64,000 bases of DNA. It comes from an uncultured Actinomycetes bacterium. Lineage in GTDB: Bacteria > Actinomycetota > Thermoleophilia > UBA2241. The notes under the pieces were generated by a model that did not search any database, was not told where the DNA came from, and saw only the letters and a list, made by a program, of their open reading frames with translations. The stretch lies in contig CAVYCN010000007.1 of the NCBI GenBank assembly GCA_963767005.1, forward strand, positions 64,001 to 128,000. Reading direction: 5' to 3'. Every line of letters starts with the position of its first letter. Positions within the stretch are counted from its first letter, which is position 1. Positions 1 through 64,000 of the stretch are shown here, piece after piece. The translations under genes and the position numbers were made by a program.

Positions 1-293
1 TCGCCGGTCGCGAGGTCGGCGAGCAGCGCGCCCTGGTAGCAGACGACCGGACCGCTCGTGAGCCCGAGGCGGGCGAGCATCTTGCGGGCGCTTGTGAACA
101 TGCGGCCGGTGACCACCACGAAGGGCACGCCGGCACGGCGCAGCTCGTCGACGCCGGCCGCGGTCGCTGCCGTGAATTCGAGGTTGGGCGGCAACAGCGT
201 GCCGTCGAGGTCGGACGCCACGAGGTCGGGGCGCAGCAGCGCCGGCGGCTCGGCGTCGGGCGAGGCGGGACAGCGTCGGGCGCTCGCCGTCAA
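1..293 (-). CDS. Cof-type HAD-IIB hydrolase (5' part; runs off the window edge)
   Basis: Manual translation gives LVASDLDGTLL...VVVTGRM...VVCYQGA, i.e. HAD motifs I and II of the Cof family. TTG start at 293 is tentative. Confidence 0.85.
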   Translation of the reverse strand, partial: MTASARRCPASPDAEPPALLRPDLVASDLDGTLLPPNLEFTAATAAGVDELRRAGVPFVVVTGRMFTSARKMLARLGLTSGPVVCYQGALLADLATG

Positions 294-336
294 CGCTCTT
301 CTGTACGGTCGGCGGCCGATGGGGTACAGTGGGCGT

Positions 337-411
337 ATGGAGAAGGACGCGTCCCGGCTCCCACGGGACCGCTTCTCAAAGAGGCCTGAGCTCCCATCAG
401 GTCTCTTTTTT
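337..411 (+). ncRNA. Candidate small RNA: two hairpins with identical GCUCCCA loops and a U6 tail
   Basis: TACAGT -10 at 325-330. Hairpin 340-377 (loop 357-363) and hairpin 378-408 (loop 390-396), then TTTTTT at 406-411. No + strand gene lies upstream to explain this terminator. Confidence 0.5.
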
Positions 412-435
412 CGCTCCGGCGCCACATGGCGTCGC

Positions 436-615
436 TCACTTGCGGCGCAGGTTGTCGATGGAGCGCTGCAGGTCGATCTCGCCGGCCAGCACGCCGCCTA
501 TCAGATAACCCAGGGCACCGATCGCGCCGACCACGATGAGCTTCTCGAAGCCCAGGGCCATCCAGACGACGCCGACCACGAGGCCGACGGCGAGGCCGAT
601 GTAGCGGAGACTCAC
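436..615 (-). CDS. DUF2273-like small membrane protein
   Basis: 59 aa, MSLRYIGLAVGLVVGVVWMALGFEKLIVVGAIGALGYLIG. The GTG start overlaps the upstream TGA, and the gene sits in an asp23 cluster. Confidence 0.8.
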   Translation of the reverse strand: MSLRYIGLAVGLVVGVVWMALGFEKLIVVGAIGALGYLIGGVLAGEIDLQRSIDNLRRK

Positions 616-1166
616 GTGACACCTCCCCGGCCGGCGAGCAGCTCGTCGACCTCGACGATGAGCTCGCCGGCGTCGAGCCCGGTCGCGGACCGCAGCTCGC
701 GCTCGACGACGGCGCGGGCGCGGGCGAACGTCTGACGGACATCGGTGGCGGCGAGCGAGAGCGACGTGCGCGCGGCCACGCGATCGGCGCTGCACGTCAC
801 GCGCACCCGCGCGTCGGTGACCTCGGCGAGCTCGTCGACCAGGCGATGCGCCAGCAGGTGCTCGAGGGCGCGCGCCTTGACCACGACGCCGGCAGGCTGG
901 CCGCCAAGCTCGACGGCGGCGCCCTCGCCGGCCCGTCCGCCGCCCAGCATGCCGAGCGCGAGCCACACGCAGACGGCGCCGGCGGCGACGGCGGCGGCGC
1001 CGACGGGCACAGCCACGGCGCGCGGCGCGACGAGGAGGTCGTGCCAGTAGCGCGCCACCGGCCAGACGGAGCCCTGGCCGGCGGCCAGGGCGACCTCGCG
1101 CACGATCAGGATCGCGGAGGCGGCCATGACGGCGAGCGCGCAGGCCAGGGTGACGGCGCGCCTCAT
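612..1166 (-). CDS. AmaP/DUF6286-like membrane-anchored alkaline-shock cluster protein
   Basis: Two N-terminal TM segments and an Asp23-like C-terminal domain. Start/stop overlaps with both neighbours. Confidence 0.65.
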   Translation of the reverse strand: MRRAVTLACALAVMAASAILIVREVALAAGQGSVWPVARYWHDLLVAPRAVAVPVGAAAVAAGAVCVWLALGMLGGGRAGEGAAVELGGQPAGVVVKARALEHLLAHRLVDELAEVTDARVRVTCSADRVAARTSLSLAATDVRQTFARARAVVERELRSATGLDAGELIVEVDELLAGRGGVT

Positions 1167-1747
1167 CGCAGATACCTCGGCAGCTCGCGTACACGCAGCA
1201 CGCGCAGCGCCGGCCCGCGCAGCTCGACGGCCAGGCCGAGCCGGTCGCGCAGGGCCACCGTGGCGAGCGCCGTGAGGCGCTCGCGCAGCGCGGCGGCCGG
1301 CGCCAGCGGGCGCAGCGCCACCCAGGCGCGCGCGCGCAGGCGCTCACCGCGCAGCATGAACGAGGCCCGCGAGGCGACGACGTCGGGGTCGCGGGCCAGC
1401 TCGGCGGCCAGGTAGCGCGCGAGCGTGTCGGGCGGCAGCCGCAGGCTGCCGCCCTCGACCGGGAGCACGAGCGGCGCAGGGCGACGGCGCATGACGAGCA
1501 GCACGAGCAGCGCCGCGCCGACGAAGAGCGCCGCCAGCAGCAGCGCCCGGCCGTTGTGCGTGTGAGGCAGCGGCAGATCGTGCCACAGCGACAGGTGGCG
1601 GCCCGAGGCGGTGACGAGCAGCTCGGCACCGGCGGCGACGAGCACGATGCCCGCGATCAGCAGCGCCAGGAAACCGAGCGCCGCCTCGAGGGCGTCGAGG
1701 GCAAGGCTGCGGGGCGAGCGGCTAGGCCTGTCCGCTCTCGCCGGCAG
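1163..1747 (-). CDS. AmaP-like membrane anchor protein (start uncertain)
   Basis: Two TM helices then a soluble domain, directly after asp23. No clear ATG; CTG at 1747 has GAGGA 5 nt upstream. Confidence 0.55.
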   Translation of the reverse strand: MPARADRPSRSPRSLALDALEAALGFLALLIAGIVLVAAGAELLVTASGRHLSLWHDLPLPHTHNGRALLLAALFVGAALLVLLVMRRRPAPLVLPVEGGSLRLPPDTLARYLAAELARDPDVVASRASFMLRGERLRARAWVALRPLAPAAALRERLTALATVALRDRLGLAVELRGPALRVLRVRELPRYLR

Positions 1748-2222
1748 CCTGGTCCTCGGGGAAGAAGATGTCGCCCACGACCACGTTGACCGTCTTGACG
1801 GTGAGACCGGTGGTCGCCTCGATGCTGTCGCGCACGCGCTCGCGGCAGGCCTGCGCCACCTCGGGGATGCTGCGCCCGTAGGTGACGACCAGGGTGATGT
1901 CGACATCGACCCCATCGCTCCGCACGTCGACCGCCACGCCCTGAGTGCGGGAGTCGGCCACGCGCAGGCTCGACAGGGCGCGCGAGGTGGCCCCGCCCAG
2001 GGCGTGCACGCCGTCGACCTCGCGGCAGGCCATGTGCGCGATCTTGGCGATCACGGTGTCGCCGATCTCGAACTCGCCGGCGCGCGGGTCGGCGAGCTCG
2101 CCGGCGGGCGACGGCTCGGACGGCGACTCCGTCGCCGGCTGCTCGGCCGGCGCCGGGGGGGCCGCGGCCTGCTGGTCGGACGGCGCCGGCTGCGGCGCCT
2201 CGGGCGGTTGCTGGTCGGCCAT
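1722..2222 (-). CDS. Asp23/Gls24 family envelope stress protein
   Basis: IGDTVIAKIA...GVAVDV...VDITLVVTYGRSIPEVA...TTGLTVKTVNVVVGDI signature; GGGGAG RBS. Confidence 0.92.
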   Translation of the reverse strand: MADQQPPEAPQPAPSDQQAAAPPAPAEQPATESPSEPSPAGELADPRAGEFEIGDTVIAKIAHMACREVDGVHALGGATSRALSSLRVADSRTQGVAVDVRSDGVDVDITLVVTYGRSIPEVAQACRERVRDSIEATTGLTVKTVNVVVGDIFFPEDQAAGESGQA

Positions 2223-2300
2223 GTGGGCTCCCCGGTCGGACGACTGTGTTGGCTCTACTCTACCCTGCCCCGACGACGGCCGCGACGGCCGCGCCGGGCT

Positions 2301-4541
2301 CTAGCCGCACTTGGAGTAGCCGCAGAGCCGGCAGACCACGCAGCCGCCCTCGTGCTCGATCACGCCGCCGCAGTCGGGGCAGGCCCCCTGGGCCACCTCG
2401 ACGAGCGCGAGCTGCGGTTCGGGCGTGCCGGTCGGCGCCGCGGCGCCGCTGATGTAGCGGCGCTCGACCGCCTTGCCGATGGCGTCGGCGCACGACAGCG
2501 TGGCGTTGGGGCCCAAGCCGTAGGGCACGTGACAGCGGATGCCCTTGAGCTGCTCGACGATCTCGCTCGGGGCGGCGCCCTTCTTTAAGGCGAGCGAGAT
2601 GAGCCGGCCGAGGGCTTCGGTGTTCGACGAGGCGCAGCCGCCGGCCTTGCCCATGTTGGCGAACACCTCGCGCGGGCCGTGCTCGTCGTCGTTCATGATG
2701 ACGAACAGCTTGCCGCAGCCGGTGTCCATGCGCTCGGTCTCGCCCGACAGCAGGCGCGGCCGCGCCGGCCGGGTGGTGGCGATGCCGCGCGCCGGGTCGG
2801 CGCCCGGACGGGCCGCCGAACCCACGTTCAGGACCTGCTCCTCGCGGCTGCCGTCGCGGTAGGTGGTGACGCCCTTGCAGCCCGAACGGAAGGCCAGCAG
2901 GTAGACCTTCTCGACGTCGTCGACCGTGGCGCCGTTCGGAAAGTTCACGGTCTTGGAGACGGCGTTGTCGGTGGCCGCCTGGAAGGCCGCCTGCAGCTTG
3001 ACGTGCCACTCGGGCGTGACGTCGTGCGCGGTGGCAAACACGCTACGCCAGGGATCGGGCACCTCGTCGACGTGGCGCACCGAGCCTTCGTCGGCGACGC
3101 GCTTGAGGAGCGCCTCGGAGAAGAAGCCCTCGCGCCGCGCGACCTGCTCGAAATAGGGGTAGACCTCGAGCATCTCGTCGTCGTCGAGCACCTTGCGGCG
3201 CCGGTAGCTGAGCGCGAAGAGCGGCTCGATGCCGCTCGAGCAGCCGGCGATGATCGAGATCGTGCCGGTCGGCGCGATGGTCGTGACCGTGGCGTTGCGC
3301 ACGCGCAGGCCGCCCTCGACGTCGTACACCGAGCCCTCGAAGTTGGGAAACACGCCGCGCTGCTCGGCGAGCTCGACCGACGCGGCCCGCGCCTGCTCCT
3401 GGATGAAACCCATGAGCTCGCCGGCCAGGTGCACGGCCTCGTCGGAATCGTAGGGCACGCCCAGCCGGTAGAGCAGGTCGGCGAAGCCCATGACGCCGAG
3501 GCCGATCTTGCGGTTGCCGCGGGTCATCTCGGCGATCTGCGGCAGCGGGTAGTTGTTGACGTCGATCACGTCGTCTAGGAACCGCACCGCCGTCTTGACG
3601 ATGCGCCCGAGCCGCGCGTAGTCGACGTGGCCGTCGTCGCACACGCGAGCCAGGTTGATGGAGCCCAGGTTGCACGACTCGTAGGGCAGCAGGGGCTGCT
3701 CGCCGCAGGGGTTGGTGCTTTCGATCGAGCCGAGCTGCGGCGTGGGGTTGTGCTGGTTGATGCGGTCGATGAAGACGATGCCGGGGTCGCCGTTCTTCCA
3801 GGCCAGAGTGACCATCGACCTGAAGACCTTGCGCGCCTTGAGCAGGCGCACGGTCTCGCCGGAGCGCGGGTTGATGAGCGGGTAGTCGTCGTCGGCGTCG
3901 ACCGCCCGCATGAAGTCGTCGGTGACGGCCACCGAGATGTTGAAGTTGTTGAGGCGGTCGTCGTCGTGCTTGGCGTTGATGAAATCGAGGATGTCGGGGT
4001 GGTCGACGCGCATGATGCCCATGTTGGCGCCGCGCCGCGTGCCGCCCTGCTTGATCGTCTCGGTCGCGGCATCGAAGACGCTCATGAACGACAGCGGCCC
4101 CGACGACACGCCGGCGGTCGAGAGCACGACGTCGTTCTTGGGGCGCACGCGCGAGAACGAGAAGCCGGTGCCGCCGCCGCTCTTGTGGATGAGGGCGGTG
4201 TGCTTGATGGCCTCGAAGATCGAGTCCATGGAGTCGCCGACGGGCAGGACGAAACAGGCCGAGAGTTGACCGAGCTCGCGACCGGCGTTCATGAGGGTGG
4301 GGCTGTTGGGCAGGAACTCGAGGTTCGCCATGAGCCGGTAGTAGGTGTCTTCGTGCTGGGCGAGGTCGGCGGTGGGGTCGTAGAGCCGCTCGGCCTGGGC
4401 CACGGCCCGGGCCACGCGGCGGAACATCTCCTCGGGTGTCTCGAGCACCTCGCCCGCTTCGCCCTTCTTGAGATAGCGCCGCTGCAGCACCTTGAGCGCG
4501 TTGGCCGACAGCTCGATCACGTCGCGACCCGTCTCAGTCAT
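2301..4541 (-). CDS. nrdJ: Vitamin B12-dependent (class II) ribonucleotide reductase
   Basis: [36 protein letters not shown] and KGVTTYRDG motifs, plus a C-terminal TSCPD-like domain and CPDC/CRLC zinc ribbon. Confidence 0.95.
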
Positions 4542-5194
4542 TCTTCCTGCCCCCTGCTCCCGTTCGGTCCGGATTCCGCCGGCTGGTCGACCGGCGCGTA
4601 GTGTCGTGGCGTCGCGGGGCCCGGCGCCACGGCCGCGACCTCGTCTGACGCCGCACGGCCCGGACCCCCGACCGCCCCGTGCTCGCTGTCATCGCCGGCG
4701 ACTCGGGCGAGCGCACGCGGCCCGGCCGGCCCGCGTCCGCTCGCCGGCTCGTCGAGCCGCGCAAGCTCCTTCTGAAACTCCTCGATGTCGTCGAACTGGC
4801 GGTAGACCGAGGCGAAACGGATGTAGGCGACGAGGTCGAGGTCACGCAGGTGGTGCAGCGCGCGCTCGCCGATCTCGGCCGACGTGACCTGCTGCACCGA
4901 CTCGCGGCGCAGCTCGCCTTCGATCTCGTCGGCGACGCGCTCGATACGCTCGAGCGAGATGCGCCGCTTCTCGCAGGCGCGCAGCAGGCCGTTCAGCAGC
5001 TTGGCGCGGGCGAAGACCTCTTCGGCGCCGCTGCGCTTGACGACCACGAGCGGCGCCTCTTCGACGCGTTCGTAGGTGGTGTAGCGGCGTCCGCAGAAGG
5101 CGCATTCGCGCCGCCGGCGCACGGCGTCGCCCGACTCGGAATCACGCGAGTCGACGACACGACTGTCTTCGTCGCCGCAGAATGGACAGCGCAC
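4538..5194 (-). CDS. nrdR: Transcriptional repressor NrdR
   Basis: [31 protein letters not shown] zinc ribbon, ATP cone and [12 protein letters not shown]. Overlaps the nrdJ start. Confidence 0.96.
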
Positions 5195-5220
5195 GGAGAG
5201 ACGACCCCTTACGAGATGGA

Positions 5221-5266
5221 GTACAAGATGTAGTGGAAGAGCGCTTGGTTCGTCACAATATAGCCG
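5221..5266 (-). promoter_or_regulatory. Tandem NrdR boxes upstream of nrdR-nrdJ
   Basis: ccaCTACATCTTGtac (5221-5236, minus strand) fits acaCwAtATaTwGtgt. A weaker second box, cggCTATATTGTGacg (5251-5266), lies 30 bp away. Confidence 0.7.
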
Positions 5267-5494
5267 ATTTCGCGACGGACGCAACGGTTCCTGCCCGGGT
5301 TTTTCGCGCAGATCGGACGTTACAAGGGTCATTCTCGACCTCAAGGTTAGACTTTCGCCCCTCGGGTGCTGCGCCCGGCCCCCGCCGGACGACCGCAGGC
5401 GGCCCACCGGCGAGGGCAGAGAGAGACGCAGATCCTAGCGCCCCGGGGGACGGCAGGCCGCGCCGGCGAGCGCGAACAGGTATACTTCGCGTCG

Positions 5495-6211
5495 ATGAAC
5501 ACGGTCGTCGTCCCCACGTACAACGAGCGCGACAACCTGCGTCACGCCCTCGAGCGCATCCGCGAGGTCTCCGAGGGCGCCGGCCTGCCGCTCCACACGC
5601 TGATCGTCGACGACAACTCGCCCGACGGGACGGGCGAGCTCGCCGACCAGCTCGCCGGCGAGTACCCCGACGTCGAGGTGCTGCACCGCGCCGGCAAGGA
5701 GGGGCTCGGCAAGGCCTACATCGCCGGCTTCCGCCACGCCATGGCGACCGGCGCCGACCTGCTCTTCGAGATGGATGCCGACCTGTCGCACGACGCGAGC
5801 TACCTGCCCCACTTCGTGCGCCTGGTCGAGCAGGGCGCCGACGTCGTACTCGGCTCGCGCTACGTCAAAGGCGGCGGCGTCGAGAACTGGCCGCTGTCGC
5901 GCAAGCTGATCAGCCGCGGCGGCTGCATGTACGCGCAGGTCGTGCTCGGCCTGCCCTACCGCGACCTGACCGGCGGCTTCAAGTGCTTTCGCCGCAGCGT
6001 GCTCGAGGCGATCGACCTCGACGCGATCGACACGCGCGGCTACGGCTTTCAGGTCGAGATGACCTACCGCGCCCACAAGCTCGGCTTCAAGGTCGTCGAG
6101 CTGCCCATCATCTTCGTCGACCGCAAGGTGGGCGAATCGAAGATGTCGGGCGACATCTTCCTCGAGGCGGCCGTCAACGTCCTGCGGCTGCGCCTCGACC
6201 GCAGCATCTGA
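5495..6211 (+). CDS. Polyprenol monophosphomannose synthase (GT2, Ppm1/DPM1-like)
   Basis: VVPTYNE, IVDDNSPDGTG, GLGKAY, EMDADLSH, DLTGGFKCFR and GYGFQVE motifs. Confidence 0.92.
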   Translation: MNTVVVPTYNERDNLRHALERIREVSEGAGLPLHTLIVDDNSPDGTGELADQLAGEYPDVEVLHRAGKEGLGKAYIAGFRHAMATGADLLFEMDADLSHDASYLPHFVRLVEQGADVVLGSRYVKGGGVENWPLSRKLISRGGCMYAQVVLGLPYRDLTGGFKCFRRSVLEAIDLDAIDTRGYGFQVEMTYRAHKLGFKVVELPIIFVDRKVGESKMSGDIFLEAAVNVLRLRLDRSI

Positions 6212-6223
6212 CCGGGGCGCCGC

Positions 6224-7390
6224 GTGAGCCCGGCGCCCCCCGCCTCACGGCTGCTCGCCCTCGACGTCGGCACCGGCACGATCGACGTCCTGCTGTTCGA
6301 GCCCGAGCGCCGGCCTGAGAACTCGGTCAAGCTCGTCGTGCCGTCGCGCACGATGGTCGCCGCCGGCGAGATCCGCGCGGCCACACGGCGCGGCCTGCCC
6401 GTGGTCTTCGCCGGCCCCGTGATGGGCGGCGGCCCGGTCACCCGGGCGATGCTCGCCCACCGCGACGCCGGCCTTGCGTTCAGCGCCACCGCCGACGCGG
6501 CCACGACCTTCGCAGATGACCTGGCCTGGTCGCTCGAGCGCGGCGTACGGCTGTGCGCCGACGACGAGGTCCCGGCCCTCGCGGCCGCCGGCGCCGTGCT
6601 CGTGCGCAGCGGCGACCTCGACCTGCCCGGTCTGCTGGGCGCCCTCGCGCGCCTGGGCGCGCCGACGACCTTCTCGGGCGCCTGCCTGGCGGCCCTGGAT
6701 CACGGCTTCGATCCCGCCGGCTCGAACCGCGTCAACCGCTTTCAGAGCTGGCAGCGCGCCCTGGCCGAGCGGCGGCCGCTCGAGGAGCTCTTCTGCGCCC
6801 TCGACGAGCTGCCGGCCGCCCTCACTCGCCAGCGCGCGGCGGCCGCGCCGCTCGCCGGCCTGCAGACGACGGGCGACGACGACGGGCGTGCGGCGGCCGC
6901 GCCGGCGGGCGGCGCCGTTGTCGCAGGCGACGCACCAGCGGGCGGCGGCGACGTGGCCGGCGGTCTGCCCGTCACCGTGGGCGACACCGGCGCCGCCGCC
7001 CTGCTCGGCGCCCTGGGCGACGAGGCCAGCGACGCCGTGCTCGTGAACATCGGCAACGGCCACACCGTCTGCGCCGTCGCGCTCGAGGGCCGCCTCGCCG
7101 GCGTCTACGAGGACCACACCAACCGGCTCGACGCGGCGCTGCTCGAAGCCAACGTGCAGCGATTCTTGGCCGGCGACCTGCTGGGTGACGAGGTGCGGGA
7201 GGCCGGCGGGCACGGGGCCGCCCTCGGCGGCCCCGTGCCCGCCGGCCTCCCCCTCCTCGTCACCGGCCCTCACCGCGACCTGCTGGCGGGCAGCTCGCTG
7301 CCCGTGCGGTTCCCGGCGCCCTTCGGCGACATGATGATGGCCGGCCCGGTCGGCCTGGTCCGGGCGCACCGCTACCGCTGGGGAGCCTGA
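6224..7390 (+). CDS. DUF1786 family protein (ASKHA-like fold)
   Basis: LALDVGTGTIDVLL..ENSVKLVVPSRT, MGGGP, DHGF, NIGNGHT and APFGDMMMAG. Confidence 0.75.
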   Translation: MSPAPPASRLLALDVGTGTIDVLLFEPERRPENSVKLVVPSRTMVAAGEIRAATRRGLPVVFAGPVMGGGPVTRAMLAHRDAGLAFSATADAATTFADDLAWSLERGVRLCADDEVPALAAAGAVLVRSGDLDLPGLLGALARLGAPTTFSGACLAALDHGFDPAGSNRVNRFQSWQRALAERRPLEELFCALDELPAALTRQRAAAAPLAGLQTTGDDDGRAAAAPAGGAVVAGDAPAGGGDVAGGLPVTVGDTGAAALLGALGDEASDAVLVNIGNGHTVCAVALEGRLAGVYEDHTNRLDAALLEANVQRFLAGDLLGDEVREAGGHGAALGGPVPAGLPLLVTGPHRDLLAGSSLPVRFPAPFGDMMMAGPVGLVRAHRYRWGA

Positions 7391-7413
7391 GGCGGGCGAC
7401 GCGCCCGCCGCCG

Positions 7414-8139
7414 TCACTTGCGGCGGCCGAACAGGCGCCGGCGCACGGCCGCGCCCTTGAGCCACTGGATGCCCTCGGTCGGGCTGAGCTCCTTGGGGCA
7501 GGCCTCGATGCAGTTCGTGATCGTGTGGCAGCGGTACACGCCGTGCTCGTTGTCGAAGCGCGGCAGACGCGTCTTGCGGGCCTGGTCGCGCGAGTCGACC
7601 TCGAAGCGGTAGGCCTTGAGCAGCGCGGCCGGCCCGAGGTAGTCGGTGCCGGTGCCGTACCAGACCGAGGGGCACGAGCTGTAGCAGCAGCCGCAGAGGA
7701 TGCAGTCGATCGGCATGTCGAGCTTGCGCCGGTCGCGCGGCGACTGCGGGATCTCGCGCTCAGGCTCGGCGTCGGCGCGCTCGAGCCAGGGCTTGATGTA
7801 CTCGTACTTGGCGAAGAACTCGGTCATGTCGCAGACCAGGTCCTTGACGAGCGGCAGGTGCGGCATGGGCTCGACCGTGATGTCGCCGCCGCCCAGGTGG
7901 CCGACGTTGGTCTGGCAGGCCAGGCGGTAGCGGCCGTTGATGTACATGGCGCACGAGCCGCACACGGCCGCCCGGCAGCAGTAGCGGAAGCACAGCGAGC
8001 CGTCGAAGCGCTCCTGGATCGCGAACAGCCCCTCGAGCACGGTGAAGCTGCCCTCGTAGGGCACGACGAAGGTGTCGTAGCGCGGCGTCTTGTCGGTCGC
8101 CGGGTCGAACCGTCTGACGCGAAAGCGGGCCTCGCTCAT
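7414..8139 (-). CDS. sdhB: Succinate dehydrogenase/fumarate reductase Fe-S subunit
   Basis: CRAAVCGSC, CILCGCCYSSCP and CHTITNCIEACP cluster motifs. Confidence 0.93.
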   Translation of the reverse strand: MSEARFRVRRFDPATDKTPRYDTFVVPYEGSFTVLEGLFAIQERFDGSLCFRYCCRAAVCGSCAMYINGRYRLACQTNVGHLGGGDITVEPMPHLPLVKDLVCDMTEFFAKYEYIKPWLERADAEPEREIPQSPRDRRKLDMPIDCILCGCCYSSCPSVWYGTGTDYLGPAALLKAYRFEVDSRDQARKTRLPRFDNEHGVYRCHTITNCIEACPKELSPTEGIQWLKGAAVRRRLFGRRK

Positions 8140-9845
8140 CAGTACGTGCGCTCCTTCGGTTCGAACATGCCCAGCGCGACCGGCTTGCCCGTGAGATCGG
8201 GCGGGCCGTCGGGCCGGTAGTGGGCCAGGGTGTGCTGCAGCCAGTGGGCGTCGTCGCGGTTGGGGAAGTCGGTGCGCGCGTGCGAGCCCCGCGACTCGGT
8301 GCGCACGACGGCGCCCAGAGCCGTGGCGATGGCCACGTCGAGCATGCCTTCGAGCTCGATCGTGCGGATCATGTCGAGGTTGAACACGCGGCCGGCGTGG
8401 CGCAGGCCAACGCTCGCCATGCGGTCCTTGAGGCGCAGCAGCTTCTCGACGCCCTCCAGCATCTGACGCTCCTCGCGGAAGATGCCGAAGTGGGTCTTCA
8501 TCGTGTCGATCATCTCGGCGCGGATGTCGTAGGCGTCGTCGCGCGCGGCCGCGTGGGCCAGCCGGTCGACGCGGTCCTCGACCGCCCGCAGCGCCGCGTG
8601 CGCCGCCGCCTCGGGCACGGGACCGCCGTCGCCGCCGGTGAGCTCCTCGACCACGGCATGCCCGGCGCGACGTCCGAAGACGATCGTCTCGAGCAGCGAG
8701 TTGCCGCCCAGGCGGTTGGCCCCGTGCACGCTCACGCAGGCGCACTCGCCGGCGGCGTACAGGCCGGGCAAGCCGGTGCGCCCGTCGGCGTCGGTGTCGA
8801 TGCCGCCCATCGTGTAGTGCTGGCTGGGCACGATCGGCACCGGGTCGGTGACCGGGTCGACCCCCTCGAAGTGGATGGAGAGGTCGCGCACGCCCGGCAG
8901 CCGCTCGGCGATCTTCTGCTCGCCCAGGTGGCGCAGATCCAGGTAGACGAAGTCCTTGCCGCCGATGCCGCGCCCCTCGAGGATCTCGGTCCAGATCGAG
9001 CGCGCCGTGATGTCGCGCGGGGCGAGCTCCATCATCTTCGGCGCGTAGCGCTCCATGAAGCGCTCGCCGAGGTCGTTCACGAGGTAGCCGCCCTCGCCGC
9101 GGCAGCCTTCGGTCATGAGGATGTTCGTGGTGTAGAGGCCGGTCGGGTGGAACTGCACGAACTCCATGTCCTTGAGGGGCACGCCGGCGTGGTAGGCCAT
9201 GGCCGCGCCGTACCCGGTCGAGATGATGGCGTTGGTCGTGTTGGAGTAGGTGCGCCCGGCGCCGCCGGTGGCGACGATCACGGCGTCGGCGAGGAAGGCC
9301 TCGAAGCCGCCGTTGATCATGTCGTAGGCGACCACGCCGCGGCAGCGCCCCTCGTCGACGATCAGGCTGGTGACGAAGCGTTCGATGTAGAGCGTGACCT
9401 CGCGCCGGTAGGCCTGCTCGACCAGGGTGTGCAGCAGGTAGTGGCCGGTCTTGTCGGCGCCGTAGCAGGTGCGCGGATAGCCCGCCCCGCCGAAGGGCCG
9501 CTGGGCGATGCGACCGTCGTCGTAACGGCTGAACGGACAGCCCCAGTGCTCCATCTCGAAGATGGCCGGCGGGGCGTCCTGCGTCATGCGGTAGACGGCG
9601 TCCTGGTCGGCCAGGTAGTCGGAGCCCTTGACGGTGTCGAAGGCGTGCTTCTCGGGCGTGTCGTCGTGGCCCTCGGGGTTGTTGGCGAGGGCGGCGTTGA
9701 TGCCGCCCTGCGCGGCGCCCGAGTGACTGCGCCCGGGGTGGACCTGCGAGAGGATGGCGACGTCGATGCCCGCGCCCCTGGCCTCGACCGCGGCGCGCAG
9801 GCCGGCCAGGCCGCCGCCGACGATCACGAGCTGGTGTCTGATCAT
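8139..9845 (-). CDS. sdhA: Succinate dehydrogenase/fumarate reductase flavoprotein
   Basis: GGGLAG, RSHSGAAQGG (FAD-binding His), QFHPT, HYTMGG and SVHGANRLGGNSL. Confidence 0.95.
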   Translation of the reverse strand: MIRHQLVIVGGGLAGLRAAVEARGAGIDVAILSQVHPGRSHSGAAQGGINAALANNPEGHDDTPEKHAFDTVKGSDYLADQDAVYRMTQDAPPAIFEMEHWGCPFSRYDDGRIAQRPFGGAGYPRTCYGADKTGHYLLHTLVEQAYRREVTLYIERFVTSLIVDEGRCRGVVAYDMINGGFEAFLADAVIVATGGAGRTYSNTTNAIISTGYGAAMAYHAGVPLKDMEFVQFHPTGLYTTNILMTEGCRGEGGYLVNDLGERFMERYAPKMMELAPRDITARSIWTEILEGRGIGGKDFVYLDLRHLGEQKIAERLPGVRDLSIHFEGVDPVTDPVPIVPSQHYTMGGIDTDADGRTGLPGLYAAGECACVSVHGANRLGGNSLLETIVFGRRAGHAVVEELTGGDGGPVPEAAAHAALRAVEDRVDRLAHAAARDDAYDIRAEMIDTMKTHFGIFREERQMLEGVEKLLRLKDRMASVGLRHAGRVFNLDMIRTIELEGMLDVAIATALGAVVRTESRGSHARTDFPNRDDAHWLQHTLAHYRPDGPPDLTGKPVALGMFEPKERTY

Positions 9846-9915
9846 CGCCGGCGCCTCCTAGGACCGTCGAGCGACCTGTCGTCGCCGCTCAGCCAGGTGT
9901 GACTTCGCTCCACGG

Positions 9916-10353
9916 CTAGTGCGAGATCCAGGGCCACAGGGCCCACATGCCGTAGACGAAGGTGGCCGAGCCCAGGACCCAGAGCGCAATCGACAGGGCG
10001 CGGCGCTGGGCGCGCGCCCGGCACCAGTAGTCGAGGACGACCATGCGCGCCCCGTTCAGGCCGTGGTAGACGGCGGCCGCGAGCAGGCTGATGTCGACCA
10101 CCCGGAAGGCGTCCGACGACAGGCGATGGCCGATGTTGAGGTAGGACAGATGCCCGAGGCCGAAGATGTGCGCGGCGATCAGGTGGGTCATCAGGCAGAC
10201 GATGAGCACGACCGCCGTGATGCGCTGGAACAGCCAGGCCCACATGCCGCCCACGCCCTCGTCGACCGCGCGCCTGTCCATGCGCCCGGTCGCCGCCGTC
10301 GCGTCGGCGACCGGTGCGGCGACCGCCGGACGCTCGGCGACCTCACTGCTCAT
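9916..10353 (-). CDS. sdhD: Succinate dehydrogenase hydrophobic anchor subunit
   Basis: WLFQRITA...HL...YHGLNGAR..VLDY with three TM segments. ATG overlaps the sdhC stop. Confidence 0.85.
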   Translation of the reverse strand: MSSEVAERPAVAAPVADATAATGRMDRRAVDEGVGGMWAWLFQRITAVVLIVCLMTHLIAAHIFGLGHLSYLNIGHRLSSDAFRVVDISLLAAAVYHGLNGARMVVLDYWCRARAQRRALSIALWVLGSATFVYGMWALWPWISH

Positions 10354-10769
10354 ACGAGCCCGCCGAGGCCGCCGGCGTGGTGCGCGGCGATGTACGAAAA
10401 GGCCTTGAGGGCGAAGAAGCCGAGCGAGATCACGGCGATCGCCATGCAGCAGACGAACACGATCTTGTGCCGCTGGATCCCCAGGCCGAAGTCCATGAGC
10501 AGGATGCGCACGCCGTTCAAGGCGTGGAACAGCACCGCCCAGACGAGCAGCAGGTCGAGCAGTACGAAGAGCGGGTGGTCGAACATGCCGAACGTGCTGT
10601 TCAGGGTGGAGCGCCCGGCGACGCGCGCGGTCGAGATCACGCCGATGTGGGCGAACAGGTAGAGCACGAGGACGATCCCGGCGATCCGGAAGAGCAGCCA
10701 GGCCCACATGCCGAGGCCCTTCCAGTTGCCAGCGCCCACGTTGCGAGTGGCGGCGTCGACCGGGCTCAC
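10350..10769 (-). CDS. sdhC: Succinate dehydrogenase cytochrome b556 subunit
   Basis: GMWAWLLFRIAG..YLFAHI..FHALNGVRILLMD; GTG start after AGGGGG. Confidence 0.88.
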   Translation of the reverse strand: MSPVDAATRNVGAGNWKGLGMWAWLLFRIAGIVLVLYLFAHIGVISTARVAGRSTLNSTFGMFDHPLFVLLDLLLVWAVLFHALNGVRILLMDFGLGIQRHKIVFVCCMAIAVISLGFFALKAFSYIAAHHAGGLGGLV

Positions 10770-11058
10770 GAGACATGCCCCCCTTCGGCTCAGGTTGAGG
10801 GATCGCGCCAGCAATCGTACCGGGACGGCAAGAGCGGCGCAATGAGTCAGGTCGGCGCGACGGCGCCTCACCCGACGGGGGTGAACGCCGACAGCGCCCA
10901 GTCGCGCCACGGGTCGAAAGAGGGGTAGACTACAGACGGTACATGGCGCGCCGGGAAGTCTGGTCGGCACCGGCGCTTCGCGTGCACAGGGCGCCGGATC
11001 GCAGAGACATCGCTCCGGCGCCTCGTCGTGCCGGGGGCACGAACGCGAAAGGAAGCCG

Positions 11059-12503
11059 ATGCCGTCGTCTGCCTCGCCCGCCGGCGGGTCGCCGGCACGC
11101 GGGCGGTCGGCACCGGCCGTCCCGTCGAGCGGTCTCAGATCCTGGCTCGCCCATCACCGCGGCGTGCTGCTCGTCGCCTTCGCCTTTACCGTCATGGCCG
11201 ACCCGGTGTCGTCGGTCGCCTACGCCGTCGAAGCCGCGCTGCGTGCCCTCGGCGGCGACCTGTCGCTGCTGCTGCCCACCATGACGGTCGTGATCTGCAT
11301 CATCGCCGTCGTGATCGCCAACTACCATCAGCTCGTGGCCCGCTTCCCCAGGGGGGCGGCGCCGCGGCGGCATCGGGCGCCGCCTTCAGCGAGGGGATCG
11401 CCTTTGTGCCGCTCGGCGCGCTCGTCGTCGACTTCGTGCTCACCATCGCGATCAGCGTCGCCGCAGGCACCTCGGCGATCGTGGCCTACTTCCCCGCTGC
11501 CCACACGATCCGCGTCCCTCTGGCGCTCGGGCTCCTGCTGCTGGTCGCCGGGCTCACCTGGTTCGGCCACTGGGGACGCATCCTGTTCGCCCTCATGACG
11601 CTGTCGTTCGTGGGCTGCGGCAGCGCCCTGCTGATCTCGGGCTTCTCGCGACCCGCCGCGACGACGACGGTCGCCACCGGTCACACCCACGGGCTCGCCT
11701 TCGTCTCGGTGATGCTCGCCTTCCCCGTGGGCATGGCCCTCGCGACCGGGGTCGAAGCCCCGTCGTCGGCGATCGCCCAGCTCGGCCAGCTCGACAACAA
11801 CGGCCGGCGCTTCTTCGGCCGGGTCACGCTGTGGCTCACGCTCATCGTCGTCGGCGGCCTCACGCTGGGTCTCACCGCGCTCGCCGTGCGCCTGCGGATC
11901 GGGATCCCGCCGGCCAACAGCACGCAGATCGGCGACGTCGCGCGGGCCGCGGGCGGACGCACGCTGTTCCCCCTGTTCCAGGCCGCGAGCGCCGTGCTGC
12001 TCCTGGCCGCGGCCAGCTCCTCGTTCCAGGCCGGGCCCGGGCTGCTCAAGGCGCTGGCCCGCACGCCGCAGGCCGGCGGGGCGCGCACCGGCATCCTGCC
12101 GGCTGTGCTGGGTCGCACCAATCGCCATCACACGCCCTACTGGGCGGGGCTGGTCTACCTGGTCGCCGCGGCGGCCGTCATCGTCGCGGCCGGCGGTCGC
12201 GACCAGGAGCTCGTCCTGTTCTACGCGGTCGCCGTCTTCATGAGCTTCCTCGCCGGCCTGCTCGCCATGCTGCGCTTCTCCTGGAACGAACGCCGCCTGC
12301 GCTGGGTCGTCCTGAACGCGCTCGGGTCGCTGCTCGTGGCTTTCACCCTCGGCGTCAATCTCGTGCGCGGGTACCCCCTTGTGTCGCTGGCCGCGGCACT
12401 CCTCATCGCCTTCCTGTTCCACCGCCTCTGGGTGCGGGCGGGACGTCCCCGGGGCATCTCGCAGGCGGTACGCAGCGCCGAGCTCGCGACGGACGAGGAA
12501 TGA
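11059..12503 (+). pseudogene. APC-family permease (KimA/YdaO-like) split by a 1-nt frameshift at ~11346-11356
   Basis: Frame A carries DPVSSVAYA...NYHQLVARFP and frame B continues QGGGA...VDFVLTIAISVAAG...ATGVEA. One extra base in CCCCAGGGGGG restores a single ORF, so this may be an assembly error. Confidence 0.75.
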
Positions 12504-13486
12504 CGGTCCTCCTCTTCGTCGTCGGCGCCGCGGTCAGTCTGGCCGCGAGCGTCGTGCTCGTCACGCGCCTGGAGCGGCTGGGCCAGAGGCTCGCCGCGCC
12601 CGAGGCCGTGCTGGGCCTCGTGACCGCGCTCGCCGCCGACTCCCCCGAGATCTCCACCGCCTTGGCGGCCATCGCGGGCGGGCGCCGCGACGTGGGCGCC
12701 GGCGTCGTGCTCGGCTCGAACGCCTTCAACCTCGCCGCGCTGCTTGGGCTGAGCGCCCTCGTCGCGGGGCGCATCGGGCTGCACCGCAGGGTCGTCGTGC
12801 TCGAGGGCGTCGTCGCGCTGTGGGTGGCGTTCCTGACGATCGCGGTCGCTGCGCGGACCGTCGCGCCGCTCGCCGGTCTGCTGCTCACACTCGTCGTGTT
12901 CGCGCCCTATCTGGTGGTGTCGGCCTTGCCGCCGACGGAGCGCCGTCGTCTTCCTCTCCCCCGCTCCTGGCGCGCGTGGCTGGCGTCGGCCGTGAACGAA
13001 GAGGAGCTCGAGCTGGTCGCCGCGATCCATCCGCGCAGAGGGCGCTGGACGGACGCCGCGGCTGCCCTCGTCGCCCTCGTCGCCGTCGTTGTCGCGAGCG
13101 TCCTGATGGAGCGGACGGGCGCCACGCTCGGTGTACGCTGGGGCGTGTCGAGCATCGTGGTCGGCGGCATCGTGCTGGCTGCGGTGACCAGCCTGCCCAA
13201 CGCGGTGGCGGCCGTGTACCTCGCCTCGCGTGGCCGGGCGTCGGCGACGCTGTCGGAGGCCTTGAACAGCAACGCCCTGAACGCGATCATCGGCCTGATG
13301 ATCCCGGCCGCCGTGCTGCGGTTCGGCAGGCTGCCGTCGGCAGGGCTCGTGGCGGCCGGGTGGTACGCGGGCCTCACCGCGCTCACCGTCGGCCTCGCCT
13401 TCGTCGCCCGCGGCCTCGACCGCCGGATGGGATGCCTCATCATCGCCGCCTACGCGATCTTCGTCGTCGTGCTCGTACGCATATGA
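12500..13486 (+). CDS. Na+/Ca2+ exchanger (CaCA, YrbG-like)
   Basis: Alpha-repeat motifs ALAADSPE/GSNAFNL and VTSLPN/NSNALN, about 10 TM segments, and an ATGA overlap with the permease. Confidence 0.85.
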   Translation: MTVLLFVVGAAVSLAASVVLVTRLERLGQRLAAPEAVLGLVTALAADSPEISTALAAIAGGRRDVGAGVVLGSNAFNLAALLGLSALVAGRIGLHRRVVVLEGVVALWVAFLTIAVAARTVAPLAGLLLTLVVFAPYLVVSALPPTERRRLPLPRSWRAWLASAVNEEELELVAAIHPRRGRWTDAAAALVALVAVVVASVLMERTGATLGVRWGVSSIVVGGIVLAAVTSLPNAVAAVYLASRGRASATLSEALNSNALNAIIGLMIPAAVLRFGRLPSAGLVAAGWYAGLTALTVGLAFVARGLDRRMGCLIIAAYAIFVVVLVRI

Positions 13487-13544
13487 GGCCCGGCGTCGCC
13501 ACTCCGCGCCGCACGCGACCGCCCGCCGGTGGTCGGCAGATCCG

Positions 13545-14195
13545 ATGAGCAGCGGCCGCGCGGCTGATGAGGCCGACCGCGCACGCCTTGTCGAGCGTGC
13601 GTTGCTGCTCTCCGTCGTGTCGGTGATCTGGGGATGCCTTTCGGGGGGCTTCTCGCTGACCGTCGGCGTCGTCGACGGGAGCCTGGCCGTCGTCGGCGTC
13701 GGCCTCGAGGTGCTCGCTGACCTCGCCGGTTCGGCGGCGCTCGTCCGGCGCTTCCGAGCCGAGCGCCGCGCAGGTCCTGTCGAGGCTCTCGGAGCGGAGT
13801 CGCGCGCCCGCATCGTCGTCGCCGTCGCCCTCGCCGTCACGAGCGCCGTTCTGGTCGCGAGTGCGGCGCACGCGCTCCTTGTGGGGTCGCGACCCAGCGC
13901 GTCGCTCCTGTCGATCGTCGGCCCCGTCGTGACCTTCGCCGTACTCCTCCCGCTCGCCACCGCCAAGCGCCGCGTCAGCGGCGCCCTCCATAGCTCCGCC
14001 CTGCGTGGCGACGCGAGCATGAGCGCCATCGGAGCGGCGACATCGCTCCTGGCGATCGGGGGTCTTCTTCTCTACCACTCGCTCGGCTGGTGGTGGGTCG
14101 ACAGGGTGGCGGCCCTCGTGATCGCCGCCGTCGCCGCCGGAGAGGCATGGCGCACGTGGCGCGCCGGACGCGAGCTCGGCGCCGATGGGCGATAG
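13545..14195 (+). CDS. Cation-efflux (CDF/TMEM163-like) membrane protein
   Basis: About 6 TM segments; GSLAVVGVGLEVLADL, KRRVS..LHSSALRGDA and GWWWVDRVAAL. Confidence 0.7.
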   Translation: MSSGRAADEADRARLVERALLLSVVSVIWGCLSGGFSLTVGVVDGSLAVVGVGLEVLADLAGSAALVRRFRAERRAGPVEALGAESRARIVVAVALAVTSAVLVASAAHALLVGSRPSASLLSIVGPVVTFAVLLPLATAKRRVSGALHSSALRGDASMSAIGAATSLLAIGGLLLYHSLGWWWVDRVAALVIAAVAAGEAWRTWRAGRELGADGR

Positions 14196-14378
14196 GCGCT
14201 CGCCGAGCGCCGGCGACAGGCGCACCGCCCGAGCGTCGTGGGCCCGCGGCGTGTCAAAACGGCGGCGGGCGCCGGAGCCAACGGCTCCGGCGCCCGTCCG
14301 CGTGTGGGACAGGACTCGACGTGTGTCCGACGTGTGCCGGCCGCCGCGTCCGCCCGACCCTGTGCCCGAGGATCCGGG

Positions 14379-15056
14379 TCAGGCCGCCCGGCGCTCCTCG
14401 GCGCTCTGGCTCGTGCTCATCGACGACGGCACGGTGACGACCGCACGACGGTGCATCATCATGGCGGCGACGTAGCCGCCTGCCGCCGCCGTGACCAGGC
14501 CGATGAGGGAGAAGAGCAGGTAGTAGCCGGCGTAGGTGCCGGTGGCCGGGCTCACGCTCGTGAGCGGACTCACGCTCGCCGCGGGCAGGCCGATCGCGTT
14601 CTTGACGGCGGCGCCGCTGTTCAGGCCGAAGCCCAGCAGGCCGGCCACACCCAGCGTGCTCATCACGGTGGTGGCCGTCACGCTCACGCCCCAGGTGATG
14701 AAGGCGTGCCAGAGACCGTCGCCCACGCTACGCGAGTTCGACAGGGACCCGGCCACGAGGCCGCCGATCGCGAGGGCGATGGCGGCCCACACCCCGGTCC
14801 ACACGGCGATGGTCGTCGCCGACGTGATCACGGTCCCCGGGGTGGTCAGCTTGCCCAGGCCGAAGTTGGCCCAGATGCTGAGGCCGGAGAGGGCGAACTG
14901 GATAGCCACGACCACGAAGGCTGCGGCGAACACACTGCCCCAACTGATTCTCGTGATCCAGCTCGGCACCATGCCCGAGCGTGGCAAGTTACTGGTATCG
15001 ACCAGGTTCGGCGACCGGCCGTAGTCTGCCGGCCTGTCTCCCCGTGGTTCGTACAT
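14379..15056 (-). CDS. Multi-pass membrane protein (RISWG-type, probably stress-associated)
   Basis: RISWGSVFAA...GLWHAFITWG with 4 TM segments; GGAGG RBS before ATG 15056. Confidence 0.75.
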   Translation of the reverse strand: MYEPRGDRPADYGRSPNLVDTSNLPRSGMVPSWITRISWGSVFAAAFVVVAIQFALSGLSIWANFGLGKLTTPGTVITSATTIAVWTGVWAAIALAIGGLVAGSLSNSRSVGDGLWHAFITWGVSVTATTVMSTLGVAGLLGFGLNSGAAVKNAIGLPAASVSPLTSVSPATGTYAGYYLLFSLIGLVTAAAGGYVAAMMMHRRAVVTVPSSMSTSQSAEERRAA

Positions 15057-15124
15057 ATCAGGCACCTCCCAGTGTCTGAGTTCCCTTTGTTTTGCAGGAA
15101 GATCGCGACCCCACTACAGATGTG

Positions 15125-15148
15125 TTACCGATGGGCGAGATTCGTAAC
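15125..15148 (-). promoter_or_regulatory. SigB/SigF-like promoter
   Basis: GTTA-N14-CGGTAA upstream of the membrane protein gene. Confidence 0.35.
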
Positions 15149-15193
15149 CGGGACTTTCGCTACCGGCGCTACCGGCCGCACAGACGGCGACGT

Positions 15194-15227
15194 GGCGGCG
15201 GGGCGTCCTGTCGGACGCCCCGCCGCC
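15194..15227. terminator. Perfect 15-bp hairpin, probable terminator downstream of lon
   Basis: GGCGGCGGGGCGTCC-tgtc-GGACGCCCCGCCGCC. Confidence 0.6.
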
Positions 15228-15235
15228 CCGTCGAG

Positions 15236-15283
15236 CGACTTCGTCGTCGTCGCTCAGGCATGCGTGGCTTCGCTGCGCGCTAG
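15236..15283 (+). repeat. Dispersed ~49-nt intergenic repeat, copy 1 (diverged; abuts the IS end)
   Basis: CGACTTCGTCGTCGTCGCTCAGGCATGCGTGGCTTCGCTGCGCGCTAG matches the copies at 34976, 35033 and 45175. Confidence 0.8.
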
Positions 15284-16227
15284 TGATTGATCACGAGATT
15301 CGCCTGCCCAAGGAAGACAAGCAGAGAGGCCGAAGCCGACGGTGCTCATAGCTCGTCGACCGGAGGCCACGATGGACGCCGACCTCGACACTCTCTGCCC
15401 GTGGTGTATTGCACAGCCGACGACCTGCTGCAGAGGGCAGGCATGCCGCGTAGGGTCACCGACGCCGAGCTGGTCACGCTCTGCGTCGCCAGGCGATCAT
15501 GGGCATCCTCCGACCGTCGCTTCCTGGCCGTCGCCGCAGCGCCTCGGTCACCTCTTCCGGCTGCCTCCCAGGCGGCTATCCAGCGCCGCCGCCGCCTGGC
15601 CGACGCGATCGAGTGGCTCATGGGCGTCTTCGCCAGCCAAAGCCCGGGCTTCCATGACGACCTTCTGCTCTGCGATTCGACCCCGGTGGAGTGCGCAGGA
15701 GCCGCGAGACGGCCAGGCGCTCGGCCCTGGGCGAGGCCGCCGGCTACGGCTACTGCGCCGCCCACTCGCGCTACTTCTGGGGCTTTCGCCTCCACCTGCT
15801 GGCCGCGCCGACGGCACGCCGCGGGCCTTCACGCTCGCCGATCCTGCCGTGACGACGCGAGGTGGCGCTCACGCTCCTCGAGCGCTGCCGGCGCGACACC
15901 CGCGAGGTGTTCGTCTGCGACAAGGGCTACGCCGGGAGCGAGTTCGCCGCTGCGTCGGCGAGCTCGGCATGCTCGTGGTGCGCCTGCGACGTCTAGACGA
16001 GCCCGTCGAGGGACTTCGTCGGCGTCGATCCGCCAGCGCATCGAGTGGATCTTCTGGACCTGCAAGGACTTGCTCACCCTCGAGCGCCACGGGGCGCGCA
16101 CCCTGGCGGGACTGCGCGAGCGGTTGCAGAGGTTCCTCTGCCTGGCGGCCTGCATCAGCCTCAACAACCGCCTGGGCAGGCCGAGCCGGGCTTGTGGGTA
16201 CTGCGTGAGGCTGCGGGCTGGAATAAA

Positions 16228-16231
<4 letters not shown>
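15280..16231 (+). mobile_element. IS982-family insertion sequence with a multiply frameshifted transposase (15372-~16208)
   Basis: Fragments in different frames: MDADLDTL, VYCTADDLL, TDAELVTLCVA, LLCDSTPVEC, GYGYCAAHSRYFWGFRLHLL, CDKGYAG, IRQRIEWIFWTCKDLLTLERHGART. CTAG occurs at both ends (15280-83, 16228-31). Confidence 0.85.
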
Positions 16232-18734
<2,503 letters not shown>

Positions 18735-18738
<4 letters not shown>

Positions 18739-19166
18739 GACTCACCGCCTACTCTGATCTCGATGCGCTGCTTGCGCGGGTCCTGCGAGAGCAGCGGCAG
18801 GCGCACCTCGAGCACCCCCGCGTCGTAGGTCGCATGGGCCGCCTCGACGTCGACGTCGACCGCCAGGCGGATGTGGCGTTCGAAGTCGCCGTAGTCCATC
18901 TCGACCTGCTGGTAGACGCGATGCTCGCCGCCGGGAAAGCCGCGCCGTCCGTGCACGACGACCTTGCGCGACTCGACGTCGAGCTGGATCTCCTCGCGGC
19001 GCAGGCCGGGCAGCTCGAAGCGCACGACGAGCTCGCGCGAGGCCTCCTCGAAGTAGACGTCGGCGAGCGGCACGAAGCCGGCTCTGCTCGAGAACTGCGC
19101 GCTGCGGCTGATGCAGGCGCTGTCGAACGTACGCAGCACTTCGCGGTGCAGCTTGTCACGGTCCAC
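18735..19166 (-). CDS. Hsp20/alpha-crystallin small heat shock protein
   Basis: PLADVY..VRFELPG..YGDFERHIRL..ATYDAGVLEVRLP; overlaps the lon start. Confidence 0.9.
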
Positions 19167-19222
19167 GGGCGACTCCTTCGGCGCGAGGCGCGCGGGCCCG
19201 GCATGTCCCGCGCGGTTGTCAT

Positions 19223-19248
19223 CTACCCACGGCCCGTGGCCGTCTAAC
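19223..19248 (-). promoter_or_regulatory. SigB/SigF-like promoter of hsp20-lon
   Basis: GTTA-N16-GGGTAG. Confidence 0.4.
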
Positions 19249-19350
19249 GGCGCCCGGGCGCAAGCGGCGACGGCCAGAGTCTATCAGGGGCGCTCCACGG
19301 CGACGGACGATGGGCACCGCGGTCGCATGGCGGCCGGAGCGTCGCTCGGG

Positions 19351-20208
19351 TCAGCCGACGGCGCGCGACGGCCGATCGGCGGCAAGGCCGGTGAGCCGTT
19401 CGCTGACCTGCCAGAAGGCGCCCTGCAGCTCGCGGTCGTAACTGGCCGCCGACGAGGTCGTCGGGCGCTCGTCGGCGTAGTAGCCGCCGGTCACGGCGGC
19501 GACCTCGGGCGAGCTTGCGAGGTAGACCGCGGTGCGGGCGCCCTCGACCGGGGCCGCGCCACCCGAGGAACGAAAGCCGGCGTGCAGCAGCTTGGTCGAC
19601 ACGGCGCCGGGGTGCAGCGCGTTCACCGTCACGCCGGTGCCCTCCAGCCGCCTGGCGAGCTCGTAGGCGAAGAGCAGGTTGCCGAGCTTCGAGAGGCCGT
19701 AGGCGGCGGTGCCGTCGTAGTGGCGCGCCCCCTGCAGGTCGCGCAGGTCGACGGCGGCCCGCTGGTGGACGCCCGAGCTCACCACGACGATCCGCGAGGG
19801 CGCCGCGGCGAACAGCAGGTCGAGCAGCAGGTTCGTGAGCAGGAAGGGCGCCAGATGGTTGACCTGGAAGGTCGTCTCGAGACCATCCTCGGTGAGGTGG
19901 CGCCGCGCCTGCCAGACGCCAGCGTTGTCGACCAGCACGTGCAGACGGTCGGTGCGGCGCTGCACCTCCGCGGCGAGCGCCCGCACCTGCCGCAGCGACT
20001 GGAAGTCGGCGAGCACGACTTCGAGCTCGTCGCTGCCGGTCGAGAAGGCGATGTAGCGCCGCGTCGCCTCGGCGCGGCGCACGTCGCGCCCGTGCAGGAG
20101 CAGGCGCGCGCCGCGCGCCGCCAGCTCGCGCGCCACCTCCTGGCCGATGCCGTCGGTCGCCCCGGTGACCAGCACCGTGCGGCCCTTGAGACTCGTGTCC
20201 TCGCTCAC
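19351..20208 (-). CDS. SDR oxidoreductase (retinol dehydrogenase-like)
   Basis: TGATDGIG, DNAG, YGLSK and LHPGAV. Confidence 0.92.
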   Translation of the reverse strand: MSEDTSLKGRTVLVTGATDGIGQEVARELAARGARLLLHGRDVRRAEATRRYIAFSTGSDELEVVLADFQSLRQVRALAAEVQRRTDRLHVLVDNAGVWQARRHLTEDGLETTFQVNHLAPFLLTNLLLDLLFAAAPSRIVVVSSGVHQRAAVDLRDLQGARHYDGTAAYGLSKLGNLLFAYELARRLEGTGVTVNALHPGAVSTKLLHAGFRSSGGAAPVEGARTAVYLASSPEVAAVTGGYYADERPTTSSAASYDRELQGAFWQVSERLTGLAADRPSRAVG

Positions 20209-20748
20209 GTCCGCCTCGCTCGATCCGCAGCGCCGTCGTACTGCCCGGCGCGGCCTCGCCACCGTCTCGGTCGACGGTGCCCGCGGCGCGCGACCGGCAA
20301 ACGGGGGCGCGCTCAAAGACCGGCGGCCGGCAGAAGGCAGCGGGGTCCTGCCTTGCGCCGGAGCCTGCCCGACCGGCCGCCGCAGCCACGCGGCGGGGCA
20401 GCCGCACCCTCGGGAACGTCCACGTGCTCCGGACGCCATGGTGATCCACACCGCGCCGTCGTCATCGGGACAGCGGCGGCCGCCAGTGCTTGACTCAGGC
20501 TGTGCCGAGCGCGGGCGGCGCGCCGCCACGTGCGCCGCCCCGCGGCAAGGTCACCAGGCTGGCAGGGGGTGGGCGGAGGGGCCGCGGGGCACCGTGACGG
20601 TGCGCCGGCTCGGCTGTGGCGGCGGGCGGCGCATGCGCGCCGCCCGCCGCCGGGTCTCCCACGCGACCGGGCCGAGCGGCCGAGCCTGCCGGCCGCACCT
20701 CCCGCCGCGCGGGCTGGCAATGTCCCCCGGACGCGGTACGATAGTCGG

Positions 20749-22677
20749 GTGCAGTTAGCGTTCACGACTGTCCACGAGCTGGTGGCTCTCCTCGAGCAGG
20801 CCGGCGAACCCCTCGATTACCGCGAGGTCTGGCCACGCCTCTTCCCCGTGGCCAACTGCCCACCCGAGCTCATGCGCGCGCTGGTCTCCGACATCGTGCG
20901 CGACGACGAGCGCCTGGCGTGGGATGGCCCCTTCCACGTCGGGCTCGAAGCCTGGCGCGCGCAGCGCCGCGACCTGGCCGACGTCGCCTTCACCGTCGTC
21001 GATCTCGAGACCACCGGCGGCACGCCGGGCTTCACCAAGATCACCGAGATCGGCGCCGTGCGGCTCGAGGGCGGCCGCCAGGTGGCGACTTTCTCGCAGC
21101 TCGTCGACCCCCGCCAGGCGGTGCCGCCCAAGATCACCGACATCACCGGCATCACCGCCGAGATGCTGCACGGCCAGCCCACGATCGAAGAGGTGCTGCC
21201 GCGCTTTCTCGACTTCTCGGCCGGCTCGGTGCTGGTCGCCCACAACGCGCGCTTCGACCTGGGCTTCCTCGACTACGAGCTGGGCGTGCTCATGCGCCAG
21301 ACGTTCCCGCGCCCGACGCTCGACACGCTGCGCCTCGCGCGCCGCCTGCTGCCGCCGATGCGCTGCTCGCTGGCCGCGCTCGCGGAGCGCTTCGACACGG
21401 CGGCCAAGCCCCGCCACCGCGCCCTCGACGACGCCCTCGCCACGGGCGAGATCCTGCTGTTGCTGCTCGCCATGGCCCAGGAGCAGGGCGTCACCACGCT
21501 CGAAGAGGTCGTGCGGCTGTGCGAGCCGGGCGCCCGGCGCAACTACCACAAGATCGTGCTCACCGAGCCCCTGCCCACGCGGCCCGGCGTCTACATCATG
21601 CGCGACGCCCGCGGCCGCGAGCTCTACATCGGCAAGGCCGACAACCTGCGCCGCCGGACGCGAGACCATTTTCTGCAGCGCCAGGCCTACGGCGCCCGCC
21701 AGGCGCTCGAGCTGCTCGACCACTTCGACGTGCTCGAGACGGGCTCCGAGTTCGCCGCGCTGCTGCTCGAGTCGCGCCTGATCGCCAAGCACCGTCCGCC
21801 CTACAACCAGCAGGGCACCCGGGTCTCGAGCTACCACTACGTCAAGCTGACGACCGACCCGTACCCGCGCCTCTACGCCACGCCGAACCGGCGCGACGAC
21901 GGCGCCCTCTACGCCGGCCCCTTCCGCCGCGCGAGCTTCGCCCGCCGCCTGGTCGACCTGCTGAACTCGATCTATCCGCTGCGCACCTGCGTGCGCCTGC
22001 GCGACGCCGCCGACACCGCCCGCGCCTGCCTGCGCCACGACATCGGCGCCTGCCTCGCACCTTGTCGCGGCAAGCTGAACGGCGAGTACCACGAGATCGT
22101 CGCCCAGGTGGAGCGGGTGCTCGAGGGCGACGGCCGCGAGCTCGGCACCGAGCTCGACCGCCGCCAGGCCGCGCTCGTCGCCGAGCTCGCCTTCGAGCAG
22201 GCCGCGCGCCTGCAGTCGGGGCGCGAGACGCTCGAGCAGGGGCTGCGTACGATCGGCCGCCTGCACACCGCCTCGCGCACCTGGGCCCTGCTGATCTACC
22301 CGTCCCGCCAGCCGGGCCGGGCGACCGTCTACAGCGTGGCCGCGGGCAGCATCGTCGACGAGACCGCGCTGCGCCCGGCCGACTTCTTGCCCGAGGTCGC
22401 CCGCGACCTCGTGGCGCGGCTCTACACGGCCGTCCCGCCGCGGCCCCCCCTGCCGACCGACACGATCGATGAGATCCTGCTCGTGTCGAGCTGGCTGCGA
22501 CGTCACCGTGCGGCCGCCAACGTCGTCATGCTGCCCGCCCCCCACGCGTCCGCGACACTCCGCGACGACGCCGCCGACGAGCTGCTCCAGCGCCTGCCAC
22601 TGTGCATCGGCACGCGCGACGAGTCCGGCGCGGCGGCCGGCCTCGAGGAGCTCGCCCTGCCGACCGGCCGCCGCTGA
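20749..22677 (+). CDS. DEDDh (DnaQ-like) exonuclease fused to a UvrC-like GIY-YIG endonuclease (Rv2191-like)
   Basis: VVDLETTG, AHNARFD and HRALDDA, then PGVYIM..LYIGKA..LRRR, GPF, CLRHDIGACLAPC and a UVR-like FEQAARL. Probably leaderless GTG after TACGAT (20737-42). Confidence 0.88.
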   Translation: MQLAFTTVHELVALLEQAGEPLDYREVWPRLFPVANCPPELMRALVSDIVRDDERLAWDGPFHVGLEAWRAQRRDLADVAFTVVDLETTGGTPGFTKITEIGAVRLEGGRQVATFSQLVDPRQAVPPKITDITGITAEMLHGQPTIEEVLPRFLDFSAGSVLVAHNARFDLGFLDYELGVLMRQTFPRPTLDTLRLARRLLPPMRCSLAALAERFDTAAKPRHRALDDALATGEILLLLLAMAQEQGVTTLEEVVRLCEPGARRNYHKIVLTEPLPTRPGVYIMRDARGRELYIGKADNLRRRTRDHFLQRQAYGARQALELLDHFDVLETGSEFAALLLESRLIAKHRPPYNQQGTRVSSYHYVKLTTDPYPRLYATPNRRDDGALYAGPFRRASFARRLVDLLNSIYPLRTCVRLRDAADTARACLRHDIGACLAPCRGKLNGEYHEIVAQVERVLEGDGRELGTELDRRQAALVAELAFEQAARLQSGRETLEQGLRTIGRLHTASRTWALLIYPSRQPGRATVYSVAAGSIVDETALRPADFLPEVARDLVARLYTAVPPRPPLPTDTIDEILLVSSWLRRHRAAANVVMLPAPHASATLRDDAADELLQRLPLCIGTRDESGAAAGLEELALPTGRR

Positions 22678-22799
22678 CCCGAGCCTCCAGGGTGGTGACC
22701 TCGAGCGGCTCGCGGCCGTGCCCGCCGACGTGAGGCCGGCGGGCACGCGGAACGGCGACCACCTGGTGCCCGCCGCATTGTCTCTCGTCATCGTCAACC

Positions 22800-22828
22800 T
22801 TGACACGAACGTACGTTCGTCCTACGCT
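22800..22828 (+). promoter_or_regulatory. Sigma-A promoter with a LexA (SOS) box
   Basis: TTGACA (22800-05), CGAACGTACGTTCG (22806-19), TACGCT (22823-28); 17-bp spacer. Confidence 0.88.
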
Positions 22829-22884
22829 GCGTCGGCACGACCGAGAGCCGTACGGCATCACCGGCGACGACGCGAGCTGCAAGC

Positions 22885-23136
22885 GTGGCAACCGACCTTC
22901 CCGCCCCCATCACGGTCTTCTGGCGACCTCTCTCCCGCGCCCCGCGGGCCTTCGTCTGGCAAAGGCGGCGCTGGCGAGTCGAGCGTGTCCTGCAACGCTG
23001 GGCCGTCGACACCGGCTGGTGGAACGACGACGTGCGCGTCGATCGCCGCTACTTCCGCGTGATGGCCGACAACCGCCTCTTCGACATCTATCTCGACCGG
23101 GTCCGCAAGCGCTGGTTCCTCGAGCGCCTGCCGTAG
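22885..23136 (+). CDS. DUF6504-family small protein (ImuB C-terminal-like)
   Basis: PRAFVWQRRRWRVERVLQRW.VDTGWW...RRYFRV...FDIYLD...WFLERL; lies downstream of an SOS box. Confidence 0.75.
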   Translation: MATDLPAPITVFWRPLSRAPRAFVWQRRRWRVERVLQRWAVDTGWWNDDVRVDRRYFRVMADNRLFDIYLDRVRKRWFLERLP

Positions 23137-23291
23137 GCGCCCGAGCCGCCGACGAGCGGGAGCCGCCAACCCTGCGAGGGCCCAGGCGACCGCCGCCCGC
23201 CGACACGCCGGTGGAAGGAACGCCGCTTCGCCCGGTCGAATCACCGGCATGGTAGTATGCCCAGGCTCGAAGCAGCGGCCCGGAGGTGTCC

Positions 23292-24044
23292 ATGGCGGCT
23301 GATAGCCGAGAGCAGACGAGCGGCCCGTCGGGCGGCCCGAGGCAGCGCGGCCGCCGACGGCTCATCGCGCTGGTGCTCGTCGCCATCGTGGCCGCGGCGA
23401 CCGTCTACCTCGCTCTCAGACCCCGACCGCCGGCGCTCGACCGAGTCGACCGGATGGGCATCGCCGCCGCGATCGAGGCGAAGTGGGTCGCCGAAGGCCA
23501 GGTCCTGCCGCGGCGCTACGCCCAGGCGCATACCCCCATCCCCCAGGCGGTGCTCGACCGCATCCAGACGCGCTACCTGACGGCGCTGCGCGCCGTGGTG
23601 ACCCCCGAGTTCCTGGCACGTCGCTGGGCCGTGCTCGACTTGCGCAGGATCCTCTCCCGCCCGCGCAGCGACGGCGTGCTTATCCTCAGCAACGACTTCA
23701 GAGTGATGAGTGTCACGCCCCAGCGTCGGCTCGCGAACGGCGACCTCGTGGTCTGGGCGAAGGTCTGGGGCGGCAACGTCTTGCTCATGTACTCGAGTGG
23801 CAAGTGGGGCATCGGCGAGTCGGGGGTCGCAAGGGTCGACGACACGCCCGTATGGCAGTACCAGATGCGCAAGGTCGCGGGCCGCTGGCGGATCGTCTCC
23901 GAAAGCCTCGTGTTCAACTCCGAGGACGACTCGCCCGCCTACGGACCCAACACGAAGCACTGGGTGGCCGAGCAGAAGCTGACCAAGGGTGACGAGGGGC
24001 TGTACCTCGGCTCGCCATCGCCCGAGCCGCCGCCGTCCACATGA
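23292..24044 (+). CDS. Hypothetical membrane-anchored exported protein
   Basis: GGAGG RBS, basic N-terminus and one TM helix; coding-like codon usage. Confidence 0.7.
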   Translation: MAADSREQTSGPSGGPRQRGRRRLIALVLVAIVAAATVYLALRPRPPALDRVDRMGIAAAIEAKWVAEGQVLPRRYAQAHTPIPQAVLDRIQTRYLTALRAVVTPEFLARRWAVLDLRRILSRPRSDGVLILSNDFRVMSVTPQRRLANGDLVVWAKVWGGNVLLMYSSGKWGIGESGVARVDDTPVWQYQMRKVAGRWRIVSESLVFNSEDDSPAYGPNTKHWVAEQKLTKGDEGLYLGSPSPEPPPST

Positions 24045-24208
24045 GCCGCCGACCCGGGCCGCCGCCGTCCGCCTGAGCCGCTGACCTTCACGACGCTGTC
24101 TGGACGTCCCTGAGGTCGACCCGCGCGGCCAGCGCACCGTCGGGCGACGCGCCGGGGCACCGGTTGTAGCATTGGCAGACCCGAAGACGACCCAGGAAGG
24201 CGCTCCCC

Positions 24209-25801
24209 ATGACCCCTGACGGCGTGCTGTGGCCCGACGAAGCGATCGAGGCGATGAGCCGCGCGGCGCGCGAGATCCTCGCCCGCGTCGGCGTGAAGGT
24301 CGACTCGAGCGACGCGGTGCGCGCGCTCGAGGCGGCGGGCTGCGCGCCCGGCCAGGCCGGGCGCGTGCTCATGCCCGCCGCCGTCGTCGAGCGCGCGCTG
24401 GCCGCCGTGCCGCCGGCCTTCACGCTGCTCGCCCGCGACCCGGCCGGGGCGCTGCCCGTGTCGCCGGCGCCGACCGCCACCTTCGTCCACAACAGCGGCG
24501 AAGACCCCAACGTCGCCGACCCGCTGAGCGGCGTGAACCGGCCGGCCACCATCGTCGACCAGCGCCTCGCGGCCCGCGTCATGCACCGGCTGCGCTACCC
24601 GCAGAGCGTCAACTCGCTGTTCTGGCCCTCCGACGTACCGCCCGACCTGCAGCCGCTCTACTCCTACCTCGCCCTCGCCCTCGAGACCGACAAGCATCTG
24701 GGCTCGCCCTGCGTCGACTACGGCTGGCAGGTCGCGCCGCTCGTCGCCATGGCCGACGCGGTCGTCGCCGCCGGTCGCACCCAGAGCGGCGCCGGCGCGA
24801 GCGGCGGCCCTGCGGACGACACGACCGGCGCCGACCAGGCGGCCGGCGCGATCGTCGGCCCCGCCGTCGCCCTCGACGTGTCGTTCTCGCCGGTCAGCCC
24901 GCTGCACCTGCCGGCCGACGTCTGCGGCGGCCTGATCGCGGCCGCCGCATGCGGCGCCGCCGTCATGGTCCTGCCCTGCCCCATGGGCGGCACTACGGCG
25001 CCGGCCTCGCTGGCCGGCGGCCTCGCCCAGCAGCACGCCGAGGTGCTCGCCGGCGTCGTCCTGATCCAGACCCTGCGGCCCGGCGCGCCCTGCGTCGCCG
25101 GCGTGCGGCTGGGCCCGGCCCACCCTCGCACCGGCGGCTACCTCGGCGGCGCGCCCGAGGGCGCCGTCGTCTCGCTCGGCGCCACGCAGCTCGCCCGCCG
25201 CGACGGCCTGGCCTGCGACTGCTACGGGCCCACGACCGGCTCGCCGGTCCTCGACCTGCAGGCGGGCCTCGACCACGCCCTCACGCTCACCCTGAGCGCC
25301 CTGGCTCAGCCGCGCTTCCTGTCGGGCTGTGGCACGATGCAGGGCACGGCGACTTGCCTCGAGGCGCTCGTCGTCCACGACCAGCTCTTCGCCGCGCTCT
25401 TCAACGGACTCACTCCGCGGCCGTGCGACGACGAGGCGCTCGCGGTCGACGTCGTGGCCGACGCCGTCCTGTCCGGCAAGGGCTTCCTGGGCTCGAGCCA
25501 CACGCGGCGCCACCTGCGCCGCGACGTCGAGCAGCCGCTGCTGGGCTTTCGCGGCGGCATCGACGAGTGGCTCGCCTCGGGTCGCACGAGCCTGGTCGAC
25601 GAGGCTCGCGAGCGCGTCGCCGAGCTCGTCGCCGCGGCCCCGCTCGGCCTGCCCGACGACGTCGCAGCCGAGCTCTGCCGCGTGATCGACGACACCGCCC
25701 GGGCGCGGAGCCTCGGGTCGTGGCCCGATCCGCGCCGCCTGCTGGTCGAGCCGAGCCCCGCCCGGCGAGATCAGGCAGGCGCCGACGTCACGCCGGCCTG
25801 A
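24209..25801 (+). CDS. Trimethylamine methyltransferase family protein (MttB, non-pyrrolysine)
   Basis: ILARVGVKV, FTLLARDP, SPVSPL, MGGTTAPASLAGGLAQQHAEVLAGVVLIQ, GAPEG, DLQAG and FLGSSHT. No in-frame TAG. Confidence 0.85.
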   Translation: MTPDGVLWPDEAIEAMSRAAREILARVGVKVDSSDAVRALEAAGCAPGQAGRVLMPAAVVERALAAVPPAFTLLARDPAGALPVSPAPTATFVHNSGEDPNVADPLSGVNRPATIVDQRLAARVMHRLRYPQSVNSLFWPSDVPPDLQPLYSYLALALETDKHLGSPCVDYGWQVAPLVAMADAVVAAGRTQSGAGASGGPADDTTGADQAAGAIVGPAVALDVSFSPVSPLHLPADVCGGLIAAAACGAAVMVLPCPMGGTTAPASLAGGLAQQHAEVLAGVVLIQTLRPGAPCVAGVRLGPAHPRTGGYLGGAPEGAVVSLGATQLARRDGLACDCYGPTTGSPVLDLQAGLDHALTLTLSALAQPRFLSGCGTMQGTATCLEALVVHDQLFAALFNGLTPRPCDDEALAVDVVADAVLSGKGFLGSSHTRRHLRRDVEQPLLGFRGGIDEWLASGRTSLVDEARERVAELVAAAPLGLPDDVAAELCRVIDDTARARSLGSWPDPRRLLVEPSPARRDQAGADVTPA

Positions 25802-25828
25802 GCGCCGACGCCGCCGGCGCTCGGCGGC

Positions 25829-26248
25829 TCACCCGGTCACCCGCACCACCACGCGCCAGGCGATCGCCAGGCCGGCGAGGGCCATCGCCGCCAGGGCGAC
25901 GATCGCCTGCTCGTCCACGACCCGACGGAAGCGCGCCCCATCGCCCCGCACCTCGATGAAGCCGACCGGCGCCACGGCCACGCCACCGCCACCGCCGCCG
26001 CCCTCCGGTCCGGGCGGCCGCTCAGCCAGCGCCTCGCCGGCCCTGGCGGGCGGATGACCGCCGCCCCCGCCGAAGCCCCAGCGCGCTTTCGCCACGGGGA
26101 TGACGGTGACGTCGCCGCGCTCCACCGGCGCTCCGAACACCGCCGTGGCGTGGGCGCTCGAGCCGAGCTTGTCGGCCAGGCGCTCCACGAGACGCACCGG
26201 CGGTGGCGGTGGCGGGCCGATCGGTGCCGCGCTGCTCGCTGCTTCCAT
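25829..26248 (-). CDS. GerW/YtfJ family protein
   Basis: VFGAPVERGDVTVIPVA..GFGGGGG..GGGGGG..PVGFIEV; GGAGG RBS. Confidence 0.85.
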   Translation of the reverse strand: MEAASSAAPIGPPPPPPVRLVERLADKLGSSAHATAVFGAPVERGDVTVIPVAKARWGFGGGGGHPPARAGEALAERPPGPEGGGGGGGVAVAPVGFIEVRGDGARFRRVVDEQAIVALAAMALAGLAIAWRVVVRVTG

Positions 26249-26406
26249 GGATGCCTCCCACCCATTGCCTTCCAGCCGTCGTACAGAGAAGATCGACCGG
26301 TCGGCGAGCCGCCATGCCGTTCGTCTGGCCGGCAGGCCGCGGGTTTCCCGACGGTCGCGAAACGGCAACAGTACTCGCGACGGCGACACGAAAAGGGTGG
26401 TGGCGC

Positions 26407-27168
26407 GTGGAGAGTGACGGCAGGACGAGCATTGCTGCATCTCGTTTCGACGCCGTCGTGTTCGACATGGACGGCGTCGTCACGCAGACCGCGACCGTGC
26501 ACGCCGCTGCCTGGAAGGCGCTCTTCGACGGCTATCTCAAGGAGCGCTCGGCGCGCACCGGCGAGCCTTTCAAGCCGTTCGACGTCGAGGCCGACTACCT
26601 GCCGTACGTCGACGGCAAGCCGCGCTACGACGGCGTGCGCGACTTCCTGGCCTCGCGCGGCGTCACGCTGCCGTGGGGCACTCCCTCCGACACCCCGGAC
26701 ACCGAGACCGTCTGCGGCCTGGGCAACCGCAAGAACGACTTCTTCCTGCGTGAGGTCGCCGAACACGGCGTGCAGGCCTTCCCCACCACGGTCACCCTGA
26801 TCCGCCGGCTCCACGAGGCCGGCGTCGAGACGGCCATCATCTCGGCGAGCAAGAACACGACCGCCATCCTGCAGGCCGCGGGCGTGGCCGACCTGTTCGC
26901 CGCCCAGGTCGACGGCGCGGTGGCCGAGCAGCGCGGGCTGCGCGGCAAGCCCGACCCGGCGGTGTTCGTCGAGGCGGCCCGCGAGCTCGGGGTGGTGCCG
27001 CCGCGAGCCGTCGTCGTCGAAGACGCCGAGGCTGGGGTCGAAGCCGGCCACAGGGGCGGCTTCGGCCTCGTGATCGGCGTCGACCGCGCGGACCACGCCG
27101 ACGCCCTGCGCCGCCACGGCGCCGACGTGGTCGTGAAGGACCTCGGCGAGGTCACGGTCACAGGGTAG
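26407..27168 (+). CDS. Beta-phosphoglucomutase-like HAD hydrolase
   Basis: FDMDGVVT, DGKPRYDGVR.FL.SR, GKPDPA and VVEDA. Confidence 0.9.
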   Translation: MESDGRTSIAASRFDAVVFDMDGVVTQTATVHAAAWKALFDGYLKERSARTGEPFKPFDVEADYLPYVDGKPRYDGVRDFLASRGVTLPWGTPSDTPDTETVCGLGNRKNDFFLREVAEHGVQAFPTTVTLIRRLHEAGVETAIISASKNTTAILQAAGVADLFAAQVDGAVAEQRGLRGKPDPAVFVEAARELGVVPPRAVVVEDAEAGVEAGHRGGFGLVIGVDRADHADALRRHGADVVVKDLGEVTVTG

Positions 27169-27223
27169 GCAGTCCGGTCCGGCGCGGGGCGGCGCGATCG
27201 GCGAGACGCCCGCCGGCGCGGGG

Positions 27224-28498
27224 TCAGGCCACGAACAGCCAGAGCGCGAAGCGCCCCGTCAGGTAGACGAGTGCGGCGCTCGATCCGATCAGCAGCACCG
27301 TGCGCAGCGTGCGACGCCGCTCGGTGGCCACGCCGAGCGACGCGAAGAGCGGGAACGCGCAGAGCACGAAGCGCGGCATCGACATGAGGGGGATCTGGGC
27401 GCGCGGCTGCAGCAGCGGCACGACGATCAGGGTGGCGGCGTAGACGGTCCAGGTGGACGGCAACCGGCGCCAGCCGACGAGCAGCGCCCACACCGCGAAG
27501 ACGAGCGCGAGGAACGAGATCAGGTTGACCACGGCGATCTCGTGCTGCACGAACGACAGCGCCTGCCCCGGGTAGGCCTGCAGCAGCGGCGCGGACCTGC
27601 CGGTCGCGATGTACCGCACGGCATACCAGGCGGCGCGGGTGGCATGCCAGACGGTGGTGACCGGCGACGTCAGCTCCCGACCCCACTCGCTCTCCTGCGT
27701 CGACCAGGCGACCGGGTCGCCGCCCACCCGCCACAGGTACAGACAGTAGCCGAGCAGACCGAGCGGCGGCAGCAGGAGCGCGGTGGCGCGCGCGCCACCG
27801 CGCCGGGCCGCCGCCTTGCCGCCGCCGAAGTAGGTCATCAGCAGGGGCACGAGCAGCAGGATGCCGGTGACCCGGGTCAGCGTGGCGAGCAGGGCGGCCA
27901 CGCCGGCCAGCACGAGCCGGTCGCGGCGCAGGAACCAGAAGCAGGCGAGCGACAGCATGAGCAGGAGCGACTCGCTGTAGACGGCCTGAAAGAAGAACGA
28001 GGTCGGAAACAGCGACAGGAAGGCGACCGCGCAGAGCGCCGCGCGGTGTCCGGCCTCGCGCTCGACCAGGCTGTAGAGCAGCAGGGCGGCGATGAGGAAG
28101 CAGACGGTCGAGACGGCGATCCCGGCGAGCTCGTACCGGTGAGCGGCAAGCAGCGCGACGGCCCGCAGCGCCAACGGGTAGAGCGGGAAGAACGTGGCGT
28201 TCTGGCCGGCGGGATAGCCGGCCACGGCGACGTGCAGGAACCAGACGCCGTCGTAGTGGGCGAGCGGGTCGAGGGTGTCGCCGAGCACGCCGTGGAAGGC
28301 CTCGGCCACCGCCGGGTAGCGCAGCGCCGGGTTGACCGCGTGAGCCGTGAACAGGCGGGTCGTCGCCAGGCACGCGGCGGCGACCAGCAGCCGCGACGCG
28401 AGCGCCACGCCGAGCGCCGCGAGCGCCCAGCGGTCGGTCAGACCGGCGATCGCGGAGCGCGATCGCGAGCGTCGTCGATGTAGGGTCTCGACCGTCAT
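27224..28498 (-). CDS. GT-C mannosyltransferase (PIG-V family)
   Basis: HYDGVWFL.VA..GY, FFPLYP, AVYSESL, TRVTG and SMPRF; multiple TM segments. Confidence 0.85.
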   Translation of the reverse strand: MTVETLHRRRSRSRSAIAGLTDRWALAALGVALASRLLVAAACLATTRLFTAHAVNPALRYPAVAEAFHGVLGDTLDPLAHYDGVWFLHVAVAGYPAGQNATFFPLYPLALRAVALLAAHRYELAGIAVSTVCFLIAALLLYSLVEREAGHRAALCAVAFLSLFPTSFFFQAVYSESLLLMLSLACFWFLRRDRLVLAGVAALLATLTRVTGILLLVPLLMTYFGGGKAAARRGGARATALLLPPLGLLGYCLYLWRVGGDPVAWSTQESEWGRELTSPVTTVWHATRAAWYAVRYIATGRSAPLLQAYPGQALSFVQHEIAVVNLISFLALVFAVWALLVGWRRLPSTWTVYAATLIVVPLLQPRAQIPLMSMPRFVLCAFPLFASLGVATERRRTLRTVLLIGSSAALVYLTGRFALWLFVA

Positions 28499-28590
28499 CA
28501 GCCTCGCCCCCTCTTTCGACACGAGCACGCCATCTCCTGAGTCGCACGACCACGCCGGGCGACTCGCGGGCGGTCCCGGGTTTGAACCGC

Positions 28591-28632
28591 TTGACACGAG
28601 GAAAAGATGTGTCACGATATATCGCGATACGT
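28591..28632 (+). promoter_or_regulatory. padR promoter with a palindromic operator
   Basis: TTGACA at 28591-96 and imperfect palindrome ATGTGTCA-CGATATATCG-CGATACGT over the -10 region. Confidence 0.6.
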
Positions 28633-28662
28633 ACGCGAACCATCCGACCGGTGGAGGAGATC

Positions 28663-29322
28663 ATGACCATGTACGAGGAATCCCAGGGCGGGTCCGGCCC
28701 GGCCGAAGGTGGACCCGGCGAGGGCGGTTTCGGCGGCGAGGGCGGCCCGGGCGGCTTCGGCGGCGAGGGCGGCTTCGGCCGCTGGGCGCGCGGCGGACCC
28801 GGCGAGCGCCGCTTCCGCGAGGGCCACGGCCACTGCGGACCACGCGGTTTCGGGCCCCACGGCTTCGGCCCTCACGGTCGCGCCCGGCGCGGCAACGTGC
28901 GGGCCGCCATCCTGGCCGTGCTGGCCGAGCAGCCCATGCACGGCTACGAGATCATGCAGCAGCTCGAGTCGCGTAGCGGTGGCATCTGGCGGCCCAGCCC
29001 GGGCTCGGTCTACCCCACGCTCCAGCTCCTCGAGGACCAGGCCCTGATCAAGGGCGAGGACGTCGAGGGCCGTCGCGTGTTCTCGCTGACCGACGAGGGC
29101 AAGGCCGAGGCCGAGACGATCACCCAGCAGGGCTCGCCGTGGGCGAGTCCCGAGGGCGGTCCCGGCGGCGCCCGATTCAAGCTGCGCGGCGGGATCAAGC
29201 AGCTCATGGCGGCCGTCATGCAGATCGGCGCAGCAGGCTCGCAGGAGCAGATCGACAAGACCCTCGAGATCCTCGCCGAGGCGCGCAAGCGCATCTACGC
29301 TCTACTCGCCGAAGACGCCTGA
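28663..29322 (+). CDS. PadR family transcriptional regulator with a Gly-rich N-terminus
   Basis: RRGNVRAAILAVLAEQPMHGYEIMQ..WRPSPGSVYPTLQLLED; GGAGGA RBS. Confidence 0.93.
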   Translation: MTMYEESQGGSGPAEGGPGEGGFGGEGGPGGFGGEGGFGRWARGGPGERRFREGHGHCGPRGFGPHGFGPHGRARRGNVRAAILAVLAEQPMHGYEIMQQLESRSGGIWRPSPGSVYPTLQLLEDQALIKGEDVEGRRVFSLTDEGKAEAETITQQGSPWASPEGGPGGARFKLRGGIKQLMAAVMQIGAAGSQEQIDKTLEILAEARKRIYALLAEDA

Positions 29323-29329
29323 GCTTCGT

Positions 29330-29413
29330 GCGGGGCCGGCCGGCGAAGCGCCGGCCGGCCCCGCGTCGCGAGCGACGGGCGCGGGCCGGGCAAGCCCGGC
29401 CCGCGCCCGTCGC
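29330..29413. terminator. Two adjacent long hairpins between convergent padR and kinase genes
   Basis: A 16-bp stem at 29330-29364 and a ~20-bp stem at 29372-29413. Confidence 0.6.
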
Positions 29414-29429
29414 GCTCCCGCCCGACTTC

Positions 29430-31154
29430 TTAGAGGGCCGCCACCCAGATGGCGACGCCGGCGCCGCGCGCGACGAGCGTCCCCGCGGAGGGCCGCTGGC
29501 GCACGACGTCGCCGGGGAACGTGCCGAGGCCGAGCGTGTCGTGGACCTGGACGCTGAACCCGGCGTGACGCAGCGCGGCGGCGGCACTGTCGCCCGACGC
29601 GCCCACGACGTCGGGTACCACGACCTTCGCCGGGCCGCTGCTCACCCAGTAGCGTACGGTGCTCCCACGCAGCAGGCTGGTCGCGGTCGCGGGACTCTGC
29701 GCGACGACGCGCCCGCTCGGCACGGTGGTCGAGTGCCGCGACAGACGCCACGGCACGAAGCCGGCCGCGCGCAGGGCGGCGGCCGCGGCGCCCGCGCTCA
29801 GATCGACGACTCCGGGCACCGGCGGGTGCAGCAGGCCGCGGCTCACGACGAGCTGGACTGCCGCGCCCTTCTGCAGCGGCGTGCCGGCGGCCGGCCGTTC
29901 GGCCATGACCGTCCCGCGCGGATGCATGTCCGACAAGCCGCTCGAGAGCCCCACGACGAACCCCTTGTGGCGCAACGCGGCGACGGCCGGCGCCCGCGAC
30001 AGGCCGACGACGGACGGCAGCGGGTGCGCCCGATCCGCCAAGCCGCGGTACACGAGCGCTCCTGCCGCCCCGGCCGCGACGAGACCAAGCGCCACGACGA
30101 GCAGGACGAGCCGGCGGCGACGGCGCGGGCGGACACGTGCCGCAGCGACCCGCGTCGCCGCGGTGACGCCGGGCGCGGCGACCACGGTGAGCGCCGTCCC
30201 GGAAGCGACGCGCGTGGCCGGCGCCGACGCTTTGACGAGGGCCTCGGACGCGGCCGCCGGTGACGCGACCGGTCCGCCTGGTGCGGCCCGCTCATCCAAC
30301 GCGACCGGCGAGCCGGCGCCGAGCTGGAGCCCGTCGAGGGCCCGCGTGAAGTCGCGCGCCGTCTGGAAGCGCGCCGCCGGGTCCTTGGCGAGCGCCCTGG
30401 CCACGATGGCGTCGAGGGCCGGCGGCAGGCCGGGAACGAGCTCGCTCGGGGCCGCCGGGGGCTCGGTCGCGTGGCGCAAGGCGATCGCGACGTCGCTGTC
30501 GCCGTCGAACGGCAGGCGGCCGCTGAGCATCTCGAACAGCACGACGCCGGCGGAGTACAGGTCGGAGCGCGCGTCCGCGGGCTCGCCGCGCGCCTGCTCG
30601 GGCGAGAGATAGCGTGACGTGCCCATGACGACGCCGGTCGCCGTGAGCTCGGACGACCCGAAGCGGGCGATGCCGAAGTCGGCGACCTTCACGCGGCCGT
30701 CGGGCGCGAGCAGCACGTTGTGGGCGGTCACGTCCCGGTGGACGATGCCGTGCTCGTGGGCCGCCTGGAGCGCGGCGAGAAGGCCGCGCTCGACGCGGCA
30801 CGCGTCGGCCGGTGCGAGCCGGCCGCGACGCGCGATGAGCTGCTCGAGCGCCTCGCCCGGCACGTACTCCATCACGATGAACGACGTACCGTCGGCGCCG
30901 ACCCGGTCGTGGATGGCGACGACGTTCGGGTGGTTCAGGGCCGCCGCCGCCCGCGCCTCGCGCTGGAAACGCTCCACGAAGGCGGCGTCATCGGCGAATC
31001 GGGTACGCAGCACCTTGAGGGCCACGGGCCGCGCCAGCACGCCGTCGGTGGCCAGGAAGACTTCGGCCATGCCGCCGCCGCCGAGTCGTCGTTCGACGCG
31101 ATATCGGCCGTCGATCAGCCGACCGGCGCGGACGGACGCGGCGGCGGAGCTCAC
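29430..31154 (-). CDS. Ser/Thr protein kinase with PASTA domains (PknB-like)
   Basis: LGGGGMAEV, VALK, HRDV, DFG, YLSPEQARG, a TM helix and three PASTA repeats. Start is tentative. Confidence 0.92.
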   Translation of the reverse strand: MSSAAASVRAGRLIDGRYRVERRLGGGGMAEVFLATDGVLARPVALKVLRTRFADDAAFVERFQREARAAAALNHPNVVAIHDRVGADGTSFIVMEYVPGEALEQLIARRGRLAPADACRVERGLLAALQAAHEHGIVHRDVTAHNVLLAPDGRVKVADFGIARFGSSELTATGVVMGTSRYLSPEQARGEPADARSDLYSAGVVLFEMLSGRLPFDGDSDVAIALRHATEPPAAPSELVPGLPPALDAIVARALAKDPAARFQTARDFTRALDGLQLGAGSPVALDERAAPGGPVASPAAASEALVKASAPATRVASGTALTVVAAPGVTAATRVAAARVRPRRRRRLVLLVVALGLVAAGAAGALVYRGLADRAHPLPSVVGLSRAPAVAALRHKGFVVGLSSGLSDMHPRGTVMAERPAAGTPLQKGAAVQLVVSRGLLHPPVPGVVDLSAGAAAAALRAAGFVPWRLSRHSTTVPSGRVVAQSPATATSLLRGSTVRYWVSSGPAKVVVPDVVGASGDSAAAALRHAGFSVQVHDTLGLGTFPGDVVRQRPSAGTLVARGAGVAIWVAAL

Positions 31155-31336
31155 CTGACCTGGGTCGCGCTCCTCGAGCGCGGGAGGCTCGTCGGTCAAG
31201 CCGGGGCACCTCTCGTGGGGTGAACGATAGGGGGCGGCCGCGTGGTGTGAGGCTGGCGGGCCGCTCCCGCTCCGTGGAGTCTTGTCGCAGTGTAGGGCAT
31301 CGCGGCGGAGCCGTCGCCCCGGCACCGTTTCGGCGC

Positions 31337-31364
31337 TTGACACGAACACGTGTTCGTTTATACT
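31337..31364 (+). promoter_or_regulatory. Sigma-A promoter with a LexA (SOS) box
   Basis: TTGACA (31337-42), CGAACACGTGTTCG (31343-56), TATACT (31359-64). Confidence 0.9.
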
Positions 31365-31505
31365 GGGCCCGTTCGGGGGAGAAAGAGCGCCACAGACAGG
31401 CCTCGAGCCGCCCCCGACGGGCCGGTCTTCGGTCACGCCGCGCGACCGGCCGGTGGGCTCCTTGCGGCGTCACCTCTCCCTGTACGGCTCGAGCCGGGTG
31501 CACCC

Positions 31506-34500
31506 ATGAGCTTCGTCCACCTTCACCTGCACACCAACTTCTCGCTCGGCGACGGCGCCGGCCGCATCGACGAGCTCGTGGCCGCCGCCAAGCGGGCGGG
31601 CATGCCGGCCCTGGCGATCACCGACCACGACGGCCTCTACGGCGCCGTGCGCTTCTACCAGGCCTGCAAGGCGGCCGGCATCAAGCCCATCGTCGGCGTC
31701 GAGATCGCCGTCGAATCGATCCTCGGCTCGGCGGCGCCCGAGGCCGCGACCCCCGACCACGCCGCGGCCGCCGCCATGGCCGCCGCGGCCGCCGAGGGCG
31801 CCCTCGTCCCCCACGTCTCCACGACCGACCTCGCCCCCTCGCCGCCGCGCGGCCAGTTCGCCGCGGCCGGCTACCATCTCGTGCTGCTGGCCCGCGACTA
31901 CCAGGGCTGGTCGCAGCTCTGCCGCATCGTCAGCGCCGCCCATCTCGAGCACCGCGGCGCGGCGCCCGTCGCCCGCGTCGCCACGATCGCCGCCGAGCAC
32001 GACCACCTGATCGCCCTGTCGGGCTGCCGGCGCGGCGAGGTGAGCGCCCTGCTGGCCGCCGGCGACCAGCGGGGCGCCCGCCGCGCCGCGCGCCGCTACG
32101 CCGCGCTCTTCGCGCCCGGCGACTTCTTCATCGAGCTCATCGACGAGCTCACGCCCGACTCGGCCGGCTACGTTCAGCGCCTCGACCTGCTGGCCCGCGA
32201 GCTGCGCCTGCCCACGGTGGCCACCAACGACGTGCACTACCTCACACCGGCCGACGCGCCGCTGCACGACATCCTCGCCGCCGAGGCCGCCAACCAGCCG
32301 CTGCCCAACCCGCTCGGGCGGCGCAACAGCGAGCTCTCCCTCAAAAGCCCGGCCCAGATGTGGCGCCTCTTCTCGCGCTACCCGCAGGCCTACCGCAACG
32401 CCACGCGCATCGCCGCGCGCTGCAACCTCGATCTCGGCCTGGGCCGCCTGCTGTTCCCGGCCTACCCCCTGCCGCCCGGCGAGACCGCCTACTCGCTGCT
32501 TTGCAAGCACTGCTTCGCCGGCGCCGCCGCACGCTACAGCCCGGTCACGCCCGAGGTGCTCGAGCGCCTCGAACGCGAGCTCAAGGTCATCGAGGAGCTC
32601 GGCTTTGCCGAGTACTTCCTGGCGGTGCGCGACATCGTCGAGTTCACCCGCGGCCGCGGCATCTACTACTCGGGGCGCGGCTCGGCCGGCAACAGCATCG
32701 TGAGCTACGTGCTGCGCATCACCGACGCCGACCCCATCAGAAACGACCTGCTCTTCGAGCGCTTCCTCAACCCCGCCCGGCGCGAGATGCCCGACATCGA
32801 CATCGACTTCGAGTCGGCCCGCCGCGACGAGGTCATCGAGTACATCTACGAGCGCTTCGGCCACGACCGCGTCGCGATGGTCGCCAACGTCAACACGGTG
32901 CGCGCGCCGTCGGCCGTGCGCATCGTGGCACGCGCCTTCGACTTTCGCCCCGACGAGATCGACGCCCTGTCGCGCAAGGTGCCCTGGGGCAGCGCCGCCC
33001 ACCTGTCCGAGATGCTGGCCGAGCGCCCCGAGCTTGCCGGGCACGAGTTCCAGAGCCCCCACTACAGCCGCCTCGTCCACCTGGCCGAGCGCCTCGCCGG
33101 CTTTCCCTACATCCTCGGCACGCACCTCGGCGGCTTCATCCTCTCGCGCGACCCCATCACCGACCGCGTGCCGCTGCAGTGGGCGGCCAAGGGCGTGATC
33201 GTCGCCCAGTTCAACAAGGACGACATCGAGACCCTCGGCCTCGTCAAGATGGACATCCTCGGTCTGCGCATGCACAGCGCGATCGCCGAGACGGTGCGGC
33301 TCATCGAGGCGCGCACCGGTGAGCACGTGTCGGCCTGGGAGCTGCCGCGCGACGACCCCGCCGTCTACAAGCTGATCAGCGAGGCGCGCACGATCGGCGT
33401 GTTCCAGCTCGAAAGCTCGGGCCAGCGCAACCTCGCCACGCGGCTACGCGAGAAGACCTTCGACGACGTGATCGCGGCCATCTCGCTGTTCCGCCCGGGC
33501 CCGCTGCAGGCCGAGATGATCGGCCCCTTCATCCGCCGCCGCCATGGTCGCGAGAAGGCGGTGGTGCCCTACCCCGACCTGTGGCCGGCGCTCAAGGGCA
33601 CCTACGGCGTGATCCTCTACCAGGAACAGGTGATCGAGGTCGCCAGCATCATCGCCGGCTTCAGCCTGGCCGACGCCGACCTGCTGCGCCGCGCCATGAC
33701 CCACGATCGCTCGCTCACCGAGATGGACGAGATCGGCCGTGACTTCGTCGACAAGGCGGTGGCGCGCGGCGTGCCGCGCGCGGCCGCCGAAGAGACCTTC
33801 CGCCAGCTCCGCGGCTTTGCCGCCTACGGCTTCAACAAGGCCCACGCCGCCTGCTTCGCCGTGGTCTGCAACGCGAGCGCCTGGCTCAAGGCGCACTACC
33901 CCGCCGAGTTCTTCTGCGGCCTGCTCGACAACCAGCCCATGGGCTTCTACTCGCCGCGGGTGGTGGTAAACGACGCGCGCCGCTGGGGCCTCGACGTGCT
34001 GCCGGTCGAGGTCAACGCGAGCCTGCCCGGTTTCTCGGTCGAGCGCGACGGGCGCGCCCTGCGCGTCGGCCTGGCCTACGTCAAGGAGATGAGCGGCGCG
34101 GCCGCCGCGGCGATCGTCGCCGGGCGCGCCCCCGAGCGCGGCGGTTCCTACCGCTCGCTGCCCGACTTCTGCCGGCGCGCCCGGGTGAGCGTCGAGATCG
34201 TCGTCAACCTCGTACGCGTCGGCGCCTTCGACGGCCTCGGCGCCCGCCGCGAGGAGCTGCTCGTACAGGTGCCGCTCGTGCACGCGCAGGTCATGGGCAC
34301 CGTGGCCTCTCGCGGCGGGCGGGCGGCGGGCGGGGGAGGGGGTCCTGGCCGCGGCTTCGTCGCCGCGTCGCCTGCGCCGGCGGCAGGACCGCCCGGCGAG
34401 GCGCTGCGCCTGGCGATCGACGACCGGCTCGGCGAGCTGTCGTTCGTGCCGTCGTGGAGCCCGCGCGAGCGGGTCGCCGTCGAGCTCGAGGTGCTCGGCC

Positions 34501-34958
34501 TCAACGTGAGCGACCACCCGCTCGCCTTCGTGCGCGCCGAACTCGACGGCCTCGGCGCCGTGCCCTTCGGCCGCCTCCACCTGGTACCCGACGGGCGCCG
34601 CGTCCGTGTGGCCGGCGTGCTCGAGCGCGCCCAGATGCCCTGGATCCGCAGCGGCCACCGCACCCTGTTCCTCACCCTCGAAGACGAATCCGGTCTCGCC
34701 GAGGTCGTCGTCTTCAACGACGTCTATCTGCGCTACGGGCGAGTGCTCAAAGAGGCCGTCTACCTGCTGGTCGAAGGCGAGCTGCAGAACAACGACGAGC
34801 GCGGCCTGGCGATCGTCGCCGCCCGTGTCGTCGACCTCGAAGCGGAACTCGGCCGGCTGCGCGACCTGCCGGCCGACGAGCGCAACCGCGCCCTCAGGCG
34901 TTCCGACGAATGGCTGCCCAAGGTCGAGCCGCGCACGCGCCCGGGGCGCACCGGCTGA
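31506..34958 (+). CDS. dnaE2: Error-prone DNA polymerase III alpha subunit (DnaE2 type)
   Basis: PHP domain HLHTNFS, GRGSAGNS, PDIDIDFES, KMDILGL, NQPMGFYSP (typical of DnaE2) and OB fold; SOS box upstream. Confidence 0.88.
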   Translation: MSFVHLHLHTNFSLGDGAGRIDELVAAAKRAGMPALAITDHDGLYGAVRFYQACKAAGIKPIVGVEIAVESILGSAAPEAATPDHAAAAAMAAAAAEGALVPHVSTTDLAPSPPRGQFAAAGYHLVLLARDYQGWSQLCRIVSAAHLEHRGAAPVARVATIAAEHDHLIALSGCRRGEVSALLAAGDQRGARRAARRYAALFAPGDFFIELIDELTPDSAGYVQRLDLLARELRLPTVATNDVHYLTPADAPLHDILAAEAANQPLPNPLGRRNSELSLKSPAQMWRLFSRYPQAYRNATRIAARCNLDLGLGRLLFPAYPLPPGETAYSLLCKHCFAGAAARYSPVTPEVLERLERELKVIEELGFAEYFLAVRDIVEFTRGRGIYYSGRGSAGNSIVSYVLRITDADPIRNDLLFERFLNPARREMPDIDIDFESARRDEVIEYIYERFGHDRVAMVANVNTVRAPSAVRIVARAFDFRPDEIDALSRKVPWGSAAHLSEMLAERPELAGHEFQSPHYSRLVHLAERLAGFPYILGTHLGGFILSRDPITDRVPLQWAAKGVIVAQFNKDDIETLGLVKMDILGLRMHSAIAETVRLIEARTGEHVSAWELPRDDPAVYKLISEARTIGVFQLESSGQRNLATRLREKTFDDVIAAISLFRPGPLQAEMIGPFIRRRHGREKAVVPYPDLWPALKGTYGVILYQEQVIEVASIIAGFSLADADLLRRAMTHDRSLTEMDEIGRDFVDKAVARGVPRAAAEETFRQLRGFAAYGFNKAHAACFAVVCNASAWLKAHYPAEFFCGLLDNQPMGFYSPRVVVNDARRWGLDVLPVEVNASLPGFSVERDGRALRVGLAYVKEMSGAAAAAIVAGRAPERGGSYRSLPDFCRRARVSVEIVVNLVRVGAFDGLGARREELLVQVPLVHAQVMGTVASRGGRAAGGGGGPGRGFVAASPAPAAGPPGEALRLAIDDRLGELSFVPSWSPRERVAVELEVLGLNVSDHPLAFVRAELDGLGAVPFGRLHLVPDGRRVRVAGVLERAQMPWIRSGHRTLFLTLEDESGLAEVVVFNDVYLRYGRVLKEAVYLLVEGELQNNDERGLAIVAARVVDLEAELGRLRDLPADERNRALRRSDEWLPKVEPRTRPGRTG

Positions 34959-34975
34959 CGAGGCGTCAGGCCGGA

Positions 34976-35081
34976 GGCTTCGTCGCTGACGCTCAGGCAG
35001 GCGTGACTCCGTCGCGCGCCTAGTCCGTCATTCGACTTCGTCGCTGACGCTCAGGCAGGCGTGACTCCGTCGCGCGCCTAG
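34976..35081 (+). repeat. Dispersed ~49-nt repeat, copies 2 and 3 in tandem (58-bp period)
   Basis: CTTCGTCGCTGACGCTCAGGCAGGCGTGACTCCGTCGCGCGCCTAG is present twice, identically. The last CTA is the stop codon of the 35078-35527 gene. Confidence 0.92.
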
Positions 35082-35527
35082 TACGTGCGGTCCTCGTGGG
35101 TCAGCTTCTCGATCTCGCTCTTGAAGCGCTCCCACAGGCTGGCCTTGTCGGGCAGGATCTCGGCCGTTTCGGGCACGTCGCTGACGGGCAGGTCGCGGGC
35201 CTCCTCGGCGGTCATCGTCAGCCGCACGTGTCCGGGCTGGATGCTCGCCACCTTGTCCTGGCTCACGTAGCGCGGCCGGTCGAGCCAGTTGTGGACGAGG
35301 GCCGGGCCGCCGTGGTGGGCGATCTCCAGACCGTCGAAGATGTCGGCGTTCTCGTCGCCGGCCGGCAGGAACACCTCGCCGATCTCGTAGCCGTCGGCCG
35401 AGATCACCTTCCAGTGCGGCTCGATCGCCGTCCAGGCGACCGTGGTCTCCTCGGGGTCGGTCCCTTCGCCCGGCTGGCCGCCGGCCGTCTCGTCAGCGTC
35501 CGTACGCTCGTCGCCGTCGTCGCTCAT
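35078..35527 (-). CDS. Hypothetical acidic protein (PRC-barrel/DUF2171-like)
   Basis: WKVISADGYEIGEV...DIFDGL...RYV...VRLTMT; GAGGAGG RBS. Confidence 0.6.
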   Translation of the reverse strand: MSDDGDERTDADETAGGQPGEGTDPEETTVAWTAIEPHWKVISADGYEIGEVFLPAGDENADIFDGLEIAHHGGPALVHNWLDRPRYVSQDKVASIQPGHVRLTMTAEEARDLPVSDVPETAEILPDKASLWERFKSEIEKLTHEDRTY

Positions 35528-36243
35528 CGCGCCTCCTCGCTTGCCTTGGTGTCGTCTGCGGTTCTACCCACGACCGGGGGAGCAGTCCCGGCGCCCGCGC
35601 CCGCCGCCGCAGCGCCGCCCTCGTCCGCCTCGAGCGGCTCGCGGTCGTACCAGAATCGCTCCCAGGCGATGCGAGCAGTCAACGGTCCCGGCGTGCCGTC
35701 GTCGCCGCGCAGCCGCGCGTAGGCCAGGATCGCCGGTAGTGTCGCACACCAGGCCGCCCTGCCGCGCCGACCGAGCGCGAGGCTCGCGAGCGGCAGCCCC
35801 AGGGCGGCCACCATCACGCCCAGGGCGGCGCGTCTGGCGAGGGCACCGCCGACGACGGCCGGCAGCACGACGGCGGTGGCCGGCGGGTCGATCGCGAGGG
35901 CGGCGCCGAGCGCCGTGGCGGCACCGCGCCCACCCACCACGGTCACGTGGCCGACCACCGGAGCGACGGCGAAGGCGCCCGTCAGGCCCGGTCCCGTCCC
36001 GCAGCGGCGGGCCAGGGCGGCCGGCACGGCGCCCTTGGCGAGGTCGGCGGTCAAGGTCGCGGCGCCGGCTCTCCAGCCCAGCGTGCGCGCGACGTTGGCC
36101 GCGCCGGGCTTGCCGTCGCCGGCGTTGACGATGTCGGCCGCGCCTATGAGCCGGCTCACGATGCGGGCGCTGGGCACGCAGCCGAGGGCGAAGGCGGCCG
36201 GCAGGCCGACGGCGACGCAGGTCGTACGACGGAGGATGTTCAC
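35524..36243 (-). CDS. plsY: Glycerol-3-phosphate acyltransferase PlsY family
   Basis: ALGCVPS, GDGKPGAANVARTLG, DLAKG, VVGH and GGRGAAT. Confidence 0.8.
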   Translation of the reverse strand: MNILRRTTCVAVGLPAAFALGCVPSARIVSRLIGAADIVNAGDGKPGAANVARTLGWRAGAATLTADLAKGAVPAALARRCGTGPGLTGAFAVAPVVGHVTVVGGRGAATALGAALAIDPPATAVVLPAVVGGALARRAALGVMVAALGLPLASLALGRRGRAAWCATLPAILAYARLRGDDGTPGPLTARIAWERFWYDREPLEADEGGAAAAGAGAGTAPPVVGRTADDTKASEEAR

Positions 36244-37352
36244 GTGGCCGTGCCTCCTTGCGAGGGTGAGGGCGCGCCGGGTGGGGCGCCGGTGGCGGGC
36301 GGGGCTGCCTCGGCAGCCCCGCCCGCCACCGGCGCGGAGCCGCTCCTGACCAGAAACGCGCCGCCGCCGAACGCGACCGGCAGCAACCAGGTCGCGATAC
36401 GCCACAGCACCAGGCTCGGCACGCGGATGGTGGCGACGGCCGCCGGTCCGATCAGGGCGAGGTAGCCGAGCTCGGCTACCCCGGCACCGCCGGCCAGCGG
36501 CGAGAGCGGCATGATCACCTGCAGCACCGCCTGGCCGGTGACGATCTCGAGGACACGGCCGTGCCAGCCGAGCCCGACCAGGATCAGCGGGATGATCGCG
36601 AACATCGCTGTCCAGTACAGCAGCGTCGCAAGGGCGGCACCCGTCCACAGCCGCCAGCCGGCGTGGTGGTACTCGCCGAAGGCTTCGCGCACAGCGTGGA
36701 TGTTCTGGTGAAAACGCTCCGGGAGCTGCTCGAGGCCGATCGGTCGGCGCACCCACAGCGAACCGATCGCCCAGGCGACCGCGGTCGCGCCGACCGCGCC
36801 GATCACGACCCAGCGCTGCAGCGGCGTGATCGGCGAGCCGGTCGCCGGCAGCAGCGCGGCCAGGGCAACGAGCACGAGCACCGACGTGTGCACCACGCCC
36901 TTCACCAGGATCACGGCGGTCGCCTGCGGCAGCGTCAGCCCCTGGCGCCGCAGCGAGAGCGCCTGGTACGGGATCTCCACGCCGCCGAACGACGTCGTGC
37001 CGCCCACGAAGTTGGCACGCAGCGACAGCAGGAGCAGCGGCCGCAGCGGCAGGCGGCGCTCGTGCACGCGCGCCAGCAGCACCAGGGCCGCCGCGTCGGC
37101 CAGCAGGTAGCCGACCACGCAGAGCGCCGCGTAGGCGAGGAACTCGGGCTCGCGCGTATGGCTCCGCACGACGACGAAGTCGTGCGTCAGGTGCAGGCTG
37201 AAGAGGCGCACGATCAGCACCGTGGTCATGACGCTCAGGGCGAAGCCCGCGAACATGCGCGGCCTGGTGAGAAAGGCGCGCAAGCGCTCGGGCGGCGCGA
37301 CGAGCGGCTGTTCGACCTCGCCGGGCACCGGTTGCTGTGGCGCGTCAGACAC
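36240..37352 (-). CDS. Lysylphosphatidylglycerol synthase TM / flippase-like protein (UPF0104)
   Basis: About 8 TM segments, PLAGGAGVAE and LVLWRIATW. Confidence 0.8.
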   Translation of the reverse strand: MSDAPQQPVPGEVEQPLVAPPERLRAFLTRPRMFAGFALSVMTTVLIVRLFSLHLTHDFVVVRSHTREPEFLAYAALCVVGYLLADAAALVLLARVHERRLPLRPLLLLSLRANFVGGTTSFGGVEIPYQALSLRRQGLTLPQATAVILVKGVVHTSVLVLVALAALLPATGSPITPLQRWVVIGAVGATAVAWAIGSLWVRRPIGLEQLPERFHQNIHAVREAFGEYHHAGWRLWTGAALATLLYWTAMFAIIPLILVGLGWHGRVLEIVTGQAVLQVIMPLSPLAGGAGVAELGYLALIGPAAVATIRVPSLVLWRIATWLLPVAFGGGAFLVRSGSAPVAGGAAEAAPPATGAPPGAPSPSQGGTAT

Positions 37353-38565
37353 CGACGAACTGGCGATCGAGATCGAGTGGGACGAGCCCCGGCCACCGCA
37401 CCGCGCGGCGCAGCAGCTCGTGGTAGCGCGCGGCGGCGACCTCGGGAGCGTGGCGCGACAGGGCGAGGCGGCGCCCCCTCTCCCCCATGCGGCGCCGCTC
37501 GTCGGCGCTCATGGCGAGCAGCCGGCCGAGCGCCTCGCGCAGCTCGCCCGGTCCCTGGGCGTCGACCACGAGCCCGCTCTCGCCGTCGATCACCGCTTCG
37601 GGCGCGCCACCCGAACGGCCGACGATCAGCGGCAGGCAGCTGAGCGCGGCCTCGGCGTACACGATGCCAAAGCCCTCGACCTCGAGACCACGCAGCCGCG
37701 TACGCGACGGGCCGGCGAACACGTCGGCCGCGCGCAGCCACAGTCGCAGCCGGTCGCCGGTGACCTCGCCGGGCAGATGGACGCGGTCGGCGATGCCGGC
37801 GGCGGCCGCCCGGCTGCGCAGCTCGCCGGCCAGGCGGCCGCCGCCGACCAGGGCGAGACGCGCGTCAGGAAACGACCCGGCGAGCGCCGCCATGGCGTCG
37901 ATCAGCATGTCCTGGCCCTTGCGCGGCACGAGCCGCCCGACGCAGAGCACGAGCAGTCCGTCGGCCAGGCCGAGAGCGGCGCGAGCGGCCGCCGGGTCGA
38001 CGTCGAGGGCCGCCGTGTAACGGTCGACCTCCAGGGCGGGACGCACCACCTCGGCGCGTGCCAGGCCGCTGGTCAGACGCGCGGCCTGGTCGGCCGTGTA
38101 GCGGCTCACGGTGAGCAGCAGCGCCGCCTCGACGAGCACGGTGCGCAGCATTCGGGCGAGGCCGGGGACCGCGCCGGGCAAGGTGACCTCGGCGCCGCCC
38201 AGAAAGACGACGTAGGGCACGTGCGCCGTGCGCCGCAGCCAGGGACCGAGCAACCCGGCCGGCAGCGGGTGGCCGAGCTGCAGGAGCTCGAGGTCGTGCT
38301 CGCGGATGAGGCGCTCGCACAGGCGCTCGAGCGCCGGCGTGGGCAGGAGCACCGAGCGCTTGTCGCGGATCACGGTGTACGGGTGGCCGGCGTCGAAGGC
38401 GGCGGCGTCGGGGTGGGCGGGCGCGACCACGACCACGTCGTCGGGGTCGAGCGTCTGGAGCATGTTCCAGTAGTAGGTCTGGGCGCCGCCGACCCTGGGC
38501 GGGAAGTCGTTGGTCACAAACAGGGTGCGGGGGACCGGTCCGCCCACGAGCCTGGCCTCGTCCAT
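37345..38565 (-). CDS. GT4 glycosyltransferase (PimB'-like)
   Basis: VTNDFPPRVGG, VGRLVPRKGQDMLI, EGFGIVYAEA and GRSGGAPEAV. Probably leaderless after TACAAT. Confidence 0.9.
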   Translation of the reverse strand: MDEARLVGGPVPRTLFVTNDFPPRVGGAQTYYWNMLQTLDPDDVVVVAPAHPDAAAFDAGHPYTVIRDKRSVLLPTPALERLCERLIREHDLELLQLGHPLPAGLLGPWLRRTAHVPYVVFLGGAEVTLPGAVPGLARMLRTVLVEAALLLTVSRYTADQAARLTSGLARAEVVRPALEVDRYTAALDVDPAAARAALGLADGLLVLCVGRLVPRKGQDMLIDAMAALAGSFPDARLALVGGGRLAGELRSRAAAAGIADRVHLPGEVTGDRLRLWLRAADVFAGPSRTRLRGLEVEGFGIVYAEAALSCLPLIVGRSGGAPEAVIDGESGLVVDAQGPGELREALGRLLAMSADERRRMGERGRRLALSRHAPEVAAARYHELLRRAVRWPGLVPLDLDRQFVGV

Positions 38566-38666
38566 GGCGGCCATTGTACCCGTTCGTGACGGCGCCCGGC
38601 CGTGGTGCCATCTTCGCCGTTCGTGACGCGCCCGGCCGCGTAGCGACGTACCGCGGCCGTGACGCC

Positions 38667-40331
38667 CTACGGCTGCTGGCGCTCGACGATGGCCTGCAGG
38701 ACCTCGAGCTCGTCGCGGTCGAACCAGTACAGGTCGCAGGGGCTGCAGTAGTCGATCTCGACGGCGTAGTCGTAACTGTACAGGCGGCGCATCATGGGCC
38801 GGCCGCAGCGCGGACAGGCGATCGTCTCGCCGCCGCCCGCCGCACGCCGGGCGCGGTCGGCGCGGCGCAGGTGGTCGCCGTTCTGGATGACGGCCGTCGC
38901 CTCCTGGAGCTGGCCCTGGTCGAACCGCATCTCGCGGCGCGCCAGAACGCGCTGCACCTGCGAGCTGCCGGCCAGCCGGCCGCCGCAGCCCCGGCAGATG
39001 AGCACGTCGGCGCCTTCGTAGTCGAAACGCTCCAGCCCGGTGCCGCAGCGCGGGCAGCGGCCCACGCCGCCGCCCCCGTCCCGGCCCGCCGGCGACTGTC
39101 CGGCGCCCGGTGCTGTGATCGGCGCCTGCGCGGCGGGCGGCGCCTGCGCGGCGGGCGGCGCCTGCGGCGCCGACGCCGGTGCGCTCTGCACGGGCGCGGC
39201 CGCGAGCGTCGTCGTCACGAGCTGGGCGAGCCGGTCCTGGGCGGCCATCGGAGGTGGCGGCTCGGGAGCGGCCGTCGCGTGTTCCTGCTGGGCGGCGGCG
39301 GTTTCGGCCGCCGCCATCTGGGCGTTGAACTGGTCCCAGCCGACGTGCGCGGCGTTCAGCAGACGAGTGATGCGGTCGTTGATGGGCGGATGCGTGGCCA
39401 TGGCGCGCGCGAAGAAGCCGTTCGGCGTGAGCTCGGTCGGCCTGATGCACAGCGCCGACAGACCGTCGGGCATGTAGCCGCCGCCACTCTGGTAGCCCAC
39501 CATCATCTGCAGCGCCTGAGCGAGGCTGAGCGGATCGCGTGTGTAGCGCGCGGCGGCGGCGTCGGCCTCCCACTCGCGCTGCCGCGAGATAGCCGCGTTG
39601 GTGACGGCCGACGCCGCCTCGGCGAGCCGCACGAGCAGGTAGAGAAGGATGGACGCGGCGCTCACCCGTACGTCGCTTTCGAAACCGCCCTCGAGCGTGT
39701 CGGCTACGCCACTGTAGATGCCGAACAGCAGGCAGGCGCTCGTGGCGGTCACGTAGTCGCCCGACAGCACGTGGCCGAACTCGTGGGCGACGACGCCCTG
39801 GAGCTGCTCGCGCGACAGACGCGACAGGGCGCCCTCGGTCACGCCGATGCAGGCGCCGCCCTTCAGGTCGCTGAACGTGAACGCGTTCATCGCCCGCGTC
39901 GGCACGGTGAGACAGGTCACGGCCGGGGAGCCGGTCGCCAGGCGCATCTCCTCGACGATATCGGACAACCGCTGGTGGAAGCGGTCGCCCGGGTCGAGCG
40001 CCTGCGCGTGCATCATGCGGATCAGCCGTTCGCGGGCGCTGCGCCGCGAGAAGTACCAGTACGCGACGGCGAGCAGCAGCGCGATCAGCACCACGAGCCC
40101 GATCGACGCGACGAGCGAGCCGACGGTCGGCGCGACGCCGGCGGCGGTGCTCGTGCTCATGCCGTCGGTGCGCAGCAGCCAGACCACACCGCCGAGCACG
40201 ACGGCGAGCGGCGCGATGCAGAGGAGCACGATGGCGGCCAGGAGCCCGAAGAGCGCCCACACGCGCCAGCGCGCCTCGCGCTCCACCTGGAAGATCGACT
40301 TCGTCGTCCGCGCCCTGGGCGTCTCTGCCAC
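38667..40331 (-). CDS. M48/HtpX zinc metalloprotease with two C-terminal zf-TFIIB-like zinc ribbons
   Basis: NAF, HEFGH, SRQREWEAD and THPP, followed by CPRC..CRGC and CPRC..CSPC. Confidence 0.85.
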   Translation of the reverse strand: MAETPRARTTKSIFQVEREARWRVWALFGLLAAIVLLCIAPLAVVLGGVVWLLRTDGMSTSTAAGVAPTVGSLVASIGLVVLIALLLAVAYWYFSRRSARERLIRMMHAQALDPGDRFHQRLSDIVEEMRLATGSPAVTCLTVPTRAMNAFTFSDLKGGACIGVTEGALSRLSREQLQGVVAHEFGHVLSGDYVTATSACLLFGIYSGVADTLEGGFESDVRVSAASILLYLLVRLAEAASAVTNAAISRQREWEADAAAARYTRDPLSLAQALQMMVGYQSGGGYMPDGLSALCIRPTELTPNGFFARAMATHPPINDRITRLLNAAHVGWDQFNAQMAAAETAAAQQEHATAAPEPPPPMAAQDRLAQLVTTTLAAAPVQSAPASAPQAPPAAQAPPAAQAPITAPGAGQSPAGRDGGGGVGRCPRCGTGLERFDYEGADVLICRGCGGRLAGSSQVQRVLARREMRFDQGQLQEATAVIQNGDHLRRADRARRAAGGGETIACPRCGRPMMRRLYSYDYAVEIDYCSPCDLYWFDRDELEVLQAIVERQQP

Positions 40332-40475
40332 GCGCTCGCCGTCCCTTCCGGCCCGCCGGACTTCGGGTCTCTATGTCGGCAGACGGGGCGCGCGCTTGAA
40401 GAGCGCACCGCAGAGAGCGTGAAAAGACACGCGAGATCCTGGTTTACACTGTGAGCGACGTGGTAATATACGGTC

Positions 40476-40634
40476 TGCGACCACGGGCAAGGCCTTCCCA
40501 ACCGCGGTACGCCCGGGCCGCAAGGTACCCCCCCAGGTACCACCCATGGCTCCTTTCACAGCCCCAGACCCCCCTCTGGGGCTGCCCATTTTCGGGACAC
40601 AGCCCCAGACCCCCCTCTGGGGCTGTGTGCTTTC
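40476..40634 (+). ncRNA. 6C-like RNA with hairpins closed by six-cytosine loops
   Basis: Two identical CAGCCCCAGA-CCCCCC-TCTGGGGCTG hairpins (40559-84, 40600-25) plus GGTACC-CCCCCA-GGTACC. Extended -10 TGGTAATAT at 40461-69. Confidence 0.6.
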
Positions 40635-40664
40635 TGGGCGAGCGATCGGCTGGCGAGCGCGGGC

Positions 40665-41375
40665 TCAGGGCTCGCGCACCCTCGCCACCGTGAGGAAGTT
40701 GGCCATGAGCTCGCCGCAGACCATGGCCGAGCGCAGCAGCTCGCGTTTGCTCACGTCTCTCAGCACCCTGCCGCCGTCGGGGTGCTCGCGCGCGATCACG
40801 CCGCCCGCCGCGCGCAGCCACGACCGCAGCAGGCGCCTGTCGAGCTCGGGGTGGAACTGCACGCCCCAGGCGGCCCGACCGACGCGGAAGATCTGGGGGT
40901 CGCCGTCGGTGTCGGCGAGCGGCAGCGCCTCGTCGGGCAGGCGACAGGTGTCCTCGCGCCACGAGAAGACGAGCGGCCGCGGGTGCATGCCGGCCACGAA
41001 GGCGTCGCGGGCCGAGAACTCGATCGGCTCCCAACCCAGGTCGAGCGCCGCCCGCGGGTAGACGTCGCCGCCGGCCGCCAGGCAGAGCTGCTGCGCACCC
41101 AGGCCGATGCCCAGCGTCGGCAGCGCAGCCGACACGGCCGCCGCGAGCAGCTCGCGCTCGAGCGCGAGCAGCGGCTCCGCGCTGCCGTCGCCGACGCGGC
41201 CCCGCCCTCCGAGCGTGACCAGCGCCGCGCAGCGCTCGAGCTCGGCGGCGCTCGGCAGCGGGTCGCCGCGGTCGAGGCGCCGCACGTCGAGCGTAAGTCG
41301 CGCGTCGCCCAGGTACTCGCCGATCAGGGCCGGCGGCGACTGGGCCTCGTGCTGCAGGATGACGACGGTCGGCAT
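40665..41375 (-). CDS. Class I glutamine amidotransferase-like protein lacking the catalytic Cys
   Basis: ILQHE, TLGG, LGIGLGAQQL (canonical GICLG) and GVQFHPE. Confidence 0.82.
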   Translation of the reverse strand: MPTVVILQHEAQSPPALIGEYLGDARLTLDVRRLDRGDPLPSAAELERCAALVTLGGRGRVGDGSAEPLLALERELLAAAVSAALPTLGIGLGAQQLCLAAGGDVYPRAALDLGWEPIEFSARDAFVAGMHPRPLVFSWREDTCRLPDEALPLADTDGDPQIFRVGRAAWGVQFHPELDRRLLRSWLRAAGGVIAREHPDGGRVLRDVSKRELLRSAMVCGELMANFLTVARVREP

Positions 41376-41508
41376 GGCTCGTGTACGATACTCCTCGCCA
41401 CGAGCGTCGTGCGCTCGGCAACGCGAGCGCGCGGCTCTCGCCCGCCGACGGAGCCGCTCACCCGAGGAGACACATGAGCACCGACCAGCACTGCCCCCCG
41501 GACCACCG

Positions 41509-42357
41509 ATGACGCCCGCCGCGATCGACCCGGCTACCCCGCGCGTCGAGATCCTGAGCGCCGGCAACGAGGTGCTGCTCGGCGACGTCCTCGATACGAA
41601 CTCCCACCGTCTGTGCCGCCTCGTCACCGCGCTCGGCGGCGCCGTGACCCGCACCGTGCTCGTGCGCGACGACCTCGACGCCCTCGCCGCCGAGGTGCGC
41701 GGCGTGCTCTCGCGTGCGCCGGCGCTCGCCTTCACGGTCGGCGGCCTCGGGCCCACGGCCGACGACATGACCCTGGCCGGCCTGGCGCTCGGCCTCGGCG
41801 TGCAGCTCGAGCTGCACGCCGAGGCCGAGCGCCTCGTGCGCGAGGCCTACGCCGGCTTCGCGGCCCGCGGCCTCGTGCCCTTCGCCGAGATGAACGTCTC
41901 GCGCCGCAAGATGGCGCGGCTGCCGCGGGGCGCCTTTCCCGTGCCCAACCCGGTCGGCGGCGCCCCGGGTGTGGTCACGGTGGTCGGGCCGACCACGTTC
42001 GTGTCGCTGCCCGGCGTGCCCGAGGAGCTCGCCGCCATCGTCGACCGGTCGCTCGACGCCGTCTTCTCGGGCATCTTCCACGCCGCCCACTACGAGGAGC
42101 GCACGCTGGCCGTCGACCTGCAGGACGAGTCGGCGATCGCCGACATCCTGGCCGCCGTCGAGGCCGCCCACCCCGCCGTCTACGTCAAGTCGCGCGCCAA
42201 AGTCATGGCCGAGGGCGTCACCCTGCGCATCACGCTCTCGACCCGCGGCGACGACCCCGCCCGCGTCGACGAGCTCCTGCGCGCGCCGGCCGCCGAGCTC
42301 GCGGAGCAGATCGCCGCCGCCGGCTTCGCCGTTCGCCCCGAGGAGCCCGAAGCCTGA
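41509..42357 (+). CDS. CinA-like molybdopterin-binding domain protein
   Basis: EILSAGNEVLLGDVLDTNS, GGLGPTADDMT, NPVGGAPG and LPGVPEE. Confidence 0.88.
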   Translation: MTPAAIDPATPRVEILSAGNEVLLGDVLDTNSHRLCRLVTALGGAVTRTVLVRDDLDALAAEVRGVLSRAPALAFTVGGLGPTADDMTLAGLALGLGVQLELHAEAERLVREAYAGFAARGLVPFAEMNVSRRKMARLPRGAFPVPNPVGGAPGVVTVVGPTTFVSLPGVPEELAAIVDRSLDAVFSGIFHAAHYEERTLAVDLQDESAIADILAAVEAAHPAVYVKSRAKVMAEGVTLRITLSTRGDDPARVDELLRAPAAELAEQIAAAGFAVRPEEPEA

Positions 42358-42474
42358 CCAGCAGGGGCTTGCGCCCGCGGCGCGTCGCGGGTCTCCACCC
42401 GAGTCGCTGCCTCACCATCGTCGACGCGCCCGAACCGAGGGCTGAGGCCCACCACGCCCCCGGCACCTCCAACT

Positions 42475-42724
42475 GGGTAGACGGCGAGCAGGATCGAGCA
42501 CGCGCACGGTCCGGGCTCCCGCCTCGTACGCCGGTGGTCGGGCGGCGGGGGTGAGGGCGAGGGCGAACTTCGAGCCGGACCCGGCGCGGCGTAGCCGAGC
42601 CGGTCCCCGCAGCGAACCGCGAGCCCGAGCCCTCACCCCCGCCGCAGCCGCAGGCGCGCCAAGACGAGAGGAGGGTCTTCGCGGACCGCCCGCACGCGGC
42701 GCAGATCCCTGCTCGCCGCTACCC
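42475..42724. repeat. ~250-nt imperfect foldback with GGGTAG-led terminal inverted repeats
   Basis: Paired segments 42475-95/42704-24, 42507-13/42682-88 and a perfect 17-bp 42542-58/42629-45; apex CGGCGTAGCCG. Confidence 0.65.
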
Positions 42725-43387
42725 GAGCGCCTTCACTACCTCGGCGACGAACCCGTCCTCGGGCAGGGCGCCCACGAAGCTGTGCTCCCCGTCGATCACG
42801 ACCTTGGGCACGGCCAGCACCTCGTGACGCGCCGCCAGCTCGGGGAAGTCGCTCGCCACGATCACGTCCGCGGTCACCCGCGCGCTCACCATGGCCAGGT
42901 GATGGGCCGTCCGCGCCGCGGACGGACAGTGTGGTCAGGTCGGGGTGACGAAGACCCGCAGATGGACGTCGCGCGGCAGGGCCTCGAGCACGGCGTGCGT
43001 CTCGGGCGAGAGCTCGTCGCGCCCGGCGGCGACGTCGATGACGTCGCCGAGCAGGCTGGCGAACTCGTAGCCCGAGGGCAGCCCGAACAGGCGCACGGCG
43101 CCGCGCGCGCCGGGTCCGCGGACGACGACGGCCGGCACCATGTCGATGCCGTGCCGCTCGGCGAGCTCGCGCTCGGCGTCGACGTCGTGCACCTCGAGCG
43201 CCAGGTGATCGCTCGTCGCACAGAGCTCGCGCAGCAGCGCTTCAGTCTCGGAGCAGCTCGGGCAGGCCTCGCCGGCCGCGGCATCGGCGGACCGCCGCGT
43301 GAAGTGCACGAGCGTGACGTCGGCGGTGAGCTCGGTCGCGAGAATCTCGCGCAGTCGGGCGGTCTCGTCATCTGAAAGCAGCGCCAT
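42719..43387 (-). CDS. Protein disulfide oxidoreductase (two thioredoxin folds, AhpF-N/PDO-like); predicted selenoprotein with Sec at UGA 42937-42935
   Basis: First site CPSC, then G.PSGYEF, then VFVTPT-UGA-PHC. The frame continues 71 more codons (FPELAARHEVLAVPKVVID..FVGALPE) to TAG at 42721. Confidence 0.85.
42907..42925 (-). promoter_or_regulatory. Bacterial SECIS-like hairpin
   Basis: CCGUCCGC-GGC-GCGGACGG begins 9 nt after the in-frame UGA, with a G-led apical loop. Confidence 0.65.
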
Positions 43388-43441
43388 GGTCCCTCCCGCG
43401 CGTGGTCCGGCAGCCGCTGCCGGCCTCTCTTGCCGCAGAGC

Positions 43442-44815
<1,374 letters not shown>

Positions 44816-45174
44816 CGGGGGCGACTCCTCGAGGGTCGGGCACCGGCCGACGGCGGCCGGCGGAAGTATAGCAGAGGGGCTGTCGCCAGACTGGCAACGG
44901 TTTGTCGCCGCGCCCCCCTGTGGGCCTCGCCCAGCGTGCCGATACGAAAGGGGACCGATCAGCAAGCAACGAAAGGTCACCAGGCAACGACACCGGATCG
45001 GGCGCACTGCCCGGATATCGCTTCCCTCTCCCTGCCGGGCCGGTCTCCTTCGACTGTACCCACCAGCCCGCATCACGCGAAGGCCCCAAACCGGCCCGGC
45101 CCTATGAGATCCGTCCGGCCCGCCGGCGCCGCTCACAGAAGCGACGTCAGCGGGCCGGTCCATTGTCCGGCGAT

Positions 45175-45223
45175 CGACTTCGTCGTCGCCGCTCAGGCAG
45201 GCGTGACTTCGTCGCGCGCCTGG
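45175..45223 (+). repeat. Dispersed ~49-nt repeat, copy 4
   Basis: CGACTTCGTCGTCGCCGCTCAGGCAGGCGTGACTTCGTCGCGCGCCTGG. Confidence 0.88.
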
Positions 45224-45344
45224 TCGCCCGCTGATCGTCGACCCCGGTCCTCGGCCCCTCGAGCCGGCAACGGCTCAAGCCGACCTGCCCTTTGTGCCGA
45301 TGCATGTCGGCGGAAAGCAGCGACGTCCCGGGCTGGAGCGACTC

Positions 45345-47387
45345 GTGGCCAAAGCAAAGAAACGCCTCGTCGTGATCGACGACGACATCCAACTGCGCGA
45401 GGAGCTCGCCGAGTCCTTCGCCGACGCCTTCCAGGTCGACACCTACGAGGGCGGCGCGGCCGCCCTGCGGGCCCTGCGCGAGGCGCCCCCCGACGCCCTG
45501 CTGCTCGACATCGAGCTCGCGGCCATCAAGGGCTTCGACGTCCTGCGCCTCATGACCTCGACCCCCGAACTGCGCTCGGCGCCGGTCGTCGTGCTGTCGG
45601 CGGTGACCGACTTCGAGACCTTCGAGCAGGCCCACCGGCTCGGCATCGCCGACTACGTCACCAAGCCCTTCCGCGTCGAGGACCTGCGCGACAAGATCGA
45701 GCGCGCCATCGACCGGCGCCACAGGCGCAGCGCCGGGCGCCTCAAGCTCGGCGCGCTGCTGGTCGAGAGCGGCATCGTCACCCAGGGCCAGATCGACGAA
45801 GCCCTCGAGCGCCAGCAGCAGGGCGGCGGGCGCCTCGGCGAGGTGCTCGTCGCCTCGGGCCTGGTGTCCGAGGACGACCTCATCCAGGCCCTCGCCGGCC
45901 AGATGCACTTAGACGTCGTCGACCTGCGTGCCGTCGTCCCCAATCCGGCCGCCGTCGGCCTGCTGCCGCGCGACTTCATCGTGCGCCACCGGCTCATGCC
46001 GCTGCGCCTCGACCAGGCGGGCAGCCTCGTGATCGCCATGACCAACCCGCTCGACGTGGTCGTGATCGACGAGGTCCGGCTGCGCACCAAGCGCCGCGTC
46101 GTGCCGGTCATCTGCGGTGAGAGCGCCTTCGACGAGGCCCTCTCGATCTTCACGAACAAGCGCGGCAAGCTCAAGGAGCTCGACGGCGCCGAGCCCGAGT
46201 CGCGCCCCGACCTGCCCGGCGCCCAGGACGCCTCGATCATCGAGATCGTCGACGCGGTGCTGACCGACGCGATCGGCATGAAGGCCTCCGACATCCACGT
46301 CGAGCCGCGCGAGGACGTGCTGCAGATCCGCTGCCGGGTCGACGGCGTGCTGCACGACCTGCGCGAGTACTCGGTCGAGCTGCAGGCCGGCGTCATCAGC
46401 CGCCTCAAGATCATGGCCAACATGGACATCGCCGAGCGCCGCCTGCCCCAGGACGGACGCACCAGCTTCGAGACCGGCGACGGCGACCTCGTCGACATGC
46501 GTCTCGCGTCGATCCCCAGCCTGTACGGCGAGAGCATCACGATCCGCATCCTCGAGGTCTCACCGCTGCCCCCCACGCTGGTCTCGCTCGGCCTCGCCGG
46601 CTCGAGCCTGGAGCACTTCGAGGCGGCCATCAGGCGGCCCGACGGCGGCATCGTGATCTGCGGCCCGACCGGCAGCGGCAAGTCGACCACGCTCTACACC
46701 ACGCTCGAGCTCATCAAGTCGCCCGAGCGCAAGATCTACACGGTCGAGGACCCGATCGAGCGCAAGCTGCACGGCGTGGTGCAGACCGAGGTCAAGCCGA
46801 TCATCGGCCTCACGTTCGCCCAGGCGCTGCGCTCGCTGGTGCGCGCCGACCCCGACGTCATCATGGTCGGTGAGGTGCGCGACCTGGAGACCGCCAAGAT
46901 GGCGGCCGACGCGGCCATCACCGGCCACCTCGTGTTCACCACGCTGCACACCGGCGACGCCATCTCGTCGGTCAGCCGCCTGATCGAGATGGGCCTGCCG
47001 CCCTACCTGGTCGCGGCCGCCTACCGCTGCATCGTGTCGCAGCGCCTCGTCCGCCGCCTCTGCCGCCACTGCCGGCGGCCCGAGGTCATGACCGCCGAAC
47101 GCTGGACCGAGCTCGGCCTGGGCGCCCCGCCGGCACGGCGGATCGACCTGTACGCGCCGGTGGGCTGCCCCAAATGCTTCGGTACAGGCTACTTCGGGCG
47201 ACTCGGCCTGTATGAGGTGCTCACGATCGACGACGACCTGCGCGAGATGATCGCGACCGCCGCGACCGTCGGCGAGATGCGCGCCGCGGCCCGCAAGCGC
47301 GGCGTCGAGAGCATCCACGACGACGGCGTGCGCAAGGTGCTCGACGGCTCTACGAGCTATCTCGAGCTCGTGCGCGTCACGGCGTAG
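45345..47387 (+). CDS. Receiver domain + MshEN + PilB/GspE secretion ATPase fusion
   Basis: REC (VIDDD, LLDIEL, YVTKPF); tandem (K/R)LG..LV..G motifs; ASDIHVEP, GPTGSGKST, DPDVIMVGEVRD and CRHC/CPKC. Confidence 0.9.
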   Translation: MAKAKKRLVVIDDDIQLREELAESFADAFQVDTYEGGAAALRALREAPPDALLLDIELAAIKGFDVLRLMTSTPELRSAPVVVLSAVTDFETFEQAHRLGIADYVTKPFRVEDLRDKIERAIDRRHRRSAGRLKLGALLVESGIVTQGQIDEALERQQQGGGRLGEVLVASGLVSEDDLIQALAGQMHLDVVDLRAVVPNPAAVGLLPRDFIVRHRLMPLRLDQAGSLVIAMTNPLDVVVIDEVRLRTKRRVVPVICGESAFDEALSIFTNKRGKLKELDGAEPESRPDLPGAQDASIIEIVDAVLTDAIGMKASDIHVEPREDVLQIRCRVDGVLHDLREYSVELQAGVISRLKIMANMDIAERRLPQDGRTSFETGDGDLVDMRLASIPSLYGESITIRILEVSPLPPTLVSLGLAGSSLEHFEAAIRRPDGGIVICGPTGSGKSTTLYTTLELIKSPERKIYTVEDPIERKLHGVVQTEVKPIIGLTFAQALRSLVRADPDVIMVGEVRDLETAKMAADAAITGHLVFTTLHTGDAISSVSRLIEMGLPPYLVAAAYRCIVSQRLVRRLCRHCRRPEVMTAERWTELGLGAPPARRIDLYAPVGCPKCFGTGYFGRLGLYEVLTIDDDLREMIATAATVGEMRAAARKRGVESIHDDGVRKVLDGSTSYLELVRVTA

Positions 47388-47447
47388 TTCTGCCGTCTCA
47401 ACTTCGACGCGTCACCGCCCGGCCGGCCCGCTCCGCGGCCGTGAGCG

Positions 47448-47870
47448 TCACGCCCCCTGGGCGCGGTCGCCGGCGAACATGAGCTGCCAGGACACCCCGA
47501 AGCGGTCCTGCACCCAGGCGTAGCGCGCCGCGAACGGGTAGGCATCGAGCGCCATCAGAACGCTCCCGCCCTGCGAGAGCGCTCCGTACAGCCGATCGAC
47601 CTCGGCCTCGTCCGGGCACGTCACGAAGAACGAGATGCGCGGATTGAAGTCGAAGGGCTGCTCCGTGTGGCTGTCCATGGCCAGGTACGGCTGTCCGGCG
47701 AGCCTGAAGCGCGCGTGCACCACCTGTCCTTCGGGCCCCGGGAACTGCGGTCCGTAGCGCTGTACGAAGTCGATGCCCGAGTCGTCGAACAGGCCGGCGT
47801 AGAAGGTCATGGCCTCCTCGGCCTGCCCCGCGAACATGAGCATCGTCGCGATCGTCTGCGCGTCGGCCAT
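47448..47870 (-). CDS. VOC/PhnB family protein
   Basis: LMFAGQAEEAMTFY..FNPRISFFV..WVQDRFGVSWQL. Confidence 0.9.
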   Translation of the reverse strand: MADAQTIATMLMFAGQAEEAMTFYAGLFDDSGIDFVQRYGPQFPGPEGQVVHARFRLAGQPYLAMDSHTEQPFDFNPRISFFVTCPDEAEVDRLYGALSQGGSVLMALDAYPFAARYAWVQDRFGVSWQLMFAGDRAQGA

Positions 47871-48016
47871 CGTGTCCTCCCTGTCGTCGTCGGGCTCAGG
47901 TTCCGCCGCGGGGCGCGCCTCGAAACCGCTTAGACAGCTGTTCTATCTCAACGGGGGGACGTGAACCCGATAGAAGCAGTGGAGACCAAATCGCGGGGAG
48001 AGGAAGCCTCCGGACG

Positions 48017-48053
48017 GCGGGGCCCCAGAACATCGGGGCCCCGCTTCCATTTT
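48017..48053 (+). terminator. Intrinsic terminator-like hairpin
   Basis: GCGGGGCCCC-agaacatc-GGGGCCCCGC followed by TTCCATTTT. Confidence 0.6.
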
Positions 48054-48073
48054 CGTTGCGCGTCTGGTGACGA

Positions 48074-48117
48074 CGATCGACTGCGTCGTCGCCGGCCAGG
48101 CCGGGGTGGCTGCCCTA
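48074..48117 (+). repeat. Dispersed repeat, degenerate copy 5, abutting the paaK stop
   Basis: CGATCGACTGCGTCGTCGCCGGCCAGGCCGGGGTGGCT aligns with copy 4 (CGATCGACTTCGTCGTCGCCGCTCAGGCAGGCGTGACT). Confidence 0.65.
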
Positions 48118-49416
48118 CTCGGCCGGGCGCAGGTCGATCACGCGCCGCGCCTTGCCCTCGGAGCGGGGCAGCGTGCCGGCCTCGACCAGCTTGACCTTGG
48201 GGCGCACGAGCAGCGCCGATCGCAGAGTCTCGGAGACGCGCCGCTCGAAGGCCACGAGATCGTCCATCCAGCCGTCGAAGATCCGCTCGTTGACCTCGAC
48301 CCGCACGGTGAAGGCGTCGAGCGCGCCCTTGCGCTCGAGCACGATCTCGTAGTGCGGCTCGAGCCCCTCGATGCCGAACAGGACGGCCTCGATCGTCGAC
48401 GGGAAGACGTTGACCCCACTGATGATGAACATGTCGTCGGTGCGGCCGATGACCTTGTGCATGCGGACCGTCGTGCGCCCGCAGGCGCAGGGCTCGCGCG
48501 TGATCCGCGACAGGTCACGGGTGCGGTAGCGCAGGACCGGCGAGCACTCCTTGGTGAGCGAGGTGAAGACGAGCTCGCCGACCTCGCCCTCGGGCACGGG
48601 TGCGCCGGTCGTCGGATCGAGCACCTCGACGAGAAAGTGGTCCTCGGCGACGTGCATGCCGTCCTTGTGCTCGCACTCGCCGGCGACGCCCGGGCCGATC
48701 ACCTCGGTCAGGCCGTAGTTGTCGGTCGCCGAGATGCCCCAGCGCTCCTCGACGCGAGCGCGCAGCGCGTCGCTGCAGGCCTCGGCGCCGAACAGGCCGA
48801 GGCGCAGCTTGAGGCTCTCGCGCACGCCGGCCTGCGCCGCGGCCTCGCCCAGGTGCAGCGCGTACGACGGTGTGCAGATCAGCACGGTGGTGCCGAAGTC
48901 TTCCATGAACTGGATCTGACGGGCCGTGTTGCCGGCCGAGTGCGGTACGACCAGGGCACCGATGCGCTGCAGGCCGTAGTGCAGGCCGAAGCCGCCGGTG
49001 AACATGCCGTAGCCGAAGGCCACCTGGGCGACGTCGCCCGGCACGACGCCGGCGGCCGACGCGAGGCGGGCGACCAGGCCGGCCCAGGTGTCAAGATCGG
49101 ACCGCGTGTAGCCGCCGACGACCGGCGTGCCGGTCGTGCCCGACGAGGAGTGCACCTCGACGACCTCGGCGAGCGGCACGGCGAAGAGGCCATAGGGGTA
49201 GGCGGTGCGAAAGTCGTCCTTGGTCGTGAACGGCAGCCGGGCGACGTCGGCGAGCGTGGTGATGTCGCCGGGGCGCACGCCGGCGGCGTCAAGCCGCTCA
49301 CGGTACAGGGGCACATTGTCGTAGCAGGATGCCACCGTGCGCCGCAGGCGCTCGAGCTGCAGCGCTTCGAGCGCGGCGCGTTCCATGGTCTCGTGACGTT
49401 CGTCCCAGATGGGCAC
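48115..49416 (-). CDS. paaK: Phenylacetate-CoA ligase family protein
   Basis: LPFTTKDD, HSSSGTTG, YGMFTGGFG, YGLTEV.GPG, RYRTRD and GRTDDM. Confidence 0.9.
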   Translation of the reverse strand: MPIWDERHETMERAALEALQLERLRRTVASCYDNVPLYRERLDAAGVRPGDITTLADVARLPFTTKDDFRTAYPYGLFAVPLAEVVEVHSSSGTTGTPVVGGYTRSDLDTWAGLVARLASAAGVVPGDVAQVAFGYGMFTGGFGLHYGLQRIGALVVPHSAGNTARQIQFMEDFGTTVLICTPSYALHLGEAAAQAGVRESLKLRLGLFGAEACSDALRARVEERWGISATDNYGLTEVIGPGVAGECEHKDGMHVAEDHFLVEVLDPTTGAPVPEGEVGELVFTSLTKECSPVLRYRTRDLSRITREPCACGRTTVRMHKVIGRTDDMFIISGVNVFPSTIEAVLFGIEGLEPHYEIVLERKGALDAFTVRVEVNERIFDGWMDDLVAFERRVSETLRSALLVRPKVKLVEAGTLPRSEGKARRVIDLRPAE

Positions 49417-49543
49417 GGGTCGCTCCTCGCGAAAGACCGGACGGCGGCCCGCGGGCCGCACGGACCGAGCGCAAGTGTATCGGGCCGCCGGGCGCCACGC
49501 GACCCCCTGACGTGCCTGCCCATACGAGACGATCTCGACCGGG

Positions 49544-49565
49544 TATGATACCCTTCGGGGTATAT
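49544..49565 (+). promoter_or_regulatory. CsoR-type operator overlapping the copA -10
   Basis: TATGAT followed by ATACCCTTCGGGGTAT, the TACC-N-GGGGTA pseudo-palindrome of CsoR sites. Confidence 0.75.
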
Positions 49566-49617
49566 GTTCACCGCTTCCGGCAGGCCCGAGAGCGACGGCG
49601 CGAAGCAGGGCGGCATC

Positions 49618-52149
49618 GTGGCTGAGGAACAGACGATCGACCAGGCCGGCACGGGTCCGGCCGCGGCCGACGCCGCGGGGACCGGCCGGGCGACGGTCGA
49701 GATCCCGATCAGCGGCATGACCTGCGCGAGCTGCGTAGCCCGCAACGAGCGCGCGCTCAAGCGCGCGGCCGGCGTCAGCACGGCCAGCGTCAACTTCGCC
49801 ACCGAGAAGGCGACCGTCACCTACGACCCGGCGCAGACCGACGTCACACGTCTCGCCGAGACCATCCGCCGGAGCGGCTACGACGTGCCAGTCGCACGCG
49901 AGACGCTCGCCATCGAGGGCATGACCTGCGCGAGCTGCGTAGCCCGCAACGAGAAGGCCTTGCGGCGCGTGCCGGGCGTCTTGCGCGCCCAGGTCAATCT
50001 GGCCACCGGAAAGGCCACGGTCGAGCACCTGCCCGGCACCGCCGCCCGCGACGACCTGGTGGCGGCGGTGCGGCGGGCCGGCTACGAAGTCGCCGCCCCG
50101 GCCCGCCGCACGACGGGCGCCGGCGCCACGACCGGGATCGCCGACGAGGCCGACGCCGAGCTGCTCGCGCGCCGCGCCGGCGAGCGCCGCCTGCTGCGCA
50201 AGGTCGTGGTCGGCGCTGCGCTGTCGGCCCTCGTCTTTCTGGGCAGCATGGGCTTCTCGTTCGTGCCGTCGTTCCTGACGAACGGCTGGGTGCTGTGGGC
50301 CCTCGCCACGCCGGTGCAGTTCTGGGTCGGCCGCCAGTTCTATCGCGCCGCGCTGGCCGCGGCGCGCCACGGCGGCACCACGATGGACACCCTCGTAGCC
50401 CTGGGCTCGTCGGCCGCGTACCTCTACAGCGCCGCCGGCGTGCTGTTCCCCGGGTTCTTCGACCATCACGGCCTGGGCGCGCCCATGTACTTCGACTCGG
50501 CGGCGCTCATCGTCACCCTCATCCTGCTGGGCCGCCTGTTCGAGGCGCGCGCCCGCGGCCGCACCGGCGACGCCATCCGCACGCTGATCGGCCTGCAGCC
50601 GCGCACCGCGCGCGTGCTGCGCGACGGCGCCGAGGTCGACGTGCCGCTCGCCGAGGTCGCCCACGACGACCTCGTGCGCGTGCGTCCCGGCGAGAAGGTG
50701 CCGGTCGACGGCATCGTGGTCGACGGCGCCTCGGCGGTCGACGAGGCGATGCTCACCGGCGAGGCCCTGCCGGTGGCCAAGTCGCCCGGCGACGAGGTGA
50801 TCGGCTCGACCCTGAACACGACGGGTACGTTCACGCTGCGCGCGACGCGCGTGGGCGCCGAGACCGCCCTGGCGCAGATCGTGCGCCTGGTCGAGCAGGC
50901 TCAGGGCGCCCGTCCGCCGATCGCCCGCCTGGCCGACCTCATCGCGAGCTGGTTCGTGCCGGCCGTCATGGCGGTGGCCGGCGCGACCTTCCTCGTCTGG
51001 CTGCTCGTCGGCCCGCAGCCGGCGCTCAACTACGCCCTTGTGAATGCGATCGCGGTGCTCGTCATCGCCTGCCCCTGCGCCCTCGGCCTGGCGACGCCGA
51101 CGGCCGTCATGGTGGGCACCGGCAAGGGCGCCCAGAACGGCGTGCTCATCCGCGACGGCGCCTCGCTCGAGACGGCGCACACGCTGCAGATCGTCGTCCT
51201 CGACAAGACCGGCACGATCACCGAGGGCCGACCCGCCGTGACCGATGTCGTCGTGGCGCCGGGCGGCGCGGTCGACACGAGCGACGAGCTCCTGCGCCTG
51301 GTCGCGGCGGCCGAGCGCGGCTCCGAGCACCCGCTCGCCGCCGCGGTGCTGCGAGCCGCCGGCGAGCGCGGCCTGCAGCTCCCCGACGCCGCCGAGTTCG
51401 AGGCGAGCGCCGGGCACGGCGTGCGCGCCGTCGTCGAGGGCCGCGAGGTGCTCGCCGGCAACGAGCGCTACTTCGCGCAGGCCGGCGTCGCCGTGGGCGA
51501 CCACGCGGCGGCCGACCTGGCGGCCGCCGGCAAGACCACGATCCGCGTCGCGCTCGACCGGCAGCCGGCCGGCCTGCTCGGCATCGCCGATCCCGTCAAA
51601 CCGGGCGCGCGCGACGCCGTGCGCCGCCTGCGCGAGCTCGGCCTCCGTGTCGTGATGCTCACCGGCGACCGGCGCGAGACGGCCACGGCGATCGCCGCCG
51701 AGGTCGGTATCGACGAAGTCGCGGCCGAGGTGCTGCCCGACGGCAAGGCGGCCGAGATCGCCCGGCTGCAGGCCGGTGGCACGCGCGTGGCCATGGTCGG
51801 CGACGGCGTGAACGACGCGCCGGCGCTCGCCCAGGCCGACGTCGGCGTCGCGATCGGCACCGGCGCCGACGTGGCGATCGAGGCGAGCGACATCACCCTG
51901 GTGTCCGGCGACCTGCACGCCGTGGTCACCGCGATCCTGCTGTCGCGCGCCACGATGCGCACCATCAGGCAGAACCTGTTCTGGGCGTTCGGCTACAACG
52001 TCGCCCTGATCCCGCTCGCGGCCGGTGTGCTCTACCCGCCGTTCGGCGTGCTCCTCAACCCGATCTTCGCCGCCGCGGCGATGGGCCTGTCGAGCGTGAC
52101 GGTCGTGAGCAACAGCCTGCGCCTGCGGCGCTTCCGCGCGACCGCCTAG
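49618..52149 (+). CDS. copA: Cu(I)-translocating P1B-type ATPase
   Basis: Two GMTCASC HMA domains, TGE, CPC, DKTGT, SEHP, GDGVND, YN and MGLSS. Alternative start at 49564. Confidence 0.95.
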
Positions 52150-52253
52150 GCTAGACGCGTCGCGCGCCCGTCGCGCCGCACGCCGCGATCGCCGACCTCA
52201 AGCAAGGCTACGACCCCGGCCTCGAGCGCTCTCCCGCGCGCCTCAGACGAGAA

Positions 52254-52279
52254 GGGGGCCGTCCTCGCGGACGGCCCCC
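52254..52279. terminator. GC hairpin between copA and the small ORF
   Basis: GGGGGCCGTCC-tcgc-GGACGGCCCCC. Confidence 0.6.
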
Positions 52280-52324
52280 TGGGCACCAATCATAGGCGGG
52301 GCGCGAACCCCGCGGTGACGTCTG

Positions 52325-52402
52325 TCAGCGGGCACCCCGCTCGCGACGGCGCTCGTCGCGGCGACTGCGCGACACGTAGTTCATGGCCAGCAGACTGCGC
52401 AT
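52325..52402 (-). CDS. Putative 25-aa Arg-rich small protein
   Basis: MRSLLAMNYVSRSRRDERRRERGAR; GGAGG 7 nt upstream, GTTT-N16-CGGTAT promoter (52471-52446) and a hairpin downstream. Confidence 0.45.
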   Translation of the reverse strand: MRSLLAMNYVSRSRRDERRRERGAR

Positions 52403-52542
52403 TGCCGACCCTCCGTTTCTGTTGCGGACTCGTTCTATCCTGTACATACCGCCCCCTCGGCGCGGCGAAACGCCGGCCGCGAGCGCCGATGTCGCGGTGG
52501 TACACTGCCCGGGTCGACGCCACGCGACGAGGGAGACGCACC

Positions 52543-53247
52543 ATGGCGACCGCCGAGCGGAGCCGCAACCACATGCTGGTCGACGCCGTGCTGCGCACCG
52601 CCGGCATCGACCTCTGGGGAGCCGCCGCCAACGATCCGGTCATGCCCGCCTCCCCCGCGCTGCCCACGGCGATCGCGCTTGCCGTGCGCATCGACCCCCA
52701 CGCCCTGGCGCGCCTGCAGCAGGGCGAGCCGGTCAACTACCGTGCCGAATACCGCCGCCTGAACGGCCTGCTCGACGCCGCCGGCGAGGCGCTCGTGGCC
52801 GCGCTGCGCCGTCACGGCGCCGAGACGCAGCGCAAGGACGCGACGATCTACGCCGAGCGGCCCGAGACGGGCGACTGGATGGCCGCCGGCGTCTTCGCGC
52901 ACAAGACGGCGGCCACCAGAGCCGGCCTGGGCTGGATCGGCAAGACGGCGCTCTTCGTGTCGCCCGAGACCGGCCCCAAGGTGCGCCTTGCCACCGTGTT
53001 CACCGACCTGCCGCTCGACGCGGACGCGCCGGCCACCGAAGGCCGCTGCGGGAGCTGCCGGGCCTGCCTCGACGCCTGCCCGGCGGCCGCCGGACGCGAC
53101 GTGACCTGGCACGCGGGCATGAGCCGCGACGAGCTGTTCGACGCCGCCGCCTGCGACCGCTACATGGAGAGCCTGGGCTCCTCGGAGCACCGCGTCTGCG
53201 GCCTCTGCGTGGCGGCCTGCCCGTTCGGCCGCACGCCGGCTTCGTAG
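52543..53247 (+). CDS. QueG-like (epoxyqueuosine reductase family) 4Fe-4S protein
   Basis: HKTAATRAGLGWIGK..SPETGPKVRLATVFTD, CGSCRACLDACP and CGLCVAACPFG. Confidence 0.8.
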   Translation: MATAERSRNHMLVDAVLRTAGIDLWGAAANDPVMPASPALPTAIALAVRIDPHALARLQQGEPVNYRAEYRRLNGLLDAAGEALVAALRRHGAETQRKDATIYAERPETGDWMAAGVFAHKTAATRAGLGWIGKTALFVSPETGPKVRLATVFTDLPLDADAPATEGRCGSCRACLDACPAAAGRDVTWHAGMSRDELFDAAACDRYMESLGSSEHRVCGLCVAACPFGRTPAS

Positions 53248-53263
53248 GAGACCGTCCGCACGA

Positions 53264-53302
53264 AGACGGGGGCGGGCGCCCTGCGGGCGCCCGCCCCCGT
53301 CT
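53264..53302. terminator. Perfect 18-bp hairpin between convergent genes
   Basis: AGACGGGGGCGGGCGCCC-tgc-GGGCGCCCGCCCCCGTCT. Confidence 0.65.
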
Positions 53303-53343
53303 CGTGTTCGCTCACGACCGCCGCGCCGGCGGCCGCGCCGATG

Positions 53344-54234
53344 TCAGCTGCCGCCCTTGCCGTCGGTCGCCATGGGGACGAGCCCACCCAGGTCGCCGAT
53401 GACGTTGACGAGCTGCGTGTCGCCCGGCACGACGACCTTGCTGTTCTGGTACAGGGCGCGCTCGACGGCCTCGAGCTTGCGCAGCATCTGGGCGTTGCCC
53501 ACGAAGTACTTGTCGGCCGCCTCGTTGACCAGCTGGATGGCCTGCGCCTCGCCCTGCGCCTCGAGGATCTTGGCCTGCCTGATGCCCTCGGCCTTCTTGA
53601 TCTCGGCGCGCCGGGCGCCGTCGGCCTGGGTCTCGGTCGCGGTGGCGAAGTCGATCGCGGCGATCTTCTCGTTCTCGGCCTTCACGACCTTGTTCATGGT
53701 CTCCTGCACGTCGGGCGGCGGGTCGATCTCTTTGAGCTCGGTGCGCAGGATCTCGATGCCCCAGCTCGCCGTCTCGCTCAAAAGGGTGCCGCGCAGCTCC
53801 TCGTTGATCTTGCCGCGCTCGCTGTTGGCCGATTTCAGGGTCATGGTGCCGATGATGTTGCGCAGCGTGGTGCGCGAGAGGTTGACGATCTGCAGCTCGT
53901 AATTGGTGACGTTGTAGATCGAGGCCTTGACGTTCTCTTCGTCGGCTTTGACCTTGAGGTAGACCTGGGCGTCGACCTTGGCGTTTAAGTTGTCGTTGGT
54001 GATGATGGTCTGCGGCTGCGCCTCGACCAGGACCTCGCGGATGTCGACCTGGTACATGCGCTCGATGCCGTACGGGATGGTCAGGTGGATGCCGGGGTTG
54101 GCGTAGCGGTTGTACTTGCCCAGACGTTCCACGAGGCCACGGTGGGTGGGGCGTACGATCCTGATCCCGGACAGGATGGTGAACAGGACGAACAGGACGA
54201 CGACCCCGACGATGACCCCTGCGATCCAACCCAT
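53344..54234 (-). CDS. SPFH/band 7 (stomatin-like) protein
   Basis: N-terminal TM, VERLGKY, TTLRNIIG, WGIEILRTE.KEIDPP and a coiled coil; GGAGGAGG RBS. Confidence 0.92.
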   Translation of the reverse strand: MGWIAGVIVGVVVLFVLFTILSGIRIVRPTHRGLVERLGKYNRYANPGIHLTIPYGIERMYQVDIREVLVEAQPQTIITNDNLNAKVDAQVYLKVKADEENVKASIYNVTNYELQIVNLSRTTLRNIIGTMTLKSANSERGKINEELRGTLLSETASWGIEILRTELKEIDPPPDVQETMNKVVKAENEKIAAIDFATATETQADGARRAEIKKAEGIRQAKILEAQGEAQAIQLVNEAADKYFVGNAQMLRKLEAVERALYQNSKVVVPGDTQLVNVIGDLGGLVPMATDGKGGS

Positions 54235-54384
54235 TGTGGTTGCCTCCTCCTCGGAAGACGTGACGCACGACGATATTCGCACGCCTGTCCTAACTGTACC
54301 ACCGTGCCTGTGAGGAATGCGTGAATGACCCGAGGAACGGCTGTGACGACGGCCCGCCGTGGCCGCTCGACGCCGGCCGCACGC

Positions 54385-55293
54385 CTAGCGCAGCACGCGG
54401 TTGGCGATCTCGAGCATCTTGGCCGGCAGCTCGGCGTGGTGGCGCACGCGGAACACCTCGCCGCGGCCCACGCCGGCGAGGCGTTCGCAGAGCGCCGGGT
54501 CCATCTTGTAGTCCTCGGTGAGCAGCACGTGCAGGCGGGGGAACGCGTCGGCCGCCGGCACGGGGTCGCCGCCGGCCGTCGAGACGCCGTCGGTGATCAG
54601 CAGGCCGGCCTTGCGCGGGTTGCGGCCACGCCGCACCTCGCGCCCGCCGAGGCGCAGGCCGGCCTCGATGTTCGTGTAGCCGCGGGCCGGCTCCGACAAG
54701 AGGCGGGTCACGATCTCCTCGGGGTCGTCGCGCTCCTCGAGGCGGGTGACGGCGCGCGCGACGCTCTCGAAGACCACGACCGACAGGTCCTCGGGGCGCA
54801 GCTTGAGGGCCAGGACGGCGGCCGCCACCGCGGCGATCGCGAGATTCTCGCCGGCCATCGACAGCGAGACGTCCATCATGAGGACGAGCTGCTGCTCGGT
54901 ATCCTCGCGACGCTCGACGATCCAGTCGTCACGCTCCGGGAACCGCTTGCCGGCGACGTTCTCGAGCGTCACTTCGACCTCGAGCTCGCCGCGGAACGGC
55001 TCGTCCATGACCTCGAGCACCGGCCGCGTGGCGCGTCTGATCGGGCCGACCAGCCGCCAGGCGCGGCGTAGCACGGCGGCCGTGGCGATGCGGCGGGCGT
55101 AGGCCTTGAGCTCGCGGCTGCCCTGGGTGAGGCTCGTGTCGGTCAGGCGGGTGGCGACGGCCCAGCCGTCGACCGCGTCGGGCTCGACGCCGAGGCGCTC
55201 GGCCAGCACGACGTGCGCCTCGGCGTCGGTGAGCGGCGGCTCGGGCGGGCGGCCGCGCCAGGGCGCCGCGGGCACGCCGGCCGTCACGATCAT
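54385..55293 (-). CDS. vWA domain protein (probably the C-terminal half of a frameshift fusion with the upstream AAA+ gene)
   Basis: MIDAS motif DVSLSM, GYTNI and ITDG. The frame stays open upstream into the A7 run at 55335-55329. Confidence 0.88.
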   Translation of the reverse strand: MIVTAGVPAAPWRGRPPEPPLTDAEAHVVLAERLGVEPDAVDGWAVATRLTDTSLTQGSRELKAYARRIATAAVLRRAWRLVGPIRRATRPVLEVMDEPFRGELEVEVTLENVAGKRFPERDDWIVERREDTEQQLVLMMDVSLSMAGENLAIAAVAAAVLALKLRPEDLSVVVFESVARAVTRLEERDDPEEIVTRLLSEPARGYTNIEAGLRLGGREVRRGRNPRKAGLLITDGVSTAGGDPVPAADAFPRLHVLLTEDYKMDPALCERLAGVGRGEVFRVRHHAELPAKMLEIANRVLR

Positions 55294-55335
55294 GACCGGC
55301 CGCCGCTCCCCGGCGGCGGCCGTCAGGCTTTTTTT
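55293..55335 (-). other. Candidate -1 frameshift signal: A_AAA_AAA heptamer plus downstream hairpin
   Basis: CCA AAA AAA GCC TGA, then TGAC-GGCCGCCGC-cgggga-GCGGCGGCC-g-GTCA. The -1 frame is the vWA frame and contains no stop. Confidence 0.7.
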
Positions 55336-56156
55336 GGCGCGGCGGCGACGAGCTCGTCGAGGACGTCGGGCAGCGGCGCGTCGGTCTCGTCGCGCAGCTC
55401 GACGCGCGTGGGCAGCGCGGCGCCGGCGGCGCGGCGCAGGGCGTCGGGGGCGTCGGTGCGGGCGGCGATCGCCACCATGGCGATCGCCGCCCGCACCGAC
55501 GCCCCCTTGCGAAAGCGCGGGTCGCTGCGTGTCGCCCTGGTCACGGCCACGGCCGCCTGCACGAGCTCGAGGTCGTCGCAGCCGGTCTCGCGGCGCACGA
55601 TCTCGCTCTCTTCGTCGGCATCCTGATAGTCGAGGCCGACGTGCTCGAAGCGATCGCGCAGCGCCTCGGACAGGTGCCCCGTGGCGATGTACTCGACCGG
55701 GTTCTGGGTGGCTACCACCTGAAAGCCGGGCGCCGCCCGCACGTCGCCGATGCGCGGCACGATCAGCAGGTGCTCGTCGAGCGCCGGCAGCAGCACGTTC
55801 TGCACGGCCTCGGGCATGCGGTTCAGCTCGTTCAGGAAGAGCACGGCGCCGGCGCGCATGGCCTGCACGAGGGGGCCGGCGAAGAAGGTATCCTCGGTGT
55901 AGCCCTGGGCCAGCACGAGCGGCGGGTCGAACCAGCCGGTGAGCTTGCTCTCGGAGTAGCGGTCGTCGCCGTCGACGCGCACCAACGACCGGCCGAGGTG
56001 CTCGCAGACGGCGAGCGCCACCGTCGTCTTGCCCACGCCGACGGCGCCCTCGAGCAGCAGGTGGCGGCCGCTCTCGAGCACGGCCAGAGACATGGCGAGC
56101 TCGTCGTCGCGGCCGACGATGCCGTGCGCGCGCTTGATCTCGGCGATGGGGCCCAC
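55323..56156 (-). CDS. MoxR-type AAA+ ATPase
   Basis: IVGRD, HLLLEGAVGVGKT, LFLNELNR, VATQNP and ALRDRF. Probably leaderless after TATGCT. Confidence 0.9.
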   Translation of the reverse strand: MGPIAEIKRAHGIVGRDDELAMSLAVLESGRHLLLEGAVGVGKTTVALAVCEHLGRSLVRVDGDDRYSESKLTGWFDPPLVLAQGYTEDTFFAGPLVQAMRAGAVLFLNELNRMPEAVQNVLLPALDEHLLIVPRIGDVRAAPGFQVVATQNPVEYIATGHLSEALRDRFEHVGLDYQDADEESEIVRRETGCDDLELVQAAVAVTRATRSDPRFRKGASVRAAIAMVAIAARTDAPDALRRAAGAALPTRVELRDETDAPLPDVLDELVAAAPKKA

Positions 56157-56193
56157 GACGGCAGCATACCGCAGGACCCGCGGCGACGCTCCC

Positions 56194-56538
56194 TCAGGCG
56201 GCGCCCACGACGATGCTGACCACCATCACGGCGAGCACGGCGACGGTCACGGCGACGAAGCGCCAGTCGCGCGCCGCCGCGAAGGCCACGATCGAGCCGA
56301 CGACGCGGATGAAAGGCGTGAGGATCAGGGCAAGCAGGCCGAGCGAGTAGAAGCCGGGCGCCCGCAGATGCGCGGCGGCGCGCAAGGCGGCCGGCGCTTT
56401 CAGGCTGAGGACCGTCAGGTCGCCGCGCCCCACCGCGGTGAGGACGAGGCCGACGAGCAGCAACGCCAGGCCCACGGCCACGCCCACGGCGAGCGTGTGG
56501 TGCACGACGCGGTCGACGTCTGCCGTGCGCGCGTCCAC
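56194..56538 (-). CDS. DUF1634 family membrane protein
   Basis: Three TM segments and GLLALILTPFIRV..FA..RDWRF; follows tauE, as is usual for this family. Confidence 0.8.
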   Translation of the reverse strand: MDARTADVDRVVHHTLAVGVAVGLALLLVGLVLTAVGRGDLTVLSLKAPAALRAAAHLRAPGFYSLGLLALILTPFIRVVGSIVAFAAARDWRFVAVTVAVLAVMVVSIVVGAA

Positions 56539-57345
56539 CTACACCCCGATCGCCTTGAGAGCCATCTGCACGGCGAGCACGAGCAGCAAGACCTCGAACA
56601 CCCGCCGCAGGACCGCCGCGCTCACATGGCCGGAGACCCGCGAACCGAGCTGGGCGCCGACCAGGATGCCGAGCGCGCTCGGCACGGCGTAGCGCGGCTC
56701 GACCAGGCCGCGGCCGAAGAAGATGAGCGCGCCGGTCGCGGCGGTCACCCCGATCATGAGGTTGCTCGTGGCGATCGCCGCCCGCAGCGGCACGCGCATG
56801 AGCAGGGTCATCACCGGCACCTTGATCACGCCGCCGCCCACGCCGAGCAGCCCCGACACGTTGCCGGCCACGTAGCTCATGGCGAGGCCGGCCGGGACGT
56901 GGTCGACGCCGTAGGCGACCTTGTCGCCGCCGGGCTCGGTGAACGAGCCGGCCAGCACCGAGCCCGGCGTGGAGGGCAGCGGGTCGGCCGGCTTGCGCTC
57001 CATCGAGATCAGCACGTAGACGAGTACCACGGTGAACACGGCGAAGATGAAGCGCCCGCTCACGAGGATGGCGGTCACGCCGCCGGTGAGCGCGCCGACC
57101 GTGGTCGCGACCTCGAGCGTCATGCCCAGGCGCGTGTTGGTAAAGCCGCGCGCCACGTAGACGATCTGCGAGGCCGACGAGGTGACGACGACGCAGACGA
57201 GGCTCGTGCCGATCGCGTTCTTGATCGGCACGTGCAGGAACAGCGTGAGGATCGGCACGATCAGCAGGCCGCCGCCCACCCCGAGCATGCTGCCCAGCAT
57301 GCCGACGAGCACAGCGACGGCGACGAGCACGAGGAAGGTGGTCAT
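56539..57345 (-). CDS. Sulfite exporter TauE/SafE family protein
   Basis: GSMLGVGGGLLIVP, AIGTSL, SGLLGVGGGVIKVP and AIATS. Confidence 0.9.
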   Translation of the reverse strand: MTTFLVLVAVAVLVGMLGSMLGVGGGLLIVPILTLFLHVPIKNAIGTSLVCVVVTSSASQIVYVARGFTNTRLGMTLEVATTVGALTGGVTAILVSGRFIFAVFTVVLVYVLISMERKPADPLPSTPGSVLAGSFTEPGGDKVAYGVDHVPAGLAMSYVAGNVSGLLGVGGGVIKVPVMTLLMRVPLRAAIATSNLMIGVTAATGALIFFGRGLVEPRYAVPSALGILVGAQLGSRVSGHVSAAVLRRVFEVLLLVLAVQMALKAIGV

Positions 57346-57405
57346 GACGGGAGCGAGTGTATCAGCCGCGTGGCGCGACCGGCCGTACGCGCGCCCTCCC
57401 CGCCC

Positions 57406-57894
57406 TTACGGCAACGGCCGGCAGTGCAGGAACAGCACGTCCCCGGCGAGGCCCTCGCACGTGCCGCGCAGCGAGAGCGTCTGGCCCACGCGCACTGGCT
57501 GAAGGGTCGACGAGTAGCGTGTCTCGAAGACGCAGTCGACGGTCCGCGCGCCCTTGGCCGACGACCCCGCGAGCACGACCTCGGGGGCCTGGAAGAGGGG
57601 GTCGGTGTCGACCTTGGTGACCACCCCGTTGAGCGCGATCACCTTTCCCTTGTAGGTCCCGGCGGCCTTGACCGGGTGGCTGGCGAAGGCGCGGGACAGC
57701 GACGCCGCGCTGACCCCCACGGGGCTGCCGGCCGGCGCCGGCGAGCCTGAGGCCGACGGACTCAAGGCCGCCGACCCGCAGCCGGCCGCGACCAGCAGAA
57801 TGCCGGCCGCGACGACGGCGACGACCACGACGCCGGCCAGGCCGGCGATCGTCGACGGACCGCGGGAGCGGCGACCGAGGGGCGACCGTCGCAA
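57406..57894 (-). CDS. OB-fold putative lipoprotein (start uncertain)
   Basis: Hydrophobic stretch ending in LVAAGC lipobox, then YKGKVIALNGVV...GQTLSLRGTC. Confidence 0.65.
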   Translation of the reverse strand: MRRSPLGRRSRGPSTIAGLAGVVVVAVVAAGILLVAAGCGSAALSPSASGSPAPAGSPVGVSAASLSRAFASHPVKAAGTYKGKVIALNGVVTKVDTDPLFQAPEVVLAGSSAKGARTVDCVFETRYSSTLQPVRVGQTLSLRGTCEGLAGDVLFLHCRPLP

Positions 57895-57934
57895 GCTGTG
57901 CGTGGGCGATGCGTGCGCGGACGATACCGGCGCG

Positions 57935-57974
57935 GGCGCGGCGCCCCCCTCCCCAAGGAGGGGGGCGCCGCGCC
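57935..57974. terminator. Perfect 18-bp hairpin downstream of the C45 gene
   Basis: GGCGCGGCGCCCCCCTCC-ccaa-GGAGGGGGGCGCCGCGCC. Confidence 0.6.
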
Positions 57975-58027
57975 GGGCCCGTGCCCACGATCGCATCATG
58001 GCACCTTCGAGTCGGTCACCGCGCTCC

Positions 58028-59797
58028 TCAGAAACCGTACTCGAAGGGGATGTACGTGTGCAGTCCGAGGGTCGTCGGCTGTGTGGCCGGCGGCACGATG
58101 GCGTCGTAGACCTGCTCGGCGTGGGCCTGCGCGTCGGCGAAGCAGGTGGCCGCGTTGCAGGTGTCGAGCAGCTTCTCGTTGCCGCTCGCGCTGCCGGCCT
58201 CGGTCGTCCAGTTCGCGCCCTGGTCGTACTCGTAGGTGGCCTGGCTGAAGATGGTGTTGAGCGCCGCGAAGCTGGTGTCGCTGTAGCTCTTCCACATCAG
58301 CTTCTGGTAGGCCCAGGCGACGTCGCGCTCGGCCGCGGACTGGGCGGCGCTCACCATCGCGTCGGGATCGGACGCGAGCGCGAGCTGGTAGAACGTATGG
58401 GTACCGGCGACCTCGTACACGTCGTCCTCGGGCCCGGCCTCGTAGGGCAGCCCCACTCGCCCGGCCGAGCCGGTGCAGATGTACATGACGCCGCCGTCGC
58501 CGTCGGCCGGCTGGGAGATCGTGAGGAAGCCGGCGTTCAGGTTACCCGGGTTGCCGAAGTACTTGGCCTTGGTCTGCCGGTACTGCTGCAGGTTCCAGGG
58601 ATCGGCCGGGATCACGCCGTAGTGGCGGAACATCATCTCGGCGAAGCTCAGGTCGACGTGCCCGGCGTACTCATGGAACATGTTGTACATCGTCTGGTTG
58701 GTGCGCACGCTGGCAAGCTGCATGTCGCTCTGGCTGTCGGGCGGGGCCGACATGTCGGGATCGAGCGCCCAGCCGCCGTGCGGGTAGAACTTGCCGGGCT
58801 TGCCGTTCAGGCTCGCCGCGCCGTTGGTGAAGAAGCAGTTGCGCGAGTAGATGAAATCGCCCTCGCCGAAGTCGCCCGGCTTGCGAACGGTCTGGAACGC
58901 GGCCGACGACTCGATCGTGAAGGCGTTGCCTTTGACGTCGGAGACCGTCATGTTCCAGATGCCCGACGGATGGAACGACAGCCACATGTCCCTGGCGTCG
59001 GCCGCGCTGTCGGCGAAACGCAGGATGTGCGGGATCAGGCCAGCCTTGAGACCGTATCCTGCCTGAGCGTAGTCCACGTCGCGCCAGGCGCCGCCGAGGT
59101 TGCCGCTCGTCGAGACGCCCTTGTCGTTGATGCCCGGCATGACCGGGATCGCCGCGAGCTGGCCGGGCTGCGTGACGTTGATGTAGGCGTTGCCGGTCGC
59201 CGGGTAGGCGACGATGGCGACGTAGTCGTTGTTGCCGAAGTCGCCCCACGGCGGGTCCATCTCCTGGCCCGTGATGAGGCTGCCGTCGGTGGTCTCCTTG
59301 CCCCAGGCGGCCCAGGCCGAGCAGGTCGGCGGCAGGGTCTCACTCGAGCTGCCCGACGGCTCGGTCCCGGGATGGGCAGTGGTGCCCACGTAGTTGGCGA
59401 GCACCTCGGCGTACGACAGCGGCACGCCCGCATCGGTGGCCGCCTGCGCCATGCCCTTGAACATGTCGATGTACTCGGGCGTGTACTTCTCGATGTACCA
59501 CTGGTAAGCCTTGAGCGCGACGAGCTGCTGATCGCTGAAGCCCCCGGGCACCTGCATGGCCTTGAGGACCGAGCGGCCGAAGAGCTTGTCGACCTGCTGG
59601 TAGTATTGGAAGCCCATGTCGTAGTCGGAGCCCTGGAGCACGATCACCGGCAACACGCTCGGCGGCACCGCCAGGTCCGACCGCGGCACGGTCGGCTCCG
59701 CAGCGCCCGCCGGCGCGGCGCAAACCACGACCAGGAGACAGACACTCGCCAGTGCCACGGTCAGTCCCCACAGCCCGCGACGTCTCCCCTCACCCAT
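58028..59797 (-). CDS. Secreted C45-family Ntn-hydrolase (autoproteolytic acyltransferase/peptidase)
   Basis: Signal peptide, LQGSDYDMGFQY, T|CSAWAAWG..TTDGSLITGQEMD and GINDKGV. Confidence 0.8.
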   Translation of the reverse strand: MGEGRRRGLWGLTVALASVCLLVVVCAAPAGAAEPTVPRSDLAVPPSVLPVIVLQGSDYDMGFQYYQQVDKLFGRSVLKAMQVPGGFSDQQLVALKAYQWYIEKYTPEYIDMFKGMAQAATDAGVPLSYAEVLANYVGTTAHPGTEPSGSSSETLPPTCSAWAAWGKETTDGSLITGQEMDPPWGDFGNNDYVAIVAYPATGNAYINVTQPGQLAAIPVMPGINDKGVSTSGNLGGAWRDVDYAQAGYGLKAGLIPHILRFADSAADARDMWLSFHPSGIWNMTVSDVKGNAFTIESSAAFQTVRKPGDFGEGDFIYSRNCFFTNGAASLNGKPGKFYPHGGWALDPDMSAPPDSQSDMQLASVRTNQTMYNMFHEYAGHVDLSFAEMMFRHYGVIPADPWNLQQYRQTKAKYFGNPGNLNAGFLTISQPADGDGGVMYICTGSAGRVGLPYEAGPEDDVYEVAGTHTFYQLALASDPDAMVSAAQSAAERDVAWAYQKLMWKSYSDTSFAALNTIFSQATYEYDQGANWTTEAGSASGNEKLLDTCNAATCFADAQAHAEQVYDAIVPPATQPTTLGLHTYIPFEYGF

Positions 59798-59832
59798 GTG
59801 ACCCCCCTTGTCCTTGTGGCCGACGATCCGTT

Positions 59833-59872
59833 CGAACGCAATACGGTACGATATACCGAACGATGTACCGTA
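59833..59872. promoter_or_regulatory. Probable TetR operator(s) between divergent genes
   Basis: Inverted repeat TACGGTAC (59842-49)/GTACCGTA (59865-72) and two CGAACG-N3-TAC units. Confidence 0.55.
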
Positions 59873-59894
59873 ATTTACTGAGAGCCCCCTGAGA

Positions 59895-60533
59895 ATGTCA
59901 AGGGCCGGACGCCCCCGTGTCCACCTGCACCTGAGCCGCGAGGCGATCGCCCACGCCGGCCTCGCCCTGGTCGACCGCGAAGGGCTCGACGCCCTCACCC
60001 TGCGCAACCTGGCGCGCGAGCTTGAAGTCGGCACCACGACCCTGTACGGGCATGTGCGCACCCGCGATGAGATCGTCGCGGACGTCGTCGGCCTGCTGCT
60101 CGGCGAGGTCGACACCACTCCACACCCCGAGGAGAGGTGGGACGAGTCCCTGCGCCGCGTGGCGCACTCGCTGCGCAAGGTCGCCCACCGCCACCCCGCC
60201 GCCTTCACGCTCGTCGCCCTGGCGCCGGTCGACGAGGCGCCCGTGGTCGACTACGCACGCACCATGGCAGAGCTGAGTCGCGCAGGCGGCCTGAATGAGC
60301 AGCGCTTCATCGAGTCATGGCAGGTGATCGACGCCTTCCTGACCGGGTTCCTGCTCATGGAGACCGCGGCGCTCACGCGCGCCGCTCAGCGTGCGGGAGG
60401 CGACACCGGTCCGGCGACGAGTGACGAGTTCCGCCGCGGCATGGCCGAGGTCCACTCCGACGAAGCCTTCGCGGCGGCGCTCGAGGTGGTCATCGCCGGC
60501 ATCCGCGCGACGCGCATCGGTCCGGCGCGCTGA
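59895..60533 (+). CDS. TetR/AcrR family regulator
   Basis: LSREAIAHAGLALVDREGLDALTLRNLARELEVGTTTLYGHV helix-turn-helix. Confidence 0.93.
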   Translation: MSRAGRPRVHLHLSREAIAHAGLALVDREGLDALTLRNLARELEVGTTTLYGHVRTRDEIVADVVGLLLGEVDTTPHPEERWDESLRRVAHSLRKVAHRHPAAFTLVALAPVDEAPVVDYARTMAELSRAGGLNEQRFIESWQVIDAFLTGFLLMETAALTRAAQRAGGDTGPATSDEFRRGMAEVHSDEAFAAALEVVIAGIRATRIGPAR

Positions 60534-60620
60534 CGGCAAGGGGTCGCGGGTCGCCGCCCGCAGCGCGGCAGGCGTTCGGGCACAGCGGTCGTCTCCTGAG
60601 GAAGCGCGGCGTGTAGCGAC

Positions 60621-60706
60621 TGGTGCCGGAGGTGGGACTCGAACCCACACGGGCGCTGGCCCGGGCGATTTTAAGTCGCCGGCGTCTACCGTTCCGCCAC
60701 TCCGGC
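60621..60706 (-). tRNA. tRNA-Leu (anticodon TAA; bldA-type)
   Basis: GCCGGAG acceptor stem, D arm, CT-TAA-AA loop, long variable arm, GGTTCGAGTCC and encoded CCA; TATACT upstream. Confidence 0.96.
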
Positions 60707-60734
60707 CCCGGCGGGGACCAGTATACGTCGCCGC

Positions 60735-61862
60735 TCAGCGACGACCGCGAGCCGGCGGCACGGTGAGCGCCCAGAACCCGAACCTGCCGGGCGCCGTGAG
60801 GTGGATCGTGGCCCAGGTCGCGCCGCCGTCGCGCGTCGCGAGCAGCGTCGAGAGGGCGGGGACCGCGGCCCAGGCACGCCGCGTGCCGGAGCTGGCGACC
60901 GCGGTCACGAGCACGTCCGGACCGGCGTGCTTCTGGACCCAGGTCCGGCCGCCGTCGGTCGTCGCGAGGATCGTGCCCCGGTAGCCGACGGCCCAGCCGT
61001 GGAGCGGATCGGCGAAGGCCACGCTGAGCAGGCCTTCGTAGCGGCCGTCGAGCTGCGTGGTCCAGTGCACGCCGCCGTCGCTCGTCGCCATGATGGCCGC
61101 GGCCGCGTACTCACGGCGCGTGTCCAGGTGAGATGACGAGCCGACGATCCAGCAGTGACGGGCGTCGGTCGCGGCGATCGCACCCAGCCCGGTGTTCGCC
61201 CCCTGGTAGACGACGCGCCAGCGCGCGCCGCCGTCGTCGGTCTTCAGGACGTAGACCAGGTCGGCGCCGGTGACTGCCGAGCCGCGACCGACGGCCCAGC
61301 CGTGGCGCACGTCGGTGAAGGTGACCCCGGCGAGGGCGACGTGATCGAGGGGCGCGTGCTGCGTGGTCCAGGTAAGGCCGCCGTCGATAGTACCCAGGAT
61401 CAGCGGGTGGCCGCCCGACGTGAAGCCGACCACCCAGGCGTGGCGCGGGCCGCTGCAAGCGACGTCGGTGAGCGCCGTGTGCGCCTTGCGGTACTGGACC
61501 GTCCACGCGCGGCCGCCGTCGGTGCTCGCCACGATCTCGCCACGGTAACGGTCGATCGCCCAGAGGTGACGAGCGTCGGCCGCGGTCACGCGCCAGAAGA
61601 AGCCGCTGGTGGCGACAGTCGGCTGGAGCGCGGACGTCTGCCAGGCGGCGCCGCCGTCGGCGCTCGACAGGAGCAGGCCGGCGGCGCCGAGAACGTCGAC
61701 CCTGCTGCCGGCCTCGGGCGACAGTACGGGGCTCGGTGACAGCTTCAGGCCGGTCAGCACCAGGGGCTTCGAGGCCGGCTTGGCACCGGCGCCGCAGCCG
61801 GCCACGACCGTCGCCGCCGAAAGCAGGATGACCGCCACAACGGCCGCCCGGCGCCCCTTCAT
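60735..61862 (-). CDS. YCF48/BNR-repeat lipoprotein
   Basis: VVAGC lipobox and repeated (S/T)xDGGxxW Asp-boxes with HGWAVG units. Confidence 0.88.
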   Translation of the reverse strand: MKGRRAAVVAVILLSAATVVAGCGAGAKPASKPLVLTGLKLSPSPVLSPEAGSRVDVLGAAGLLLSSADGGAAWQTSALQPTVATSGFFWRVTAADARHLWAIDRYRGEIVASTDGGRAWTVQYRKAHTALTDVACSGPRHAWVVGFTSGGHPLILGTIDGGLTWTTQHAPLDHVALAGVTFTDVRHGWAVGRGSAVTGADLVYVLKTDDGGARWRVVYQGANTGLGAIAATDARHCWIVGSSSHLDTRREYAAAAIMATSDGGVHWTTQLDGRYEGLLSVAFADPLHGWAVGYRGTILATTDGGRTWVQKHAGPDVLVTAVASSGTRRAWAAVPALSTLLATRDGGATWATIHLTAPGRFGFWALTVPPARGRR

Positions 61863-61997
61863 GAACCGTCGTCCCTTCGAAAGTGTCGGAGTGAAACCCG
61901 GTCGGTCGAGCTCTCAGCCTCACGCATCATGCCGCACGTATCGGCCACACAGGGCCAGAAGACAAGGGCGGACGCAAGGGCGACAAGGCGACGCCGG

Positions 61998-62987
61998 TCA
62001 CGGCGCGAGCGACAGGGCGGCGCCGTCGAGCAGGTCGGACTCGCTCACCTGCACGACATCGAGCGCGAACAGGCGGCAGACCTCGCGCGCCAGCAGCACG
62101 CCGGCCAGGATGACGTCCTCACGCCCCTTCTGGATGCCGGCCAGGCGCCCGCGCGCGGCGCTCGGCATGCCGCGGAACAGCGTCTCCGCGGCCGCGAGGT
62201 CGGCGAGGGTCAGCTCGTGGCCGTGGACGAGGGCGCGGTCGTAGGCGCGCAGCGCGAGCTTGTGGGCGACCAGGGTGGTGAAGGTGCCGGCCAGGCCGAC
62301 GCCGCGGCCAACCGGCGCGCGCACCGGCGCGGGCACGGCTGCCGCCAGCGTCGCCCGCACGAAGTCGCGGGCCGAGAGATACTGGGCCTCGGTCGGCGGG
62401 TCGGCCGCGAAGAAGCGTTCGGTCAGACGCACCACGCCCACGTCGAGGCTGCAGACGAACGAGGGTGCGGCGGCGGGCGGCGGCGGGCCGACGGCGAGCT
62501 CCACGCTGCCGCCGCCGATGTCGACGACGACGACCGCCGGGCGCTCGAGCGTCCGGCCGCCCGCGGTCGCTCTGTCACGCGCTGACTCTCTCGCGGCACC
62601 CGCGTCTTGCCGGCTCGCCGTCCCGGTGGCGGCGCCGGCGAACGACAGCCGCGCCTCCTCCTCGCCACTCAGGACCCGTGCCGGCACGCCGGCCAGGGCG
62701 GCCAGACCGTCGAGGAAGGCCGCGCCGTCGGCGGCGTCACGCAGGACGCTCGTCGCGACGAGCAGGCCGGCCTCGGGGGCAAAGGCGGCGATCGTGCGCC
62801 CGTAGCCCTCGACGCAGGCGCGCGTGCGACCGGCGGCGGCGGCGTCCAGCCGCCGCCGCCGGTCGACGCCCGCGCCCAGGCGCGTGACCGTGGTCTTGCG
62901 GGCGACGTCGCCCACCCGGCCGGCCTCGACGTGGGCGAGCAGCAGGCGCACCGAGTTGGTGCCGACATCGACGACGGCGACCTTCAC
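61998..62987 (-). CDS. ppx: Ppx/GppA exopolyphosphatase
   Basis: VVDVGTNSVRL, TRLGAG, ATSVLRDA, LSGEEEA and DIGGGSVE. Confidence 0.92.
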   Translation of the reverse strand: MKVAVVDVGTNSVRLLLAHVEAGRVGDVARKTTVTRLGAGVDRRRRLDAAAAGRTRACVEGYGRTIAAFAPEAGLLVATSVLRDAADGAAFLDGLAALAGVPARVLSGEEEARLSFAGAATGTASRQDAGAARESARDRATAGGRTLERPAVVVVDIGGGSVELAVGPPPPAAAPSFVCSLDVGVVRLTERFFAADPPTEAQYLSARDFVRATLAAAVPAPVRAPVGRGVGLAGTFTTLVAHKLALRAYDRALVHGHELTLADLAAAETLFRGMPSAARGRLAGIQKGREDVILAGVLLAREVCRLFALDVVQVSESDLLDGAALSLAP

Positions 62988-63538
62988 GCGCGGCTCTCCG
63001 GCTCGCAGGTCGGCGTGCAGCAGGCCGTGTCGCCGAACAGAGGGGCGGCGGCCGCGAGGACTTGCGCGCCCAGCAGGTAGCCCGGCCGCGCGAGGGCGTG
63101 GGCCGCGTGCGGGTGCAGGCACTTGAGCGCCGCGGGGCGGCTCACGCCGCCGACGCCGGTCGCCAGCGAGGCGCCGCCGTCGCGGGCCGGCGCCGGGCAG
63201 AGCGCCGCAAGGAGCCGCCGGCGGCGGCGCTCGTAGGCGGTCGCCGAGGCGAGCGAACGGCGCAGCGCCGGGTCGGCGGCGGCAAGGGCCGCGAAGCGGC
63301 GCACGCCGCCGCCGCTCTCGAGGGCGGAGACGGCGGCGACCAGAGCGGGGCAGGTCGCCCAGAACAGCGTCGGGAACGGCCGGCCGGCGGCGTCGTAGGG
63401 CAGGTCCTCGACCACGGCCGGCGCGCCCCACGGGCAGCGGGCGACGACGCGGCGGAAGGGGTGCGGCGTGCGGCCGAGCTGGGCGGCGACGCAGTCTCGG
63501 TCCCGCGCGGCCGACGGCCGTGCCGGCGGCGGCGTCAC
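62984..63538 (-). CDS. DUF501 family protein
   Basis: QLGR.P, PFPTLFWATCP, LESGG, GVGG and KCLHPH.AH. Confidence 0.9.
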   Translation of the reverse strand: MTPPPARPSAARDRDCVAAQLGRTPHPFRRVVARCPWGAPAVVEDLPYDAAGRPFPTLFWATCPALVAAVSALESGGGVRRFAALAAADPALRRSLASATAYERRRRRLLAALCPAPARDGGASLATGVGGVSRPAALKCLHPHAAHALARPGYLLGAQVLAAAAPLFGDTACCTPTCEPESRA

Positions 63539-64000
63539 CGCCTGAGGGTGTGCCAGAGGTCGACGAGGCGCGCCAGCAGCGAGGGCGACTCGAGCGCGGC
63601 GGCGCGGCTGCTCGGCGCGGGCGTCGTCTCGTCCCGCGGCAGCCCCTTGACGACGAAGGCCTGCATGTCGGCCGGCACGAGCTGGTACTGCTCGCGGGCC
63701 TCGCGGGTGATGAAGTCGCGCGTGTGCATCTCGGCGATCTGCGTGTGCAGCGCCTTGTTCTGCGCCTGGGCCTGGGTGAGGGTGGCCACCTGGCGGTCGT
63801 AGCGGTCCTGCTGGGCGAAGAAGGCGCGCAGCGGCGACACGAACAGCCAGGCGGCGAGCAGCAGCAGCACGAGCGCGGCCAGGCGGAGCGGGCGCAGCTC
63901 GACGGGGGCGCGGCGGCGGGCGCGGGCGACGTCGTCGCCCGCGCCCGCCGCCGCGCCGTCCGCAGCCGGACGCGCCGCGCGAGCCGTGCGGCGCGCGCGG
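63535..64000 (-). CDS. Septum formation initiator FtsB/DivIC (start outside the window)
   Basis: TM helix, coiled coil and FITREAREQYQLV. The frame is open to the window edge and the gene precedes DUF501-ppx. Confidence 0.8.
   Translation of the reverse strand, partial: RARRTARAARPAADGAAAGAGDDVARARRRAPVELRPLRLAALVLLLLAAWLFVSPLRAFFAQQDRYDRQVATLTQAQAQNKALHTQIAEMHTRDFITREAREQYQLVPADMQAFVVKGLPRDETTPAPSSRAAALESPSLLARLVDLWHTLRR

What the first reader, a model, noticed from the sequence alone, without database searches (positions are those of the whole stretch)
42719..43387. Hidden selenoprotein: disulfide oxidoreductase with CxxC and UxxC sites
Seen: the ORF track stops at 150 aa, but the UGA sits exactly at the first Cys position of the second thioredoxin motif (TPT-U-PHC). 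The frame then completes the fold (cis-Pro AVP, FVGA), and an 8-bp hairpin with a G-led loop follows 9 nt after the UGA. Known: bacterial Sec is encoded by UGA plus an adjacent SECIS and needs SelA/B/C/D; Sec use is uncommon in Actinomycetota. Inference: a 222-aa selenoenzyme that pipelines will truncate.
Basis: partly seen in the sequence, partly recalled or inferred. Interest (0 to 1): 0.7.

Follow-up and report, generated by a model that had tools for sequence, protein, structure and literature searches.

The report
Selenium-containing protein disulfide oxidoreductase
An apparent stop codon in the active site of this bacterial redox gene is very likely read as selenocysteine, giving a full-length enzyme of a family already predicted to use selenium, and close relatives likely switched back to ordinary cysteine several times.

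Summary
Observation confirmed. Window 43387-42719 (minus strand) reads through TGA at codon 151 to a 222-aa protein disulfide oxidoreductase (TIGR02187 'PDO_seleno_TRX', 217.8 bits, cut-off 185) with CPSC and UPHC sites. The genome has selD (itself with a TGA), selA, selB and tRNA-Sec. An 8-bp hairpin follows the TGA and meets the published bacterial SECIS rules. Of 26 ortholog rows, 9 have TGA (8 with this hairpin) and 17 have Cys (none with a stem of 7 bp or more). Codons 154-160 show no synonymous change among 7 TGA orthologs. The public collection holds only the 150-aa truncation. The family is already listed as a predicted UxxC selenoprotein (PMC13188914, PMC9312934, PMC1794560), so this is a new member of a known kind. 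Sec use is not rare in this lineage (selA in 34 of 36 family genomes). Sec incorporation and partners are inferred, not shown. One extra: Sec and Cys forms are interleaved at one locus in Sec-decoding genomes, which points to repeated Sec-to-Cys reversion, described as rare for this enzyme class.

The parts
42719..43387 (-). Gene for a 222-aa two-thioredoxin-fold protein disulfide oxidoreductase (TIGR02187), read through TGA; ends at TAG
   Evidence: model pLDDT 95.3, TM 0.91 to PDB 1a8l
43392..43396 (-). GGAGG Shine-Dalgarno-like motif, 4 nt before the ATG
   Evidence: sequence; alignment to 1a8l starts at residue 1 of both; function inferred
43253..43264 (-). N-terminal redox site CPSC (residues 42-45)
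   Evidence: C42 and C45 conserved in 90% or more of 92 aligned rows
42935..42937 (-). In-frame TGA, codon 151, predicted selenocysteine
   Evidence: TGA or TGC/TGT at this codon in orthologs
42926..42937 (-). C-terminal redox site UPHC (residues 151-154)
   Evidence: precedes helix 154-167 in the model
42907..42925 (-). Predicted SECIS: 8-bp stem with GGC loop (loop at 42917-42915), inside codons 155-161
   Evidence: criteria from PMC13188914
42806..42814 (-). AVP motif (Pro194), the thioredoxin-fold proline loop of the second unit
   Evidence: V193 and P194 invariant in A1; cis geometry recalled, not measured
42767..42778 (-). FVGA motif (204-207) of the second unit
   Evidence: G206 invariant, A207 nearly so

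Best explanation
The gene very likely encodes a 222-residue selenoenzyme: its UGA 151 is predicted to be read as selenocysteine with the help of the hairpin behind it, and the product is predicted to work as a thiol-disulfide oxidoreductase whose selenium-bearing C-terminal site likely passes electrons from thioredoxin reductase to oxidised proteins. Shown: the frame, the two motifs, the family score, the fold match, the Sec genes in the genome, and the tie between TGA and hairpin across orthologs. Inferred from the bacterial Sec pathway (PMC9312934): SelB with Sec-tRNA binds the hairpin and inserts Sec, in competition with release factor 2. Inferred from archaeal PDOs (PMC7465337, PMC7278568): NADPH feeds TrxB, TrxB reduces the U151-C154 site, U151 attacks target disulfides and C154 resolves; both sites together would give isomerase activity. 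The likeliest reductant is the canonical TrxB on C8; likely clients include the genome's peroxiredoxins. Confidence is about 0.95 for Sec decoding, about 0.85 for thiol-disulfide reductase activity and about 0.5 for TrxB and peroxiredoxins as the partners.
For: Machinery: selD C4:372008-372922 (351 bits, one TGA), selA C4:373081-374421 (530.7), selB C4:374505-375689 (320.5), all over cut-off and adjacent; tRNA-Sec with TCA anticodon, C4:389248-389341. Three other TGA-bearing genes of known Sec families in the genome (SelD, FdhA, a peroxiredoxin), each with a G-led hairpin of 6-8 bp whose loop is 16-19 nt after the TGA. Orthologs: 9 of 26 rows have TGA at 151, 17 have TGC/TGT, no other codon; the frame after TGA is stop-free in all 9 as far as aligned. 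8 of 9 TGA rows have the same 8-bp stem, with changes only in the loop or G-C to G-U; 0 of 17 Cys rows reach 7 bp. pS of codons 154-160 is 0 among 7 TGA rows (rank 1 of 207 windows, median 0.41) and 0.444 among 16 Cys rows (rank 119 of 207); pN after the hairpin (0.240) equals pN before the TGA (0.248). selA found in 8 of the 9 TGA genomes. In a phylum sample, 11 of 14 family matches have TGA, all at codon 151. The read-through protein passes the family cut-off (217.8 against 185); the 150-aa piece does not (118.5). In G044 a TrxR-like flavoprotein is fused to the same domain.
Against: No protein-level or labelling evidence. Folding energy of the region is not unusual. G021 has the TGA and hairpin but no selA or selB match (51% complete; its gene is also split over two frames). 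Two TGA rows depart from the pattern: G038 has only a 6-bp different stem and lacks the first CxxC, and G248 has no stem of 4 bp or more under my rule. The genome is put at 4.87% contamination and the Sec genes lie on another contig (C4) than the gene (C7). No reductase or peroxiredoxin lies next to the gene: the conserved neighbours are accC, a CinA-like gene and a glutamine amidotransferase, so the partners rest on analogy. pN/pS values are uncorrected and pS is near saturation in this 71% GC DNA, so only the before/after comparison counts. Orthologs are kin, not independent samples.
Confidence: 0.9

Rival explanations
1. The TGA is a nonsense mutation or a sequencing or assembly error in a Cys codon; the gene is a pseudogene or a plain Cys PDO.
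For: TGC/TGT to TGA is one base change; 17 of 26 ortholog rows have Cys, including 4 of the same genus.
Against: The same TGA stands in 8 other genomes of the 26-row set at 35-83% identity and in 9 more from three other families. The downstream frame is intact and as conserved as the upstream part, and synonymous sites are frozen exactly over the hairpin.
Confidence: 0.01
2. The TGA is a true stop; the working product is the 150-aa protein with one CxxC, and the tail is not translated.
For: TGA is the commonest stop here (866 of 1449 long ORFs) and RF2 is present. 14 of the best 120 database hits end at VTPT. Some truncated product is expected whenever selenium is short.
Against: The cut falls after the first strand of the second fold unit. 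The tail keeps its protein conservation. The database truncations are what gene callers do at a TGA and are not independent evidence.
Confidence: 0.03
3. UGA is read as another residue, such as Trp by genome-wide reassignment (reported for one Actinomycetota family, PMC13462651, abstract start only) or Cys by suppression.
For: The reassignment exists in the phylum by that paper's abstract.
Against: TGA ends 866 of 1449 long ORFs; only 57 of 1751 gene-like TGAs are followed by coding-like sequence; prfB is intact; the only TCA-anticodon tRNA among 50 is tRNA-Sec and tRNA-Trp has CCA. The column is an invariant catalytic Cys.
Confidence: 0.01
4. It is a selenoprotein but serves a different circuit: a free-standing AhpF N-terminal module that shuttles electrons from the glutaredoxin-TrxR fusion (C4:270483-271670) to the AhpC-like peroxiredoxin, or mainly an isomerase or chaperone.
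For: Homology to AhpF N-terminal domains; the genome has an AhpF-like flavoprotein with a glutaredoxin in place of this domain and four AhpC/TSA-family genes.
Against: The fusion does not track the gene: genus g6 has PDO in 10 of 13 genomes and the fusion in 0 of 13; genus g10 has PDO in 1 of 54 and the fusion in 41 of 54 (single-protein query at E 1e-90, kin not independent). Both CxxC/UxxC sites are kept, as in PDO.
Confidence: 0.15

Closest known systems
[quoted passage not shown]
   Same: Same NCBIfam model over cut-off, UxxC motif, one Sec.
   Different: Host lineage and SECIS sequence; here Sec and Cys orthologs are interleaved at one locus. I did not fetch ABB15282.1, so that its Sec sits in the same (second) site was not checked.
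Protein disulfide oxidoreductases of Pyrococcus furiosus (PDB 1a8l), P. horikoshii (1j08), Aquifex aeolicus (2ayt) and Saccharolobus solfataricus (SsPDO)
   Same: Full-length sequence match (E 4e-38 to 1a8l), same fold (TM 0.91, rmsd 1.9), two CxxC-type sites. The site carrying Sec is the C-terminal one, described as the main thiol-transferase site of SsPDO (PMC7465337, passage).
   Different: Those have Cys at both sites. PMC7465337 calls PDOs exclusive to thermophiles; the growth temperature of this host is not known to me.
AhpF and AhpF-like reductases (TIGR03140, TIGR03143; PDB 1zyn, 1hyu, 6il7)
   Same: The N-terminal domain has the same double thioredoxin fold (TM 0.76-0.82).
   Different: No flavoprotein domain here; scores far below the cut-offs (56.7 of 502.9; 76.7 of 687.65); no ahpC beside the gene.

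Membership tests
TIGR02187 protein disulfide oxidoreductase | HMM score over the curated cut-off, full length | tested here: met
   217.8 bits against 185, profile 2-209 of 209
TIGR02187 protein disulfide oxidoreductase | Two thioredoxin fold units in one chain | tested here: met
   AlphaFold2 model pLDDT 95.3, pTM 0.91, made with Cys at 151; TM 0.91 to 1a8l
TIGR02187 protein disulfide oxidoreductase | A CxxC-type site in each unit | tested here: met
   CPSC 42-45 and (U)PHC 151-154
TIGR02187 protein disulfide oxidoreductase | Disulfide reductase, oxidase or isomerase activity; reduction by thioredoxin reductase | not testable with these tools
   Inferred from PMC7465337 and PMC7278568 passages
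Bacterial selenoprotein gene | In-frame UGA aligned to a conserved Cys, with conserved sequence on both sides | tested here: met
Bacterial selenoprotein gene | selA, selB, selC, selD in the genome | tested here: met
   on contig C4
Bacterial selenoprotein gene | SECIS consensus: 3-9 nt loop, 4-16 bp stem, G in the first two loop positions, 16-37 nt spacing, energy at most -7.5 kcal/mol | tested here: met
   3 nt, 8 bp, GGC, 17 nt, -14.0 against the rules in PMC13188914; bSECISearch itself was not run
Bacterial selenoprotein gene | Selenium in the protein; SelB-dependent read-through | not testable with these tools
   Needs labelling, mass spectrometry or a reporter
AhpF / AhpF homolog (TIGR03140, TIGR03143) | Fused TrxR-type flavoprotein domain and score over cut-off | tested here: not met
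   222 aa, no FAD domain; 56.7 of 502.9 and 76.7 of 687.65 bits

The most novel reading that the evidence does not exclude
Sec entered this PDO once at or below the base of the host's family and was then lost back to Cys at least five separate times, in genomes that still decode Sec and keep a TGA in their peroxiredoxin. That would make this a thiol oxidoreductase family with recurrent Sec-to-Cys reversion, against the stated trend that bacterial reversions are rare and mostly limited to FdhA and SelD, and would give matched Sec/Cys ortholog pairs at one locus for testing what Sec is worth.
Probability: 0.6. Interest if true: 0.45.

Novelty: new member of a known kind. Interest (0 to 1): 0.27.

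Why it matters
For annotation: the public collection holds this protein only as a 150-aa fragment, and 14 of the best 120 hits are cut at the same residue, so the catalytic half of these enzymes is missing from protein databases. For selenium biology: the family is listed only among predicted selenoproteins (PMC13188914), and my searches turned up no experimental study of a Sec-containing member. Congeners at 64-68% identity differ in Sec versus Cys at one locus, a ready-made comparison. The hairpin is sharply bounded by frozen synonymous sites, which makes it a clean SECIS to test. None of this is a new kind of system.

Tried and rejected
Folding energy as evidence for the SECIS: not significant in four windows; dropped in favour of position-specific controls. 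The search for related loci on genome contigs returned one locus only; the genome search supplied the orthologs. Sequencing runs: no RNA holder listed; no run held half of the words. In the four runs laid one 151-nt contig piece is identical over the TGA but has only 11 letters on one side, so it does not count as bridging; a relative's piece (45 other letters in 283) spans it with no listed difference in TGA or stem, but 16 rows of that table were not shown; not used as evidence, and no habitat is claimed. Glutaredoxin-TrxR fusion as dedicated partner: does not co-occur. TGT at codon 151 of Cys rows as a trace of TGA: 7 of 17 rows, but TGT also occurs at the first site in several of these genomes, so rejected. 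Two de novo screens for further selenoproteins (144 and 164 candidates) gave by eye only SelD, FdhA, a peroxiredoxin and this gene; the second screen missed FdhA, so the list is a lower bound. Promoter and terminator scan: nothing at the gene. Earlier findings of the scan: two look-ups, nothing. A paper search on 'Thermoleophilia' rested on my guess at the class, which no call gave; its four listings were unrelated. No complex prediction was run. Rows left out of the 26-row ortholog set: three weak hits at E 3.5e-4 or worse (L041-L043) and a second hit on the G021 locus (L044). Left out of the rooted tree: G044, G038, G109 (long branches), G021 (partial), the second G081 copy, and columns 32-40 and 151-161. 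G139 gave no row.

Full report
Observation. On the minus strand the ORF finder stops at 150 aa (42935-43387). Translating on, the TGA at 42937-42935 is followed by 71 sense codons and TAG at 42721-42719. The read-through protein has CPSC at 42-45, UPHC at 151-154, AVP at 192-194 and FVGA at 204-207. A GGAGG motif lies 4 nt before the ATG. The hairpin is as described: an 8-bp stem starting 9 nt after the TGA, with a GGC loop 17 nt after it, -14.0 kcal/mol alone. The wider region folds no better than shuffles (z -0.78 to +0.61). A stem of 8 or more Watson-Crick pairs with a G-led loop at that distance follows 38 of 1749 other gene-like TGA stops and 60 of 20000 synonymous recodings of the peptide; with G-U pairs and 6 bp allowed the rates rise to 229 of 1749 and 777 of 20000. 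The rule was fixed after seeing the hairpin.

Identity. With Cys standing in for Sec the protein scores 217.8 bits on TIGR02187 (NCBIfam name PDO_seleno_TRX, cut-off 185); the 150-aa piece scores 118.5. It aligns end to end with Pyrococcus PDO (E 4e-38). The AlphaFold2 model from a 92-row alignment has pLDDT 95.3 and matches PDOs of Aquifex and Pyrococcus best (TM 0.87-0.91), then AhpF N-terminal domains. Positions 151 and 154 are invariant Cys in all 91 full-length homologues aligned. The closest ortholog among named genome records (L045, 83% identity) is titled an uncultured Actinomycetes bacterium; no call gave the class.

Sec machinery. G000 (100% complete, 4.87% contamination) has adjacent selD, selA and selB on C4, each over its cut-off, and tRNA-Sec with a TCA anticodon about 13 kb further on. 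SelD, FdhA and one of four AhpC/TSA-family genes also carry an in-frame TGA, each followed by a 6-8 bp G-led hairpin of different sequence at 16-19 nt. TGA is otherwise a normal stop: 866 of 1449 long ORFs end in it, prfB is intact and tRNA-Trp reads CCA.

Orthologs. A search of 61 genomes found matches in 24; a family-wide search found 23 of 89. After leaving out three weak hits and one duplicate, 26 rows remain: 9 with TGA at codon 151 and 17 with TGC or TGT. Eight of the 9 TGA rows have the same 8-bp stem; G015 and G022 change the loop to GGU and G022 turns one G-C into G-U. G038, from another family, has a different 6-bp stem and lacks the first CxxC. None of the 17 Cys rows reaches 7 bp. 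Among 7 full-length TGA rows of the family, codons 154-160 have no synonymous difference, the lowest of 207 windows (median 0.41); among 16 Cys rows the same window is ordinary (0.444, rank 119). Amino-acid divergence after the hairpin (pN 0.240) equals that before the TGA (0.248), and no stop interrupts the tail (uncorrected values). selA was found in 8 of the 9 TGA genomes; the exception, G021, is 51% complete, has no selB match either, and its gene is split over two frames. In a phylum sample of 301 genomes, 14 match the family and 11 of these have TGA, all at codon 151; G248 among them has no hairpin under my rule. selA is in 34 of 36 same-family genomes and in 202 of 301 of the phylum sample. 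That sample is drawn evenly over the group, not by species count. Four of its genomes (G113, G157, G195, G224) are flagged unpublished; they count in the 202 of 301 (198 of 297 without them) and in the denominator of the 14 of 301, and in nothing else.

Truncation. The exact 150-aa piece is in the protein collection and the Cys read-through form is not (a record bearing U would not be found by this look-up). Of the best 120 of 2791 hits, 14 including the window's own end at VTPT.

Context and mechanism. The gene follows accC on the same strand after 54 nt and faces a CinA-like gene; this arrangement recurs in 16 of 18 loci compared, Sec or Cys alike, so the rows are positional orthologs. No reductase or peroxiredoxin is adjacent. 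The genome has a canonical trxB beside trxA on C8, a glutaredoxin-TrxR fusion on C4 and four AhpC/TSA-family genes. The fusion does not track PDO across genera. In G044 a TrxR-like domain is fused to PDO. In S. solfataricus, NADPH and thioredoxin reductase reduce PDO, PDO regenerates Bcp peroxiredoxins, the C-terminal site carries the thiol-transferase activity and both sites are needed for isomerase activity (PMC7465337, PMC7278568; passages seen). I therefore infer NADPH to TrxB to U151/C154 to target disulfides, with Sec as the attacking residue. That the first residue of the motif is the nucleophile is established thioredoxin-fold knowledge, recalled. The partners are untested.

What is known. 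[quoted passage not shown] PMC1794560 counts two Sec members with two Cys-to-Sec events and no Sec-to-Cys event for the family (table passages, section 10 and further passages). The hairpin meets all four SECIS rules quoted in PMC13188914. Searches for an experimental study of a Sec-PDO found none (listings only; subscription journals are mostly outside the library, and I read no supplements, where genome-level lists could already include these organisms). PMC5029168 (passages) gave no figure for Sec use in Actinobacteria in the text I saw.

Direction of change. On a rooted tree of 21 family rows and 10 outside homologues, with the SECIS columns removed, genera g1 and g6 each hold both states. 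The AU test rejects one clade for the 7 TGA rows (p 1.8e-6) and for the 14 Cys rows (p 1.7e-34) (LG+G4). Plain parsimony needs 4 changes, which with a Cys outgroup reads as four gains; this is the result against reversion. But the four Sec lineages share 19-21 of 21 bases over codons 154-160, whereas Sec-PDOs of four other families share only 10-14 and use other stems; the exact codon string has a product of genome codon frequencies near 1e-4. The identity stops at the hairpin's edges: codons 149, 152, 153 and 162 vary, which fits selection on an inherited element better than a recent patch transfer. Close Cys homologues keep the peptide that the hairpin encodes (SAART in 7 of 10 at 60% identity or more, 0 of 81 below), though relatedness alone could give part of that. 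One gain would then need at least five losses on this tree (G009; G005/G003/G002; G014; G081; one or two in g6). Fourteen of the 15 family genomes with Cys-PDO have a peroxiredoxin match with a TGA, as do all 83 matches listed (TGA position not checked row by row), so they still appear to use Sec. PMC13188914 and PMC1794560 describe Sec-to-Cys changes as rare and mostly in FdhA and SelD. I put repeated reversion at 0.6; old recombination of the TGA-hairpin segment or repeated gains on a nearly ready sequence remain open.

Verdict. Sec decoding is about 0.95 likely on sequence evidence. It is a new member of a family already catalogued as a predicted selenoprotein; the added value is the matched Sec/Cys orthologs and a well-bounded SECIS. 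Interest 0.27.

Noticed in passing
G000:C12:109536-109898 (-), L092: Peroxiredoxin with TGGU (TxxU) motif and a 7-bp hairpin at the same 9-nt offset; all 83 matches in 80 of 89 family genomes carry one TGA, in contrast to the Sec/Cys mix of the PDO.
   Followed up: partly
window 42926 (third base of codon 154): The resolving Cys is TGT in all 9 TGA rows and 2 of 17 Cys rows, although TGT is 9.5% of Cys codons in this genome. The U sits just 5' of the stem and is unpaired in several folds; it may be a SelB contact like the bulged U of the E. coli fdhF SECIS (recalled). Sec-PDOs of other families mostly have TGC.
   Followed up: partly
L088:1219-2406 (G000:C4:270483-271670): Glutaredoxin (CPYC) fused to an AhpF-like TrxR domain; found in 57 of 89 family genomes, none of 13 in genus g6 with this query.
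   Followed up: partly
L083:5118-6680 (G044): 520-aa TrxR-like flavoprotein fused to a Cys PDO, directly after NiFe-hydrogenase large subunit and cytochrome b genes.
   Followed up: partly
L082 near 5991-6203 / L039 (G038): TGA-bearing PDO homologue that lacks the N-terminal CxxC, so only the UxxC site remains.
   Followed up: no
L098, L100-L105 (family f32): All 7 matches from this family have TGA at codon 151 with a shared 5-bp stem and GUU loop 22 nt after the TGA, a different SECIS sequence.
   Followed up: partly
window 45294-47387 (+): PilB/GspE-type ATPase with an N-terminal response-regulator receiver domain and a c-di-GMP-binding MshEN motif; conserved beside the locus in 16 genomes.
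   Followed up: no
window 38667-40331 (-): HtpX-like M48 protease with two C-terminal zinc-ribbon domains.
   Followed up: no
window 43403-43419: GC-rich inverted repeat without a U-tract in the 54-nt gap between accC and the PDO start (sequence); not called by the terminator scan.
   Followed up: no
G000 contigs C6/C17, C6/C15 and C15/C19: Identical candidate or family hits appear on pairs of contigs, which suggests duplicated stretches in the assembly and may account for part of the 4.87% contamination figure.
   Followed up: no

Follow-up and report, generated by a model that had tools for sequence, protein, structure and literature searches.

Two open reading frames (ORFs) that overlap in the -1 phase across a conserved slippery heptamer are very probably one recoded gene, encoding a short MoxR-type ATPase and an ATPase-linker-vWA fusion. 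The locus is on the minus strand of the window, by which we mean the whole 64,000-nucleotide stretch of DNA analysed. Its features are listed in Table 1. On sequence comparison, the recoding signal is real and conserved.

The ATPase and vWA reading frames overlap at a slippery heptamer

The ATPase ORF has the 3' end CCA AAA AAA GCC TGA (minus strand). As a prior sequence-only reading had noted, no other A/T homopolymer of the window is as long as its A7 run (55335-55329). This run also has the X_XXY_YYZ phasing proposed there, since it reads A_AAA_AAA in the ATPase frame. Runs of seven A or T occur five times in the whole genome (3.44 Mb, 71% G+C), this one included. AAA accounts for 2 of 6 lysine codons in the ATPase and 1 of 7 in the -1 frame; all three are inside A7. 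Hence, an in-frame heptamer is present in the overlap of two -1-phased ORFs, as in bacterial programmed -1 frameshift signals. From A7, the -1 frame is stop-free to 54387, and it encodes the peptide SLTAAAGER upstream of the vWA ATG. The fusion of about 590 residues that had been foreseen follows directly, with 275 and 315 residues giving a predicted AAA+-linker-vWA product of 590 aa. By eye, no Shine-Dalgarno (SD)-like stimulator was evident upstream in the window. The two Rfam matches scored far under the gathering thresholds, lay away from the junction and are taken as chance.

Table 1. Coordinates of the AAA+/vWA locus and its candidate recoding elements in the window.
Feature	Position	Strand	Remarks
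MoxR-type AAA+ ATPase, zero-frame ORF	55323..56156	-	277 aa; short product and N-terminal half of the predicted long product
Slippery heptamer A_AAA_AAA (X_XXY_YYZ)	55329..55335	-	first A is codon position 3; from the sequence
6-nt spacer	55323..55328	-	last sense codon and zero-frame TGA (55325-55323); from the sequence
Predicted G+C stem, 10 bp, loop of 6 nt	55297..55322	-	likely 3' stimulator; from folding
-1 frame	54385..55332	-	315 aa; linker, helical region, predicted finger, vWA with intact MIDAS
ATG that gene callers would pick for a separate 302-aa vWA protein	55291..55293	-	probably not a real start

The heptamer and its phase are conserved among relatives

Scanning genome contigs, we found 28 loci, 24 of them with both halves readable. 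The vWA half was in the -1 phase in 22 of the 24. The exceptions were an in-frame fusion (L010) and a locus with a fused gene and an ATPase-only gene (L028). Records of the -1 loci are labelled Actinomycetota, Verrucomicrobiota, Chloroflexota, Bdellovibrionota, Deltaproteobacteria, Sumerlaeota and, for one, archaeon. Whole-genome searches found the locus in 25/25 genomes of its own family and in 3/125 from other families of the class. It was also present in 6/66 genomes of an archaeal phylum and 6/251 of another bacterial phylum.

We enlarged the set with the loci from whole-genome searches and the best 80 of 341 metagenome matches. This gave 154 loci, including repeats of the same genome, and 146 ATPase ends were classed. 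The classes were -1 phase (111), fused (15), without a visible vWA half (15), +1 phase (3) and separate genes in the same frame (2). An in-frame X_XXA_AAN heptamer was found in the last 63 nt at 110 of 111 -1 junctions. For comparison, 11 of 589 control windows of 60 nt, taken upstream in the same genes, contain such a heptamer. Homologues thus retain both the slippery site and its phase, the absence of which would have told against the sequence-only reading.

At 90% protein identity there were 75 representatives, many from one Thermoleophilia family and so kin rather than independent cases. These comprise 53 loci in the -1 phase (52 with the heptamer), 12 fusions, 6 without a visible vWA half, 2 in the +1 phase and 2 with separate genes in the same frame. 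The in-frame fusion orthologues that had been suggested as a check are therefore found in 12 of 75. The A-run is 4, 7, 9 or 10 long and starts at codon position 3 in all 79 of the -1 junctions compared. The C_CCA_AAA form accounts for 23 of the 53 -1 representatives. One locus (L183) is in the -1 phase without such a heptamer. At another (L082), the heptamer is broken and most of the vWA half has been lost, which we counted in favour of recoding; L107 has the same broken site.

The seven-adenine run is unlikely to be an error

A miscounted homopolymer or a broken gene could mimic this arrangement: the true sequence might be A8, a plain fusion, or the run might be a phase-variable switch. Isolated indels do occur at some loci (L005, L017 and L132, the last in the -1 phase with a later indel), and the genome's own mnmA shifts frame close to its 3' end. 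We looked for A7 in two independent public runs. It is present, gapless, in one RNA-library contig (X20) and in two X3 contigs, X3 being presumably a DNA run. All three come from relatives about 90% alike and, because contigs drop rare variants, do not measure rare A8 molecules. Since contigs of both runs span A7 without a gap, a homopolymer error is disfavoured. Assembly error is ruled out by the -1 phase of 53 of the 75 relatives less than 90% identical, 52 with an in-frame heptamer. Run length and phase are identical across dozens of independent assemblies, and the C_CCA_AAA form has no long run to miscount. Phase variation predicts mixed lengths in close relatives, yet the run is exactly seven in 13 of 13 A7-type genome loci. 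We consider an error or a switch very improbable.

The vWA half has no conserved start of its own

The vWA ATG and its SD had been placed inside the hairpin. Both are present in the window, but neither extends to relatives. The ATG at 55293 is ATC, AGC or AGT in close relatives, which have other loops, and the SD-like loop is also particular to this genome. At 92 junctions, the -1 codon over the stop is CTG (76), CTA (8), TTA (3), ATA (1) or one of ATG, GTG and TTG (4). An ATG no more than 15 codons from the heptamer was found at 6 of 107 junctions. A strong SD accompanies a start in 18 of 49 ATPases, against 1 of 49 internal vWA frames.

These counts bear on whether the locus is two ordinary overlapping genes. 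Translation of the vWA protein would then begin at an internal start or be coupled to that of the ATPase, whose lysine-rich end would be incidental. The -1 phase is the usual one for coupled genes. In the window, the ATG is 30 nt past the stop, with the SD-like loop 12 nt upstream of it. A sister-clade gene on a Rhodococcus plasmid (L142) is a true two-gene pair. Furthermore, a possible start codon of some sort exists at most loci: only 4 of 49 representatives lack any ATG, GTG or TTG before the first conserved vWA motif. Because most -1 frames hold such a candidate, some degree of internal initiation is possible. However, a start codon overlies the stop in just 4 of 92 cases, the start position is not conserved and a strong SD is a 1 in 49 occurrence. 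Genomes of 70% G+C could use AAG for lysine, yet AAA in the heptamer phase is kept in 110/111. Two separate genes are thus an improbable account, and we favour a single recoded gene. Automatic annotation would split such an AAA+/vWA locus into two genes and assign the vWA protein a false start.

A hairpin downstream of the heptamer recurs with different sequences

The sequence-only reading described a hairpin of about 13 bp starting 3 nt after the run. Folding of 55328-55286 does predict 13 bp from 55325 (z -2.04, with 10/200 shuffles as good). The part kept in close relatives is a 10-bp core (55322-55313 with 55306-55297) that begins 6 nt past the heptamer. Judged on its own sequence, the window hairpin is only modestly unusual. 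Frameshift stimulators generally begin 5-8 nt downstream (PMC4066793), and the predicted 10-bp stem is within this range.

Among relatives, a perfect stem of at least 7 pairs starting 5-9 nt past the heptamer was found in 22 of 57, compared with 6.8% of 2766 control positions. For stems of at least 10 pairs the values are 8/57 and 0.9%. The other 35 relatives, including all 12 under 62% G+C, have no perfect stem of at least 7 pairs. Folding windows just 3' of the heptamer have a mean z of -1.08 (n = 55), compared with -0.25 to +0.08 at eight other offsets. Stem sequences vary between groups (L009, L042, L046 and L114). The comparison of run, phase and hairpin that had been called for therefore gives a clear pattern: slippery site, phase and stop are conserved across phyla, and the 3' hairpin recurs with differing sequences.

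On the plus strand, the same bases read as a stem followed by T7, and so could be an intrinsic terminator of an antisense transcript. A consensus scan marks a terminator-like site at 55312-55324 of that strand (3 were found in the region against 1.1 expected). However, the strong stem stops 6 nt short of the T-run, C_CCA_AAA loci offer only T4 and a terminator would not hold the codon phase of the opposite strand. We find this function hardly credible, and take the stem to be a likely stimulator of frameshifting.

Ribosomal shifting is likely in the lineage of the window

We consider ribosomal shifting likely in the lineage of the window, and polymerase slippage possible elsewhere, where runs are A9-A11 without a hairpin. 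In transcriptional slippage, RNA polymerase would add an A, and ribosomes would translate the long product from the resulting A8 message without shifting. Polymerase slippage has been associated with runs of more than seven A's, and longer runs gave higher chlD shift rates (PMC3711429). Outside Thermoleophilia, the runs are mostly A9-A10 with no hairpin (0/12 relatives under 62% G+C). Changes in run length are also seen, at L010 (A11 retained in a fused gene) and L182 (A11, +1 phase).

The window run, however, is just 7 long. The C_CCA_AAA form has four A's, too few for polymerase slippage, in 23 of 53 representatives; hence, ribosomal shifting is favoured. At the 79 -1 junctions compared, the A-run begins at codon position 3. 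This is needed for tandem tRNA slippage; polymerase slippage needs neither a fixed codon phase nor a hairpin 6 nt downstream. The RNA-library contig spans the run gapless, though contigs drop rare variants. Both A_AAA_AAA and C_CCA_AAA are among the heptamers called shift-prone in E. coli (PMC4066793). Overall, we judge transcriptional slippage an unlikely source of the long product. Ribosomal and polymerase slippage could be told apart using the C_CCA_AAA and A7 forms, taken with or without a hairpin.

The proteins are an uncharacterised MoxR/vWA family

By its sequence, the ATPase is MoxR-type and not ChlI/ChlD-type. In Pfam, the ATPase half matches AAA_5 (76.9 bits) and AAA_3 (51.6), and the vWA half matches VWA_CoxE (38.8 bits) and VWA_2 (36.6). 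Residues K43, N152, R169 and R222, which we take to be those of Walker A, sensor I, Arg finger and sensor II, do not vary among 22 aligned relatives. The same alignment has an invariant N109-E110 at Walker B, rather than Asp-Glu: the catalytic Glu is kept and the Asp is replaced by Asn. The Walker B Asp binds Mg (PMC9976466). Because Walker B is NE, ATPase activity is only putative. In the vWA half, the MIDAS residues D154, S156, S158, T220 and D248 (DxSxS, T, D) are invariant in 19 aligned relatives.

No NCBIfam family scored over its cut-off. The scores (cut-offs in brackets) were GvpN 99.2 bits (266.8), MadB 72.5 (475), BchD-ChlD/TIGR02031 25.5 (499.55) and TIGR02442 17.9 (779.45), with CobS at 20.6. 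The 18 fused relatives likewise gave no NCBIfam family over cut-off. A search with the fused query returned 385 proteins; most of the best 120 of the 385 are fusions of full length, at about 600 aa. A profile of the family ATPase scores ChlD-type proteins at 14-27 bits and MoxR/NorQ proteins at 69-103. For the vWA half, ChlD-type vWA proteins score 28-49 bits, higher than NorD (14-26 bits). Comparison of the vWA half with solved structures by sequence gave nothing useful.

We modelled the natural fusion P0001, chosen from relatives, using a 102-row alignment (pLDDT 91). In the model, the AAA+ module ends at residue 278 and a disordered linker occupies 279-302. The shift site is thus predicted to be at the domain boundary, where the final AAA+ helix ends, ahead of the linker. 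The top structural matches of the model are NorQ and CbbQ (9qh4, E 7.6e-17; 6l1q, E 4.3e-16), and no ChlI or ChlD chain is among the matches listed. The AAA_5/AAA_3 module, the NorQ/CbbQ fold match and ChlD models far below cut-off agree with the MoxR AAA+ identity that the ATPase had been given.

A quick tree of 75 ATPase rows, with no GvpN, CoxD or RavA rows and an unresolved base, places the family in a 48-row clade (SH-aLRT 99) beside a 12-row clade. The 48-row clade is apart from the ChlD-type rows, two NorQ rows and the MoxR-proper rows. Fused and shifted forms are interleaved in it. Given scores below the cut-offs and a position apart from the two NorQ rows of the quick tree, we do not place the locus in the CbbQ/GvpN/NorQ subfamily. 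We conclude that it represents an uncharacterised MoxR/vWA family.

Fused relatives suggest how the two products may work

Most ribosomes would stop at TGA to give the 277-aa MoxR-type ATPase. A minority would shift back by one base and continue, producing the 590-aa ATPase-linker-vWA subunit. In A7 and C_CCA_AAA lineages, this may occur by tandem slippage of the P- and A-site tRNAs, aided by the hairpin 6 nt downstream; polymerase slippage perhaps helps in A9-A11 lineages without a hairpin. Short and long subunits would assemble together into hexameric rings, each carrying about one tethered vWA domain. By analogy with NorQ/NorD, the vWA finger would enter the pore and the MIDAS would grip a client protein. 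One NorD binds a NorQ hexamer (PMC9976466), the NorD finger enters the pore (PMC13036017) and CobS/CobT has the same plan as NorQ/NorD (10.64898/2026.10.09.757910). A shift rate near one in six would supply about one vWA domain per ring.

Some genomes appear to have the same two products without a shift. At L099 and L028, an ATPase-only gene is beside a fused gene. The L099 copies are about 79% alike; the L028 ATPase copies are identical over 780/780 nt and may be an assembly artefact. Fused paralogues adjoin a shifted gene at L054, L058, L060, L062 and L086, and genome G074 has both forms; several of these pairs came to light through the shifted gene, so the tally is biased. In three sister-clade genomes, a fused gene without an A-run is the only form. 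Hence, the short subunit is not needed everywhere. The family offers a natural way to test the number of vWA domains that a MoxR ring needs.

Near the locus in the window are tauE/DUF1634 and SPFH genes. Other Thermoleophilia loci have a HEAT-repeat gene as neighbour. A lysine 5,6-aminomutase gene is near 6 Bdellovibrionota-like loci, and corrinoid methyltransferase genes are at 2 loci. No neighbour was common across lineages among the 47 of 117 extracted neighbour ORFs scanned, so we claim no client.

A second -1 junction joins iscU to mnmA

We scanned the genome for heptamers between long ORFs. Of 7 cases, only the AAA+/vWA junction and one other were convincing. In the latter, another A7 joins an iscU/nifU ORF to a start-less mnmA in the -1 phase. 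The heptamer is present in 24 of 28 readable loci of the family, as A_AAA_AAA (15) or C_CCA_AAA (9). The remaining loci are 3 with separate genes that have starts and 1 without a heptamer. At 22 of the 24 heptamer junctions, the 60 nt that precede the MnmA ATP-binding motif contain no start codon. A perfect downstream stem of at least 7 pairs was found at 0/24. Heptamer type agrees between both junctions in 14 of the 15 genomes that have both, these being a few genera and not independent cases. A literature search of titles and abstract openings found no description of an iscU-mnmA frameshift.

MnmA thiolates tRNA-Lys(UUU). RF2, for its part, controls its own production through a frameshift. 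At the lambda G/GT site, -1 shifting increases when tRNA-Lys is no longer thiolated (PMC3296357); hence, a feedback loop through MnmA is plausible. On this reading, both genes could be tied to the state of tRNA-Lys, with under-thiolation leading to more shifting and thereby to MnmA autoregulation and more adaptor-bearing subunits. We put this forward tentatively and think it rather doubtful. If true, MnmA would control its own synthesis by frameshift, as RF2 does, and adaptor-bearing subunits of the MoxR ring would increase when sulfur or iron-sulfur supply is short. The iscU-mnmA junction could then be a new feedback loop on tRNA modification.

Comparison with known systems

The closest parallel is the frameshifted chlD (fs-chlD) described for Mg and Co chelatases (PMC3711429, PMC9227772, PMC5009743). 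In both, one gene encodes AAA+ then vWA, with an A-rich -1 site at the domain boundary, a stop directly after and a 3' structure. Both have short and long products (here predicted), fused relatives and a two-gene alternative. The AAA+-linker-vWA product, split by the A-rich -1 site, is within 500-800 aa (here 590 aa). The window heptamer, next codon and stop are identical over 13 nt to one tested chlD cassette, which shifted 10% +/- 6.25 in E. coli (PMC3711429 supplement). Unlike in fs-chlD, the window ATPase is not ChlI/ChlD-like and is on a separate long branch in the quick tree. In addition, the C_CCA_AAA form of the family is not among the portions of the chlD descriptions compared.

A chelatase role was considered and rejected, given ChlD models below cut-off, weak ChlD queries and no CobN/ChlH. 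Briefly, 12 actinobacterial ChlD-type proteins gave no match to the N-terminal half of the locus and a best E of 0.007 to the C-terminal half. The Chelatase DB rule has ChlD queries match both halves at E 1e-6, and the locus falls short of it with these 12 queries, which are not the paper's own three. The large subunit CobN/ChlH (PF02514) had no match in this genome (completeness 100); 5/14 controls were positive. Some published fs-chlD genomes also lack CobN/ChlH (PMC9227772). Among published fs-chlD loci, those of Spirochaeta thermophila and Brevefilum fermentans have no large subunit. The ATPase is MoxR-type and the genome has no CobN/ChlH; therefore, we see here the device of frameshifted chlD in a family outside the chelatases. 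The locus would work like fs-chlD but is not a member. That the device of chelatase chlD might serve a MoxR-type system had been suggested from the sequence, and the comparison supports this: phase, site and stop are conserved and the ATPase is MoxR-type.

NorQ/NorD and CbbQ/CbbO share with the window locus a single AAA+ module of about 270 aa, and a partner that carries a MIDAS and whose vWA core is preceded by a predicted finger. Their genes are separate and beside those of the client (PMC9976466, PMC13036017), whereas here the vWA half is reached by a change of frame. The window vWA half is also much shorter than NorD, to which it barely aligns, and Walker B is NE. Signals of E. coli dnaX and the IS3 family likewise combine X_XXA_AAN with a hairpin 5-8 nt downstream (PMC3711429, PMC4066793). 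As for dnaX, one gene is predicted to give two subunits of one ATPase machine. In dnaX, however, it is the short product that results from shifting, with help from an upstream SD, according to the same sources; in the window, shifting would give the long product.

The device was thought to be undescribed outside chelatases. Accordingly, our search of titles and abstract openings found no paper on a MoxR/vWA frameshift, although the cluster list of PMC3711429 may include the family. MoxR/vWA terms are absent from the main text of a 2025 preprint on frameshifting. The present work adds a probably frameshifted AAA+/vWA family that is spread over several phyla and archaea. To our knowledge, few chromosomal bacterial genes have programmed -1 frameshifts, and archaeal ones are fewer. 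Making a short AAA+ and a long AAA+-vWA protein from one gene would thus not be peculiar to chelatases. The finding is relevant to the question of whether AAA+/vWA machines inherited the device from their ancestor or acquired it repeatedly.

A second -1 junction, at iscU-mnmA

In the genome that contains the window, mnmA lacks a start codon. The iscU/nifU ORF adjoins it in -1 phase via A_AAA_AAA (locus L143). The junction heptamer is A_AAA_AAA at 15 loci and C_CCA_AAA at 9, which together make up 24 of the 28 readable loci of the window's family. A search of the literature found no published description of an iscU-mnmA frameshift. The tRNA that reads AAA is a thiolation substrate of MnmA. Because of this activity, the arrangement of the sequence may represent a feedback frameshift. 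Separately, the MnmA-like sequence of L143 has an apparent frame change close to its C-terminus, in the 3' part of mnmA; this is possibly an assembly indel.

The iscU-mnmA and ATPase-vWA genes are unrelated. Their heptamer type, A7 versus C_CCA_AAA, matches in 14 of the 15 genomes with both junctions, all from the window's family and representing few independent lineages. Genome G032 is the sole exception.

Positions of the features discussed
Feature	Location	Strand	Remark
tauE/safE and DUF1634 genes	window 57345-56194	-	end 37 nt upstream of ATPase start
SPFH (Band 7) gene	window 54237-53344	-	after vWA
Walker B, residues 109-110	window 55827-55832	-	alignment of 22 ATPases
iscU/nifU-mnmA -1 junction, A_AAA_AAA	G000:C2:514941-514947	-	L143, outside window; relatives L144-L173
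MoxR and vWA genes of the sister clade, genuinely separate	NZ_AP023173.1 3953-5881		L142
ORF, 726 aa	window 60208-58028	-	
tRNA-Leu(TAA)	window 60621-60706	-	

Gene neighbourhoods of the shifted gene

The order tauE/safE, DUF1634, ATPase, vWA, SPFH is common to close relatives only. In loci L018, L019, L020, L021, L025 and L026 the shifted gene sits within a lysine fermentation cluster, preceded by kamD/kamE (lysine 5,6-aminomutase). A B12 enzyme is a possible client in this clade. Many Thermoleophilia loci (L048, L054, L058, L064, L086, L102 and others) have a small HEAT-repeat gene directly 3' of the vWA stop, often followed by a DAK2/FakA-like or transhydrogenase/alanine dehydrogenase gene.

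Elsewhere in the window, the 726-aa ORF had no Pfam match at E 0.01. It bears a C-terminal-looking 'CSAWAAWG' stretch, which may resemble Ntn-hydrolase/C45 peptidases. The window also encodes tRNA-Leu(TAA), a rare-codon tRNA in high-G+C actinobacteria.

Walker B motif and fused or split forms

At Walker B, each of the 22 ATPases aligned from this protein family has NE instead of DE, and most of the sister-clade rows read have EE. A fused ATPase-vWA paralogue lies immediately upstream of the shifted gene in L054, L058, L060, L062 and L086; some of these paralogues have altered motifs. The split sister-clade pair L142 comes from a plasmid carried by a cultured Rhodococcus, where it belongs to a mycofactocin-linked SDR cluster, and provides a convenient natural control.
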